Counted from the stretch's first letter, positions 1 to 64,000 are shown. The stretch: 64,000 nt of DNA from Novakomyces olei (GCA_016906335.1 JADEYG010000007.1:2356001-2420000); one strand, 5' to 3'. The notes: generated by a model not told the origin, from the letters alone. Numbers and translations: made by a program.

Positions 1-1214
1 CTCGAGTCGTCTTATTTTCAAGTGGTGCTAGACTTGTCGTCATGCTGCGATAACAAATATTACCCTACTTGGCCTCGCCGTATCTATGCTGTTGCCAAAC
101 ACGGGCAGAATGCATTTTTTTTATCTTTGACTGCAAAACAGTATCTCCGTTGAAAACATGTAATGATTACTAAATTTGTGTAAACAGGCCGCTGCTGCCT
201 TGTTGTATTGCCCTTTATAATGGGAGTTTCGCACTAGTAGAGGCGTGTTTATTCATTGGAGTCGTGCACTAGAGGTATTACTGAGGGATCGCTATGCAGC
301 TTGTACCCAATGAAATCTATACAGTCTGTGTTAAAGAAATGCCTATGGATCTGACGCATGACTAATTGACAGCGGAGGGTTAAAGTTCGTTTGTTCCAAG
401 CGATTACTTTAAAAGCTCGCTACTGCGTTCTCTTGGCATAAATACAATGCTATAATAATAGCGATATAAAATGTTACATACATGATAGCGATAGCAGCCC
501 TGTTTGGGATGTCTGCAGTATAATTGATTACTTTGAATAAAATATTAAAATAAATTCGATTACTTGGAATAAAATACGTAAATAAATATTTGATCTTAAA
601 CTAGTGCGCTCGTATACGTATGCATAACTAGTGTGCTCGTATACGTTATACGTATACGTCAACTTGTGACTAGAGCGCGTCACAGAATGACCCAATTTTT
701 TATTACGACGGCCAATCGCTGCCGGCAGCACACAAATTAGAATGTAAAGCCATGCTGAATATTGTATAACTATAAAAGCTGCGATTGGCAAAAAGACTTT
801 TGGATGGGTCTTTTGCAGTGATATTCATTGGATCGTCTATTTCACAATGTACGGGAACATAACTTAAATCGGGCAAGTAATCATGCCAAATAACCGTTCA
901 AACCTCGACTGTGCTAAACATCGGCATTGCATGGACGGTCAGGCGTATATAAAGTATTAGGGATCGCTGTGAATAACAAACCTGTTCTCTTTTTCTATAG
1001 AGTCTTAAAAGATGAGCCTATTAACCGTAAAACAAGCAATTCAAAGCTCGCTAAAGTGCGCCATATAAGCATTGCACTAGATGCCTTTCAACTCTGGGCG
1101 CCTGCTCACGGTACCTACAACCTGTAGAGAACTGGGTACAAACCATGCTTAAATAGTGTCTCATTGAATTCATTGGGAAATAGATAATAGTCCTAGCATT
1201 CACGTTATGCGGGT

Positions 1215-2474
1215 CTATTTAACGCGAAAATTACGGCCACTCGCAGTCTTGCGCTCCACTGCTGCAGCTTCCATAACGGTACTTCCGCTGTTTTCAGGTT
1301 TGGCACGATTGAGGACCTTGAGAAACTCGGTCACACGTGCCCGCATGCGCTGATGCATGTACGCCTTGCTCGCTTTAATATGATAGTGCAAAGTATTACG
1401 GAAAACCTCAATCAACGAGATACATTCTTCCCTCCGAGTACGCTCAAAGTGTCGAGGGAAAAGGGTAAACGTGACATAGCCCACATCGTCATTGTTCTTT
1501 TGAAGCTTGCTCTCCACTGATCGCAATTCAAGCGGAGGATCCCGGTACGAGTACCTCACTTGCGGAGCGTTCTGAATCGCCGGCCGCCGCCTGGCATCAA
1601 CAAACTCTTGAAGAAAGACTTTGCCAAAGATTCTATCTGTTTCCTCTCTAAATATGGTGGAAAAGATGACGGTTACACGATCTGCTGCCGGAATGACATA
1701 GATAGCCTCCTCTTCCCGATAATTTATAGACATCATTTCCTGTTCCCGAGGCAGTTCGTCCGGTTGAGCTGTTTCTGCAGAGAGACTGGACTGTATATCG
1801 AATGCCCGCTCGAACGGAGCCGCAAGTGCGTTGCGTTTCATCAACGCCAGCTTTAATAAGAATGACTCTAATTGTTCTAGCCAGTTAGATTATACTCAAA
1901 TAAGAAATAAACTCGATAAAAATGCAGCATATTCCACTCGAGACCAGAAAGCCAAAGGCGCGAGTCTCTTGTTTTATCTTTAAAAAGCATATCCAGACAC
2001 CATTCCCAGAGCAATTCTTCATAGCCAAAGACATATATGATCTCATCACTCCGGTTCTCTACTTTGCCTTCTTCTGCACATCTCCTTGTTTCCGATTTTC
2101 TTCTTTTTTATAGCTTACCCGGATCCGTTGGCAGTTTCTCCACGTCAACCAAAACAGAAAAATTATAGCCCTGCTCTGGCTCTACAATGATATCGCCATA
2201 CTCGCGTTTCAAGAGATCGCGAGCACCGTACCGAACCAAATCACCAAAGCAGCGCATTGACATGCTCAACATAATTTGAGTCTTGGACTCAGGCGTCGAT
2301 ATATGGAAAGTGACGCCATCGAAATCCGACACGATCTGGTCCAGTGCACCAGAGCTCACACTAAAAGAACGGATCAGTGTTTTTACTCAAAAAAAAGGGA
2401 AAATAAACGAACCCTTGAATACGATCGCGGAGCAGCGAAAGCACAAGCACATTGTGATAGTCGAGGTTCAGCAT
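1215..2474 (-). CDS. ARC35: Arp2/3 complex 34 kDa subunit (ARPC2), 3 exons
   Basis: Spliced MLNLDYHNVLV..., DFDGVTFHISTPESKT, FGKVFLQEFVDARRR, HYHIKASKAYMHQRMR; GT-AG introns 2412-2361 and 2118-1877. Confidence 0.95.
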
Positions 2475-2980
2475 TGCCGTTGATAATGTGAAAAAGCCTC
2501 ACCGCCGCTATCGTGTTTGGACTGCAATACCCAAAAGACAGTGGTTGATTGCCCCGTTTTGTTTACGCTTAAGCTTACTTGTGCGTAGTACGAGACGGCT
2601 TGTACTGTGGGACAGTATTACTTGTATAAGTACAATCTGATAAACTCACGGGGCCCGTGTATGTACGTGAAATAAATGGCAATTAAAGTGGATTGATTAC
2701 TCTAGCGGCGCAAGTCTACGATTATGATTATTGCCAATGGCTTTATTTGAGGCATGAGCGCGCGGGGAGCAGTGACCACGAAAAGGATCATAAATCAAAA
2801 TCACTATCAATTAAATCAAGCACCAAACGATTAGCAAAACCTTGAATGTACTTAAAGGGCAACTATATCTGCACTATCCGTCGAGAATCGGCCCACGATC
2901 TAGTCCTGTCTACAAATTAATAAACAAAACCACGGTACCGAGTTCTTCATAGTCCATTAGAGCGACATGAATTTAGCCAC

Positions 2981-5900
2981 TCAATGCGCAGCCAGTGCTT
3001 CCGTATTATTGATCGCAATACTTTTTGTCTAATTCGTCAGTAAACAAAGGAAACCCAAATAAATAAGAAACCCAAATAAATAAGAAACAAAAATAAATAA
3101 AAAAACAAAGCTTTTGAATCTAAATGTAAAACCCTACCTGATTATTGGTCTTGTAAATACCGATAAGCCGAGCGGCCAATTCAAACATATTATTGCGCAG
3201 AGAAATAACGACAAACTGCGCGTTCTTTGTCCGCTCCTTGATATAATTAGCGACGATGGACACGTTGCGAAAGTCCAATGCCGCGTCAATTTCGTCCATA
3301 ACATAGAGCGGGGTCGGCTTATAATGGTGCAGGGCAAATACAAGCGCCAAAGAGCTCAGAGTCTTTTCTCCACCCGACAAATTAGAAATGTTTTTCCATG
3401 ATTTCTTTGGAGGCATAACGCTAAACAGCACTCCCTCAGAAAACGGATCGAGACTATCTACCAGCTCAAGCTCAGCATTCCCGCCCAGAGTAATCATCTG
3501 GTACATTTCCTTTAGAACTGCAGAAATTGCATGAAAACCCTGCATGAACTCGTCCAATCGCCGACGGGAAAGATCTGTATGATTCGCCTTTGCCGAGTCG
3601 CGTCTCTGTGTCGCCTCGCCGAGATCGTGAGCCCGCGAATCGTACTCTTGACTTCTGCGAGCGTACTCTTCCAGCACGTCCAAATCTACTTTAGCATCGT
3701 GCAACTCTGCTTCGATTTCTCCGATTTCTTTTTTCAATATATCGCCGTCCATTGCACTTAATTCGTCGGCACTGTACTCTGTCAAAATCGTCTCTGCCTC
3801 GTCGACCGGTTTGCCAGCAACAAGTGTAGATTTGTCTGCTTCATCCACCTGCATACCATCATCATCGTCATCATCATCGTCATCGTTTACCGGCTCTTTA
3901 CCCGGCGCTGAACCAAAATTTAGCTGGTTCAGTTTCAGGCCCATTAGAGCTTCCTTGTAGTGCTGTTTCCGCTTGGTGTTTTCTGCTAGTGCCTTTTCAT
4001 TCTCCTCTAGTCGGGCCCGCAACTCTATTTCCTTTGCCCTCTGTTCGTTTCTCTGCTCGACGATTGCATCAATCTCCTGTTGCAGGCTCTCAAGCTGAGC
4101 AAGAGCCTCGTCCATTGCTTCCTCCAGTGTCCTTGCCGCTGCTTCATGCTCAGAGTGGGCGGATTCAAGGCTCTGCATCTCTTCATCAAGGCCGACAAGC
4201 TGCTCTTCCACTGCATCAAGGTCCCGTGACAAGTCGGCAATAGCCGCAGTATGCTTTTCCCCTTCTTTGCGGGTCCTCAGACTGTTCATTTCCGTGGCTT
4301 TTTGCTGTTGCTGCAATGTATCCAGCTGCTCTTGCAGTCCGTCTACTTTAGCCTTTTGACTACGCAGCCGAACTCCCCCCATCTCCATTATCCGCTCCTG
4401 CAATTGAGCAATTTCCTGCTCCAACGTACTGGTCTCACTACGGATCCTTTCAATTTCGCTATTGCTCTCTCCAATCCGTTCACGCAGAGCCTCAGCTTTA
4501 GCCGCCTCAGCAGCTGCCTCAGCAGCTGCTCCGGCAGATTTTACAAGGCCCTGCTCTTGTAAAATCCGTGCCCGTTCTGCCTCAGCGTCCTCCAATCTCG
4601 TAGCATGAGCAGTCTCGTCCAGGGCCGCCTTGTGCACTGCCAACTCCAATAGGGGCACTTGTTCTCGACTGGTTTCAACAACAGCTTCGGCCTGAACTAC
4701 TGCCTCTTCTGCTGCTTTTAATCCTGCCTGCGCCTGCGAGTACTCGGCCTCTAGCGCTTCACTTGAAGCCTGCTTGGTTTTACTGTTTGTTTTATTATTT
4801 GCTTTACTGCTATTGGCCATGCCACCTCGGCTTACACGGCTGCCTCCACCACTCATTGTCCCCGAACGATCAATCACCTGGCCCGTAAGCGTAACTACTC
4901 TCCAGCGCTGACCAGAGTACGCAACCTGATTGGCCTGTTCCAACGTATCTGCCACCAGAGTATTCTGCAAAACACTGAAAAAAGCCGGAGCGTAAATGGC
5001 TTCAGCAGGGCGGACAAGGTCAAACAGCCTTGCAACAGCATTGGGCACTCCTGCCGGCTTTTGCAGGTCACGTACAGGCAGCTTGTCAAGGACAATAAAG
5101 ACTGCTCTGCCCAAGTTGTTGCGCCTTAAGTACTCTATGCACGCTTGAGCAGTGGCCACTGTATCCACCACCATATTATCCAGAGCCGGACACGCTGTAG
5201 TAATGGCCACATCGTATGCCTCAGCTATACTGCCCAAGTCTCCGAGGCGGCCATAGAGGCCGTGGACCCGTCCAGACTCTCTCAGCCTGTAAAGAGCCGC
5301 TGTTACACTGTTCATGGACTGGCTGGCTGCCGCTGCTGCTCGAGACTCGTCCAGTCTCTGCTTGGCGGCACTAAAAGCCTCCGACTGCTGTATTAGACTC
5401 TGCTTTGCTATTGCTAATTGCTTTTCTGCTGACCCAAAGACTGACTGGGCCTGCTGCAATTGCTCTTGCACTTGCTTGACTTGAGCAGATTTAGAAGCTA
5501 ATGCTTCAGCCGCCTCTGTGACTCTTGCCTCAGCTGCCTCCTGCTCCCGAGTACGGAGGCTGGCCTTCTCTGCCAGCAATTCGAGCTCTGCTTGGGCCAA
5601 TTGTACCCGGTTCTCTGCTGCATTTATCTGTGCAGTAAAAGGCTGCAAAGCTCTCTGCCTCTCTTCGATCCCGGCTGAAAGATCAAGGGTTTTAGAGCCT
5701 AATTGCTCCCGTATACCGGCCAACACTTGACGTTCCTGCTCAATACGCTGGCGCAGCTCTTCCATGGCCACTGAGCGTTTGGCCATTTCTTGCCCATAAT
5801 TTTCACACCATGATTCTGCCTCGGAGACAGCTCTCTCCTCTGCCTGACGCGCACGCGATGTCTTTTTATGCTTGCCTACTAAATGACGCTGTGTCTCTTT

Positions 5901-7501
5901 CAGCTTGACCTGCTGTTTTTCTTGAGCTGCAATCGCAGACGCTACTCGGGTGGCATCTGCCTTGAGACGCTCAATATGCTTCTGCACTGTACGCTGCTGT
6001 GATTCTGTGGCCTTTATCCTCTCTGTAAAACTGTTGACTGTCCCATTACTGCCCTGCATATCTTGTGCAGATAACTGAGCCCTAATTTCCTCTACAATGA
6101 CACTGGCAGCCTGAGCAGACTTCCTGGCCTGAGCCAGACGTAGTTGGTAAAGAGCCGATTTCTTACGCACCATGGCATTTTCACGTCTCAAATACGCGAG
6201 AGCAGAATCCCGGCGGTCTGAGAGCGCTGCACGTTCCCTTCGAACAATAGAGAGCCGATTACCTTTCTCCGCACATACGTCATTAAGCTCCTCGAGCTGC
6301 TGTTCCAGTTCGTGAATAGGGTCCTTGTATTTGGCAGTGCCGATTATATCCTCAAGGTATTCCAGCAGGCCATCGTCACTGTCACCACTGGCCTTGGGTT
6401 TCATTTGTGCAATTGACTCTACTTCGCCCTGAAGAATGAGAAAGCGCTTGTGGTCCAGATCAATGCCATGCGCCCTCAGCAGTTCTGTTACTTGTGTGAA
6501 ACTGCTTTCCCTGCCGTCCACCATATACTTGCTCGTACTATTGCGAAAGGCGCGGCGAGAGACTACCAGCTGTGTGCCGGGTACAGCCACGGGGTCCCGT
6601 GTTGATTCTCCAGTACTATTGTCACAGTTGACCTGCTCAAAGTGGACCTGAACCTCACAAAAGGGCAAATCGTGAGCGCCCGCCGAATTGTGTATTAAGG
6701 CAGACAACTTGCCTTGGCGCATTTTGCTTGCACGAAAGCCAAAGACAAAGAGCAGTGCATCAATCACGTTTGACTTGCCCGACCCGTTTGGTCCAACAAT
6801 AGAAGAGAATGTCTGTGGTTAAGGGTTAGTTTATTAAAACGAATTTATTAAAACGAATTTATTAGAATAAAAATTACAATCGTATTAAATAAATAGATAA
6901 ATAATAAAATAAAAAATAAACAAATAAAGCAATATCCTACCGAGTGAAACGGCCCAATCACCTGTCGGCCAGCGTACGATTTGAAATTCTGCAGGACCAA
7001 ATGTGTCAGGACGAGCCGTGTGGGAGGCTGTACTGGCTCAATAACATTATTGCTGATAGTCTGTGTCGGAGGTGGGACAGCGGCAGTTGTAGGTGTCGCA
7101 TCCGCGTTTCCTGTTGGCGATAGGATTGGTGAAATTGGCTGTTTAATGGGCGTCGAAGTAGCCATTGGTGCAGCAAGACGGTTCGTTTCTACGGGCCTTA
7201 AGGCGCGCATTGCTGAAGGGCTGTTGAGCGCATTTTTATCATTCGATTTCGGCCGAGTTTCGTGCTGCGAGTCAGTGTGGCCTTGACCGGTTTTTGCATG
7301 AATATTCTCTTTTGCCGTTCGCGCTGGTGAAGGCTCTGGAGTAAATGGCTGCGTGTACGCATCTTGTTCGTCCACGTCCATCATACTCACATCGCCCGCA
7401 TTGCCTTCTCCGCAATCACTCTCGCTTTCGCTGTCAATGACGCGCCGACGACGCGGCGATTTTGCCGCCGACCGTCCCGCGTTGGGCGCACAAACACTCA
7501 T
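2981..7501 (-). CDS. SMC4: Condensin SMC4 (Cut3), 3 exons
   Basis: NFKSYAG, Walker A GPNGSGKSNVID, hinge GRLGDLG, signature LSGGEK, Walker B YVMDEIDAALD; introns ~6940-6813 and ~3137-3029. Confidence 0.96.
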
Positions 7502-7528
7502 TAAAAGCCGTTGATCTTTTCGTATTGG

Positions 7529-7600
7529 ACGCGACTTTTTGTTTACATGTAAACGCGAACCATGTGAGGTGTAAGATAGGGTTTTCTTATGGGTTAGGGT
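7529..7600. promoter_or_regulatory. SMC4 promoter with MCB-like ACGCGA x2 and TAGGG/GGGTTAGGG boxes
   Basis: ACGCGA at 7529 and 7553; GGGTTAGGGT at 7591-7600. Confidence 0.45.
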
Positions 7601-7804
7601 ATTCTTGTGTCGGGGGGTGTGTGTGTCCGTAATTTATCGCTTGTGTATCCACAATTTAGAGTATACATAATTCCGTGTGTTTCACAATTTACAGTATATT
7701 TAATGCAGAGTATTCTATGGCAAGAGCATATAATAAATGACAAGTAGCAATAATTTCCATCCCACGCTTTTAATCTTATCAATCTTGATCAATCAACGTC
7801 AAGG

Positions 7805-7910
7805 CAGTTTGCAGATTTGCAGTTTGGCAGATTTGCAGTTTGGCAGATTTGCAGTTTGGCAGATTTGCAGTTTGGCAGATTTGCAGATTTGCAGATTTGC
7901 AGTTTGCAGA
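7805..7910. repeat. Minisatellite of GCAGATTT/GCAGTTTG 8-mers (16-nt unit) just downstream of the MFS gene
   Basis: Tandem array read directly from the sequence. Confidence 0.95.
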
Positions 7911-7922
7911 CACGTGTCCCGT

Positions 7923-9179
7923 CTACACACATTTGCGCAATGGGTAATAATAGAACCGGAGAAAGAGCAAAAACCCTGTCCCCGCGAGGACCATAGCGCC
8001 GGCAAACCCTATGGCCCCATGCCAGCCAGCGGTCTCGCTCTGACTCCTCAGAATAGCGCCCGCAATTGCGGGTCCAGTGAGGCCGGAAACAGACACTACA
8101 GCGAAGCAGAGGCCAACGCGTCTGCCAATGACCCGCATGTCGGGACACAGTCCCGCTACACTGGGAGCAATGAGCGAAATAACCGCTCCAGAGGTAAAGC
8201 CGTACAGTGCAGCATAAACAATAGTAGGAGCAGGTCCGTTTGAAGGCATCCACAGAGCCAGAGTCAGGACGCCACTGAGCGCTGCCATTAGCGCAATCAT
8301 ATTGAAGCGGCCGGTGTAGTCTGAAAGCAGTCCTGGAACAACACGGCCGCCGATAGAACCAGCGTTCAGGATTGAAATGGTGGAGTACGACATGGCGCGG
8401 CTCATACCGTGTGCGACTCCAAAGGGCGAAATGTAAAAAAAGGAGACAAAGAGGCCAAAGATAATGAAAAAGCATCCGCTGACAAATATTATATACTTTG
8501 TATCCCGCAGCGAAGAGCGATCAATCAGGTTCCAGCCACTCTTGTGCCGTCCAAGGCGTGGGCGAACGAGCACGATTCCTGCGGAAGAGCAGACGAGGGA
8601 AATAAACCCGCATATTCTCAGACCCCAAGCAAATCCAATCTGGTTGCTGACACTGCGCGCCATCACTTGTGGGAAGATTACGCCTCCCAAACCGGATCCG
8701 GCGACAACAAGCCCCGAAGCAAGGCCGCGTTTCGTGGTAAAGTAATGTGTCACGATAGAGAGAGAGGGATAAAACAGCAGAGCCGCACCTATGCCAAACG
8801 CGACGCCCAGGGACAGCATAAAGTGGGCATAATGTGTTGAAATACTGGCCATCATCATGGACAAGCTGGTAAGCGGACCGCCTACTATTAGCAGCGGCCG
8901 AGGGCCAAACGTGTCAAACAGATGGCCGACAAAGAGGCCGGCAAGGAACAAGATAAAGACCTGCATACTGCCGATCCAGGAGATTTCAGAGTCTGTATAG
9001 CCACTTAATTGGTTTTCCCGCAGGTAATCTTGGAAGACTCCAAAGGCATTGAAAAAACCGAGTGATGTGAACAAATTAAAGGCCGCTCCTAGAATTACAA
9101 GCCACGCACGAGCACCTCCATCTGGCGGCAGCGAGGGCGACGTCACTTGTTTTGCAGCTGCTAATTGCTCTCTGTCCAT
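7923..9179 (-). CDS. MFS monocarboxylate/riboflavin-type transporter (Mch4/Mch5 family)
   Basis: PPDGGARAWLVILG, FGVFQDY, ISWIGS, YFTTKRGLASG; many TM helices; single exon of 418 aa. Confidence 0.92.
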   Translation of the reverse strand: MDREQLAAAKQVTSPSLPPDGGARAWLVILGAAFNLFTSLGFFNAFGVFQDYLRENQLSGYTDSEISWIGSMQVFILFLAGLFVGHLFDTFGPRPLLIVGGPLTSLSMMMASISTHYAHFMLSLGVAFGIGAALLFYPSLSIVTHYFTTKRGLASGLVVAGSGLGGVIFPQVMARSVSNQIGFAWGLRICGFISLVCSSAGIVLVRPRLGRHKSGWNLIDRSSLRDTKYIIFVSGCFFIIFGLFVSFFYISPFGVAHGMSRAMSYSTISILNAGSIGGRVVPGLLSDYTGRFNMIALMAALSGVLTLALWMPSNGPAPTIVYAALYGFTSGAVISLIAPSVAGLCPDMRVIGRRVGLCFAVVSVSGLTGPAIAGAILRSQSETAGWHGAIGFAGAMVLAGTGFLLFLRFYYYPLRKCV

Positions 9180-9627
9180 ACTGGATTTGTCTTTTATTCT
9201 TGCGCAAATTGGCTCAAGGACTGCCTGTCGAGCTGATATTTATATTTTGCTCGTAGAGCGGCAGCTTTGAGCGATACGGCCGATAGGGCGTGTCCTATCG
9301 ACACGTACGCGTCCAATTATAAAAGACGTCGACCATTGCCCGACACTGGTCCGAATCTTGTCCGACGTTGGTCCGCTCCCAAAAGATCAGATAAGGATAA
9401 AAACTTGGGGTTATGCGCTCTGATTCGCTATCGTTTACTATAAGATTACTTGTTCGAGTGTGCACATAGTAACAATCAAATAATTAAAGAGTTCAAAACA
9501 AAGGCTAATCAAGTAGTGAGATATATTATATTGTGTTTTGCGCGCCAAAACTATGTGTCCGTATTTATTGCCTAATTTTCGATTATAAAGCTTTTCCTAA
9601 TCATAATTCAATTTTTGAGTAGCATTT

Positions 9628-11618
9628 TCAAGCAAAAGATGTCGGCTTCATGCTTGGCTGAGATGCGCTTATCCCCTTGAAGCAACAGACAGCGCCCTCC
9701 CATGCCATTAGCAATAACGTTATTGCAACAGATAAATTTATTACGGCCATAGCGTCTGCCTGCATAGACTGCAAAGTACACACAACGTCCTGGGCAGAAG
9801 TCATAAATACAAGCCCGCCTTGCATCAAGAAAAAGCTTGTCAACAGCTCTGTTATTGGCCGCGAGGGCTGTACTGATTGTGGAGGCCTAAGGAAAAATAT
9901 GATATATGTGCAAAGACGAGCGATAGCAAAATAGCTAAGAGACTGGCCCCATTGTTTGTGGACCATTGAGGAAAACATATCATTTTGCTGATGCATGGTC
10001 ATCATTACACCGGTGAAATAAATCACAAGAGCCGGGAAAGGATTAAACGAGACAGGGCGCCAGGCGGCTCTAGATGCGTCTGGGTCTCGAGCTACTGCCG
10101 CTGGAGTAAAAGCTTTGGCCAAAACCCGCCTTACCTTGCGGGACTCAACGAGAACCCCAGCGAGTCCGCCACCGAGAAACATTACGGCAATCGAGACATG
10201 CTCCATGTCACGAAACGTGTAAGCTGAACCGTAATGGCCGAGATGTTCAAGAAAAACATTGGTAGATCCGTACAGCAGGATTATACCAGACTCCACCATT
10301 TCGGCGGTGGGTGCTTTACCGCGCCAGTCCGATGCAGGCAGCCGGGCAGGCATCAGATTCCACGCCCATCCCCAGTCAGCGAAGGCTCCAAAGTAGCGGC
10401 CGAGTGTTATAACCCCATACAAAAAGAAAATGCCGCCTTTGATCCAGTGTGCAAGGCCATTAAACACGATATGGCCCCGGAAAAGGCCATAGTAAGTGAG
10501 TACACCGGTTGCTACAAGGGCAAATCCAAATTGAACGATTGTCCGTTCGACTATTGTGTGCACGACAAAGGCAACCTTCACCAGTCGCGTATGTAATCGC
10601 TCGCCCAAACGAGTCGGACCCATGACGCAATCAAGCGTTCGCCTTAGCATGTTGTCAAGCAACGTTGCTGCTGGCGCTTTGGACTGGACGCAAGTAACGT
10701 TACCGTTGCCACTGTGGTTCACGTCCAAGTCAGCGTCGTAAGCGTCTCCTTCACTATGCCCGTCGTACGCAGTGTTCCTACTACTATTGCCTCTCGCTGA
10801 GGCGGATATTCGGGGGGACGAACCACCCTCTGACCCGGATCCGTTCCCACTATCTTGAGATTTAGCTCTGCGATCTTCGCCTGAATGCTGGCCAGGGCAT
10901 AATAATCGATTCTGCTTTTCCGCTTCCTGTTCAGGTATTTGTTCTTCTTCTTCGCTGTCGTCTTCGTCTTCCGAATCGACAAGCATAAAAGGATGCTGCT
11001 GGTCATTTGACAAGTCTTTAGACGGGGCCCATCGATATGCACGGCAAGCCACTGATGCAAGAGTCTGCACAAGGATAACGACTAGCGCGGCCCACCCCAT
11101 AGGTCCATGAGCGTTTCCGGGGTAGGGCGATTCGGATAATGCAGAGTGGTATAAACTAGAAAACAACGTACCCAGGCCGTTGAGGCCGACAAAGGTCAGT
11201 TGCGCGGGGATGTACCAGCGAGACCTATTTACCGATAAGACCACGACTGCAATTAGTATTACAAACATATAGCAATTGGATTTAAAGAAAAAAAGCCAAC
11301 TCAAGGATGAGAGTAAATGCAATCAAAGGCTAAACGAACGTAAAAGGCAGATGAGTCTAAATCAAACCTGCGTGACAATAAAATACTCCCAAACTTACCT
11401 AAAGGCATAACAATCACCCAAGCTAGTGTCATGACAAAAATGTGAAGGCCAATCCAAACATGATGCTCAGACAGCCCATGAAACGACGAGAGAGGCAGCG
11501 GTGCGGAAGGATAGCATTGCAAGTATAAAGTTTCATTCAACATGCTCGAAACAGTGTTGTGTGAGCCTGTATCGTGATGATGCATGTGCGCCATACCGCC
11601 AGCGGCATCGTGGTCCAT
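9628..11618 (-). CDS. YTP1/YCR061W-family multi-pass membrane protein, 2 exons
   Basis: His-rich N-terminus, LAHWIKGGIFFLYG, NVFLEHLG, DMEHVSIA, MVHKQWG; intron ~11398-11247. Confidence 0.85.
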
Positions 11619-12032
11619 GGCGTCGAGCTAATAGCCTTTGCGAGATGTCAAAGTAGTCCAGAGCAATGAAATCAGGCGGCAGCTCAAGCCGCCCAAAGCC
11701 GGTTCAATTCTTTTTATTAATAATTTAATTATTTTAATTTCTGTTTACGGAGACAGCGCGGTAGTATTCCGCGAACAAAGTACAGGTACGGATATTTGGG
11801 GGCCAGCGCTTGTCAAGGCGCTCGAGTTGTAGCGTCGATACGGCTACGCACTGTTTCGATACTGCGGAGGATTGAAACGAACTCTAATCTGACGTCCAAT
11901 GAATCTAATTATAAATGTCAATAAATCTTGGATCTTTTTAGGTAAAATGTACGTATTCGGAAGTTACACTCATACTAGCATTATTCATCCTCGACTTGTT
12001 CGGAGGTTCGGCCCGTATTAGGCTAATGATTG

Positions 12033-12080
12033 ATTATATTATGATTATATTATATTATGATTATATTATATTATGATTAT
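12033..12080. repeat. Degenerate (ATTAT)n microsatellite
   Basis: attatattatgattatattatattatg... array. Confidence 0.85.
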
Positions 12081-13016
12081 AAAATGATGAATAATATACA
12101 GACTGCCTTGATGCAACGCACGTGCAAGAGCGAGCGCGTGATTAAATATGGCAGAGCCGTTTAGATTTGATTATTGCAAGGGAACCAAGTCCTTTTTATA
12201 CTCCAATTTGAACTGGATTGAGTGGGGTTGGTGTCGCTGGTATAGTCTTGCTCACCCGTATAATAGAGGTTGGATGTTTTACAGTAGATCATACCATCGG
12301 AATATATTCTCACATGGCTCGTAACAATACACTACAAGTAAACTCGCTCGAATATAATCCACAAACATAATTAATGCGCCAAGAAATTTTGTTGTTTCAA
12401 CGCATTCGCAGAGATCTCACATTTCAGTGCTGTTTTCGGAACACACTCGGAAGTGCATCGGCGGTTCATCAATGTACTAACGATTCCTGTCTCCAGGCAC
12501 TATTACATAAGCAAACGAATGCTCCTTATTGGGCGCAATAAAGCGCCTTTTTAACCTATTTCGGTCGTCGCAAGAACCGATATTCAGGAATTGCTTACTG
12601 CACTATGATTGGTGGGCATTGACGAGTTATGTCATATATCTGCCGATATGGGAATAGCACATGACGCGTCCGTTGAATACAGATCACGTGATCCGAGCTA
12701 CATGTAGTATATCGCACATTGTATACGGCATTTTGGTGTAGAGTATCGCAAAGTGGATATATAATACTATAAAATGTGTTGCTTTAAAAAGAATCGTATA
12801 TTGCTTCGTTTATTGCAGACGCGTATGAAGGAAAAGTTATTACACAACTACATCCAAGCATTAACTATTATGACATAGTATTTACACGGTCGTCCGATAA
12901 ACGATAAAATGCAGAATGCAAATCATAAAAACAGGGTATAGAGGAGGAAAAAGAGCATTAAAAATAAGCAAAATAGAGGGAATAGAGAACAAAAGCCATC
13001 CGATAACTCTTACGCG

Positions 13017-14779
13017 TCAAGCCAATTGACGCCGATGATAAAATAGTAAGTACCTTCGTCATAAGCAACATGAAGAAAAAGAAGGAATCATACGCTTCAC
13101 TCGAAAGGACTTCTCGCTCAGTTGCCAGCGTTACTGAGGTATCATCGAGGCGAAACCATTCGGTACCGGCTCGCAGGTAGTTTATATAATGTCCACTATC
13201 GATCCTTCCAATATGAACCACGACACTGTACAAGTCGTATATAACTGCACCGCCTTTAGATTTTTTTGATGACTGCGACATTGAATCAGAGCCTGTCATG
13301 TAAGAACCAATATCGATCTCGAGCGGAAACGCCGTGGGAACATCGAGTTTAAAACTAGCGGAGCCGATATGCTCGAACCGCTAAATTACATATTAGACAA
13401 ATGAAAAAGAATAAAAATATTTTTTGTTTTGTGTTTATTCAAACTGTGTTCAATTTACCTTTAAAAGAATGCAAAGCGATGGAGGTGCAGCAAGGATTCG
13501 TACAGTCTTATGGGCCTAGAACAGTCAGTAAAAGCAACGCGAAGCCTACATGCCTTTGCCCTATTGTGGCACCGTGGGCAGCTATAGTTTGGAAGCTCTT
13601 CCGGTAAGAAATGGCTACAGGTAAGTAAAGTCGACCAGACAGAAGAACGTTGAGATCGGAGAAAGTCATATCAGCAAAATCATGAATGGCGGTATTATAG
13701 AATAGTGAGACATCGCAATAAAACAGAGGGTTGCATTGGCAGCGCAATAAAACACATGATAAGACAAACGTCCCGTAAACGTATGTATAGTATTTTCGTA
13801 CCGTCATGCTTTAGTTCCAGACCGACAGACACAATAATTTGGCAAAAATGGCAATAATTTGGCAAAATTCAATTGGATCCAGAGGAGACGAGAGCAGGGC
13901 ATTGATGATAAGTTGCATACCTATGCAGGGATTCGAGCAAATTTAAAGCTCTCTGACTATTGGCAGAATTATTAGCGGTGCTTTTGACAAGGAGACTGAG
14001 GTCGATCATCGGCTCTGTGGTAGTACTTGCCTGTCCGCAAGAAGAGCAAACTGTTGCATGGCTCAGACGTCCAAAAAACACACGATGTACAAGACACCTG
14101 CAATCTTGCGGTGTTGAATCAGGCAAACTTTGGTGAAACTGGTCGAGGAGACAAGTGAAAAACTCGTGAGCATCCTGCTGCGCATATCCGGCCAAGTTTT
14201 TCGTGGACATCCAAACGAGCTCAAGCACGTCAGCAGGTCTGTGTGCTAAGCTTTTCGAGTTGTACAACTGAGATTAGTACACACGACGGCAAAATGAAAT
14301 ATAGACGAAATGGATTGAGTAAAACTTGATAAAAGCAAGGGTGAAATAGAAGCAAAGTTGCATTAAACGCTTCCTCATATAAGAAAAGGAACTGATGAAA
14401 AATAGCATAAATCCAGACGCAACCAAACGAATCCAACAACCAAATAGGAACAATTTGACAGAAATAAACTGGGAACGCACGTCGACGTAGAGACGATCCA
14501 AAGCGCAGCTCATGCAGTGCTTACGACGGCAGTGTTGTGATACGTGAGCGCCAGATAAGAAATACGCTTTAATAAGCGGACAATGCAGTATTGTCTGTAA
14601 AATGACGCTCATAAAGCAGGTAGCCCCCATATTTTGCATTCCTCTCGGGATAGCAGCTACGCCAAGTTAGTGTTGCTCCCTTGCATTTGCTGCCAATTAC
14701 CAGCTAAAGATTGCACATAACGAGCATCCATTACGGAGGACTCTGTGCTGCCAGTGCCACCAATATTTGACGAAACCAT
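13017..14779 (-). CDS. UBP8: Ubp8/USP22-like ubiquitin-specific protease catalytic domain, 7 exons
   Basis: Cys box GMQNMGATCFMSVILQ, LAGYAQQDAHEF, LKRFEH, His box VVHIGRIDSGHY, WFRLDD, EAYLLFY; 6 introns including a GC-AG intron at 13553-13516. Confidence 0.8.
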
Positions 14780-15415
14780 TCTAATGATTGCTTGAATGAA
14801 TCTGTCCACTCAGTGCCGTCTGCTGTGCCATCAAAAGTGGCAGACAGCACTTTAGATGATGTGTATGTTAAATAAATGTGCCCCAGTCACTAAAGTACAC
14901 CACACTTTTCTCGAGTTGTAACAAGGATGAACTAAAAGAAAACAAGAAGAAGAGATTAAAATGCAATTAAAAGCAAAACAATTCTTTGGTACACATTTTC
15001 AAACGAGAAAACACATATATTCTCGAGTTGTATGGGTACCGTAACCTGAAAGTTGCTACGTTATTAACGTAAAACGCTAAATATCTTGGCAAAAGTGCGG
15101 GATGCGTACATGAGAATTTTAGTAAGGTTACTCGATTTACTTTATACGTTGTTTTATCTTGCTCTATTATCCCATTATCTATATCATTATACTCAAAGTT
15201 ATGCTCTATTATTGTACTCTATTACTATGGCTGCCAGTTTTTAACAAAATATGATCGTTTGATATTATATTACAACGTTTATGTTCATATTGTTAATAGC
15301 TGTATGAGATATTGCGCGTTCACGTTTCATACATTCTCCATTACATAGTGTATTTGCACCCAAAGCTATTGAACGGACAAACTGCCAGCCAGATTGATTT
15401 GAGCAGACCGTGAAA

Positions 15416-16200
15416 ATGGAGAAATCGTCTGCAGGCAAGGGAGATACTTTCCGTACGACACTGCACCGGCAGCTAGAAGGCAGACGCTTTGTCTTAGCCT
15501 CAAGCTCGCCAAGACGCCGTGAACTGCTTGCTCAAATCGGGTTTGATCAGGTTGAAGTAGTGCCCTCCAGCTTCCCCGAGGATCTTGACAAAACAGGCAT
15601 GTCGCCGCTTGAATATGTGGCAGAGACCGCCTCTGCCAAGGTGCATGATGTGTATAGACGATTGGTAAGAATAAGGACGGAAAGATAACAATAGAAGCTG
15701 CGTTTGTTGGTCAGTTTTAATTAGTCTAGGCAAATGATTTAAGCCCGCCTGCTCTAGTACTGGCCGCGGATACGGTAGTGCTTTGTGGGAACAACGTTCT
15801 TGAAAAACCACGTGATCAGCTCGATCACCTACGAATGCTCAAGGCTCTACGTTCAAGTTCATCACCCATAAAAGTGGTAACTGCCGTTGTCGCTATGGCA
15901 CCAATGTCGGTGCCTGTGCACCCAGGCTACTGGCTTAAAAGCACGATGGAGGAGACTGAGCTTCAGTTTGACAAAAATGTGAGAGACGAAGTGCTGGAGG
16001 CTTACGTAAACGCTGGCTCTGGGCTGGACGCCGCTGGAGGTTTCCAGATCCAGCGAGAAGGAGCTCTCCTCGTCACAAAGGTAGTCGGTGATTTTTCTAA
16101 CGTGGTCGGATTGCCTTTACGGGCTACATTCAAGCTCATGGAGCGTATTTTGAACAGCGATATGCTAGAAGAGTCAGAGAGCGATCCTGATGACTATTGA
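15416..16200 (+). CDS. Maf-like nucleotide pyrophosphatase, 2 exons
   Basis: VLASSSPRRRELL, LAADTVV, LEKP, AGGFQIQ, GDFSNVVGLP; intron ~15665-15729. Confidence 0.92.
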
Positions 16201-16821
16201 TAGACTGAGCTGGGTGTAAATGGACTGCATTATAAAGCCGTATTCTATTTCACATAGATCGTCTACGGTTGTTTCCGTGATTGCTTTTATCTGGATTTTG
16301 CACATATAGGCTCTTGTTCCATACTGGTTTTACTGTTTGATTGTTTGGGGGTTTATTAATTCCTGAGAGGCTTGAACGATTTTTACTTTTCTTTGTACTC
16401 AGTTTTATTAAAATTTGTGTCTTGTGCGAGACAATCTGTAGATTGAACTTGACTCAATGGTCCTTGCATGGTTAGAAATGAGCATTCGATTTAAATTAAA
16501 GGCCCCAGCAAACCAGTATTGCACAACGTGAATTGCTCATAACAATAATCAGCTAAAGTCGGAAAGACAACAAATAATTAAACAGACAATCATAACGGTT
16601 ACCATACAACCAAGCGTTTCAGAACGATGGCCTAATTTAGACAGAGAGCTGTGATTAAAAATATATCACTATTAGCAGTCTATGGAGCTGTTCTTCTCAG
16701 ATACACACTTTACCAAACCGAATTACCTACTGAACAACATATTCTTGCATGCTGCGTGTAAAAACTATACTTTTCTCTCAATCAAGATCATGTGGCTAAT
16801 TACAAATTAGAATGCAAGCTA

Positions 16822-18148
<1,327 letters not shown>

Positions 18149-18285
18149 TGTCAATGACCGCGACTCGTCTAAGCCGGCGCGCGTTGTGCGGACTACGTGG
18201 AATTTGTTTGTGAATAACAGATTATTTGGATGGAGCATTAGTATTTCCATACATAACGCGAATATTATGAGGCATTTTAATATGC

Positions 18286-18420
18286 AATTGTATAATCGCA
18301 AATCGTATAATATGCAAAATGTATGCAAATTGTATAATATGCAAATTGTATAATATGCAAATTGTATAATATGCAACATGTATAATATGCACAATAATAT
18401 GCAAATTGTATAATAGCAAA
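18286..18420. repeat. Degenerate 16-nt minisatellite AAATTGTATAATATGC in the SEC13/TRM10 divergent intergenic region
   Basis: Several imperfect tandem copies. Confidence 0.9.
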
Positions 18421-18797
18421 TTATACTGTAAGGCCGAATTTATCTAAACTGTGCAACCAAACTTAGGAATATAATAAAATATTATTTGCTATTAACAAAT
18501 GTAATAAAAGCACGTCAATAAAATAATCTGCAATCAAAAGAGACGCGCATTAGAATCCAGTGCAGAGACTGCCATCACTAAAAGCGATCGCGCGAGCGGT
18601 AAAATGGACTTTGTTGAACATTGATTATTGAACAATCGTTGTGCTTTTAAACCTCGTTTTCCGAATAAGCGATCGATCAATTTCGAAAGAGTTTGAGTCA
18701 CTCACTAAAAATAATTATCGTTTGTGAATTGCGACTCGCGCACAAGACGCATTACAGCATCTTGCTCTGCTCCTCTATGCCTTAAATTGCAAAAAAA

Positions 18798-19914
18798 ATG
18801 ATTGAGGACGCTGAATATTGTGGTCCAGATGGAACGGGATTATCAAAGAACGCCAGAAAGCGGTTACTGCGGCAGCAAAAATGGGAGGCTGATCGTGAAC
18901 AGCGTTTAGAGAGACGAAAACAACGACGAGTAGAAAAAAAGCAAAAGCAGCGGGAGGCGAAAAGAGCTGTAATTGCCGATGATGAAAACAGTAATGAACA
19001 ACAGACGCTATCAAGGGAGCAAAAAAGACGTAGAGAGATGCGCAATAAGGAACGAACGCCGAGTTCTCTACGCATTATATACGATTGTGGATTTGATGAC
19101 CTCATGACAGACAAGGAAATTGTATCAATCTCGTCACAGATTACACGTTGCTATTCTGATAATAGAATCTCGTTGCACCCAGCATCCCTCTTGGCTACTT
19201 CGTTCAATAAGCGGCTGGAGAGGCGAATGCGTACCGTATTTCAAAACAACTACCAGAGTTGGTCCCGTTTTTCCGTACATGAATCCGATATTTCTCAGCT
19301 TATACGGGAGGACAATGATGCTGACGAGGCTACGTCAAAGCTAAATGTAAATGAAATAGGGAATGGAAATGAAAATAATGACGAAAACAAGAAAAATGAA
19401 ACGAGGACTAGGTCCAATGACGAATGGACTTTTACCAGAGACGAATTGATTTACCTCACGGCCGATACGAACAATGTGCTCTCAGAGATTGATGAGTCAA
19501 AGACGTACATTATTGGTGGCATTGTGGACAGGAATAGATACAAGGTATTATTAACGCGTAAAGCAACACAAAAAACCAGGGAAATAAAAAGTGGGAGACA
19601 ATGAGAAAATCAGCAGTATATTTTTGTGCGTACTGACAAATCAGGATCTTTGTCGGGACAAGGCGGTAACGCTGGGGATTAAAACGGCCGCTCTGCCCAT
19701 TGGAAAGTATATTGCAATGTCTCAACGTAAAGTCCTTACCGTAAACCACGTCACCGAAATCATTCTGCGATGGCTTGAAACACGAGATTGGAAAATTGCG
19801 TTTGAACAGGTAATTCCTACACGCAAATTGAACAAGGTATCGAATAGGCCAGATGGTGAAAAGGCGGACGAAGAAGAAGATGACACTGGAAGCAGCCAGT
19901 CTGGCAGTGACTAG
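18798..19914 (+). CDS. TRM10: tRNA m1G9 methyltransferase Trm10, 2 exons
   Basis: LSKNARKRLLRQQKWE, DCGFDDLM, YLTADT, YIIGGIVDRNRYK, LPIGKYI, RKVLTVNHV, VIPTRK. Confidence 0.95.
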
Positions 19915-20061
19915 GCACTGAAGGCGGTGCAGATACTTGTAGTCAAAAGAATCATTTAAAATTGTATAAATTTCATTGCATTATATACACAGATTCCAAC
20001 AGCAGAATCAAACGCTGCAAAGTTCTCTTCAATAAAAACAAAAAATAGAAAAGGAACACAT

Positions 20062-21835
20062 TCAAAAGTCAAGAGATGCTCCTTCTTCCGGCTCGCGCTC
20101 ACGTTTTATCCGTGTTTCGCTGCTTATGAGCGAATTTGCTACCTTTTTGAAGTACTCGACGTAAGGCTTTAATGAAGTTTTCTCATAGTCTGTTTCCTGT
20201 CAGTCCCATAACTATAAAGGCAGCAAATCATTTTCGTTATGTTTTCTTCTTTTGCCATACCTGAAATTTCTTGCTCATTTTCCAACCCGGAAGCTAAATG
20301 CTCCTGATCATATCGATCTATTTCATCCAATAATTGTGTAAGCGTGGGCACATTGAAAGGACTAAACGAATCAACATGAGCAGGATCAATTGGCACACAG
20401 ACACGCCCAGTGCCCGGATGAATACAAAATGGCGATTTGAGCAAATGGTTAAGATGCTTTGATACTTCTGCATCGAGACGGGGATACAAGTATTCAAAAA
20501 CTAAATCTTGTTTTGCTATTAAAAGCTGTTTGGTATCGAGAGACTAATGTGATTAGTATTATAAAAGATCATACATAGTGTTTGACGAACCTTGCTGACA
20601 CCAGACTCAGCTACCTGGTCGATATCGGTCCATTTTGCAAGGCTGGGTCGGTTGGCACTAGTTTTCCATTTCTTGCGTAACACCTCGCGTAGATCTGGCG
20701 TTTAGCACGATAGAAAGAAAGGGGCTTTTCAGTTCATCATTTATTTCTCTAATAATAGAACAAACCTTTGTCTGGGATAGCATTGAGAAGCTTATCGACC
20801 TGGTCCGGTGTTCTCCAGGGATCCTGCTCTTCTAGTATAATAGAGCTGAAATGCCGTCCCAAAATATCAAGAGCACGGCTTTATATTAGACAGACTTCTC
20901 CTTAATTCAATGATTTCTTCTGTATTTTTGAATATACATGTATATTGGCAAATGCCTTTTTTCTTATTTGCTTTCCAAAAGATTATTTTTCAATGTTCCT
21001 TACGAGAGTGACGGATGTAATGGTCGCCGAAGCTCTATAGCTTTCGAGTTCTGTGACCCTGCTCGCACCACTTCCAAGTAAACGGCAATTGCCCGGCGCT
21101 TAGAATCATCAAGAAGCCGGGCACGTCTATCTGAGACCCAGCAATGGACACCGCGACGACCTGAATAGACCCATAATATAGAAGAAAACCCAAAATCTTC
21201 ACGCAAAGCGGCGTCCAGAGTCTTAATAGCAACTCGCATAAACCCCCAGCATTTTTCACAAATATTAGCCTTGCTACAACAAGTGCGAATATTATCGTAA
21301 TCTGTCATATCAATATCAAAGACGAGCTCCTTCTCGACAGGATGAAAGGCAGCCTTTCGTAGAATCTTGCGATCGCGTGGACACGCAGAGTAAACGGGAC
21401 CGATCTCGAAACGCGAAGGGTTAAGTCGCATAACTTCTTTTTTCATTGCATCGTAACTGGGAAAAGAGAGGTAACGCAAATACGCGTCGTTTGCTAAAGT
21501 AAACGCGAATTCACGGTTTGTAAACGCTTTGGTCGGTGCATTCGCATGATTCAGCCATTGAAACAGTGGCCTAAAAGACTAATTAGTCTTGCACTCAAGC
21601 ATTAATCTCATTACCGAAACGGAAACAGGCGGGAATAAAAAGCCAGCATCTTTTCCGGGTCCGTTCCTGGATCTGTGTCTGTCTTTACTCTGTTGAAACG
21701 TCAGCTAGTTCTCTAAAAGCTTTAAAACTTTTAGTACCCAGTGTGCTCGTAGAATGCCGCTGCACGTGCGGCTTGAGCGATACTTTCGTCATTGAATTCT
21801 GGCGACGAGGGCGTTGCCAAAGTCATGTCGGGCAT
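20062..21835 (-). CDS. PRI1: DNA primase small subunit, 7 exons
   Basis: FYSRLFPFR, NREFAFT, KELVFDIDMTDYD, VYSGRRGVHCWV, YPRLDAEVSKHLNHLLKSPFCIHPGTG. Confidence 0.96.
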
Positions 21836-21845
21836 TTTGTCTCTA

Positions 21846-21873
21846 ACGCGTGTGCGATTTTCGCGTTTCGCGT
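21846..21873. promoter_or_regulatory. MCB (MluI cell-cycle box) cluster in the PRI1/SLD2 bidirectional promoter
   Basis: ACGCGT at 21846; TCGCGT at 21861 and 21868. Confidence 0.7.
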
Positions 21874-21901
21874 AATTAATTAATTAATTAATTAAGCATT
21901 G

Positions 21902-22103
21902 AATATAATATAATATAATATAATATAATATAATATAATATAATATAATATAATATAATATAATATAATATAATATAATATAATATAATATAATATAATA
22001 TAATATAATATAATATAATATAATATAATATAATATAATATAATATAATATAATATAATATAATATAATATAATATAATATAATATAATATAATATAATA
22101 TAA
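21902..22103. repeat. (ATATA)n microsatellite of about 40 units
   Basis: Perfect tandem array. Confidence 0.98.
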
Positions 22104-22155
22104 TTGAATAATTGCATAAATAATATTGCGCTTGCGGCGTCAAGGCACCATTTCT

Positions 22156-23229
22156 ATGGAGCAATTACGGACGCAATTAAAGAAGTGGGAGCATGAATTC
22201 GCCTTTAAAAATGGACGCAGAGCCGGTGCCGAAGATGTACGGAAGGACGCGGAAATTGGTATGTGTCCCGTAAGCTTAGAAGCAGATTGACTGACTCGAG
22301 ATGCGAAATAAATAGCACTGTGTTATAAGCAGTACCACGCGTTAAAACGCGAGATCAAACAGGCCCAGCAACATGTAGCGCCAAATTCTGGATCCGAGCA
22401 ACTGCCGCCGGCAGTAACAACGCCGCGTAAACGCGTCTACGCTCAGAAAGGCGCGCGTGATTCGAGTACCGAGTCAGCTTTGGCAGAGGCAAAGGCAGAT
22501 AAGGAGACGGAGGATGAGACAGAGTCGATAGGGCCAACGCCTCGGAGCGGACGGCGTATGGCCGTTAGTATCTTTGATCTTGCTGAACCACAAACGCCGA
22601 CTGCGGCACCAAACTCGTCTCGACGATTAGAAGGGCTTAAGAGGGAGGCATCGCCCTTGTTAACTCCTTCAAAGGGCCGGTCGCTTTCACCGCCAGACGA
22701 TAATTTAAACATTAATATTAAAACTAGTACAGATCTTATTGACGACACATTGGCACTGTCTCCGCCTCTTACTTCCAGCGATGGCTGTGCGGATAGTACT
22801 TTGGGCGTTGAAGCTACGCCAGAAATCTACAAGCAGAAAGCAGCCGCCATATTGTTTCCGAATCTGACTCGACCTGCTCGTGGGTTGAGCCAATTGATCC
22901 GTGAGTTACGTGAAGCAGAAAAGGAAATAGACACAACGGGCGAGGAAGAACAAGGGGTGCAAGAGGCGGGGGCTGAGCCTTCTGAGGCTAACCCTGAAGG
23001 TGAAAAGGGAGCCGTCAGTCTGTCGACGAGCATGAAAAGGCCGCCAAAACGACAGCATCGTAGAGTCGTGCTTCGGCCTGTGAGTTTGTCTGCTCAAAAT
23101 AAGGCGAACGAGCACGAGACCGATCAAAAACCAACCTCTAATCGGACAAAGCCACAAACTCATTCTAATTTTGTACGGCTAAAATTGCGAAGAGGTGGTA
23201 ATCGACCACCATGGGTTCGTCGTAGATGA
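22156..23229 (+). CDS. SLD2: Replication initiation factor Sld2/Drc1, 2 exons
   Basis: MEQLRTQLKKWEHEFAFKNGR...YKQY (Sld2/RecQ4 N-terminus), IGPTP..SIFD, many S/T-P CDK sites, NFVRLKL; intron 22259-22315. Confidence 0.88.
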
Positions 23230-23974
23230 CACGCTGCACAAAAAGTAACTGATCGCTTTTTCACGGCAATCAAATTTTAATGAATTTTGTTCTTTTTGTG
23301 GTCTTTATGCTTGGATTGGATAGCTTGAAAATATTAATATATCAATTCTGGAGTATAACTGCTGAACAGTTGCCTGACCAGGCAAGAAGAAAGGGAGGCA
23401 AACAGTAAGCCGCAAGCACTGATGTAAAGCCACTGGAAGTACTAATAATTTGACAGCCATATTGTGGGCAAAAACATATACAAAGGATAATAAGAGTGTT
23501 ACAACATTCAAACTTTATAGAAGGCTAAATCACAATCATTATCTCGTTTTCTCGTTTCTATACAAGGTGTATACCATCGGCTTGAGAGCATTGCCATGCT
23601 CTAACCCAACGATTCGCAAAAACCCTATGATCAAAACAGTGGTACAATTCATTCGACATGAAACAGTCAGCCAACACTGTACTCTTTTTATCATTTCACC
23701 ATTCATGGACACATACGACGGAGAGGAAAAAAAAGATTGAAACAAAAAGAGAGGGTGAAACAATACAGACACGGTTAAATATCAAAAACAAGATTTTTAA
23801 AAAAAGCGCAAAAATCATTGAAACCAAATTCAAAGTCACAGCCGGTGAACGATATCGGCCATTATTTGCGGTCTTCTTATTATTTTTCTTTTGCGTAAAA
23901 CTCCACATAATCCATAATACTTGTTGCAAAATTCTCATTCTACCCATGGCGCAAGCGCAAACTCATTGCAAACC

Positions 23975-24550
23975 TCAAGATTCATTGTAAAATTTTTTCA
24001 AGTAGGCCTCCGCCTCTGCGTAGCGTTTTTTCCCAAGACGAAGTGCTATTCTGATCTTGTCAAGAGCTTCCTGCTCAGAGGAGAATTTGTTCTCCCCTGT
24101 TTTATCCGTCATAGCCCCGTAATGCTGAATATACTCACACTGCTCCTTGACTTGTGTGAGTCCTAGCGCAGCAGAAGAGCCCTTCAAGAAATGCCCTAAT
24201 GACGAAAGTGCGGGCAAATCTGCCTGTGCAAGCGCACTTTCAATCTGAGAAAAAGTCTGCTCTGCCTGTTCGAAATAATTCCATACGATGCTTTGACTAA
24301 ACTCCCGATCATCGTCGTCATCCATCTCGAGCAATTGATCAAATGTCGAGTGGTCCACCATTTCGCCACTTTGAGGTGAATCATCGTCACTATCAGCGTC
24401 TTCTTTGCTCGCCTTTTCTGTTTCCTCGAGAGCCGCAGGCTTTTCCGTCTTTGGGCTTGTGTCTTTGCTTTTTATCCCGGTTTCCATTGTTGAAGGCGCA
24501 GTCAGATCTTTAACGCTGGAATTGCCGTCAGCCGTACTCGGGGTTGCCAT
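23975..24550 (-). CDS. YPD1: Histidine phosphotransfer protein Ypd1/Mpr1
   Basis: TFDQLLEMDDDD.EFSQSIVWNYFEQAE, LSSLGHFLKGSSAALGL. Confidence 0.95.
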   Translation of the reverse strand: MATPSTADGNSSVKDLTAPSTMETGIKSKDTSPKTEKPAALEETEKASKEDADSDDDSPQSGEMVDHSTFDQLLEMDDDDDREFSQSIVWNYFEQAEQTFSQIESALAQADLPALSSLGHFLKGSSAALGLTQVKEQCEYIQHYGAMTDKTGENKFSSEQEALDKIRIALRLGKKRYAEAEAYLKKFYNES

Positions 24551-25039
24551 ATAACCGGTAGTCTCTGATGATAGGAATAGATTGAATAGCACAGAGGCCG
24601 CGAATTTCAAGCAACGAGCCTTCGTTAGTATTTCCCACCGCTTGTAACAATTGGGCTTAGTGCATTGGGGGTTTGATTATTTTGTGTCATCTGCTCTGAC
24701 TGATTTATCAATAATCTGGTCCGAACTTTAAGATAAACCAGCCTTGGATTATATGTACTCTTACTTTTAGTATAACAGTTTAATTCGGGGTCTCGACATG
24801 TTTCACATATAAATTACGCACTTCAGTATTATAATACTCGCCGAAACCATATTAATAACGGATTCAGACCCACTGCTGCATGACAAACACGCATAAAGAG
24901 GATATATAAAGACATGTGAACCAAATATGAATCATTTAATCGCTGATCTACAAAAAGATGCACTAAATTGCTCTGATTTTAACTCGTAATATTATCAACT
25001 TTTAAAGTGGCCTTTTTCAGATCCTAAAACAAAGGGGTT

Positions 25040-26405
25040 TCAGCCGACAACCTTGTAAATGCTTTCGGCGAGGTAGCGGACATTATGGCTTGTCACGCCG
25101 GCCACTGAGATACGGCCGTCACGTGTAAGGAAGACGTTATGCTCCGTACGCAGCTTGTCCACGTCTTCTGGCTTCAGACCGGTATAACAAAACATGCCGA
25201 TTTGGTTAGTCACATGGGACCAATCGTGTTTGCTGTGGAAATCGTCTTCCAAGTGCTCTCGCAGCAGAGTCCCTAAGATAGGTTGGTAAATAAACTATAA
25301 TTGCAAAATTAAATATAATATAAATATCTAAAACAGCTGTAGCATTAAGCTTGCTGGGACTTACGCATTTCCTTGATACGGTCGGCCATGCCCTTGACTT
25401 CACCGAGCCACTGCTTTTGCAGACGCTTGGTGCCCAGAATTTCGGCGACAATACGAGCTCCGTGTACAGGAGGATTGCTGATCATTGCACGAACCAAGAT
25501 CTTCAATTGACTCTCCACGCGACGCTTTTCGTCCTCGTTCTCACATACAATGGAGATTGAACCGACACGCTCGCCATACAAGCCCTAGAAAAAAATTAGA
25601 ATAAAAACTGTTACCAAAACTGCCACCGTACCATATTCTTTGCAAACGACTGGCTCAGGCAAAGCCGATGGCCCTGTTCGATAAAGTAACGTGGGGCATA
25701 GGCATCTGCGTCTACATCGCCACTGGCAAAGCCTTGGTAGGCGGAATCAAAAAACACAAAATGCTCCTTTTCGCGAACAGCCTCGGAAATCTGCTTCCAC
25801 TGCTCACGAGTAGGGTCGACGCCAGTTGGATTGTGAGCACAAGCATGGAGCAGTATAATCGAGCCCTTTGGAGCACTGCGAATATCTTCAAGCATGCCGC
25901 TGATATCAAGGCTGATTGTCTTTGGGTCATAATACCGGTACTGCCGTACTTCGAGTCCAGAGTCAGTGAAAATGGGTCGATGGTTGCCCCAGCTCGGAGT
26001 TGGCAAATAAATAATTTTATTCGGGAAAAATCGAGCCAAGAAGGCACCGCCAAAGCGAAGAGCTCCAGTTCCAGAAATTGACTGTGCTACAACAAGCCGA
26101 TCCTCTCGTAGAACTGGCGATTTGGGTCCGTAAACGAGCTCAGCAGCGAGTCTGGTAAACTGAGGAACGCCTGTTATCGGAGCATACTCCTTGTCGAGAT
26201 GCCTCTTGAGTATCGCCTTTTCAGCCTTCAATACAGAGGGCAGAACGTACGGACGGCCTTCATCGTCGCGGTAGGCACCGACACCGAGATTGATCTTGCG
26301 CGGGTCGGTGCTGGCCTTGAAGGCTTCAGTAACACCCAAAATTGCGTCTGGCGGACCAAGAGGCACATTGCGGAAGGGCGAAAGACGCGGGATCAATCGA
26401 GACAT
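25040..26405 (-). CDS. AAT1: Aspartate aminotransferase, mitochondrial type, 3 exons
   Basis: [67 protein letters not shown]. Confidence 0.9.
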
Positions 26406-27122
26406 GCTGGCAAGACACAAGTAGTGCAATTGCCTTCAAACAGCCACTAAAGTTTACGTACGCCTTTGTTCTAAAGGCGCAATGGCTCAAAGGATGTGGG
26501 CCAGAGTGGACTGATGCAACGATAAAGAGGGGAGAACGGCCGTATATGTACGCTTGTTGATATAGTGTAAATTATATAGGCAATTGAACTAGTATATATG
26601 GAAAATTGGTTTACGATATACTCGTACACAATTATATATGGAGCAAAATCTGCCTTGTGTTTAGTAGCACTATTATAAGCATTATTATTATAGAATAATT
26701 AATAGCATTATTATATATAAAGCTGCTATTATAATAGCAATATTAGAATTGCGAATCCTTCTCCATATTAATGAATGCGTTCGTCACTGCTGACATACAC
26801 GATCAATGTATAATAGTTGCAAAAGACACTGATATTTTCAAGAGCTAATACGCTTTAATATAATCTTTATTTGAGAACGTCTTGCCACTGCGTCCACAAA
26901 TCGTTATCCTTGCTCCCTTGGATTATTGACTGCTTGACCGTATCACTTGCTAAATCAATACCCGATCATCTTTTACTTTATAATATATGATGTACCATAA
27001 TGTATCATACATTTAATCAGGGTTTTCTACCAGCCTTTAACGGCAAAAGCTGAAGGCTGTATCCTGAGCTCACCGTTGGGAACACTTTTCAACTTTTGGT
27101 CGAAGGGTAAAATCTCGCGGCA

Positions 27123-28894
27123 ATGCCGTCTCTGTTCGATATCAATGCGGCGGCTGCTGTCCGGTTTGTTTTATATGTAAAAATTCTGCAACTAACGCTG
27201 AATAGAAACTACAATATTCATCCGCGCCTGTCGTACAACACCGTTTCTGGCGTCACCGGTCCGTTGATTGTGCTGGAGTATGTCCCTCAAATTCGTATGA
27301 CAATGCTAACGCTGTATAGTAACGTGCGGTATCCAAAGTACAATGAGATTGTCGAATTGACTCTGCCGGTAAGCATCCTGACCAATTGCTTATACGTCTA
27401 AACTCACGGGCTAAATGGTTTACAGGATGGATCTCTTCGAGCGGGCCAAGTGTTGGAGGTGCAGGGCAAACGTGCCGTCGTACAAGTGTTTGAAGGCACG
27501 TCTGGAGTGGTATGGCGAGCTGACTGGTTTTTGCTTCACATAGAGGACAATATAAAAAGCATTGTATACTAAATCACTAGGATGTTAAAAAAACAAGGGT
27601 GCGGTTCTCCGGCTCTAGTCTCAAGATCCCCGTCTCTGAGGACATGCTGGGCCGTATCTTCAACGGATCTGGGCAGCCTATTGACCGTGGACCAAAGGTA
27701 TTTGCGGAGGATTATCTGGATATTAATGGATCTCCTATCAATCCCTATTCTCGCATCTACCCAGAGGAAATGATTCAGACGGGTATATCCTCAATCGACG
27801 GACTAAGCTCGATTGCACGTGGTCAAAAAATCCCTATTTTCTCGGCTGCTGGTCTGCCACATAACGAAATTGCTGCTCAAATTTGCAGACAAGCTGGTCT
27901 GGTTAAAAAGCCAACAAAGGACGTTCACGATGGCCACGAGGACAATTTCTCTATTGTATTTGCTGCCATGGGTGTAAATTTGGAGACTGCAAGATTTTTC
28001 CGACAAGATTTCGAGGAGAATGGCTCTTTGGAAAAGGTGACACTCTTCCTCAATCTCGCCAATGATCCTACAATTGAGCGTATCATTACACCTCGTCTTG
28101 CTCTTACTACAGCAGAGTACTATGCCTATCAGACTGAAAAGCACGTACTTGTCATCATGTCCGACATGTCTTCTTATGCCGATGCTTTACGTGAAGTTTC
28201 TGCTGCCCGAGAGGAAGTCCCTGGCCGACGAGGCTACCCTGGCTACATGTACACGGATCTTTCAACCATATATGAACGTGCTGGACGTGTGGAAGGTCGT
28301 AACGGATCAATCACTCAAATTCCTATTCTGACTATGCCAAACGACGATATAACTCATCCTATCCCCGACTTGACGGGCTACATTACTGAAGGTCAAATCT
28401 TTGTGGATCGTGCTCTGTACAATCGCGGCATTTACCCGCCCATCAATGTACTGCCCTCACTTTCGCGTCTCATGAAATCGGCCATTGGTGAAGGCCTGAC
28501 CCGACGTGATCATGGCGATGTTTCGAACCAGCTTTACGCTAAATACGCTATTGGACGTGATGCTGCTTCAATGAAGTCTGTGGTCGGCGAGGACGCTTTG
28601 TCTCACGAAGACAAGCTGTCGCTCGAGTTTTTGGACAAGTTTGAGCATCAGTTTATCAATCAAGGCGCTTATGAAACGCGTACAATTGAGGAAACACTAG
28701 ACCTGGCCTGGTCACTGCTTCGTATTTTCCCGAGGGACATGCTTTCACGTATTCCGGCTAAGGTTCTAGATGAATTTTATGCCCGTAAACCCGCAGCACA
28801 AGGTGATAAACGCGGAAACAAGGATACACGTGATAACACTGAGACTGATGGGCCCACTGCCTCGTCGTCTGAGGGCAATTTGATCGATACATAG
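27123..28894 (+). CDS. VMA2: V-ATPase V1 subunit B, 5 exons
   Basis: [59 protein letters not shown]; four 5' introns. Confidence 0.98.
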
Positions 28895-29586
28895 GCCCTC
28901 GTTCATACATAGGCCCTCGTTCATCTATTGTTCATGTAATAAAGTGGGTCTCGGATTGGCATGCTTTTTGCAATAAGTGAGGCCTATCAAGAGACACGGG
29001 TTGCGAATAAAGGCCTGCAAGTTTTATTGCGCAGTCTTGCTATAGAAGCCTGTCAAAACTTAAAAACAGTATGCGAGATAGTTGCGGGCGTAGGATACGA
29101 GGCCAGCAATACGTATTTGTTACAAAAGAATAACGTGAATGTGTTTTATTATCATGACTGCCGCTTGAGCCATTAGCAAGAACAGTAGATTTAGTATATG
29201 ATATATGTAGCAAAGTTGTCTGTAGTGGCATTCTATACGTTGCAGTGAAAAGGAGGGAAAGTAGATGAATACGCCTTCCGTATATTCAATGTTTAAATCG
29301 CAGCGCGTTTAAACTCGTACGCCTCTTACAATTATCGGTACAGACCGACACTTGAAAACGGCATTTCTGTTTTACAATCTTACTTTGCACTGTATTTTTC
29401 TTTTACTTATTCTACAGACAGCAATATACAAAGATAATGATGTATGTATAGAAAAATGTATTTTTAGATATGTAACGATAACTTTTATAATAAAAAAGCC
29501 AAAACAAATATTAAGCACATACTACAACAGAGTATAATATTTAAAAATGAATAAAGTTCAAGATTATCGACTCCATCAGAATCGGC

Positions 29587-32110
29587 ATGGCTGAAAACCT
29601 TCGTAGTGTATTTGCACAGGCAAAGCGCGAGGGCCGCAATGCCCTCGTCTCGTTTATCACCTGCGGGTTCCCGACGCTGGAAGATACGGTAGATATCTTG
29701 CTTGGTCTCGAGGCCGGTGGAACAGATATAATCGAGCTCGGAGTACCTTTTACTGACGCTCTGGCCGATGGTCCCACCATCTGCAAGGCCAATGATGTAA
29801 GCTTTGACGTGAAGAAATTGGAGACAAGAAAATGGGAAAAGACGGGCATTGAAAAGACGACGCGTACAAGGATCAAAACGAAACAAATTGAAGTCCAGTA
29901 TTTTCAAACCGAGATGAAGAATAATTTAAATCAAAAAATAATTTAAATCAAAAAATAATTTAAAAAAATAATTTAAAAAAAAATAAATAAATAAATAAAA
30001 AGCGAAATACAAAACGAACCAATTGCAAATTCGATCATGTTCTAACCAATTCTAATACTAGATCGCGCTGGAAAACGGAGTCACACTGCCCATCTGCTTG
30101 GATGTAGTGAAATCTGCACGGGCCCGTGGCTTATCTGCCCCCGTAGTGCTTATGGGCTACTATAATCCACTATTAATGTATGGCGAAGAACGAATAATTG
30201 CGGACACTCGGGCCGCTGGAGCCAATGGTTTCATTGTAGTGGATTTGCCACCGGAGGAGGCAGTTCGGTTCCGTGAGTACTGTACGCGTGACGGCTTGTC
30301 TTATGTGCCTCTAATTGCTCCCTCCACCTCGGACAAGCGCATAGAACTGCTTACTCGTATAGCTGACAGCTTTATATACGTTGTTTCGCGTATGGGCACT
30401 ACTGGCAGCAGTGCAACAGGTACAATGAGCGCTTCACTGCCTGAGCTGTGTGAGCGGATTCGTCGGCACTCGGGCGAAAAGCCAATTGCTGTCGGCTTTG
30501 GAGTGGCCACTCGTGACCATTTCCTGAGTGTCGGCAGTATAGCCGATGGAGTCGTGATTGGGTCCAGGATTATTTCTGTGATTCTGGAGGCTAAAGCCAA
30601 GGGGCAAAAAGCAGCAGCAGCAGCGCAAGAGTACATTTCCGAAATAACGCTTCGAGGAAACCCCACAGAGGCAAAGCAGACGCGTGATATCGGGATGGTA
30701 GAGTCGATTGCGGTAGCGAGAAACACGACTGTGCCCACTCCGACCGCTGTCGTCAGTGATGGACATACAAACGGAACTGAAAATAATAAGAATAAAAAAG
30801 TTAAAATCTCTAACGGAGAAGAGGCATTGCCAGACGGAAGCGCAGCACCAGACTATGCGTCTACCCTGCTCGACAGCGCCAAACTTCAAGTAGAATCTGC
30901 CCAGTTTATCCCACCAAGGTTCGGAGAGTTTGGTGGGCAATACGTGCCCGAGAGTCTGATGGACTGCCTGGCAGAACTGGAGGAGGCCTTCAACAGTGCC
31001 AACAACGACCCTGCCTTTTGGGAAGAGTTCCGGTCATACTACGACTACATGGGCCGGCCCAGTCATTTACACGTGGCTGACCGGCTAACGGAGCACGTTG
31101 GTGGAGCACGTATCTGGCTGAAGCGGGAGGACCTGAACCACACAGGCTCACATAAAATAAACAATGCCATTGGCCAAGTGCTGATTGCTCGCAGACTCGG
31201 GAAAACCCGGGTTCTGGCGGAGACAGGAGCCGGCCAGCACGGAGTGGCTACCGCCACTGCCGCTGCTAAATTCGGGTTGCAGTGTACAGTTTATATGGGG
31301 GCAGAGGATGTGAGAAGGCAGGCGCTCAATGTTTTCCGTATGAAACTGCTCGGAGCGCAGGTCGTGGCAGTCGAGTCCGGCACGAAAACTCTACGCGACG
31401 CTGTCAACGAGGCGATGCGTGCTTGGGTCACTAACCTGTCAACTACGCACTACGTCATTGGCTCGGCTATCGGCCCACATCCCTTCCCGACACTGGTCCG
31501 CACGTTCCAAAGCGTGATTGGCCAGGAGACCAGGGAGCAGTTACTTGCCAAGGCGAGCAAGTTACCGGACGCGGTGATCGCTTGCGTGGGCGGAGGCAGT
31601 AACAGTGCGGGCATGTTTTACCCCTTTGCGCGGGATGAAAGTGTCAGGCTGATTGGCGTTGAAGCTGGTGGAGAGGGCGTTGATACGGATGGCCGTCACG
31701 GAGCCACTTTGTCCCGCGGGACAAAGGGCGTCTTTCACGGAGTCAGGACTTATATATTGCAGGACGATGAAGGGCAGATACTGCCGACACATTCAATCTC
31801 TGCCGGCCTTGATTACCCGGGCGTCGGGCCTGAGCTGGCGATGTGGAAGGATATGAACCGTGCCGAGTTTATCTACGCCCTCGACCACGAAGCGTTCCAG
31901 GGGTTCAAGGATCTGTCTCAATTGGAAGGGATAATCCCGGCCCTTGAATCCTCCCACGCTATTTACGGTGGCATGAAGGTGGCTGCGAGTATGCGACCCG
32001 ACCAGGATATCGTTATCTGCCTGTCTGGAAGGGGGGATAAGGACGTGCAAACAGTAGCGGAAGAACTGCCAAAGCTCGGGCCCAAGATTGGCTGGGATTT
32101 GCGGTTCTAG
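29587..32110 (+). CDS. TRP5: Fused tryptophan synthase alpha-beta, 2 exons
   Basis: [63 protein letters not shown]; intron 29797-30061. Confidence 0.98.
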
Positions 32111-32655
32111 TTCTGCAGAGATTAGTCGATCACGGACGCAAGTGGAAACTTTTTGGCAACTAAAACTCCAACTCGTCAATTTAAATTTAAATCGAGTAGT
32201 CTGAAAAGTTATATTTGCGAAATAATATTTATATTATACTGTAATCACATAACAAATTATTGATTTTGCGGCGTAATGCACGCCGGAATATGCATTGTCT
32301 TTCTCACAGATCGCTTTTGTTTAGACAAAAATCTACTGGTTTATATGTGAAGAAACGGTTTAAAAGTATCAATATTTTATTTTATATAAACTGCGCTGGG
32401 TTCCCTAAAGTTTTTCAAATAAAAATCCCATAATGACTGCTCGAGTACCCAAAGACTCGTGTCATTAACCCAACCAATGTATCAAACGGCACAATGAGTA
32501 TTCGTGTCTATTGAATCATCATTGCGAGAAAACGTACAAAAAACATTTGCAGTTTTCTCTATATTTTTTTTCTTGGTCTTTTTTTTTTCTCTTCTTCTCT
32601 CTTTTTCAATTTATTAAAATTAAATCAAATTTATTCCACCTTTTATTCTTCCTTC

Positions 32656-34977
32656 CTACCCGATGTACATCCGTCCGAGATCTGTGAGCTCCCCGTTCCA
32701 GATAAGAGAACCATTGACACCGCCTATAGTTTCCAAGTCAGAAGGCCCAAACCAAGCGTACCGTTCAACTCCACTATTGCCGTCGAGGAAGGACAGAGCC
32801 TCCGTCATAAACTGTGCCACATCTTCAAATTTCGGCTTAATTGTAGGATCCCAGTTTGTATAAGCGAATTCTGTAACCCACACGGGTCGGTTGTACTTTG
32901 TCTGCCAGTACTGTACCCATTCTCGGAACTCGGAAATGACACTCCCGTGCCAGTGAACCGGGATAAAGTCGTATGCACAGCCGCCGTAAAACCTGTCACA
33001 TTCTTTGGTCCAGTCTGCGAACCATTGCTGGCCTATTGCGGAGTGTGTAACCGCCGGAGCTCCAAGTCGCATTTTGAACTCCGTGCGCGCCGGCTCCATA
33101 TAATAGTTCCATACATGGGCCGCCTTCGCGGGTGTGGCCTGTGTATCATCGTCGGGCTCATTGAAGCCCAAAATAGTTTTGGATAATAGGTCGCGCCCTT
33201 GGCTATATCCCCGCCTTAGAGTATCCAGCCTTGTGTAGGCCATATCGCAGTCCCTGACAGTGAAAACGAATTCCAACTTGCTAAGTTGTTGGACCCAATT
33301 GACACCGCGTGGTCGTGAGTCCCAGTGCTCCCAGTTGTATAACCACGTGATCTTACCGGCAGCTGCTGCTTCGGCAAACAGCGGTAAGTAATCCGATTTG
33401 GACTCCGGCCATGCTAGGCCACGTTTCTTGGAAGAGCCCGGCAGAGATTTGGGCGCTGTTCCAAGGATGGATGTGGGGGTTGATGTGGGGGTAGTGCTGG
33501 TGGGGGTTGATGTGGGGGTAGTGCTGGTGGGGGTTGATGTGGGGGTAGTGCTGGTGGGGGTTGATGTGGGGGTTGATGTGGGGGTTGATGTGGGGGTTGA
33601 TGTGGGGGTCGATGTGGGGGTAGTTCTGGTGGGGGTAGTGCTGGTGGGGGTAGTGCTGGTGGGGGTAGTGCTGGTGGGGGTCAATGCGGTGTTAGTGTCA
33701 GAGGTGGAACCTCTTGCCTCAGAGTTACTTGTTTCCACACTTGATCTTGTCGACAAACTCGCGCCATTAGCGTTCGCTATAACAGAAGAGGATGACGTAG
33801 TCGGGACAGGTGATTGCGAGCTTCCCCTGCTTGCTTGAATCAAGCTTGAAAGACTCCAACTTGCCCCTTCAAATAGAGAAGAGTTTGAACTCGTTGCTGA
33901 AGCAGTTGGCCTTGAAACCGTAGAGACGTCTAGGCCATCGTTGCCTCCAGTTGATGCAGCCACCAAGTCTGCCATGGACGAAAATCCTGGCGTTGAATCA
34001 GCATAAGCCGAGGTTGGGTTAGCAAGAGAGGACGTTGCAGAAGGGGTGGTCGATGGCGATACACTGGCTTGATTATTAGGGCTCCTTGATCCACCGGAGC
34101 TATTTGATCCGTCTGAATTGCTTGATCTACTTGATTCACTGCTTGACCTAGGGCTCCTTGATCCACCGGAGCTATTTGATCCGTCTGAATTGCTTGATCT
34201 ACTTGATTCACTGCTTGACCCGCTGTTCACTCCACTCCTCCATCCGCTGTTTGTTCCACTGCTCGTTCCACTGCCCGCCTCACTATTCGTTCTACTATTC
34301 CACCCGTTGTTCGAATCGCTGCTCGTCCCGCTACTCGACTCACTGTTTGTTCTACTGTTCGTTCCACTGTTCGACCCGCTAATCGCAGAAGGAAGAGCTT
34401 GTCCGTTCGCAATAGCAGAAGCTTGATATGCGACCGCGGTATTTGAGCCAAGGACACAAGCTGGGCACGCCACAGAGGGCGGTAGTGCAGTGGCAGGTGC
34501 ATCAAGCCCTATAGTGTACGAAACATATGAACCGTCATCCGTTAAGTATTGGCCATTCCGATAAATCACGTAAGCACGCCCAGGATGGCGTATAAGCAGG
34601 GCAGCAGTTTCTCTCCAACTGTCCCTGAGAGAGACAATGTAAGCGAGCGAATGCGAGACGTTCTGTTCGGCAACAAGCAAATCGTTGTCTATAGTGCGAT
34701 TGAAAATGGAGCAATGATTAATATCGTTTTTCTGCCAAACTTGGAAATATTCGCAGTCGGCTGCCAGTGTGCACAGGTATGCGCAAGCTTCTGGTGAGTA
34801 ACTCGACGTACGGAAACCCGCAATGAAAGCTTCGGTATCGCGAACAGCGATCTTATTGCCGAGGTCCAACGGTGGCTCAAAGCCATGAATGAAGACGGCT
34901 TCTGGCGCATCTGTCTCTTGCACGATTTCTATCTGCGCCACCGTAGCTATCATCGAGGCGATAGGGAAAAGGCGCAT
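32656..34977 (-). CDS. Secreted GH128 (Asl1-like) beta-1,3-glucanase with a Cys-rich N-terminal module and S/T-rich stalk
   Basis: Signal-like N-terminus; KRGLAWP, WLYNWE, LGFNEPD, PVHWH, VWVTEFA, VERYAWFG. Confidence 0.88.
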   Translation of the reverse strand: MRLFPIASMIATVAQIEIVQETDAPEAVFIHGFEPPLDLGNKIAVRDTEAFIAGFRTSSYSPEACAYLCTLAADCEYFQVWQKNDINHCSIFNRTIDNDLLVAEQNVSHSLAYIVSLRDSWRETAALLIRHPGRAYVIYRNGQYLTDDGSYVSYTIGLDAPATALPPSVACPACVLGSNTAVAYQASAIANGQALPSAISGSNSGTNSRTNSESSSGTSSDSNNGWNSRTNSEAGSGTSSGTNSGWRSGVNSGSSSESSRSSNSDGSNSSGGSRSPRSSSESSRSSNSDGSNSSGGSRSPNNQASVSPSTTPSATSSLANPTSAYADSTPGFSSMADLVAASTGGNDGLDVSTVSRPTASATSSNSSLFEGASWSLSSLIQASRGSSQSPVPTTSSSSVIANANGASLSTRSSVETSNSEARGSTSDTNTALTPTSTTPTSTTPTSTTPTRTTPTSTPTSTPTSTPTSTPTSTPTSTTPTSTPTSTTPTSTPTSTTPTSTPTSILGTAPKSLPGSSKKRGLAWPESKSDYLPLFAEAAAAGKITWLYNWEHWDSRPRGVNWVQQLSKLEFVFTVRDCDMAYTRLDTLRRGYSQGRDLLSKTILGFNEPDDDTQATPAKAAHVWNYYMEPARTEFKMRLGAPAVTHSAIGQQWFADWTKECDRFYGGCAYDFIPVHWHGSVISEFREWVQYWQTKYNRPVWVTEFAYTNWDPTIKPKFEDVAQFMTEALSFLDGNSGVERYAWFGPSDLETIGGVNGSLIWNGELTDLGRMYIG
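33470..33680 (-). repeat. Coding tandem repeats encoding (TPTS/TPTST)n
   Basis: gtgggggttgat and gtgggggtagtgctg units. Confidence 0.9.
34076..34220 (-). repeat. Tandem duplication of ~72 nt encoding SSSESSRSSNSDGSNSSGGSRSP twice
   Basis: Two near-identical adjacent copies. Confidence 0.9.
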
Positions 34978-36759
34978 AGTGAAAAATAATCAAAACAAAA
35001 GAAATTGCCAGAGCCAAATGGATATAGAAAGTTAAGACTTGCTTAAAAGCGTATACTGCCGCGACTTTGAACTCGGTAAATGTGATATTTAATCAAGGCG
35101 AACTGGTTTGTTCTGCAAACCCGTTACTCTCAAAGCCCAGCAAGTTTGAGATCTTTACGTTCTCTCAAAAACGAGGACATCTTTTGCATGGCCAGCTCTG
35201 AATTTATATATCTAATTCGCTTTCACTCTATTGACAGACGCGCTAATCGCGAATAAATTAATTTGTGCTATTGTCACCGTTTTGTGATTATAGAGACGCG
35301 CACTGGCCCAATATGGTAATCGTATCGAGCCATGTAGCTCTAACCGAGTTTTAGGTACACGTCAGAAACTCGGATATGCATTTTGGGGGGTTAGCTGGAA
35401 TGATTACTTGAAAAAAATGACGAGTATAATCAAGTATTATTGGTGTCGGAGAGAAGTTCGTATTAACATTTTGCTACTGGCTAGATTATTTTACTCTTGA
35501 AGGCTGGAATGAATAAAATGTTAGGACAAATTGGTAAACTTTTGGCCGAATCCACGCGCACAAGGGGCATCTTCGATCAGGGAGAAGGAATTTTCTGAAT
35601 TTTTGCAGCAATGTCGTGCGTTTCAGAGGCCAATATAGGCTAGCATCGCGCTCAAGCTGGGTCTGGCCACGTATAGCATAGCAAGTTTGTAAACAGGCAA
35701 ATGGAGGGTAAATGATTTCAGCAGGAATAGAGGGTTAAATGGCAATAGGTTTATTATTGAGCACAGTAACAATAACTAATCACGGCTGCTAATATTAAGC
35801 TATATGGCATTTAAATTATTTGAAAACTCTCTGACGTTATCGGGTGTCTACCCCGTGAAAGAGAAAAGGGTTTGTACCCCCGTTTTCTGCAACGCGTTTA
35901 GACTCGGGTTAAGGAAAAAAGGATATGTGGCTATACACGTCTCAAGGCCAAGGCCTTAAATATTTACTAACAATGAGTAGAGCTAGTTGTATTGAAAAAA
36001 TAGACACCGTTTGAAATTGGTGTGGCTATCATCGACAACTAAAGAGTCGGCATTTCGACAACAGTAAGACCAGGAAATCATAGTCATATATATTTTGTTA
36101 TATAGTTCTTAATGTAGTTTTCATATATCGTTAATTATATAGTTTATATGAAGGAGCCCACTTATACAACAAACCATCCCACCCTCGCGCATCATCAAAA
36201 CTACCTACCACCGCAAGGCACGCGATAAGGACTTTATACGCGGCTCTATCGTATAAAAATTCTATACTATTAACATTATTTAATTATACTATTCTTGTCG
36301 AGTTTTAAATTAGATTACAATAAACTCCTTAATGGATAACTATTAGAATGTAACTTTGCAAGATAATCTTCGTTACCCGTACACAAAATCGTCGCCTGCG
36401 CTCGATTAGCAAACACTGCAATCCACCTCTTCACTTTGGCAGCCAATGCTGATGCAAGTGAATTCCCCCAATAACCTAGCACTGATTATTACGAATTGGA
36501 AATTTCAAACGCAATACGAAAAACTGATAACATTAATGTACTATACAATGTGTCAAAAAGGAGAGATACTCCTGCGCTCCTGTGCTTGCGGGCTAAATAC
36601 GAACCACACATATATACAACCAGGGACGTATAAATATTTACAAAAAAAAGAAATCTGTAGATTCTTGCCGTCGAAACCAGCAAAGTTTCACTTTTTCGGT
36701 TCGGCGGAAGAAAAATCGAGTAAGGAGAGCCGTCCGTCCTCGTCGCCGTATACAATATG

Positions 36760-37330
36760 TCTCCTTCAATTTATTATTATTCTCATTCTCTGCCCTTTTT
36801 ACACTTTTACATCACCATTTTTACTTGATCCTTTTCTTATTTTAAATACAATCCTATATAATACTTTATAATATTATAACAATCTTGCTTTCAATAACTA
36901 TCCTTTTTCAACCTTTCTTTGCCAACTTCTACATAACACTATTCCCATTTTCTATTTCTATTTTCCTCTACTTCCTATCTCAACTACAACTCTCTCCCTC
37001 CCTTCATCCAACAATATATTTCTCTACTCAATTATATCATAAATAACCCTAACCCTAAATAAATAATACCACATAATCTTCTTACATAACTCCACTATAT
37101 TAATCCCCCATACAATAATCCCCATACATTAATACCATATATTAACACCATACATAATTCACACATACATTAATCCCTATACATTATTCCCCCATACATT
37201 ATTCCCCCATTATACCATACATTATTATACATACATTACTTTACATTATAATACCATATATTATTATGCCATACATTATTATACATACATTACTTTACAA
37301 TACATTATTCTACTATATATTATTAGACCA
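36760..37330. other. Extreme strand-skewed low-complexity tract (G-depleted on +) with CCCATACATT-like repeats and TAACCC repeats
   Basis: Only 5 G in 36760-37325 and none in 36922-37267 (hand count). Confidence 0.9.
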
Positions 37331-37761
37331 TTCATTATACATACATTAGATTGTTGAGAATAAATGGCGATAGTAACATGGACGTCCACATCGGTACAGG
37401 CAGATTCAAATAAGATTGAGGTGGAACACATTACTGAGAAATGGTTTACAGAAACAAAGAATTGGATTACGATTTTTGTGCATCAATAAACTTTAAATAA
37501 CCCTAACCCTACTGGTACTATCAAATCAGTGAACTTTAAACTGTAGAGCCGCCGACCTTGTCAAACTGGCTTTACAATGCCAATCTAACATCCTCGGGTC
37601 GGCTTTTACATACAGATACTATGTGATGATCCAAGTCCCGTCCAAGCCATAGTTCAATTAGTCTTGTATGATTGACTTCTATTTCCATTTTTCTTGACCA
37701 AGTTCTTCCAATGTCGTAATTGCAAATGCAAGACACAATCAAACTCGATATTGGTCTAATT

Positions 37762-38231
37762 TTAATGCTCGAGATGATAATGTGAAAGTTTCGCAGATCG
37801 GCGTCTTAGCAACTCTTCTTGCTCTAAAAGCATCTGTGTCTCCCAAAGTCTACGCGTTGTACTACGAGCAGGCTCGTCAGCCGCCGATGTTTCCTGCGGG
37901 GACCATGGGGGCGACCATTGCGGTATCATCAAATTTTCTTGTTTGGGTTTTCTCCATGTAGAAGAACCCATAAAAAGACTCTCATCTTCGGCCTGTTGTG
38001 TATAAATTTCGTCGACTGCTTTGGTCTGTGCAAGCATTTTCGCCAGCCACGATCGACACCTTGCTCTCGCTTTGCGGCTTTCTGCCAACATACTCGTCAT
38101 TGTTAGAAAGCCATGGCTCACTCCACGCAGCAGTTCAAGTGTTACATCTGCTTCTTTGCGAGACGATGACTTACTGGAGCTTTTTGCCTCGCGAATACGG
38201 CCGGCAAAAATGAGCTTGACATCAGAGTTAA

Positions 38232-38278
<47 letters not shown>

Positions 38279-40219
38279 ATACATAGTTAATTAATTAATT
38301 AAAGGTATAATAAGCCTACCGAATCGTCCACAAACGGATCTACTTCCCCACACAAAATATACGTGGGCGGAAACCGTTCGAGTAGGGATTTTGGAGCCAG
38401 TAGCGGCGACAAAAGATAGTCAGACGATACGTCTATATTCACATGTGGTCCAACATAACTCATCGCCATGAGTCGCTACATGCTTATTAGCAAGGAGGAA
38501 TAAGAAAAAGCCAGTAATAATTTAAAATCGAATAAATAATTTTTAATAATAATTCAAAAATAATATTGATAGAAAAATAATAAAAAAACGGCCAATACCA
38601 TCATATCAGGCGAGATGATTCTGTCTTGGTAGTACGTAACTCGCGACGTCATTACGAGAGGGCGCATCTTTTCTTTAGGCCGCGCCTTTTCTTTACGACC
38701 AACGGTGGCCGTGTTTGCTACGGCTGTCAAAGCAGAAACAGCAGGCTCACCTGAACGATCGATGCGTCTCGAAGCCTGCATCCATGACCGACTTGTCTTT
38801 CTTTCAATAACGGAATTATTCTTAAATAAATCATTCTTGCTTTCCTGCCGAACGAGCCTTAGATGATTAGAGTTCATCCAAGTATCGATATTAAAATCTA
38901 GAAATGGGTACACAAGAACAAGACCATCGGGCGGGGTTACTGCGTCCGGCTGCCCGCGCCGACTAAGACTTTCAAGTGTAACTCCTGCCGCAAAATTGCC
39001 TCCACTTGATGCCGTTAGTATTCATAAAGAGGTGTTAACTATATTCAATAAATCAATCTTACGCAGAGTCTCCAATGAGGGCAATTTTGTCCAAGGTGCG
39101 GTCTTCGATTCCGGCACAGGCGCCACGCGTTAATCTTAGAGCGCGGTACACGTCAATGCATTCGTTTATTTGGTAAGGATAGGTTTTCTCCGGTGCCTTG
39201 ATATAGTTCACGCTCAGAATAGGGACTTTGAGTTTTCGTGCCCATGGAATTATGCAGTCTGCCAGAGTAAGCGGGGCATGAGAGAAAAGGAACAAGAAAG
39301 CAAATGTAATAGACATAAGATGAATGGAAAAGTATGTGCTGCAAGATGAAAAAAGAATAAATAAAAGCATAAAGCAACCAAAATACTGGCCAACCTTCGT
39401 GACACTGAGGAGACATTGAAATAAACCCGCCGCCTGGTAAATGAAGAACCAAGTGCCGCTGTGATCGAAGACTCAACTCGCTGCCGTCGTAGTATAGAAA
39501 GCACTCAACTGGGTCCTCTGCTTCCCGGTGTATAAGAATGCGACGCCTGATTTCAATAGAAGGAGTTACGAGCCAAGCAAGAAAGTGCAGTACCGGCGTT
39601 GTAGATTTCTCCCAGCTGCAACGTAGATGCTCTACAGTCGCCATAGACTTGATCTTCCTCGTTTTTATATCCGCATCTTCGGCAAAGGCCAGATAGTATA
39701 CTGTGAAAAGCATTTCTGCCGTATTACGTAGCCACATGGGTCTAATCGTCATTGCCGTCCAGAACCCAGCGTCCCTAAAGATTAGCTCAGTCTGCCGCAT
39801 AACTTTTATTTTAGATTATTCCAGTTTAGCTCAGTTCAGTTTGTTTTAGACGTATGCTTGAGCTACTCTTACATTGCGGTCAGGATCCATGTAGCCCGGT
39901 AAAAAGACCGACTGTACTGATAACCATTAGAATCACGTATTACACAGGAAATTACCATATAAGCCAAAGGCTCAACCGCGCCAAGGCCCAGCAATTTGTC
40001 CATGTTTTTCAAGAGGTAAACAAAATTCAACGTTCCGACAACGAGCTGCCACGCAGAAAAGCGGGTAGAAAGCCGTTTGCTCAATGATTGTAAAAACAAC
40101 AGTTTCGGTCCATGAGTTGGACTCACGTGCAAAACAAAGAGCCAAAAGGCAAGAGAAAAAAGAGACTGCAAACGCTTGACGTTTGCCGATCCCGGCCGTC
40201 CTGCAATATGATCAATCAT
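37762..40219 (-). CDS. Hormone-sensitive-lipase-like alpha/beta hydrolase, 7 exons
   Basis: MIDHIAGRP, LHLPGGGF, VNYIKAPE..YP, GDSA|GGN split by an intron, GEVDPFVDDS, GVSHGFL. Confidence 0.9.
38230..38300. repeat. (TAAA)n/(TTAA)n microsatellite in the last lipase intron
   Basis: Tandem array read directly from the sequence. Confidence 0.9.
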
Positions 40220-40392
40220 TGAAGGATTTTGCTATACAAGTGCCTTTTCCATGTGCCGTTGATGTTTTCTCTTATAAACCTCATTTTCACGTGAAGATCA
40301 GACGAGACTGTGGGGTATGCATAAATGAAGCGTTTTGATTGGCTCAAGAAAAGGGGCTAGGACATTTTTCTATGGAAAATTAGGTAGTCGAT

Positions 40393-40771
40393 AATAAATA
40401 CAATAAATACAATAAATACAATAAATACAATAAATACAATAAATACAATAAATACAATAAATACAATAAATACAATAAATACAATAAATACAATAAATAC
40501 AATAAATACAATAAATACAATAAATACAATAAATACAATAAATACAATAAATACAATAAATACAATAAATACAATAAATACAATAAATACAATAAATACA
40601 ATAAATACAATAAATACAATAATACAATAAATACAATAAATACAATAAATACAATAAATACAATAAATACAATAAATACAATAAATACAATAAATACAAT
40701 AAATACAATAAATACAATAAATACAATAAATACAATAAATACAATAAATACAATAAATACAATAAATACAA
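40393..40771. repeat. (AATAAATAC)n 9-nt satellite of about 42 units, with one variant near 40620
   Basis: Tandem array between the MMS22 stop and the lipase start. Confidence 0.98.
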
Positions 40772-40894
40772 TATTGACATCCCATAGTTTATTACAGAAT
40801 ACTAAATACAGTATTCGACGTCTATAAAACAACAAACTCAAACTTTATACAATTTCTAACACTCCTTTCCTGCAAATCCCCAATAATATAGAAC

Positions 40895-43800
40895 TCAACC
40901 GCGATTCTGCCAACACTCGCGTAGAATCGCCAGCTTGCTCAGCCTGGGCAATTTGGCAAAACAGGCATTTACGCCGACTTGTGCGCTATTCCCGAGTTTG
41001 CAGGTATGCGATATGAACGTGACGAGACTGTGCGTAAAGCGGCCCACATCTGCTCCCTCGTTTTCCGGACCTAAAAGTAGCCCAGGACGATCATTTTGCC
41101 CCGCAAATCCGTCCGGTGGAAGCATAGTGAACACTGTACCCCGACAATGAGAGAAAGCAGGTAGATCCACGCCGACAGCAGCATTAGTGTCTCGGCCTCT
41201 AAACGCCTTGGCAATAAACTCGGCAAGGCAGTTTATAAAGTGTAGAAGCAGACGCTCTACAGCATCCACACGTGCTTCGGCCGCTGATGACAATGTTAGT
41301 ACGGCAAACAGGGTCATCGAGTCACAAATGCGACCGACTGAGCATAGGATTACTGGATTGCTGTGAGCACAATCGCCTTGACTTAGACGGCAGACAAAGG
41401 CAGTAGCAGCAGCATGAAACTGGGCAAAGAATCTGTTGAACAGGGACCAGCACTCGGCATAGCAGTTGCTGCCCGCCTGAGGCCACTCGGCCATAACAAG
41501 CGAAGCAAAGCCGCCGAGCAGGGTACAAGTTCGTTTCACGTCTGGGAGCAGTTCACTGTGTATTTGATAGTGCAAAAGGTCTCGGCACACGATTTCCTGT
41601 AGGAAATAATCCTGGTAAACAAGCAATGCATCTGTCGATGCATTGTGCTGGCCAGCAGTCGTCAGCATTTTGGCAATAATCAACTGAGCACCCGAGTCGG
41701 CGTAGGGGTCGCTGATATGTACATTAGTGCTACTATCCGTCTGCGAATGAGCGGCAGTTTGTGACATTATGTAGGCCAGCAGGTAAGCCTTCTTGCCGTC
41801 TGTACTGTCCCCATGAAAAAGCAGATGGCTTCGAGCGTTTTGAGCAGAAGCAAGCAGACCTCCAATGGCAGCTGAAAAACTAGTATGCTGTACAAACCAG
41901 TGCAAAGCCTCGCTGTCTGAAATAAAAGGCTGCGCGTACTGGACAACAAGGTCCAGAACAGACTGGCAAAACTTGCGGTAAGCCAAAGTGGCTGTAGACA
42001 CGGAGGACGTAGACGCAAAAGGTCTATTGCTTAGCGACTGACGCGTCTCTGTGCGCTTATAGCCTGCTTTCAAAGAGACCAGTATTGCCTGTACGTTTTC
42101 TGCGTACTCATACCGAAGCGCCTGGCCGTAGACTTGTCCCTGATCTCGGACACATTTCACGTACTCTGCATTCATATTCGCCAGCGCAATTTCAAGCAGA
42201 AAAGCTCTGCTCAAAGGATCAGCAACGCTACCAGTCAAATGCTGCAGTTGCGCCAAGAGTGGGTGGAGGCAGTCTTTTGTTAGCAAACGTGTCAACGTCT
42301 GCAAGCTCTGGCTCTGCTCATCAAACGGCTGGACCATTGCACTAAACCAGCAACGCAGAATCGAAGTGGGGGCAGACGCAAAAGCACTGCTGTCCTTCTG
42401 CAGTACACAGGCCATGAAAAAGGACTCATGCTCCTGCTTACTGGCACTCCTTTGAATACGTGACCATCCCTGGCTCCCACTGTCGATAAAATACTGCCAG
42501 TCGCGCATTCTAAACATGACAAGGTAGTGGCAAAATGTTGTCCATTTTGTTATCAAATCCTCAACGGCACCTCGACTGACGGAAGCTTCTTCCGACAACC
42601 AGCTGCTCAGTGTCTGGAATACGGCGGGAGATACTGCAACGAGATCAGCATACGCATTCGCCTCTAGCCACATCGTTTGGCCAGAAACAAGATCTTCAAT
42701 GTCAAACGTGTCCTCATACTCTTGGCTATCGTCAGGCAGGCTTTGCCTCTGCACGGCTGTTGCTCCCGTGCCGGGCTGGATTGCATACAACATTTCACAG
42801 AAATGTACTACAAAGTCCATACAGCACAGCACCACATGGGGGCGGAAATCAAAAGAATTTGTCATTATCGCATCGACAGATTCTGTGGCACTTTAGTCAA
42901 TGTTCTATAAAAAAATAGAAAAAATGGGGAAAATAGGAAAAATAGGAAAAATGGAGAAAATAAAGAAAAATAAATAAATTAAATAAAAGTAGTGAATTAA
43001 AAAAAAAAAAAAAAACAGCGAATTGAAGGACTTTTTCCATTGGCTGAGACTCCAAAACTAACCTCTTGGAAACAGTTTTGTCGTGGCAAAGTGATCAATA
43101 TTCACAAATTTCAATAGCCTCGCAAACTCCGTAAATGCTGAGCAGACTAGTATCTCGTTTTTCCGCAAATTTTTGTCGTCTAATTGGGATCCAAGCTTTG
43201 TTTGCACTTGGCTGTGTAAAGTTCTATGCGTGTCCCTGTTTCTCTCCTCCTCCCTGTCATGGACCGCTCTGTTTTCATTTGCCTTGAAAGAGGACACTAC
43301 CAGGGCACAGAGTTGGGCAGTGACCTGTCTAAACCACTGTAAGGGTAAAAGCAAGTCAATAGAGTGCTGAAGACTATGCTGCATTATACAGTACCATGAT
43401 CGCAGCTCAATGACGTACGAGTCGAACCCCGAGACGGGTAAAGGGTGAGCAAAGTCTCTAATCATATCCACGGAAGGTCTTCCTTTCCCGGGAACTACAC
43501 AGAAAAGGCAGACCAGGAGGGACACGACATTTCGGACAGACAGCCACAGGCTCCCCGAATCTCGAGGCACACCTACTGGAGTGAGCAGGTAGGGAACATT
43601 TGCAAGTCCCTGACCAGCGCTAGAGTCCCGAAAAAAATCCACAATTAATTTCAAAAAAGCCGTGAAAGCATCGTCTGTTGCCTCGGGCTCAAAGACTGCT
43701 TTTGTGTCAATTTCAAACATAAACTGAGGCAGAGAAGACGGTAGGGTAAAATCGTCTGTGATGGCAAACTTGTACTGCTTAAAATGGTCATAAAAAAGCT

Positions 43801-46800
43801 TGATTGCCTCCCGTCCACCGTCCCAAAGCCAAATAATTTTTAAATTGATAACTCGAGCAATGAGCGTGTTTAAATACGTGGCATTCAGCCTTGGACGTGC
43901 TCGGCACAGACTCAGGCCCTTCGACAAGAGCGCTAGAATGGCTGGCCAATTGGTCAGCCGCACTCTTGCTCTGCAAACTCTGCCAGCCGAATTGAACTGC
44001 AAAAGAGCATTCAGCGTAGAAATAACGTACCAACCGCGTTCAAGGTCCGCTATATCATGGCCTTGATCAATATCAAGTGTGCTATTTACCACCTCCCAGA
44101 ACCCGGAAATGCCTTGCGCAGTATCGCTTATGCCATTGCAATAATAGAAAACCGTGATCCACCATTCAAGTACGCGTAAACACGCAAATCTGTGTTGGGA
44201 CCCAGCACGAGGGCCGGCTCTTAACTGCCGCAAAGCTGACCGTAAAGGCTCCAGCTTGAAGGAGAGCAGAGTGCGCACGTCTTTCTCCAAAGCTCTGCGG
44301 GTGCTGTTCAACCGGGACTCTTGGTCAAGCAGATCTTCCTGCCGCAATTCCTCTGAGCAACCAAAATCAACCATCATTCGGAAAACTGTGGAAAAGCAGT
44401 TGAGCATGATAAAGTACTGTGCCCTCAAGGATTCACAGTCGGCGAATATATCGCTCTGGCCAGAGACAGCAACGTCCTGGCTTGAATGAGATAGTATTTG
44501 CTGCAACTGCTTTGCACAGAGATCCGTCCCAGCATGGCCACGTCTTTGCAAAAGTGTCTCCACAACACGGCACAGAAAAGTGTACGCTTCATTTACATGA
44601 GCAGCTGTGCAATTTTCCCTATTATTTGCAGTAGAATGGCTTTCAATAGCGGTGTCGGTATTCTTACGCAGCCAGGCGGATACAATAGGGGCAATTTCCA
44701 GCGTGCTAGCGCTCTTTAAAGCTACAAATTGGCAGCGCAGACTCTGTGGCACATGGCTACTACTGCCAAACGTCTTGTGCGCGTCTAATATAAAGGGCAA
44801 GTAGTCTACTAGCCCGGCGCCAATGTCCGAGGCACTAGTGCCGCAGGGCAGTAGAGCCATCTCAAACGCAACTGAATAGACTTGCCCGTCCAGCAACTTG
44901 TCCAGGCTATCTGTAGCCTCTATGCTTGCCAATTCGCTGCCTCGTCTACCCCTCACAGACGTCTGGGTTATAAACCCGTCAAAGTCATTGACGGCTCGAC
45001 GCCTGGCGAGGAACTTTTGGCGTCTTGCTACTGTGGGCCTCGTGGGCCTCGTGGGCCTTGCCGTATTGGGTCTCTGCAAGATTGCAGCAGTCTCGGGCAA
45101 AGACGGCTCTGCCTCTTTATTCCCATTGCCATTACCATCACCGTTATCACTGCCTTCAGTCTGCAATCGAGGTACCACTGACCTCTGCCCAGGCGCCATT
45201 GCCATTGCCATTGCCATTTTCTGACGTAAAGCCAGTCTATCAACCTGTGCTTTGAACCTCGACTGCCGATCAGCAACTGCTGCTTGCCGTACTGCTTCCT
45301 GAGCACGCAGTACCGACCTCTGTACGGCCGGCCGTGTTCTAGACTGCATAGAATAGGGAGCCATTCGCTTACTGGCCGGCCGCTGAGCAAATTCACCCGT
45401 CTCCGTTTCAAGATCACCAGATCTTACAGCGGGAGCCCTATGGAAATGAAACCCGAAATCGTCGAGTGTAGGGGCCGGTGCGTGTGCACGAGGCACACGC
45501 CTGTGCCTATTGTCGGCATTTTCTTTGCATTGTGAAGACGTAAATGTAGAGCAGTGAGACTTTATAGACATTGCCACATCTTCACGGTCAGACTCTGCAA
45601 AAAACTGGAATTTTTTACGTCCTGCAGCCGCTGTAGAGGAAACAAAATTAAACGGACGGATATTGTTGCTTCTTTGCAAAACTGATCTACGAGCAATCCT
45701 CAAGTCTTGTGGCACTGACTGGCCCTGGCGACCGAGATCTTGAGCACGCTGAACGATGTCAAACATTGCTGGTTTCGCAGTTTTCATGTACTTTTCAATC
45801 CTCTTGTTTGTACTAGATCCGGTATTGCGATGCCGTCTTTTACGCCTACGTCGTTTGCTATGTGGAAGCATGTAATCGATCGCATTTGATTCTCGTAGTA
45901 CTGGCAGCGAGTGCAGAGACGACTGCCGATCTGGAGCAGTCCTCTCCCTAGGATGAGAAAAGGAATGAGAAAAGGTATTGCTAGAGTCTTGTAAACCATA
46001 CTCTGATACCGACGGACTAGAATCGTCGCCCGAGCTGACGTGTATATGCCGCCCGCCAGCAGGCACGAGAGAAGGAGGAGGCGACTGTGGAAAGACCCTC
46101 TGCGGCGATCCTTGTAGTGGCGGAGACTGTGCAGTATTCGATTCTTGGGATCCATCAGAGAATTTGTCTAGCGCCCACGACTTTGTGTCTCGAACCCCTT
46201 GATTAAGCCGTCTTCGTGCGACTCCCCTTTGACCTGGCTGCTGAGCGTTGGACCAGGGCATCCGTTTCCTTTGAAAATCCGCCCTGGCTTCACGTCTTTT
46301 CTGTTCCATTATCTTGATTCTGAGATAAGATCCAGGCAGAACATGGGCCTGCCTTAGACGAGCGGCCATTTCATCCTCACTGTCTCTACTAGTGCGCGTG
46401 TCGCTGCCGCGGGACAAGGGCGGCTCTGACTGATCAGAGCGGGAAGAACTAGATTCATTATCGCTGAGGGAAATGACACGTCTCCTCTCCAAAGCCTTTG
46501 CTTTCCTTTCTTCAAGGCGCCGTTGCTCATGCCGTCGAGGGTCAACTGCACGTTTTAAACGCTTACGCCTTGAAAACGAGTCTAGCGGGTCTAACAATGA
46601 ATCATAGTCGTCTTCACCAGAGTCATGTGCAGCTCTTGTAGCCGGTGTTGCGCCTTGTGATCCGTCCAGTTGATCCAATCCCGTTTGTATCTGCTCCGTT
46701 TGCTCAGGCACATTGGCCTCCTCTTCATAGGCATCATCAGAGCCTGATGAATGCATATACCCGACATCTGGGACAAACTTGCCGAGCCTTAGCCTTACAG

Positions 46801-47255
46801 GCTTAACTCCTGCTTGGGTAAAGAGCTTGTGATGCTGGTAAAAGTCATATGAATAAGGGTTTAATTGCTGCGGTTTACGAGGCCGAAACTGGTGCCGTGG
46901 AGGTTCGACTTCCGTGCCAATAGCAATGTCAATAGGTACGTCTGCTGGTAATTGGTCTGGAGGCAGTTGACCAGGAACATTTACGGGCCTGGGCGCTGTT
47001 AGCTCAAGATACTATTTGATTAAAAGGAATAAAAAGGAATACAAAAGAACAAAAAAAGTTAAAAAAATAAAATAAAAAAAGGCCAAATCCAAATTGTAAA
47101 ACATGTCTCGTATACCCGCTCGAACCGTCGACGGTGGCGTCAGAGTCAGAAAACCAGGAATCGGCACCTGATGTCTGGCTGTCTGGAACTTCTGGCGCTG
47201 TGCGTGGCGAAGGTAAGCCTTTTGTAAGCACAGCGCCACCACTGACGTCATTCAT
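40895..47255 (-). CDS. MMS22: Mms22/Mus7 replication-fork repair protein, 3 exons
   Basis: RHQFRPRKPQQLNPY...GVKPVR, VLPGSYLR, AIDYML, DLRIARR, LERGWY..LLQFNSAG, TNW motifs; introns ~47114-46989 and ~43062-42883. Confidence 0.8.
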
Positions 47256-47774
47256 GAAGCTTTCAACACGTCAAAACGCGATTATTCTCGTGGACAAACG
47301 CCATACTGTGCTGCCGTGTCGCGTTAGCAGTTGGCCGTTGTGCAGTGCTCTTGTTCATTTATCATTTTATTGTTTGAATAATAGAATATTATTCAGAATA
47401 TCTATTCAGAATATCTATTTAGATATTTATTCAGAATATTAATTCAGAGTATTCAATTATCACTGCTAAATGATTAATTATTCGCCCAATAAATAAACGA
47501 TTTTATCCATACAATGGAGCTGTTAAGGCATTGTTTCCTTTTCGTGCATAGACTGTTCGACGTTTCATTGGCGGAGACGGCCATTATCTTCTTTTATACG
47601 TCAGTTTACAGTACAGAATCAATCCTGCTTGTGTCACATTTCCACGCGTACTCGACCGCTCTTTCTGTAATTTTGTAATTCTTTGTAGACACGGACGGCG
47701 ATTTAATTGTATTCCAAAAGATCAAAAAAATTAATAAATGCTCTGCTGACATTATACACTCTGTCGCGTGCAGA

Positions 47775-49541
47775 ATGAGCTTTCATGGGGACGACAAGAG
47801 TCGCAGGATGACGAGCTACGGCCGAGGCTCCTGGCAACGTGGCTCGAAGGCAGTACATATAGCGAAAAGTAAGGTGAACGCTATCGCCCGGCGCAGGCGC
47901 ATGCTTTACATTGTAGCTGCCGCAATTGCGTTATTATGGTGGTGGCGGTTTATAGCGCACTCTTCCGACGGGAGCAGGGACTCGGCAAGGCGCAGTCCGC
48001 TCAAGAAAGACGATTATCCTGATAACGGCCATAGAGAAAAGGCGACGCTTGTTATGCTGGCACGGTAGGCTATTCCATTTGACTGCTCTATCTGTCGGCT
48101 TCAAATGCTTATTTTTATTCGATTTTCTAATCCATTATTGGCGCGGTCCAAGCCTTGATTACTCCTGCTTCTGTTTACTCAATGCCAAAATCTTTGTCTA
48201 ACTGATTAAAGCAACGAAGAGCTGAGCGAAGTACTCAGTTCCATGCGACAGATCGAGGATAGATTTAACTACAAATTCAAATACCCGTGGACGTTTTTGA
48301 ACGATAAGCCGTTCAGCACGCGTTTCATACAGTATACGTCAGGAATGGCGAGTGGGGAGACCAGCTACGGTATGAATTGCCGATTTTTTTTATGGGGTTT
48401 GTTTAATACATTTCTAATCGATGCTGGTATAGGTCAGGTGAGCGAAAAGCAATGGAGCGTACCAGACGCGATTGACAAAGACCGATTGGAAAGAGCAATG
48501 CAGAAAATGGTCAGCGAAAATGTATTGTACGGTGGTTCTATATCGTACCGGCACATGTGCAGGTTTAATTCAGGTTTTTTTTTCAGACACAAGCTGCTCG
48601 AACCGTACGATTACTATTGGCGTGTAGAGCCTAGTATTGGATTTTCTTGCGATCTCGAATAGTATGTAGTTGTACCTACAATTTGCTCTCTCTGTGGCCT
48701 TGCTAACCGGTCAAGCGATCCGTTTACGTTTATGCGTGAGAATGACAAAAAGTACGGATTTGTTATCACGATGCCAGAGTAAGTACCAGCTGCATTCTAC
48801 AGCAGCCGATTCTTCGATCTGTTTCTGATTACTGTTCTTGTTACCATATCCTGCTTTTAATTTCAAAACTATTTATGAGCCTGATTCTTCAGCTTCAATT
48901 CTAATTCCAACAGATACTTCAACACGATCGAGACCCTCTGGCCTACTACGCAAGCATTCTTCAAAAGCAATCCTCAGCTTATTGCTCAAAATAACAGTCT
49001 ACCATTCATAGTTGACAGCGAAGACGCGCGGATGGAGCCAACCATAGATGGCGCCTACAATGGATGCCACTTTTGGTCGAATTTTGAAATAGGCGATCTC
49101 AATTTTTGGCGCTCGCCTGCATACAAAGCTTATTTTGATTATCTTGACAAAGCTGGCGGATTTTATTATGAACGATGGGGCGACGCGCCTGTCCATACAC
49201 TTGCGGCAGCAATTCTCCTTCCTCGATCTCAACTTCACCATTTTGCAGACTTGGGATTCTATCATCCTCCATGGTAATTGGCCTAGCCCTCCTCACATTT
49301 GTTTCCTGCTAACCAGCTTTTGTCTGCAGGGGTCGATGCCCAAATGACGAAGACTCACATGCATCGGGACGTTGTCTCTGTGATCGAGCAGCCAGCTTTG
49401 ATTTCAATGGTAATTATTGCCATTTCATTGATTATTGCTAACGCTTTGCACCAAGGCTGGTCTTGTTTGCCGAAATATACCAAACTGAATGGGCTCCAAA
49501 AGGGCAATCCGGGATGGTCGAGTCTTACGCCACCGACATAG
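47775..49541 (+). CDS. GT15 alpha-1,2-mannosyltransferase (KRE2/KTR family), 7 exons
   Basis: Type II TM segment, KATLVMLARN, EDRFNYKFKYPWTFLND, SYRHMCRFNSGFF, YYWRVEP, CHFWSNFEI, GGFYYERWGDAPVH. Confidence 0.95.
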
Positions 49542-49659
49542 ATTCATCTTCAACTCGCATAGATTTTAATTCATTATAGCATTGACTCTGTTTCAAAGTC
49601 GGCACATAGTCTCCGGATTGCACAGAGGGATCACCACTCACAAAGGACATGGCCGATAA

Positions 49660-49716
49660 TTGCACAGCTAAGAATTGCACAGCTAAGAATTGCATAGCTA
49701 AGAATTGCATAGCTAA
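49660..49716. repeat. 15-nt minisatellite TTGCAYAGCTAAGAA, about 4 copies, between convergent genes
   Basis: Tandem array read directly from the sequence. Confidence 0.9.
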
Positions 49717-49739
49717 TAATGGCACAGTCCAATTTCACT

Positions 49740-50213
49740 CTATTCGGAGTTCTTGTTTATTAGCGGATTTCCGGGCACTACAAAGTGCCTTGAATGGGAC
49801 TCAGACGTGAGTCTGTCCCTTTTAATGCTTATTGCGTCAAATGTATCATTTTGTCGAGAACCATTCTCTCGAGTCCTCATTGTCGCGTCCTTTTCTGAGA
49901 AGCAGACTTCATTTTGACTAATATTTACCAGCGGCTCGACGTTTTTGGTGTCCACACGGCTCAGCTGGCCAATAAACTGTACCATCTGCCCAATTCTAAT
50001 CTGCAAATTCTGCAGTTCTTTCTCCTCCATGCGAGGAGCGATGGCTGCGAGTTTCATAAGGCCGATTAGCTTTTCTCGCGATAGCTTTTGCTCCTGCGAC
50101 ACTTTTGCATCGGGTATCAATTCACAAACAGACCATTTGGGTTTGCTCAAAAGCGATTTGATCTCGCTGACAGTTTTGCCCGTCTGAGCACAGCAGACCG
50201 ACGCCAGTCTCAT
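49740..50213 (-). CDS. Probable mitochondrial Glu-tRNA(Gln) amidotransferase subunit C/F-like protein
   Basis: LLSKPKWSV, LMKLAAI, FIGQLSRVDTKNVEPL, HFVVP resemble fungal GatC. Confidence 0.6.
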   Translation of the reverse strand: MRLASVCCAQTGKTVSEIKSLLSKPKWSVCELIPDAKVSQEQKLSREKLIGLMKLAAIAPRMEEKELQNLQIRIGQMVQFIGQLSRVDTKNVEPLVNISQNEVCFSEKDATMRTRENGSRQNDTFDAISIKRDRLTSESHSRHFVVPGNPLINKNSE

Positions 50214-50553
50214 CGCTGAAGATTGCGATGGATCTTATTGCTCAGTCAGACGGCAAAAGTCGCGTGTTAATATTATATTATGAATGTTTGATCTTGTGCT
50301 ACTGCTATTATTATAGTCGTTATTATAATTATTATTCATTGCAACTATTAAAATTAATTTATTATATTTAATATTAGTTGTTATATAATAATTATTATTA
50401 AATATAAAACATTTTAATTTATAATATTTCATATAATAATTGAATCAATTAATTAATAGTACTGCTAGCCTTACTTATCTCGTGCTGCCGTGATCGTATG
50501 TCGTCATAAAAACTCTCGACGGCCAAACGGGCGACTCAAACTCTGTGGCAATT

Positions 50554-50959
50554 ATGGCTTTTCGCGTTAAAATCTCGCCGGCACTAATGCCAAGCGGCAG
50601 CTTAACTCTAAGACGGTTTGCCGGAATGAAGCCCGGCCGTGCGGCACCGCCTCGTCTGAGCAAAGAAGAGCAGGCGGAGTGGGAGCGTCTACAGAAAAAG
50701 TCGGGTGGCGCGTTTTCGGAGCAGAGCACCGGTGCTCGCCAGGCGTCCGCCACTGCCGCTTCAAACCCTGAAGAGCAGTTTCATCCTGACTACGTGCGAA
50801 GACCCAAACCCGAGTTTGAAGGGAACAAAAACCCAAAGACTGGTGAGATTGGAGGGCCTAATCGCGATCCTTTAAGGTAAGATTTGCGCTTGTATGAGGA
50901 ATACTAACATGCGCAGGCACGGTGATTACAGCTTTGAGGGACGGGTTACGGATTTCTAG
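50554..50959 (+). CDS. SDH8: Succinate dehydrogenase assembly factor 4, 2 exons
   Basis: PPRLSKEEQAEWE, FEGNKNPKTGEIGGP..DPLR|HGDYSFEGRVTDF. Confidence 0.93.
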
Positions 50960-51164
50960 CGTATTTATCGTTACTTTATTCATAGGGAAAATCACAAAAT
51001 CTCGTAAAATACAGAATCTTGTAAACAACAAAATCTCGTCTCATTTACTCATTTACCGAGAATTAAATGCAATTTACCATGTCTTCTTGGATTGAGCGAA
51101 TAATATAATAGGTAGCAAATCATAAAAACCAAAACACTATTATTCCGTCTCTGCCATTGGCCCT

Positions 51165-52398
51165 CTAAGTAAGATCGGGCTCTTCGTTTATGTGGTTCTT
51201 TATTCTCAGTAACAATGTCGTTTTCCACTGGTCCAGCCTTGACAGCTGGTCGTACTGGAATACAACATCTGAAAACGCTTGTTGGTCTCCACCCTCAACA
51301 GCGTTGATCAGATCTTCGAAAAATTTCTGCTCACGGGTGCCCTTGAACGTCACATCCAAATCCATATACCGCTCAAGTGCTTGGCGCGCAGCTACAATAT
51401 CCTATATCGCGTGCATTAGTGGGAGTCGTTGATACAGATCCAATTTACCCCACCCGCCAGCTGGCATATACCAGCCCGCAGGAAATGCTCTTTTGTCGAA
51501 AATTTTGTTAACGCGTTGTTTATGCTCGATTTCGCGGCAGCTTCAAAATGTGTGATAGCCCGAGGGTACTGCTCAGCAAGCGCGGCTAATTCTCCAGCCT
51601 TTAATGCCGCCTTTTTCGAAAGACTAGCCAAGTAAGCACTTTAAACAAATTGAAAGAGAAAAAAATTGAAACAAATTGAAACGGAAAAAATTAGTTGAAA
51701 ACCAAAAGCGATCCGTGCCAGTCCTGCTCGTAAACGGGACTGGCAGCAGTAAGTTATTCAGAGAGCGGCATATGGTAAAAGCCGGCGAACGGATAGAGAA
51801 AAGGAGTGCTGGTACCCGCAACGAGCGGCCGTAACTTACGCATCTGCCTGGTCGCTTTGGTACCAGTCAGCTGACTCTTCGTAGCTGTCGATAGCCTTTG
51901 GCAAATTGTTGAGCTGTGTCTCGAATATTGCCCCCAGATCGCTCATATAATTGGCTCCGCGACGAAGGTTTCCCTTTTGTACAAATAATTGAATCGCTTC
52001 CTGCAGAACTCTAGCCGCGTCTGCCAACGGTTAAAACTGTGGAAAATCAAGTATATTGATACCCTCAGGATAGTCTTGTTTGTAGCACTTGAAGGCTTCA
52101 ACAAGCGTATTTGGAACGTAATCTTTCTCATCCGTCTTCATCTGCACTGAGGCCGCACGCTCAAACGCGTTTCCCGCCTCTTTCGAGCGCTTTCGGAGCC
52201 GATAAGCATTTGCTGCTTGTGTGTAAAGATCTACTGCGTCTTCATAGTTGTTTGTGCCCGACCAGAACGCGAAGCCGCTACGGCCAGAGGCCTTCTTGTT
52301 TGCCTTGGCGAATTAGCGCTCAAACTTCCACAAGGCAGGCAACCATAAATCTAGTGCAAAAATCATACCTTTGCAAGTAAACTGTCGGGATCCTCCAT
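51165..52398 (-). CDS. SEC17: Alpha-SNAP Sec17, 5 exons
   Basis: YEDAVDLYTQAANAYR, EAGNAFE, YEESADWY, YDQLSRLDQWKTTLLLRIK, EEPDLT. Confidence 0.95.
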
Positions 52399-52955
52399 AC
52401 TCTCTCGCCAATCAACAATCTCGTCTTTTTTCGATGCAAAGAGCCGTGTATTGCGATGCTGTCACCACCCGTCGTTGGAGCCTGCCAGCCTTATAAGGGT
52501 TTTCGCGAGACGCTAAATCTGCGCGATTTCCCTATCATATACTGTTAGGTTATACACGCTACATCCATAGGGTTAGTTAGGGTAAAGGGGAAATTTAGGT
52601 ACATAGTTATATGGATTATACGTATGTATATTATACGTACATAAAGTAAACAGAAAACCCTGATCAATGGGTTATACACAGGTCTGATATACTAAATCTA
52701 ACCAAGCTTGAACAAACTGCTAACGTAAACCGCAGCGTATCTATATTATGCGTTGCTTATTTCTTACTAGTTTGATTTATTCAATAGCTTATTCAATAGC
52801 TTTAAAAAGACGACAGTTCAAAGGTATACAGTGCCAATCTTGTGTGAGCCGATATAATTACTATATATAAAATGACGGCAATTAGTAGTCTTGTCAATCC
52901 TTTCTAAGCGATTGTGTATCGTAAACCCGACAGTGCCGAGTCTGCGCACAAACGT

Positions 52956-55587
52956 CTAGTCCTGGCATTCATATGCGATTCTCGGATACTCTCTCTTGTA
53001 AAGACTCATGCCGATCGTGTCCTGTACTTTTAACTTGCCGTCAAATGTCGCCTTAAAGTAGCCGTGCTGCCCGAGGGATTCGCGAATGTATCCCGTGCGT
53101 CCGTATTTTGTAAAAAGCGGGATCGCCTTGAACCATCGCACATCTTCCGGGTTGAAAAACATGAAGCGTACTGTAACCAGCTTTTTATGAATTTTAAAGG
53201 GGTGCCCAGTTAAAACTGCACGTTTAGCAATAATTCTTTCTGGATCTGCATTCATAAAAGAACCCTGTGCAACCAGGTCTAGGGAGCCGTCGTCTTGGCG
53301 CTTGAACACTACGCAAGGTACATTGCCGAAAAATACGGGACAAATTATGCTCATTACAGAGACACCACTTAGTCGCAGGAATCTGTCAAACTTTGTAACA
53401 TTGTTGGAGCTGGAAGCTTCTAAAGGAGCAGAAAATAAAGGATTTATTTTCATAATCCTCGGACCAACGTGGAGAATAAGCTCGTCTTTTGATTTGACTG
53501 GCTCCGTAAATTCGGAATGGGGCGTTATAAAGAAATGTGAAACAGTATTCTTGCCTTCATACGGCAATAGCGAATACAGAATGAATAGTCCCGATTTTTT
53601 GTAAAGTGATAGAACCTGATTTCCGTCAGATGTCGACAAGTGCACCGCCACTCGCGACCCACGCTAATTTAATGTTAGTACTTTGACTGCCAACAGCATC
53701 CTTATAATCAACAATAATTATAACTATTCAAAACTCACCGCTGCTCCATTAACATTTATACGCTTAAGACTCCGGTTTTTTGCGTTTGCGTAATTCTCAA
53801 ACCTTAGCAACGAAGGCCACTCTTTCGGAGTGTTCTCCTCCACTTCATGTGCATCCCAATTACTCGTCCGAATATTTTTCAGTCCTCTATATTTTCGGAG
53901 TCGTTCGCGGGCAGCTTCGTTTGAACCGAGTTCGATTTCATCAGGGAACTCATAATCATCAGTACTGTCCCTCTGCTTGCTCTTGTACGCTTCGTACTGC
54001 CTTCGCTCCTCGTCGGCGGAAAAGTCCACGTGCATATCCTCCTGGTATTCCGAACGAAGATCGGATCCATCATCACTATTCTCGTCCATGTCAATAGCAT
54101 CAGAGCCCTTATCGTCTTCACCATTAGCCGATTCTTGCTGTGCCTGGTGCTCCAAATCTACTAGCTCTGTATCGCTTTCCTCCAGGTCTGTTCCCTCGTC
54201 TGGTATCCAGGAAGCTTGGTATGCTGAAGTTCCTTTAGGGACTTTACGGATATGCGCATCATTGCTTTCCTGTTCATCGTCACTAAAATAATAATGATCA
54301 TCCAATCGGGCGCCTTTAGGCTGCAGTCCGGGGTCCTCATCGTTCGTCTCCATTTCTTCATCCGCCGCATTGCTCCAGGGAGATATGTCGTCCTGCTCAT
54401 TTGTTGGAAAGATGCTGCTGCGTGAGCTTTGGTCTTCATTGATACTCTGATCTTTATCATTTCCCATTTTTTTACTGCTTCCATTAACAGATTTGCCCAC
54501 AATGTCTATCCTGCCCACACTGAAATCTCCGACGCCTGTGATGTGTGCCGTCCGGTCGGGGTCGAAGTTAGAACCGCGCACAATTCCCGTGACGCAAACA
54601 CCTCCTGAAGCATCCAATGCTACGTCATCAGCAACAATGTATGATCGAGTATCCCGCCAATGGATGCCTTGAGGATAAGAAGTGCCAAGGTACCGGACGA
54701 CATTCAATGCCTCTGCTTCAAAATTCGTGGCGTGTATTTTTTCAAACTTTGGGAAGAAAAATTGCATAAAGCTGAGAAGACTTTTCTTAACTTCTCCTCT
54801 CCGTTTAATTGGTTCAATGTGATCTAAATTGTGAACTGATGCTATTACTGAGGAGACGCCCTGACTCTGAATAGAGCGAATTGTCAGTTCGCCAAGCTCA
54901 TCGACCTCTTCGGTTGCTGAGAGGTTGAATATAACATAATCAGAGGCCTTTGCACTCTCTATCATATCGCGAAACTGCCGCGGCGGTGTCAAATACTGGA
55001 CGCGCTGCTTGAATCGAGATACCCTTGTAATTAGCAACTGATACAAAATGAGGAGTAGTAAAGATTTTTCCAAGAAGCCAGCCACATAGAAATAAAAGTC
55101 TTGTGAGGAAATAACTTGGCAATTTGTTTAAACAAGCAAATAGGACAGCATTAGCACCTGGCAAATACACTTACTCCACACGGTGGACAATACTGGTCTC
55201 ATTCAGAGCCTGATCAGCGCCAATGCTCTTGTTCAAGCGGCCCACAAGTTTGAGCGACGAGGCATCTGAAGTGAGTGGTATAATAGCGACAATCTTGGGC
55301 GCTCCATTGTGCCCTTCAAAGAACCGATTTGCTGATACCGTTTGTGCGCGCTTGTTTTGCTGTATCTGCTTTGCATGGTTGCGCCGATCTACCTTTGACT
55401 GGTGCACCGCTGTTCGTGAATGTGCTTTAACACCTTCGATTTTTCCTTTTTGTTAGTACATTTTCATACATTTTTTAGGCAGCGTACCTTTATTTTGTTC
55501 CCTAATCGCCGATTTAGATGCATGCTTAGATTTAAAGGGTTTTTGTGATCGAGTACTCGTCCTGTGATGATGACCCTCGCCGGCCAT
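52956..55587 (-). CDS. TSR1: Pre-40S maturation factor Tsr1, 4 exons
   Basis: KPFKSKHASK, KVPKGTSAYQASWI, FPDEIEL, ARERLRKYRGLK, LTGHPFKIHKK.VTVRFMFFN, GYIRESLGQHGYFK. Confidence 0.95.
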
Positions 55588-55844
55588 TCTGACGGATCGA
55601 GTCAACGTCTCCAAACGATTGAGCAAAAACTACGTTTATATAAATAATTTTTTCTCTAATTTAGTATTTCTATTTTCACTTCAATAGGTCATTACGTCTT
55701 TATCTACGCATTCTCTCAATGCTTTAAATTATGATTTTAATTATGATTGTTAATTTTTTTTATTTCCAATTTTTTTTTTTTAATTTTAATATATAGCAGG
55801 GCACATGATCTACACATAGACAACGTCAAACATAGTCCTGCATC

Positions 55845-57494
55845 ATGTCGTTCTTACCGGCAGAACAGCAGAGATCGGCCGCTAACGGTGCCAGGCCGTT
55901 GCGTATAAAGGTGTGTTTTACATTGCATAGAAACGTCTCTATTTTATTCCTGTTTCTGCCCGAGTTTTAGTAACAAAAAGGCCCTGGACTAATGCTGACC
56001 AAACAGAGCATCAAGGATAAAAAGCTGCGTACAAATTTGAAAAAAACACAACGGACGAATCGCGAGGCCGCTGAAGCGCGCCAGGCCTCCGCGATTTTAA
56101 ATACACAGGACCAAGGCTTTTTGGAAGCAGAGGGTCTGGAAAAAACGTACAAATTTTCGCAAGATGAATTAAAGAAGGCCGTTGATATCACAACTGCGCG
56201 TAAAGGCTTTTCGTTATCGCTTGATGCATTAGGCCCTTATTGCCTTGACTATACACGCAACGGCAAATTTCTACTCTTGGGTGGCAGAAAAGGCCATGTT
56301 GCTGCCTTTGACTGGAAGCAAGGCACACTCAACGCAGAGCTACAGCTGCGTGAAACTGTAAGGGACGTCAAATGGCTCCATAACGAAGGTTACTTTGCCG
56401 TTGCGCAAAAGAAATACGTATACATTTACGACAGATCTGGTCTGGAGCTTCATTGCCTCAAGCACCACATTGAAGTAAACGCTATGGACTTTCTCCCCTT
56501 TCATTACTTGCTGGCTACGATAGGAAACGCAGGGTATTTAAAGTACCAGGATACTTCCACGGGCCAGGTAGTTTCAGAGCATCGTACTCGTCTGGGCCCG
56601 TGCCACGTGTTGCGACAGAACCCTTACAATGCTGTTATCCATGCAGGACATGGGAATGGCAGTGTAACGCTGTGGTCACCTGCTAGTCCAGAGCCATTAG
56701 CAAAATTACTTCCCCATCGGGGTTCAGTAAGGGCTCTTGCCTTTGACAGGACTGGCCGGTACATGGCTAGTTCTGGCGCAGATTCGCAGGTCAAAATATG
56801 GGACGTTCGGGTTTTCAAAGAAGTACACGCTTATTATTCTCCTACACCAGCTGCCTCTCTCGACATTAGCGACACGGGCCTGCTGAGCGTTAGTTGGGGT
56901 CCACACGTTACAATTTGGAAGGATGCTTTAATGCAAAAGCAGCGAGATCCATACATGACTCAGCTTTTGCCTTCCCGGCAAATCCAAGATTCCCGATTTG
57001 CACCCTTTGAAGATGTATTAGGCGTGGGCCACGATGCCGGGTTTGATAGTTTGATCATACCTGGAGCTGGAGAGGCAAATTACGATGCTTATGAAGTAAA
57101 TCCATATGAAAACAAGAAACAAAGGCAGCAGACTGAGGTCCGTACTTTGCTGGAGAAGTTGCGACCAGAGATGATTGCATTGGATCCTACAGTGATTGGC
57201 ACACTTGACCGTGCTAGCGCCGATGTACGCAAGAAAGAAAGAGAGGAAGATAAATTTCCAGAGGAAAAATTTGTACCTAAGCCTAAAGCAAGAGGTAAAA
57301 ACTCGAGTTTACGAAGGTTTTTGCGCAAGAAATCTCGAAATGTTATTGACGAACGACGATTGCGTGTTGAGTCTGCTCTGACGCGTGAGAAGGAGATGCG
57401 GCAAAAGCATATGCGGTCGGTCAAGGGGCTTCCAGACCCTGAGCGTAAGCTTGGTGCTTCGTTGAGCAGGTTTGTAATGAAACCCTCACAATAG
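55845..57494 (+). CDS. UTP7: SSU processome WD40 protein Utp7, 2 exons
   Basis: [58 protein letters not shown]; intron ~55911-56007. Confidence 0.95.
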
Positions 57495-57634
57495 ACAGCC
57501 GTTTGATTTTATGTATACTTTTTGTAATGAATAGATTCGATACTTGCGTAGCGCTTTCTGCGCACTATGCATAGAATGAGCAGTAGGCCAGCAGGCATCA
57601 ATGAGTAAACGTGCAATCTTGTCAAATATGATAT

Positions 57635-57656
57635 TAACCCTAATCCTAACCCTAAC
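57635..57656. repeat. Interstitial telomere-like (TAACCC)n box upstream of the BIT61-like gene
   Basis: TAACCCTAATCCTAACCCTAAC. Confidence 0.8.
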
Positions 57657-57899
57657 AATCATTACAATCTATATACGGTTCACAGCCTATTATATAGTTA
57701 TTTTTAGAATATTGGGAAATTGCCATTGCCCTACAATACGGAGATAGGCGACGAGTCGACAAAGGACGCGCCGCAGGCTTACTGCTTGCAATTGCCGTTG
57801 ACGCGGCATAAAATGGCTTCAATGGCCGAATTTTCAGTGTCCTGTTGAATACAAAAACATTCATCGCGTGGAGAAGATCAGTATAAGCCAGCACAAACG

Positions 57900-59496
57900 A
57901 TGGCTACAGCACGGGCCAAGGATGGTGGTAATTGTATCTCTTCAAGGACCTGATCTTGCTGACGTTGCCAGCAGAAAAGCACCAGAGTAACGATGAAACT
58001 AAAAGTCTATCTGATGCAGCGATTACGCGGTACGCATCGGCTTCGTCCGCCCAATCTTCGTCGTTCTTGACTAAGCCATTGCCGACTTCGCCCGTAAGAA
58101 AAATGGTCCCCGCACGAAGCCGCAGTCTACCGCTGAGCCAGCATGCTTCTGGGAATACTACAGAAAAATCTAGAGACCTGAATCCCGCGGCACCAAAATG
58201 GCCCGTCAAGGATCACAAGGAAGCTTCACCAAACAAGCTGAAATTGTTCAATTTGACCACTAAATTATCGTCACAAAATTTACGAGAGAAATTGAGCTCA
58301 CCAGTATCCCCGACCGCGGCTTCTCGTCCGAGTACATCAAGCGCTGGCCCTTCTCTTTTTGAGCTAACCAGTACTTCACGGACAGTATCTCACGACTCTA
58401 ATGTTCGAAACCAGTCTAGTTTCAAAGGCAATAAAAATGAAAACAAGCCCGTCGTACTATCCTCATCACACTCGAATTCTATGCAGAGCACAACGGACGG
58501 GCCTAGTATGTATAATTTTGGTCCCCTTGGCCAGGCGTCCCCAGCAGTCGCCCATTTTCCTAATTTACACAAGTCGACTTCTGTTCTTGACTTGAAGCCG
58601 GGCTCTTTAAAGGAAATTGAAAAACAGCAACTCATTGAGGATGATGTTTGGTCTTTTATTGTATCTCATATTTTAAAATTGTTCAGAGGAGAAGGCCTGC
58701 GAATCGCTATCGAGGATCTGAATCAGGATGTTTTGTACGTTGCACTTAATTCCTTGAAGAGGACTATAAAGAAAAGCTGAAAATAAATAAAAAACGGAAA
58801 ACCAAACCAAGTAAAGCAGAATTAAATATCGACTATACAAAATTTATAATTTGCTAATAATACTCAGGACTTTTCTCTATTGTCTGGCGGGTGACAATCG
58901 TGTTGTAGATATATACAATAACATTGATGAACTGCTGGATATTGGCCTGGCTAGCTTTTTGACCAGCTTAGAATTGGCTACAGATGAAAATTTTATACAG
59001 AGATTTACAGAGGTTTGTATTTTTGTTCATGTAATATATATTTTGGAAATACATTAACAAGAATTTCTAGGTTTGGTCCTTCTTCTTTGTCTCTGTTATT
59101 AGTTACTTTGAAGCAGTATTCCTTCCCGTCACGACTGAAATATTTGACGATGGCGATTTATTAGGATCTTCAAATATCAAACAAATTCGGGAAAAGGTCT
59201 CAGGATTAGACAATATGCGGACGTTTGCCCTGCGTAAATTTCGTGACGTTATTTTACTTTCCAATGAGAGGCGGTTCCACAGGATTTTCTCGGATGCCGA
59301 GTTTGAAATCAGCCCTTCAATTGCGGTTGAGCTCATTCCTAAATTACTACAAGCAACGTCAATATTAGCATCAGTTCAGACGAGCGACGACAAAGAACAG
59401 GCCTGTAAACTTTTGGCACAGGATTTACGAGAAAATTTATGGGATGGGCGCGCTTTTGAACATTATCGCTTTTACAGCGGCCAAAAGGAAATGTGA
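57900..59496 (+). CDS. BIT61: HbrB-domain protein (Bit61/Protor-like TORC2 subunit), 4 exons
   Basis: DDVWSFIVSHILKLFRGEGLRIAIEDLNQ, RFTE|VWSFFF..VISYFEAVFLP, RTFALRKFRDVILL, LLQATSILASVQTSDD. Confidence 0.75.
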
Positions 59497-60150
59497 GTAT
59501 CAATGGGCCGGCCTCCGAGAATGTATGAGGGCGTTGTGAGATATGGTCTAGCCAAATCGATCGTGAAAGTCGTATACTGAGAGCCCATACTGCCGAGGCG
59601 CAGAATGGGAAATTAAAAACAGCAAAGCATATTGAAAAATTAGGGATGAACACAGAACCAAATCAGTGTTGAGAACGAATGGGGCAGAACGTTCGGGGCG
59701 CACAACGATGTAGCATTAAGCTCGGCATGAGATGGATTTTTTGAACGTGGCCAAATACCGTTTGCGATCAGGAACGAATTACACAGCACAATGCAACTAA
59801 ATTTGTACCTAAAGAAAGGAAGGGTTCACCGAATAACCGAATTTCGCTTCCATTGGAGACGGGCCGACGATATGTAACCAACAAGTAATATATGATAAAC
59901 TCGACGAGTACAAACCATGTAGCACGACACTAAACACACAAGGAAAATTTAATATGGGAAAGTATCAGGGACCAATTAGGATGCAGGCAGGATATATACC
60001 AAGTTTCAGTGCATTTTGGGTTCATTGGTTCCCTTGACCTCAAGGCATTGACCTTGTAGCGTTTAGGATCTCTGCGTTTATATTTACTGGCAGAAAGGCG
60101 CATAGGATGGCGACTTCAAGGACATAAATTTCACGATCGATCCTTGCCGT

Positions 60151-61326
60151 TTGTCTGTCGAAAAAAGAGGAGAAGAGCCATTCACCTGTCGTTACTTCTC
60201 TCTCACAAATTACCTCTCTCTAATCATGATTTTGGCGGATCTCTTCCGCAGATATTTGATTCTATGGAAAGGCTTTGCTGGCATAACTGCACCTTATCAA
60301 GTTTGCATGACGAGAAATGAAAGTGCCTCCTGCAATTTCCGTCAAGCACAGCTCAACTCAGTGTACGAAAGCTTGTCGCAGATGATTTTGAATGGAAGCT
60401 ACAAAGCTCTCGACGACCGTATGGGATTGAACATTGACTGCGCCGGGCTAACCCGGTCTGGTTCTCAAGAACGTCGGCTTGAAACGAGAGACATTTCAAA
60501 TTTGGCCTCCGTTGCGGAATTTGAGTCTTGGAATTCTCATACCAAAACTATAACGAAATATCCACGAGACATAGTTTTAAATTCTTTTAAAAAGCGCTCT
60601 GATCTCAGACTGGAAGTAATGGTGGACTGCACCATCTTGGGCGGAGAAGTTGACGAAGCTTTGTGGCTCAAAATCTACAAGGACGTATGGAAAGCCAGTG
60701 CTTTTTTGAACAAGGAGATCAAACTTAATCTCGTGGTAGACAATATCAGGTTTAGCCCTGAGCCGTGCGGAACAGGAAGTGAACTGTCATTTAACGTCGA
60801 GAATGCAAGTTATCGTCAACGACTTGACCTGTTCAATTTATACCAGCTGCGCCAGTTTATCGACGAAATACTGTTGGGGCCCAGGGCGTATGGCACCGTC
60901 CTGTGGCCAAGCAAGTTGCGTATTCTATATACACGGGCCACTGGAAACGAGAGCGGTTCTGCAGGAGTTGCTACGCTTGGAACAGTGTGCTTGCGGCAAC
61001 CGAGCCAGCTTTCAAATGGAAGGATTTTGGCAAATTCTATCGTTATTCCTTTCGATGACAGCGAAGAATCAGAAGCGAATAGGTGGGTTTGGCTTGCTCA
61101 CCATGTAATGCATACTCTTGGAATCTCTCATGACTGCGATAGGAATTGTGAATATAGTGATTGCTGTACGCATGCCGCTGGTAATTGTGTGGTAAGTGGG
61201 ACGTATTTAATGACGCACAACCTTGGAAACTTGAGTTCGGAAAACCTTTCACTTTCTTCGTGCAGTAAAGACAAGTACTGGGCCATTCAAAATTCAGGCT
61301 CGATCAAGAGATGCCTGAGAAGGTAA
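60151..61326 (+). CDS. Divergent reprolysin/ADAM (M12B)-like metalloprotease domain, possibly inactive; 5' and 3' ends uncertain
   Basis: VDCT, ILYT..SAGVATLGTVC, LAHHVMHTLGISHDC, CC..C..YLMT Met-turn, SSCS. Confidence 0.65.
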   Translation: MSVEKRGEEPFTCRYFSLTNYLSLIMILADLFRRYLILWKGFAGITAPYQVCMTRNESASCNFRQAQLNSVYESLSQMILNGSYKALDDRMGLNIDCAGLTRSGSQERRLETRDISNLASVAEFESWNSHTKTITKYPRDIVLNSFKKRSDLRLEVMVDCTILGGEVDEALWLKIYKDVWKASAFLNKEIKLNLVVDNIRFSPEPCGTGSELSFNVENASYRQRLDLFNLYQLRQFIDEILLGPRAYGTVLWPSKLRILYTRATGNESGSAGVATLGTVCLRQPSQLSNGRILANSIVIPFDDSEESEANRWVWLAHHVMHTLGISHDCDRNCEYSDCCTHAAGNCVVSGTYLMTHNLGNLSSENLSLSSCSKDKYWAIQNSGSIKRCLRR

Positions 61327-61916
61327 TCTATTTGATTTTGGCGTTACATATATGGGAACAATAGCCATGTGCTTGTCGGAATCACTTTCTAATGGACCGT
61401 TTTTGTGCGGATAGGTATTATCGGCAAGGAAGTCGTGTGGATTAACTCCAATGGTCAAGATTTACGTTTCAGGCTCGTCTAAACAGGCCAGTAATGGATA
61501 CACAGTTCAAAGCACGATTATTATCTTGATTGACCATAATTTATACATCGTTTATCATAATTTTTAAATTTTGTTGATGCTGATAAATGTCTCTTCAACG
61601 CAGCTATATTAGTCTGTCTGGCTAGAGTTTTCTATATCATTGAATGAATAAATAGTTACGAGTTTTGAGTGTATGTATGTGTGCTAAATCCAATATAAGG
61701 GACCATATTTATAGTTTATTCCAACAATAATTAATACATTGCTTATCATAATTACATATAGTACTCACTATTCAGATGAATATAATACACACATCAAATA
61801 GGTGGAGTGCTCACAACAGATATAATATCAATTATTGCGAAGTATAAAAATAAACAATTCAGCGTCTGGTTGTGATCGCCAAAGGCTGCCGCCAAATATT
61901 TGACGGGCGTATTACA

Positions 61917-62668
61917 ATGGCAGACGAATCGGCCGCCGAAGCCGTCGCCGAGAACCAAGAGGGCATAAGAATGCGAAAATTGCGTCAGGTACTTGAAAAG
62001 TCGGTTGAAGCAACGGTAAAAACCGTGTCCAAAGACAAATTTGCTTCCTGCTTTCCAGGCTTAAAAGCAACCGATCCTGCAATCCTGGATAGTGCATGCT
62101 CCCAGATCATGACATATTGGAGTAGCGCTTGCAATGTAAGAAAGAATTCTAGAGACGAAAGAGGCTAGAGAAGATTGGGCTTTATGATCTAATCTTATGG
62201 CAGAATACGTTTAATGAAATCATGCGCGAGAAAGACATGGCTACAAAGCTAAAGAATTTTGATGATATTTTGGATACAGCCAAACGAGAATCGCAAACCG
62301 ATCAGGTGTGCATGAAAACGTATGCTTTATTTCATTCGTGGACAGCCCACTAACGATAAAGGCCGTCAAGCATGCCTCCAGACGATATTGTTAGATCACA
62401 TTTGTACCCGTCAAAGCTTCGCGAACTACAAAAGCTGTGTAGAGAGCTGGAAGAGCTCGGTAGAGTCAATGCAGCTTTAGCGGTGGAATTGCAAGAGCAA
62501 TCAAGCTTAAACGACTCTGCGACGGCGCAAGTACAAAAAGTACTGGAAGATTTGGAGCAGGTGAGTTGCATGAGTAATGAGAAAGGCTAACAAATCAAGG
62601 CAGTGCAAAGTGCCGCATCACTACCAACGTCCAATCTGGAAACATTGGCCGGTATGAGCCGCGATTGA
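61917..62668 (+). CDS. NNF1: Kinetochore MIND/Mis12 complex subunit Nnf1, 4 exons
   Basis: RMRKLRQVLEKSVEATVK..KFASCFP, FNEIMREKDMATKLKNFDDIL, PDDIVRSHL, C-terminal coiled coil. Confidence 0.8.
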
Positions 62669-62794
62669 TGTGCCTCGCGCATGTTGCCAGTGCTTGCACA
62701 CAAGCTTACTTAAAAAAACGCGTAACAAGATTACTTGTCAAAAATACTTGACAGCGTTTAAGATTACTTGCCTTCCGTACCGATATTCTGGGGT

Positions 62795-62804
62795 AACAAA
62801 GAAA
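62795..62804 (-). promoter_or_regulatory. TR box (TTTCTTTGTT), Ste11-type HMG site upstream of PRM1
   Basis: AACAAAGAAA on +, about 83 nt before the ATG. Confidence 0.6.
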
Positions 62805-62886
62805 CAGAGACGCTGTACCTATTGCGCGACAATTCATTGTCTTTTGAGCAAAGGCAAAAGGGTTAAATACGGCGGCGATTGCACAC

Positions 62887-64000
62887 ATGGACCCGTCGGC
62901 AGAGCAGTATAAAAGCTTCAAGCCCTACCTGGGCCTGAGGGCACGCTTGTCGCAATCGCTAATAAACAAGTATACGGTTATCGCGGTATATTTAATGGCG
63001 AGACTGCTGCTTTTCAGGAAAAGCGTGCAGTCTGCGCTCGCGGCAATGTACGCCCACATGAGTGACGGGTGTGTGCAAGCTGAAAAGGCTGCCAATGACG
63101 TAGTAAACAGCCAGATTCCTGTCGCGAGAGGACTGAATAAAGGCATACAGATTATGGTCCGAAATAGTTTGGATGCCAGTCACTCTGCGCTCGACGGACT
63201 TGTCACGATCGTCCATTCGATACTCGTGTTTTTGTTTAATCTGTTTTTCGGTGAGACTTTACTTTGACCGATCGATGGCTCGGTCTGTCAAAATTGTGCT
63301 AATCGAGTAGGAACGTACATTTGCCTGTTTAGACTAGTGGCTACTGGAGGCGCTACAGCTGCAATTGACGCGTCAAAGGACGTGATTGACGCGTTTAATT
63401 CTACTATTACTCGGGTCACGAGCGATATAAGCGGGGCACTTGGCACGTTCAACGGCCGCCTTGCCTCCTTCGAGTCCAGAGTGGAAAGAGCTGCGTCTTT
63501 CTTGGGGATCGATATCAATTTGCCAAACATATCTCTGCCCGAGCTCGAGGGTCTTCGTAACGTTACAATCCCTTCAACGGTCGGTGACACGTTGCAGCGT
63601 ATAAACGTGTCAGCTGCCTTTAATAATGTATTTGACGATATTCAACAGGCAGTCGACACGCCTTTCAATATGGTCAAACAGGAGATTGGCAAGTATTTTA
63701 GCTCAGTCGTTTTTGACGCAAATTTGCTCTCTGTTCCACGACGTACGGAGCCGGCTGTTTCCTGGTGCGCCTCCAAACCTTCCGTCCACTCCTTTACGCG
63801 TGCTGGCTACTCGGTTTACGTGACCTTTATTATCCTGATTGGCGTATTTGCCGTTTGTATGGCAATTGAGACAGCCGTGATGGAAGTCTGGACTTTCTAT
63901 GCGCTCGTACGAAGCACAAACACCTTTGTGGAGACGGTTCGCTCCGACGCCAATGTCGATAGTATGTCGGTCTTGATGATTGCCCGTTCCCCGCTTTTCC
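62887..64000 (+). CDS. PRM1: Plasma-membrane fusion protein Prm1, truncated by the window end
   Basis: PYLGLRARLSQSLINKYT, C..AE.AA, GTYICL, PFNMVKQEI; intron ~63251-63310. Confidence 0.88.

Follow-up and report, generated by a model that had tools for sequence, protein, structure and literature searches.

Along 571 nt of the + strand (36760-37330) of the DNA analysed here, a stretch of 64,000 nucleotides referred to as the window, guanine is nearly missing and cytosine is common, and the question that this locus raises is how such a tract came about. An earlier note on the same DNA had proposed either the remains of a gene or transposon that strand-specific C->T mutation had ruined, or a telomere-like, G-strand-biased repeat. 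The reading that we favour, with a confidence a little above an even chance, is that the tract is a local non-coding copy of a G-poor multi-copy repeat family and forms part of the spacer between two - strand genes.

The window is an ordinary gene-dense region of an ascomycete nuclear genome. By Pfam searches on long open reading frames (ORFs), its genes include those for a fused tryptophan synthase, a V-ATPase subunit, an SMC protein, Arp2/3 p34, the primase small subunit, Tsr1, Mus7/MMS22, an MFS protein, Ytp1 and an HbrB-like protein, and none of the 25 long ORFs carries a transposon, methyltransferase (RID/DIM-2 type included) or deaminase domain. A tRNA scan of the window returned no genes, Rfam gave no matches at E <= 1 over 34900-37900, and terminal telomere arrays were absent from the 64 kb. 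For the fused tryptophan synthase (30062-32107, +), none of 7,995 scored proteins exceeds 69% identity, and its best named relatives are those of Saitoella, many Dothideomycetes and Lipomyces (65-69%); in that protein collection, this ascomycete thus lacks a close sequenced relative.

As the earlier note had placed it, the tract lies in the gap 34978-37761, between the ATG of one - strand gene at 34977 and the stop codon of another at 37762. The last long open frame of the upstream neighbour, a hydrolase gene, ends in a stop at 37762-37764, and the tract is 432 nt downstream of it; the downstream neighbour starts at 34977 (protein start MRLFPIASMIATVAQ), with the tract 1,783 nt upstream. Within this downstream gene, a coding minisatellite of 15/27-nt units was also found at 33470-33681, where the + strand has a GC skew of +0.84, as was a perfect tandem duplication of 72 nt (34077-34220). 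The features of the locus, each with the evidence that defines it, are:

32656-34977 (-): secreted-type Glyco_hydro_cc gene, downstream neighbour (Pfam; ORFs)
36760-36921 (+): left block, T-rich (49% T), G-poor (4 G in 162 nt), non-repetitive (composition; k-mer recurrence)
36922-37043 (+): G-free complex block, CT/A-rich (composition; k-mer recurrence; contig comparison)
37044-37058 (+): short interstitial telomere-type repeat, (TAACCC)2.5, which is TTAGGG-type on the - strand (repeat scan; word count)
37059-37098 (+): G-free spacer, in which the multi-copy relatives diverge at 37065 (read contigs)
37099-37345 (+): degenerate minisatellite, about 17 units of 13-15 nt, with 2 G (repeat scan; unit listing; k-mer recurrence)
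37497-37512 (+): AAATAACCCTAACCCTA again, beyond the tract and some 250 nt downstream of the stop codon of the hydrolase gene (37018-37057 versus 37472-37511, 78% over 41 nt)
37762-39815 (-): alpha/beta-hydrolase (Abhydrolase_3) gene, upstream neighbour, with several exons and AT-rich introns (Pfam; ORFs)

The + strand of the tract comprises 188 A, 228 T, 149 C and 6 G, the latter at 36792, 36827, 36887, 36921, 37268 and 37326, and 36922-37267 is a G-free run of 346 nt; the earlier count (five G in 36760-37325, none in 36922-37267, C common) was exact. When 64 kb were simulated 50 times under a first-order Markov model, the longest run without one of the four bases was 42.6 nt on average and 62 nt at most. 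The left edge is as abrupt as had been described, with normal G in 36700-36759, a GC skew of -0.89 to -1.0 over 36800-37300 and a skew near 0 in the flanks. On the - strand, the tract is A 0.40, G 0.26 and T 0.33 (66% purine, 1% C), and its + strand purine fraction of 0.34 is the minimum among all 571-nt segments of the stretch (first percentile 0.368). At the tract boundaries no terminal inverted repeats were found, and the search for target-site duplications gave just ATTATT-type low-complexity matches and one 7-mer, TACAATA, at about the chance rate. A solo LTR was rejected, as TG...CA ends with a duplication were not found.

A scan for |GC skew| >= 0.8 per 150 nt with at least 20 G+C returned only three sites in the window, namely 33439-33710, which is the coding minisatellite, the G-poor tract itself, and 40633-40796, where a perfect 9-mer array has its edge. 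The tract is exceeded in length by another G-free run, the longest in the window, at 40391-40775 (385 nt); there a perfect (AATAAATAC)42 minisatellite (40393-40773; 99% match) lies next to the Mus7/MMS22 gene (-), on its downstream side. Other long simple arrays, AT-only or C-free, are present at about 17450-17600 ((AAAT)n), at about 21900-22105 ((ATATA)n) and at 38230-38303 ((AATA)18), as is an A-rich 9-mer array at 42906-43015; several of the long simple arrays sit between open frames of one gene and are probably intronic. The genome is unusually rich in long, clean simple repeats, and from the other long arrays of the window that lack one or two bases it follows that such tracts are readily built in it.

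The tract consists of two unlike halves, a complex left part and a tandem right part. Recurrence of k-mers in 36760-37043 is not above that in 300 dinucleotide shuffles (z of 0.7 and -1.3), and head-to-tail units were not found there; the wider block 36922-37098 is 32% A, 32% C and 36% T. Head-to-tail units do make up 37099-37345, where the k-mer recurrence (z of 6.0 and 9.5) was reached by none of the 300 dinucleotide shuffles. The unit of this minisatellite is CATACATTATT plus 2-5 nt, some units having a C4-5 run; periods of 14, 15 and 29 are seen with 73-75% matches, together with a 54-nt higher-order duplication (37216-37269 versus 37270 onward). Read on the - strand, the tract has G5 runs at 10-nt spacing.

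Between the two halves lies the telomere-type box. The word AACCCTAACCCTA at up to one mismatch has four matches in the window versus 0.04 expected, a number reached by none of 100 shuffles, and the 17-mer AAATAACCCTAACCCTA occurs with the box and again at 37497-37512, with a three-unit variant at 57636-57655. Short telomere-type repeats of two to three TAACCC units are thus present at 37045-37057, 37499-37511 and 57636-57655, all in one orientation and in spacers near gene ends; they may be binding sites for a TTAGGG-box factor. A 41-codon ATG-to-stop frame (37364-37489, +) is situated exactly between the tract and the second box; no Pfam family matches it, and it is probably due to chance. 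A telomerase RNA gene was rejected as a candidate, given the lack of Rfam matches at E <= 1 and the position of the box in the multi-copy part of the tract.

The stretch is contained in two public sequencing runs from two studies (X1 and X2), one of which is possibly the source of the assembly itself. Contigs from X1 and X2 match 36821-37160, 36734-37065, 37280-37955 and 37296-38221 without a difference, with no exact piece over 37161-37279 among the pieces listed. Because most of the tract is reproduced exactly, it is no obvious assembly artefact.

In each run there is also a variant contig that shares about 95% identity with 36917-37065 over at least 150 nt, is equally G-free and is much deeper than the exact contig (15,684.5 versus 1,143.5, or 13.7x, in X2; 41.8 versus 4.3, or 9.7x, in X1). 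The changes C36917T, A36938T, C36968T, A36986C, A37030C and A37034C and a 6-nt deletion at 36959 are found in both runs; T37019A is on the variant contig in X1 and on another contig (depth 15,304.9) in X2. None of the differences listed for the variant contig makes a G. The variant departs from the window at 37065, reads TCACCG and rejoins at 37180, and the 30-mer common to the tract and this multi-copy contig includes (TAACCC)2.5. A variant contig with the same changes in two runs is good evidence for multi-copy relatives, and contig depth puts the left block at about 10-25 copy-equivalents.

Summed depths over the tract, by comparison, are only an indication of extra copies. In X2, five contigs carry the 36917 variant (summed depth 29,296), and 39 contigs have A instead of the G of the tract at 37268 (894,851 of a summed depth of 934,013); over 37216-37416, the summed depth is 342,784 versus about 1,190 in the right flank for X2, and 452 versus about 4.3 for X1. 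These contigs were placed on low-complexity, AT-rich sequence at a likeness of 80% or more. Some of the extra depth may be spurious, since unrelated deep contigs from X3 and X4, which contain next to none of the stretch (only 33-37-nt pieces with 3-7 differences), also match 36930-36966 and 37286-37322 (37 nt, 6-7 differences).

Contig joints in the minisatellite skip 34, 61, 106 or 114 nt or go back by 39 or 43 nt, and they reveal length variation between copies by whole unit groups. Among the 25 differences listed inside the tract, one makes a G (36823), two remove a G (36887 and 37268) and ten are transitions; transitions account for 14 of the 15 differences listed in the flanks. No G stands among the inserted letters listed, and the loose ends of other copies have 0-1 G per 20-30 nt. 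One X2 contig at single-copy depth (1,052.9) differs from 36850-37099 by 34 substitutions and 10 gaps (about 14% divergence), and the flanks of the tract show 0-5 differing letters per contig. Contig depth in the left flank (34000-36800) is about twice that in the right flank (37417-40000) in both runs (about 2,000-2,900 versus about 1,190 in X2; about 5-17 versus about 4-5 in X1), and the exact and the 14%-diverged tract contigs each have roughly single depth; possibly, a duplicated or heterozygous segment has its edge at the tract.

Searches for the family by other routes added no copy. Ordinary blastn showed no second copy in the 64-kb window, its only matches being the internal repeats and weak low-complexity ones. 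In metagenome scans, neither an exact 27-nt word across the telomere-type box nor an exact 22-nt word from the minisatellite had any locus. The 66-aa + frame through 36846-37043 served as a protein query, and none of its 25 word-sharing candidates reached E <= 1; a literature search on G-free or guanine-free tracts and strand asymmetry found no comparable tract among the papers listed.

The composition, the tandem structure of the right part, the non-repetitive left part, the lack of a coding signal and the deeper G-poor relatives in two read sets were observed directly; that the tract is a copy of a G-poor repeat family is the best reading of them. A member of such a family would start with a complex CT/A-rich block of about 300 nt that closes with a telomere-type box of 2.5 units, and a minisatellite built from G-free units of 13-15 nt would come next. 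The right half would owe its lack of G to a G-free unit that replication slippage or unequal exchange multiplied, with the length of this half presumably still changing between copies, and the left half would be G-free as the founder of the family was already so. Given a G-free founder and a multiplied G-free unit, the tract would not have been made by deamination at 36760-37330. In its right 240 nt, the tract resembles minisatellites and simple arrays that lack one base, with head-to-tail G-free units of 13-15 nt and group-wise differences between copies; in its left 280-340 nt it does not, this part being equally G-free yet without repetition beyond that of its composition. This left part (4 G in 339 nt) speaks against the repeat-family reading, as expansion of a unit cannot explain it; so do the possibly spurious share of the contig depth, the absence of another copy from the 64-kb window and the lack of metagenome loci for the two exact words. 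About 300 nt of complex, non-repetitive and nearly G-free sequence is hard to obtain by slippage or neutral decay, and inheritance from a founder shifts the question of the missing G rather than answering it. Since neutral decay of an old G-free repeat should add many G, the left block is either young, constrained or under a strand-specific bias. The family would be a dispersed nuclear repeat, a subtelomere-type element or organellar DNA.

A narrower version of the repeat-family reading, which we regard as unlikely although it ranks above the other alternatives, takes the tract for an interstitial copy of a subtelomere-type element with relatives beside chromosome ends; the - strand would then be the G-strand-like one, C-free, purine-rich and with a TTAGGG-type box. 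Two features looked for in such an element were found, a telomere-type repeat, (TAACCC)2.5, located within both the tract and the 30-mer that it shares with the multi-copy contig, and relatives at 9.7-13.7x depth; the roughly 10-25 copy-equivalents of the left block fall in the range of chromosome ends. Strand-biased subtelomeric elements with scattered short telomeric stretches occur in budding yeasts, for example TelKO of Naumovozyma castellii (PMC12408736), and such strand-biased elements are also cited for K. lactis and for Y' of S. cerevisiae (PMC3698924). The tract is like TelKO-type elements, on described features and not on sequence similarity, in being a few hundred nt long, multi-copy, biased on one strand and interspersed with telomeric stretches; it differs from them in lying between housekeeping genes without a terminal array, and in that its bias is a missing base and not TG-richness. 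Housekeeping genes on both sides and the lack of a terminal array in 64 kb thus weigh against a subtelomeric origin, as do the G-free sequence on both sides of the box and the further boxes at 37499 and 57636, which lie in ordinary spacers and imply that the boxes are not specific to the tract. The earlier suggestion of a telomere-like or G-strand-biased repeat holds in part, for the box, the G-free tandem units and the multi-copy relatives; the position, however, is among housekeeping genes and not at a chromosome end.

That the tract is a NUMT, with its deep relatives being the mitochondrial genome, is less likely still. Mitochondrial spacers are AT-rich with clusters of C or G, and the tract has the look of an AT-rich repeat with C4-5 clusters and abrupt boundaries within a spacer; the relatives are 10-14x deeper, and the ratio differs by run (9.7 versus 13.7), as an organelle-to-nucleus ratio would. 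However, 26% C with 1% G over 570 nt would be unusual for mitochondrial DNA, and a 15-nt telomere-type repeat would be odd there. The several contigs of unequal depth per site (5 at 36917, 39 at 37268) better fit a heterogeneous nuclear family, and no mitochondrial protein domain was found by Pfam in six frames.

With about as low a probability as for a NUMT, the family could be one of putative strand-asymmetric chromosome elements of a few hundred nt, with a C-free sense (-) strand and TTAGGG-type boxes. Their putative roles would be those of gene-end terminators or insulators acting via a C-free RNA with G runs or a displaced strand, or of centromere or origin modules present once per chromosome; on this view the left half, which is G-free and not repetitive, would act as the functional core, with the minisatellite as an appendage.

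A related proposal is that the tract is a functional strand-asymmetric element whose composition is selected, either a terminator or insulator between tandem - strand genes, acting via a G-rich, C-free nascent RNA or displaced strand and proteins that bind the TTAGGG box, or a small centromere or origin on each chromosome. We consider this very improbable. In its favour are the position 432 nt downstream of the hydrolase stop, an extreme, positive GC skew on the strand that is sense for both neighbours, the G5 runs of the - strand at 10-nt spacing, and a copy number (about 10-25) that could correspond to one per chromosome or chromosome arm. TTAGGG-type boxes lie in and beside the tract, and such boxes bind Tbf1-type insulator and nucleosome-excluding factors in yeast (reviewed in PMC6410037). 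The tract is like interstitial telomeric sequences and Tbf1-type boxes in having two to three telomere-type units in spacers, at three sites per 64 kb and in one orientation; it is unlike them in that its box, a candidate by its sequence, makes up 15 of 570 nt and leaves the G-free flanks unexplained. Moreover, G is just 26% of the - strand, the gap measures just 2.8 kb in a gene-dense region, and an allelic or paralogous copy at single-copy depth has 34 substitutions and 10 gaps in 250 nt beside nearly identical flanks, which speaks against sequence constraint.

The least probable of these proposals, to which we give hardly any credence, is that the tract is a gene or transposon relic whose - strand cytosines were lost by processive strand-specific deamination, or, in a variant, that a deaminated copy was the founder of the family. 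The loss of G from all contexts and the abrupt onset would fit such a process, and RIP or cytidine-deaminase G->A hypermutation likewise involves repeated relatives in which one base is nearly gone on one strand. A further point in its favour is that the tract reads ACCA in units where the loose ends of other copies read ACCG, which is G->A at CpG; this is ordinary CpG decay at two or three sites, and at 37268 the tract is the copy with G. In-silico C->T conversion of a purine-rich coding region (3825-4407, -; an SMC coiled coil) gives A 0.33, G 0.31 and T 0.36, which resembles the - strand of the tract, so that purine content alone is compatible with a relic. Transitions keep the purine/pyrimidine class, and with a purine fraction at the window minimum a one-off conversion would thus need an ancestor that was already extreme, a consideration that is not decisive.

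The other tests speak against a relic. Six-frame translations of 36400-37500, with X at stops, matched no Pfam family at E <= 10, a threshold at which the HMMER filters drop most matches above about 0.1, and the faint likeness to kinase subdomains VIb/VII that had been reported did not hold up in these frames. C->T change on the - strand spares the C of the + strand, and codon periodicity should therefore survive in a relic; in 36760-37098, + strand C is distributed over the three positions as 31/31/30 (chi2 0.0), compared with a median chi2 of 8.9 (10th percentile 1.7) in 39 - strand coding segments of the same length and 2.8 in 22 putative non-coding segments, although frameshifts in an old relic could blur this signal. 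The - strand open frame of the earlier note does contain the quoted peptides, but stops account for 18 of its 191 codons, as many as in a second - frame (18 of 190; the third has 23 of 190). A pseudogene of a protein kinase or other coding gene on the - strand was rejected on the same counts.

A three-letter alignment with G and A collapsed and the tract masked, run against both strands of the window for the unmutated paralog that had been postulated, scored 81.1 bits, which equals the maximum of 30 shuffles (mean 65.5; reversed tract 64.0). The mutation spectrum is no more favourable, as only two of the 25 listed tract differences are A<->G changes. CpA is not depleted (observed/expected 1.10), TpA and ApT number 94 and 95, and TpG, the first target of classical RIP, is the context of five of the six G that survive. 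The relatives in the reads are also G-poor, and the right half of the tract is a tandem repeat. Compared with DNA altered by RIP or a deaminase, the tract thus has no CpA/TpG depletion, retains G in TpG, has untouched C on the other strand, shows no unmutated partner in the window and has relatives that are equally G-poor. Because the dinucleotide test and the partner search in the window and the read contigs failed, the tract is not RIP-mutated DNA. The origin by strand-specific C->T mutation put forward earlier is hence not supported, given the lack of a Pfam match, of codon periodicity and of a paralog above shuffles in the window, and given the G-poor relatives. Repeat expansion, and no C-containing ancestral copy, is largely what was found instead, the exception being the non-repetitive left half.

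The right half of the tract is thus best filed as an ordinary degenerate minisatellite, and the whole as a strand-asymmetric repeat, possibly related to telomere-associated sequence. A strand that looks bisulfite-treated need not mean hypermutation. Read as another strand-asymmetric repeat in a genome with many simple-sequence arrays, the tract matters little; what is noteworthy is a complex G-poor sequence of about 300 nt with 10-25 near-identical relatives and a telomere-type box. Should chromosome ends, centromeres or gene ends prove to be marked by these relatives, the family would offer a way into the chromosome architecture of an ascomycete lineage that is poorly sampled.
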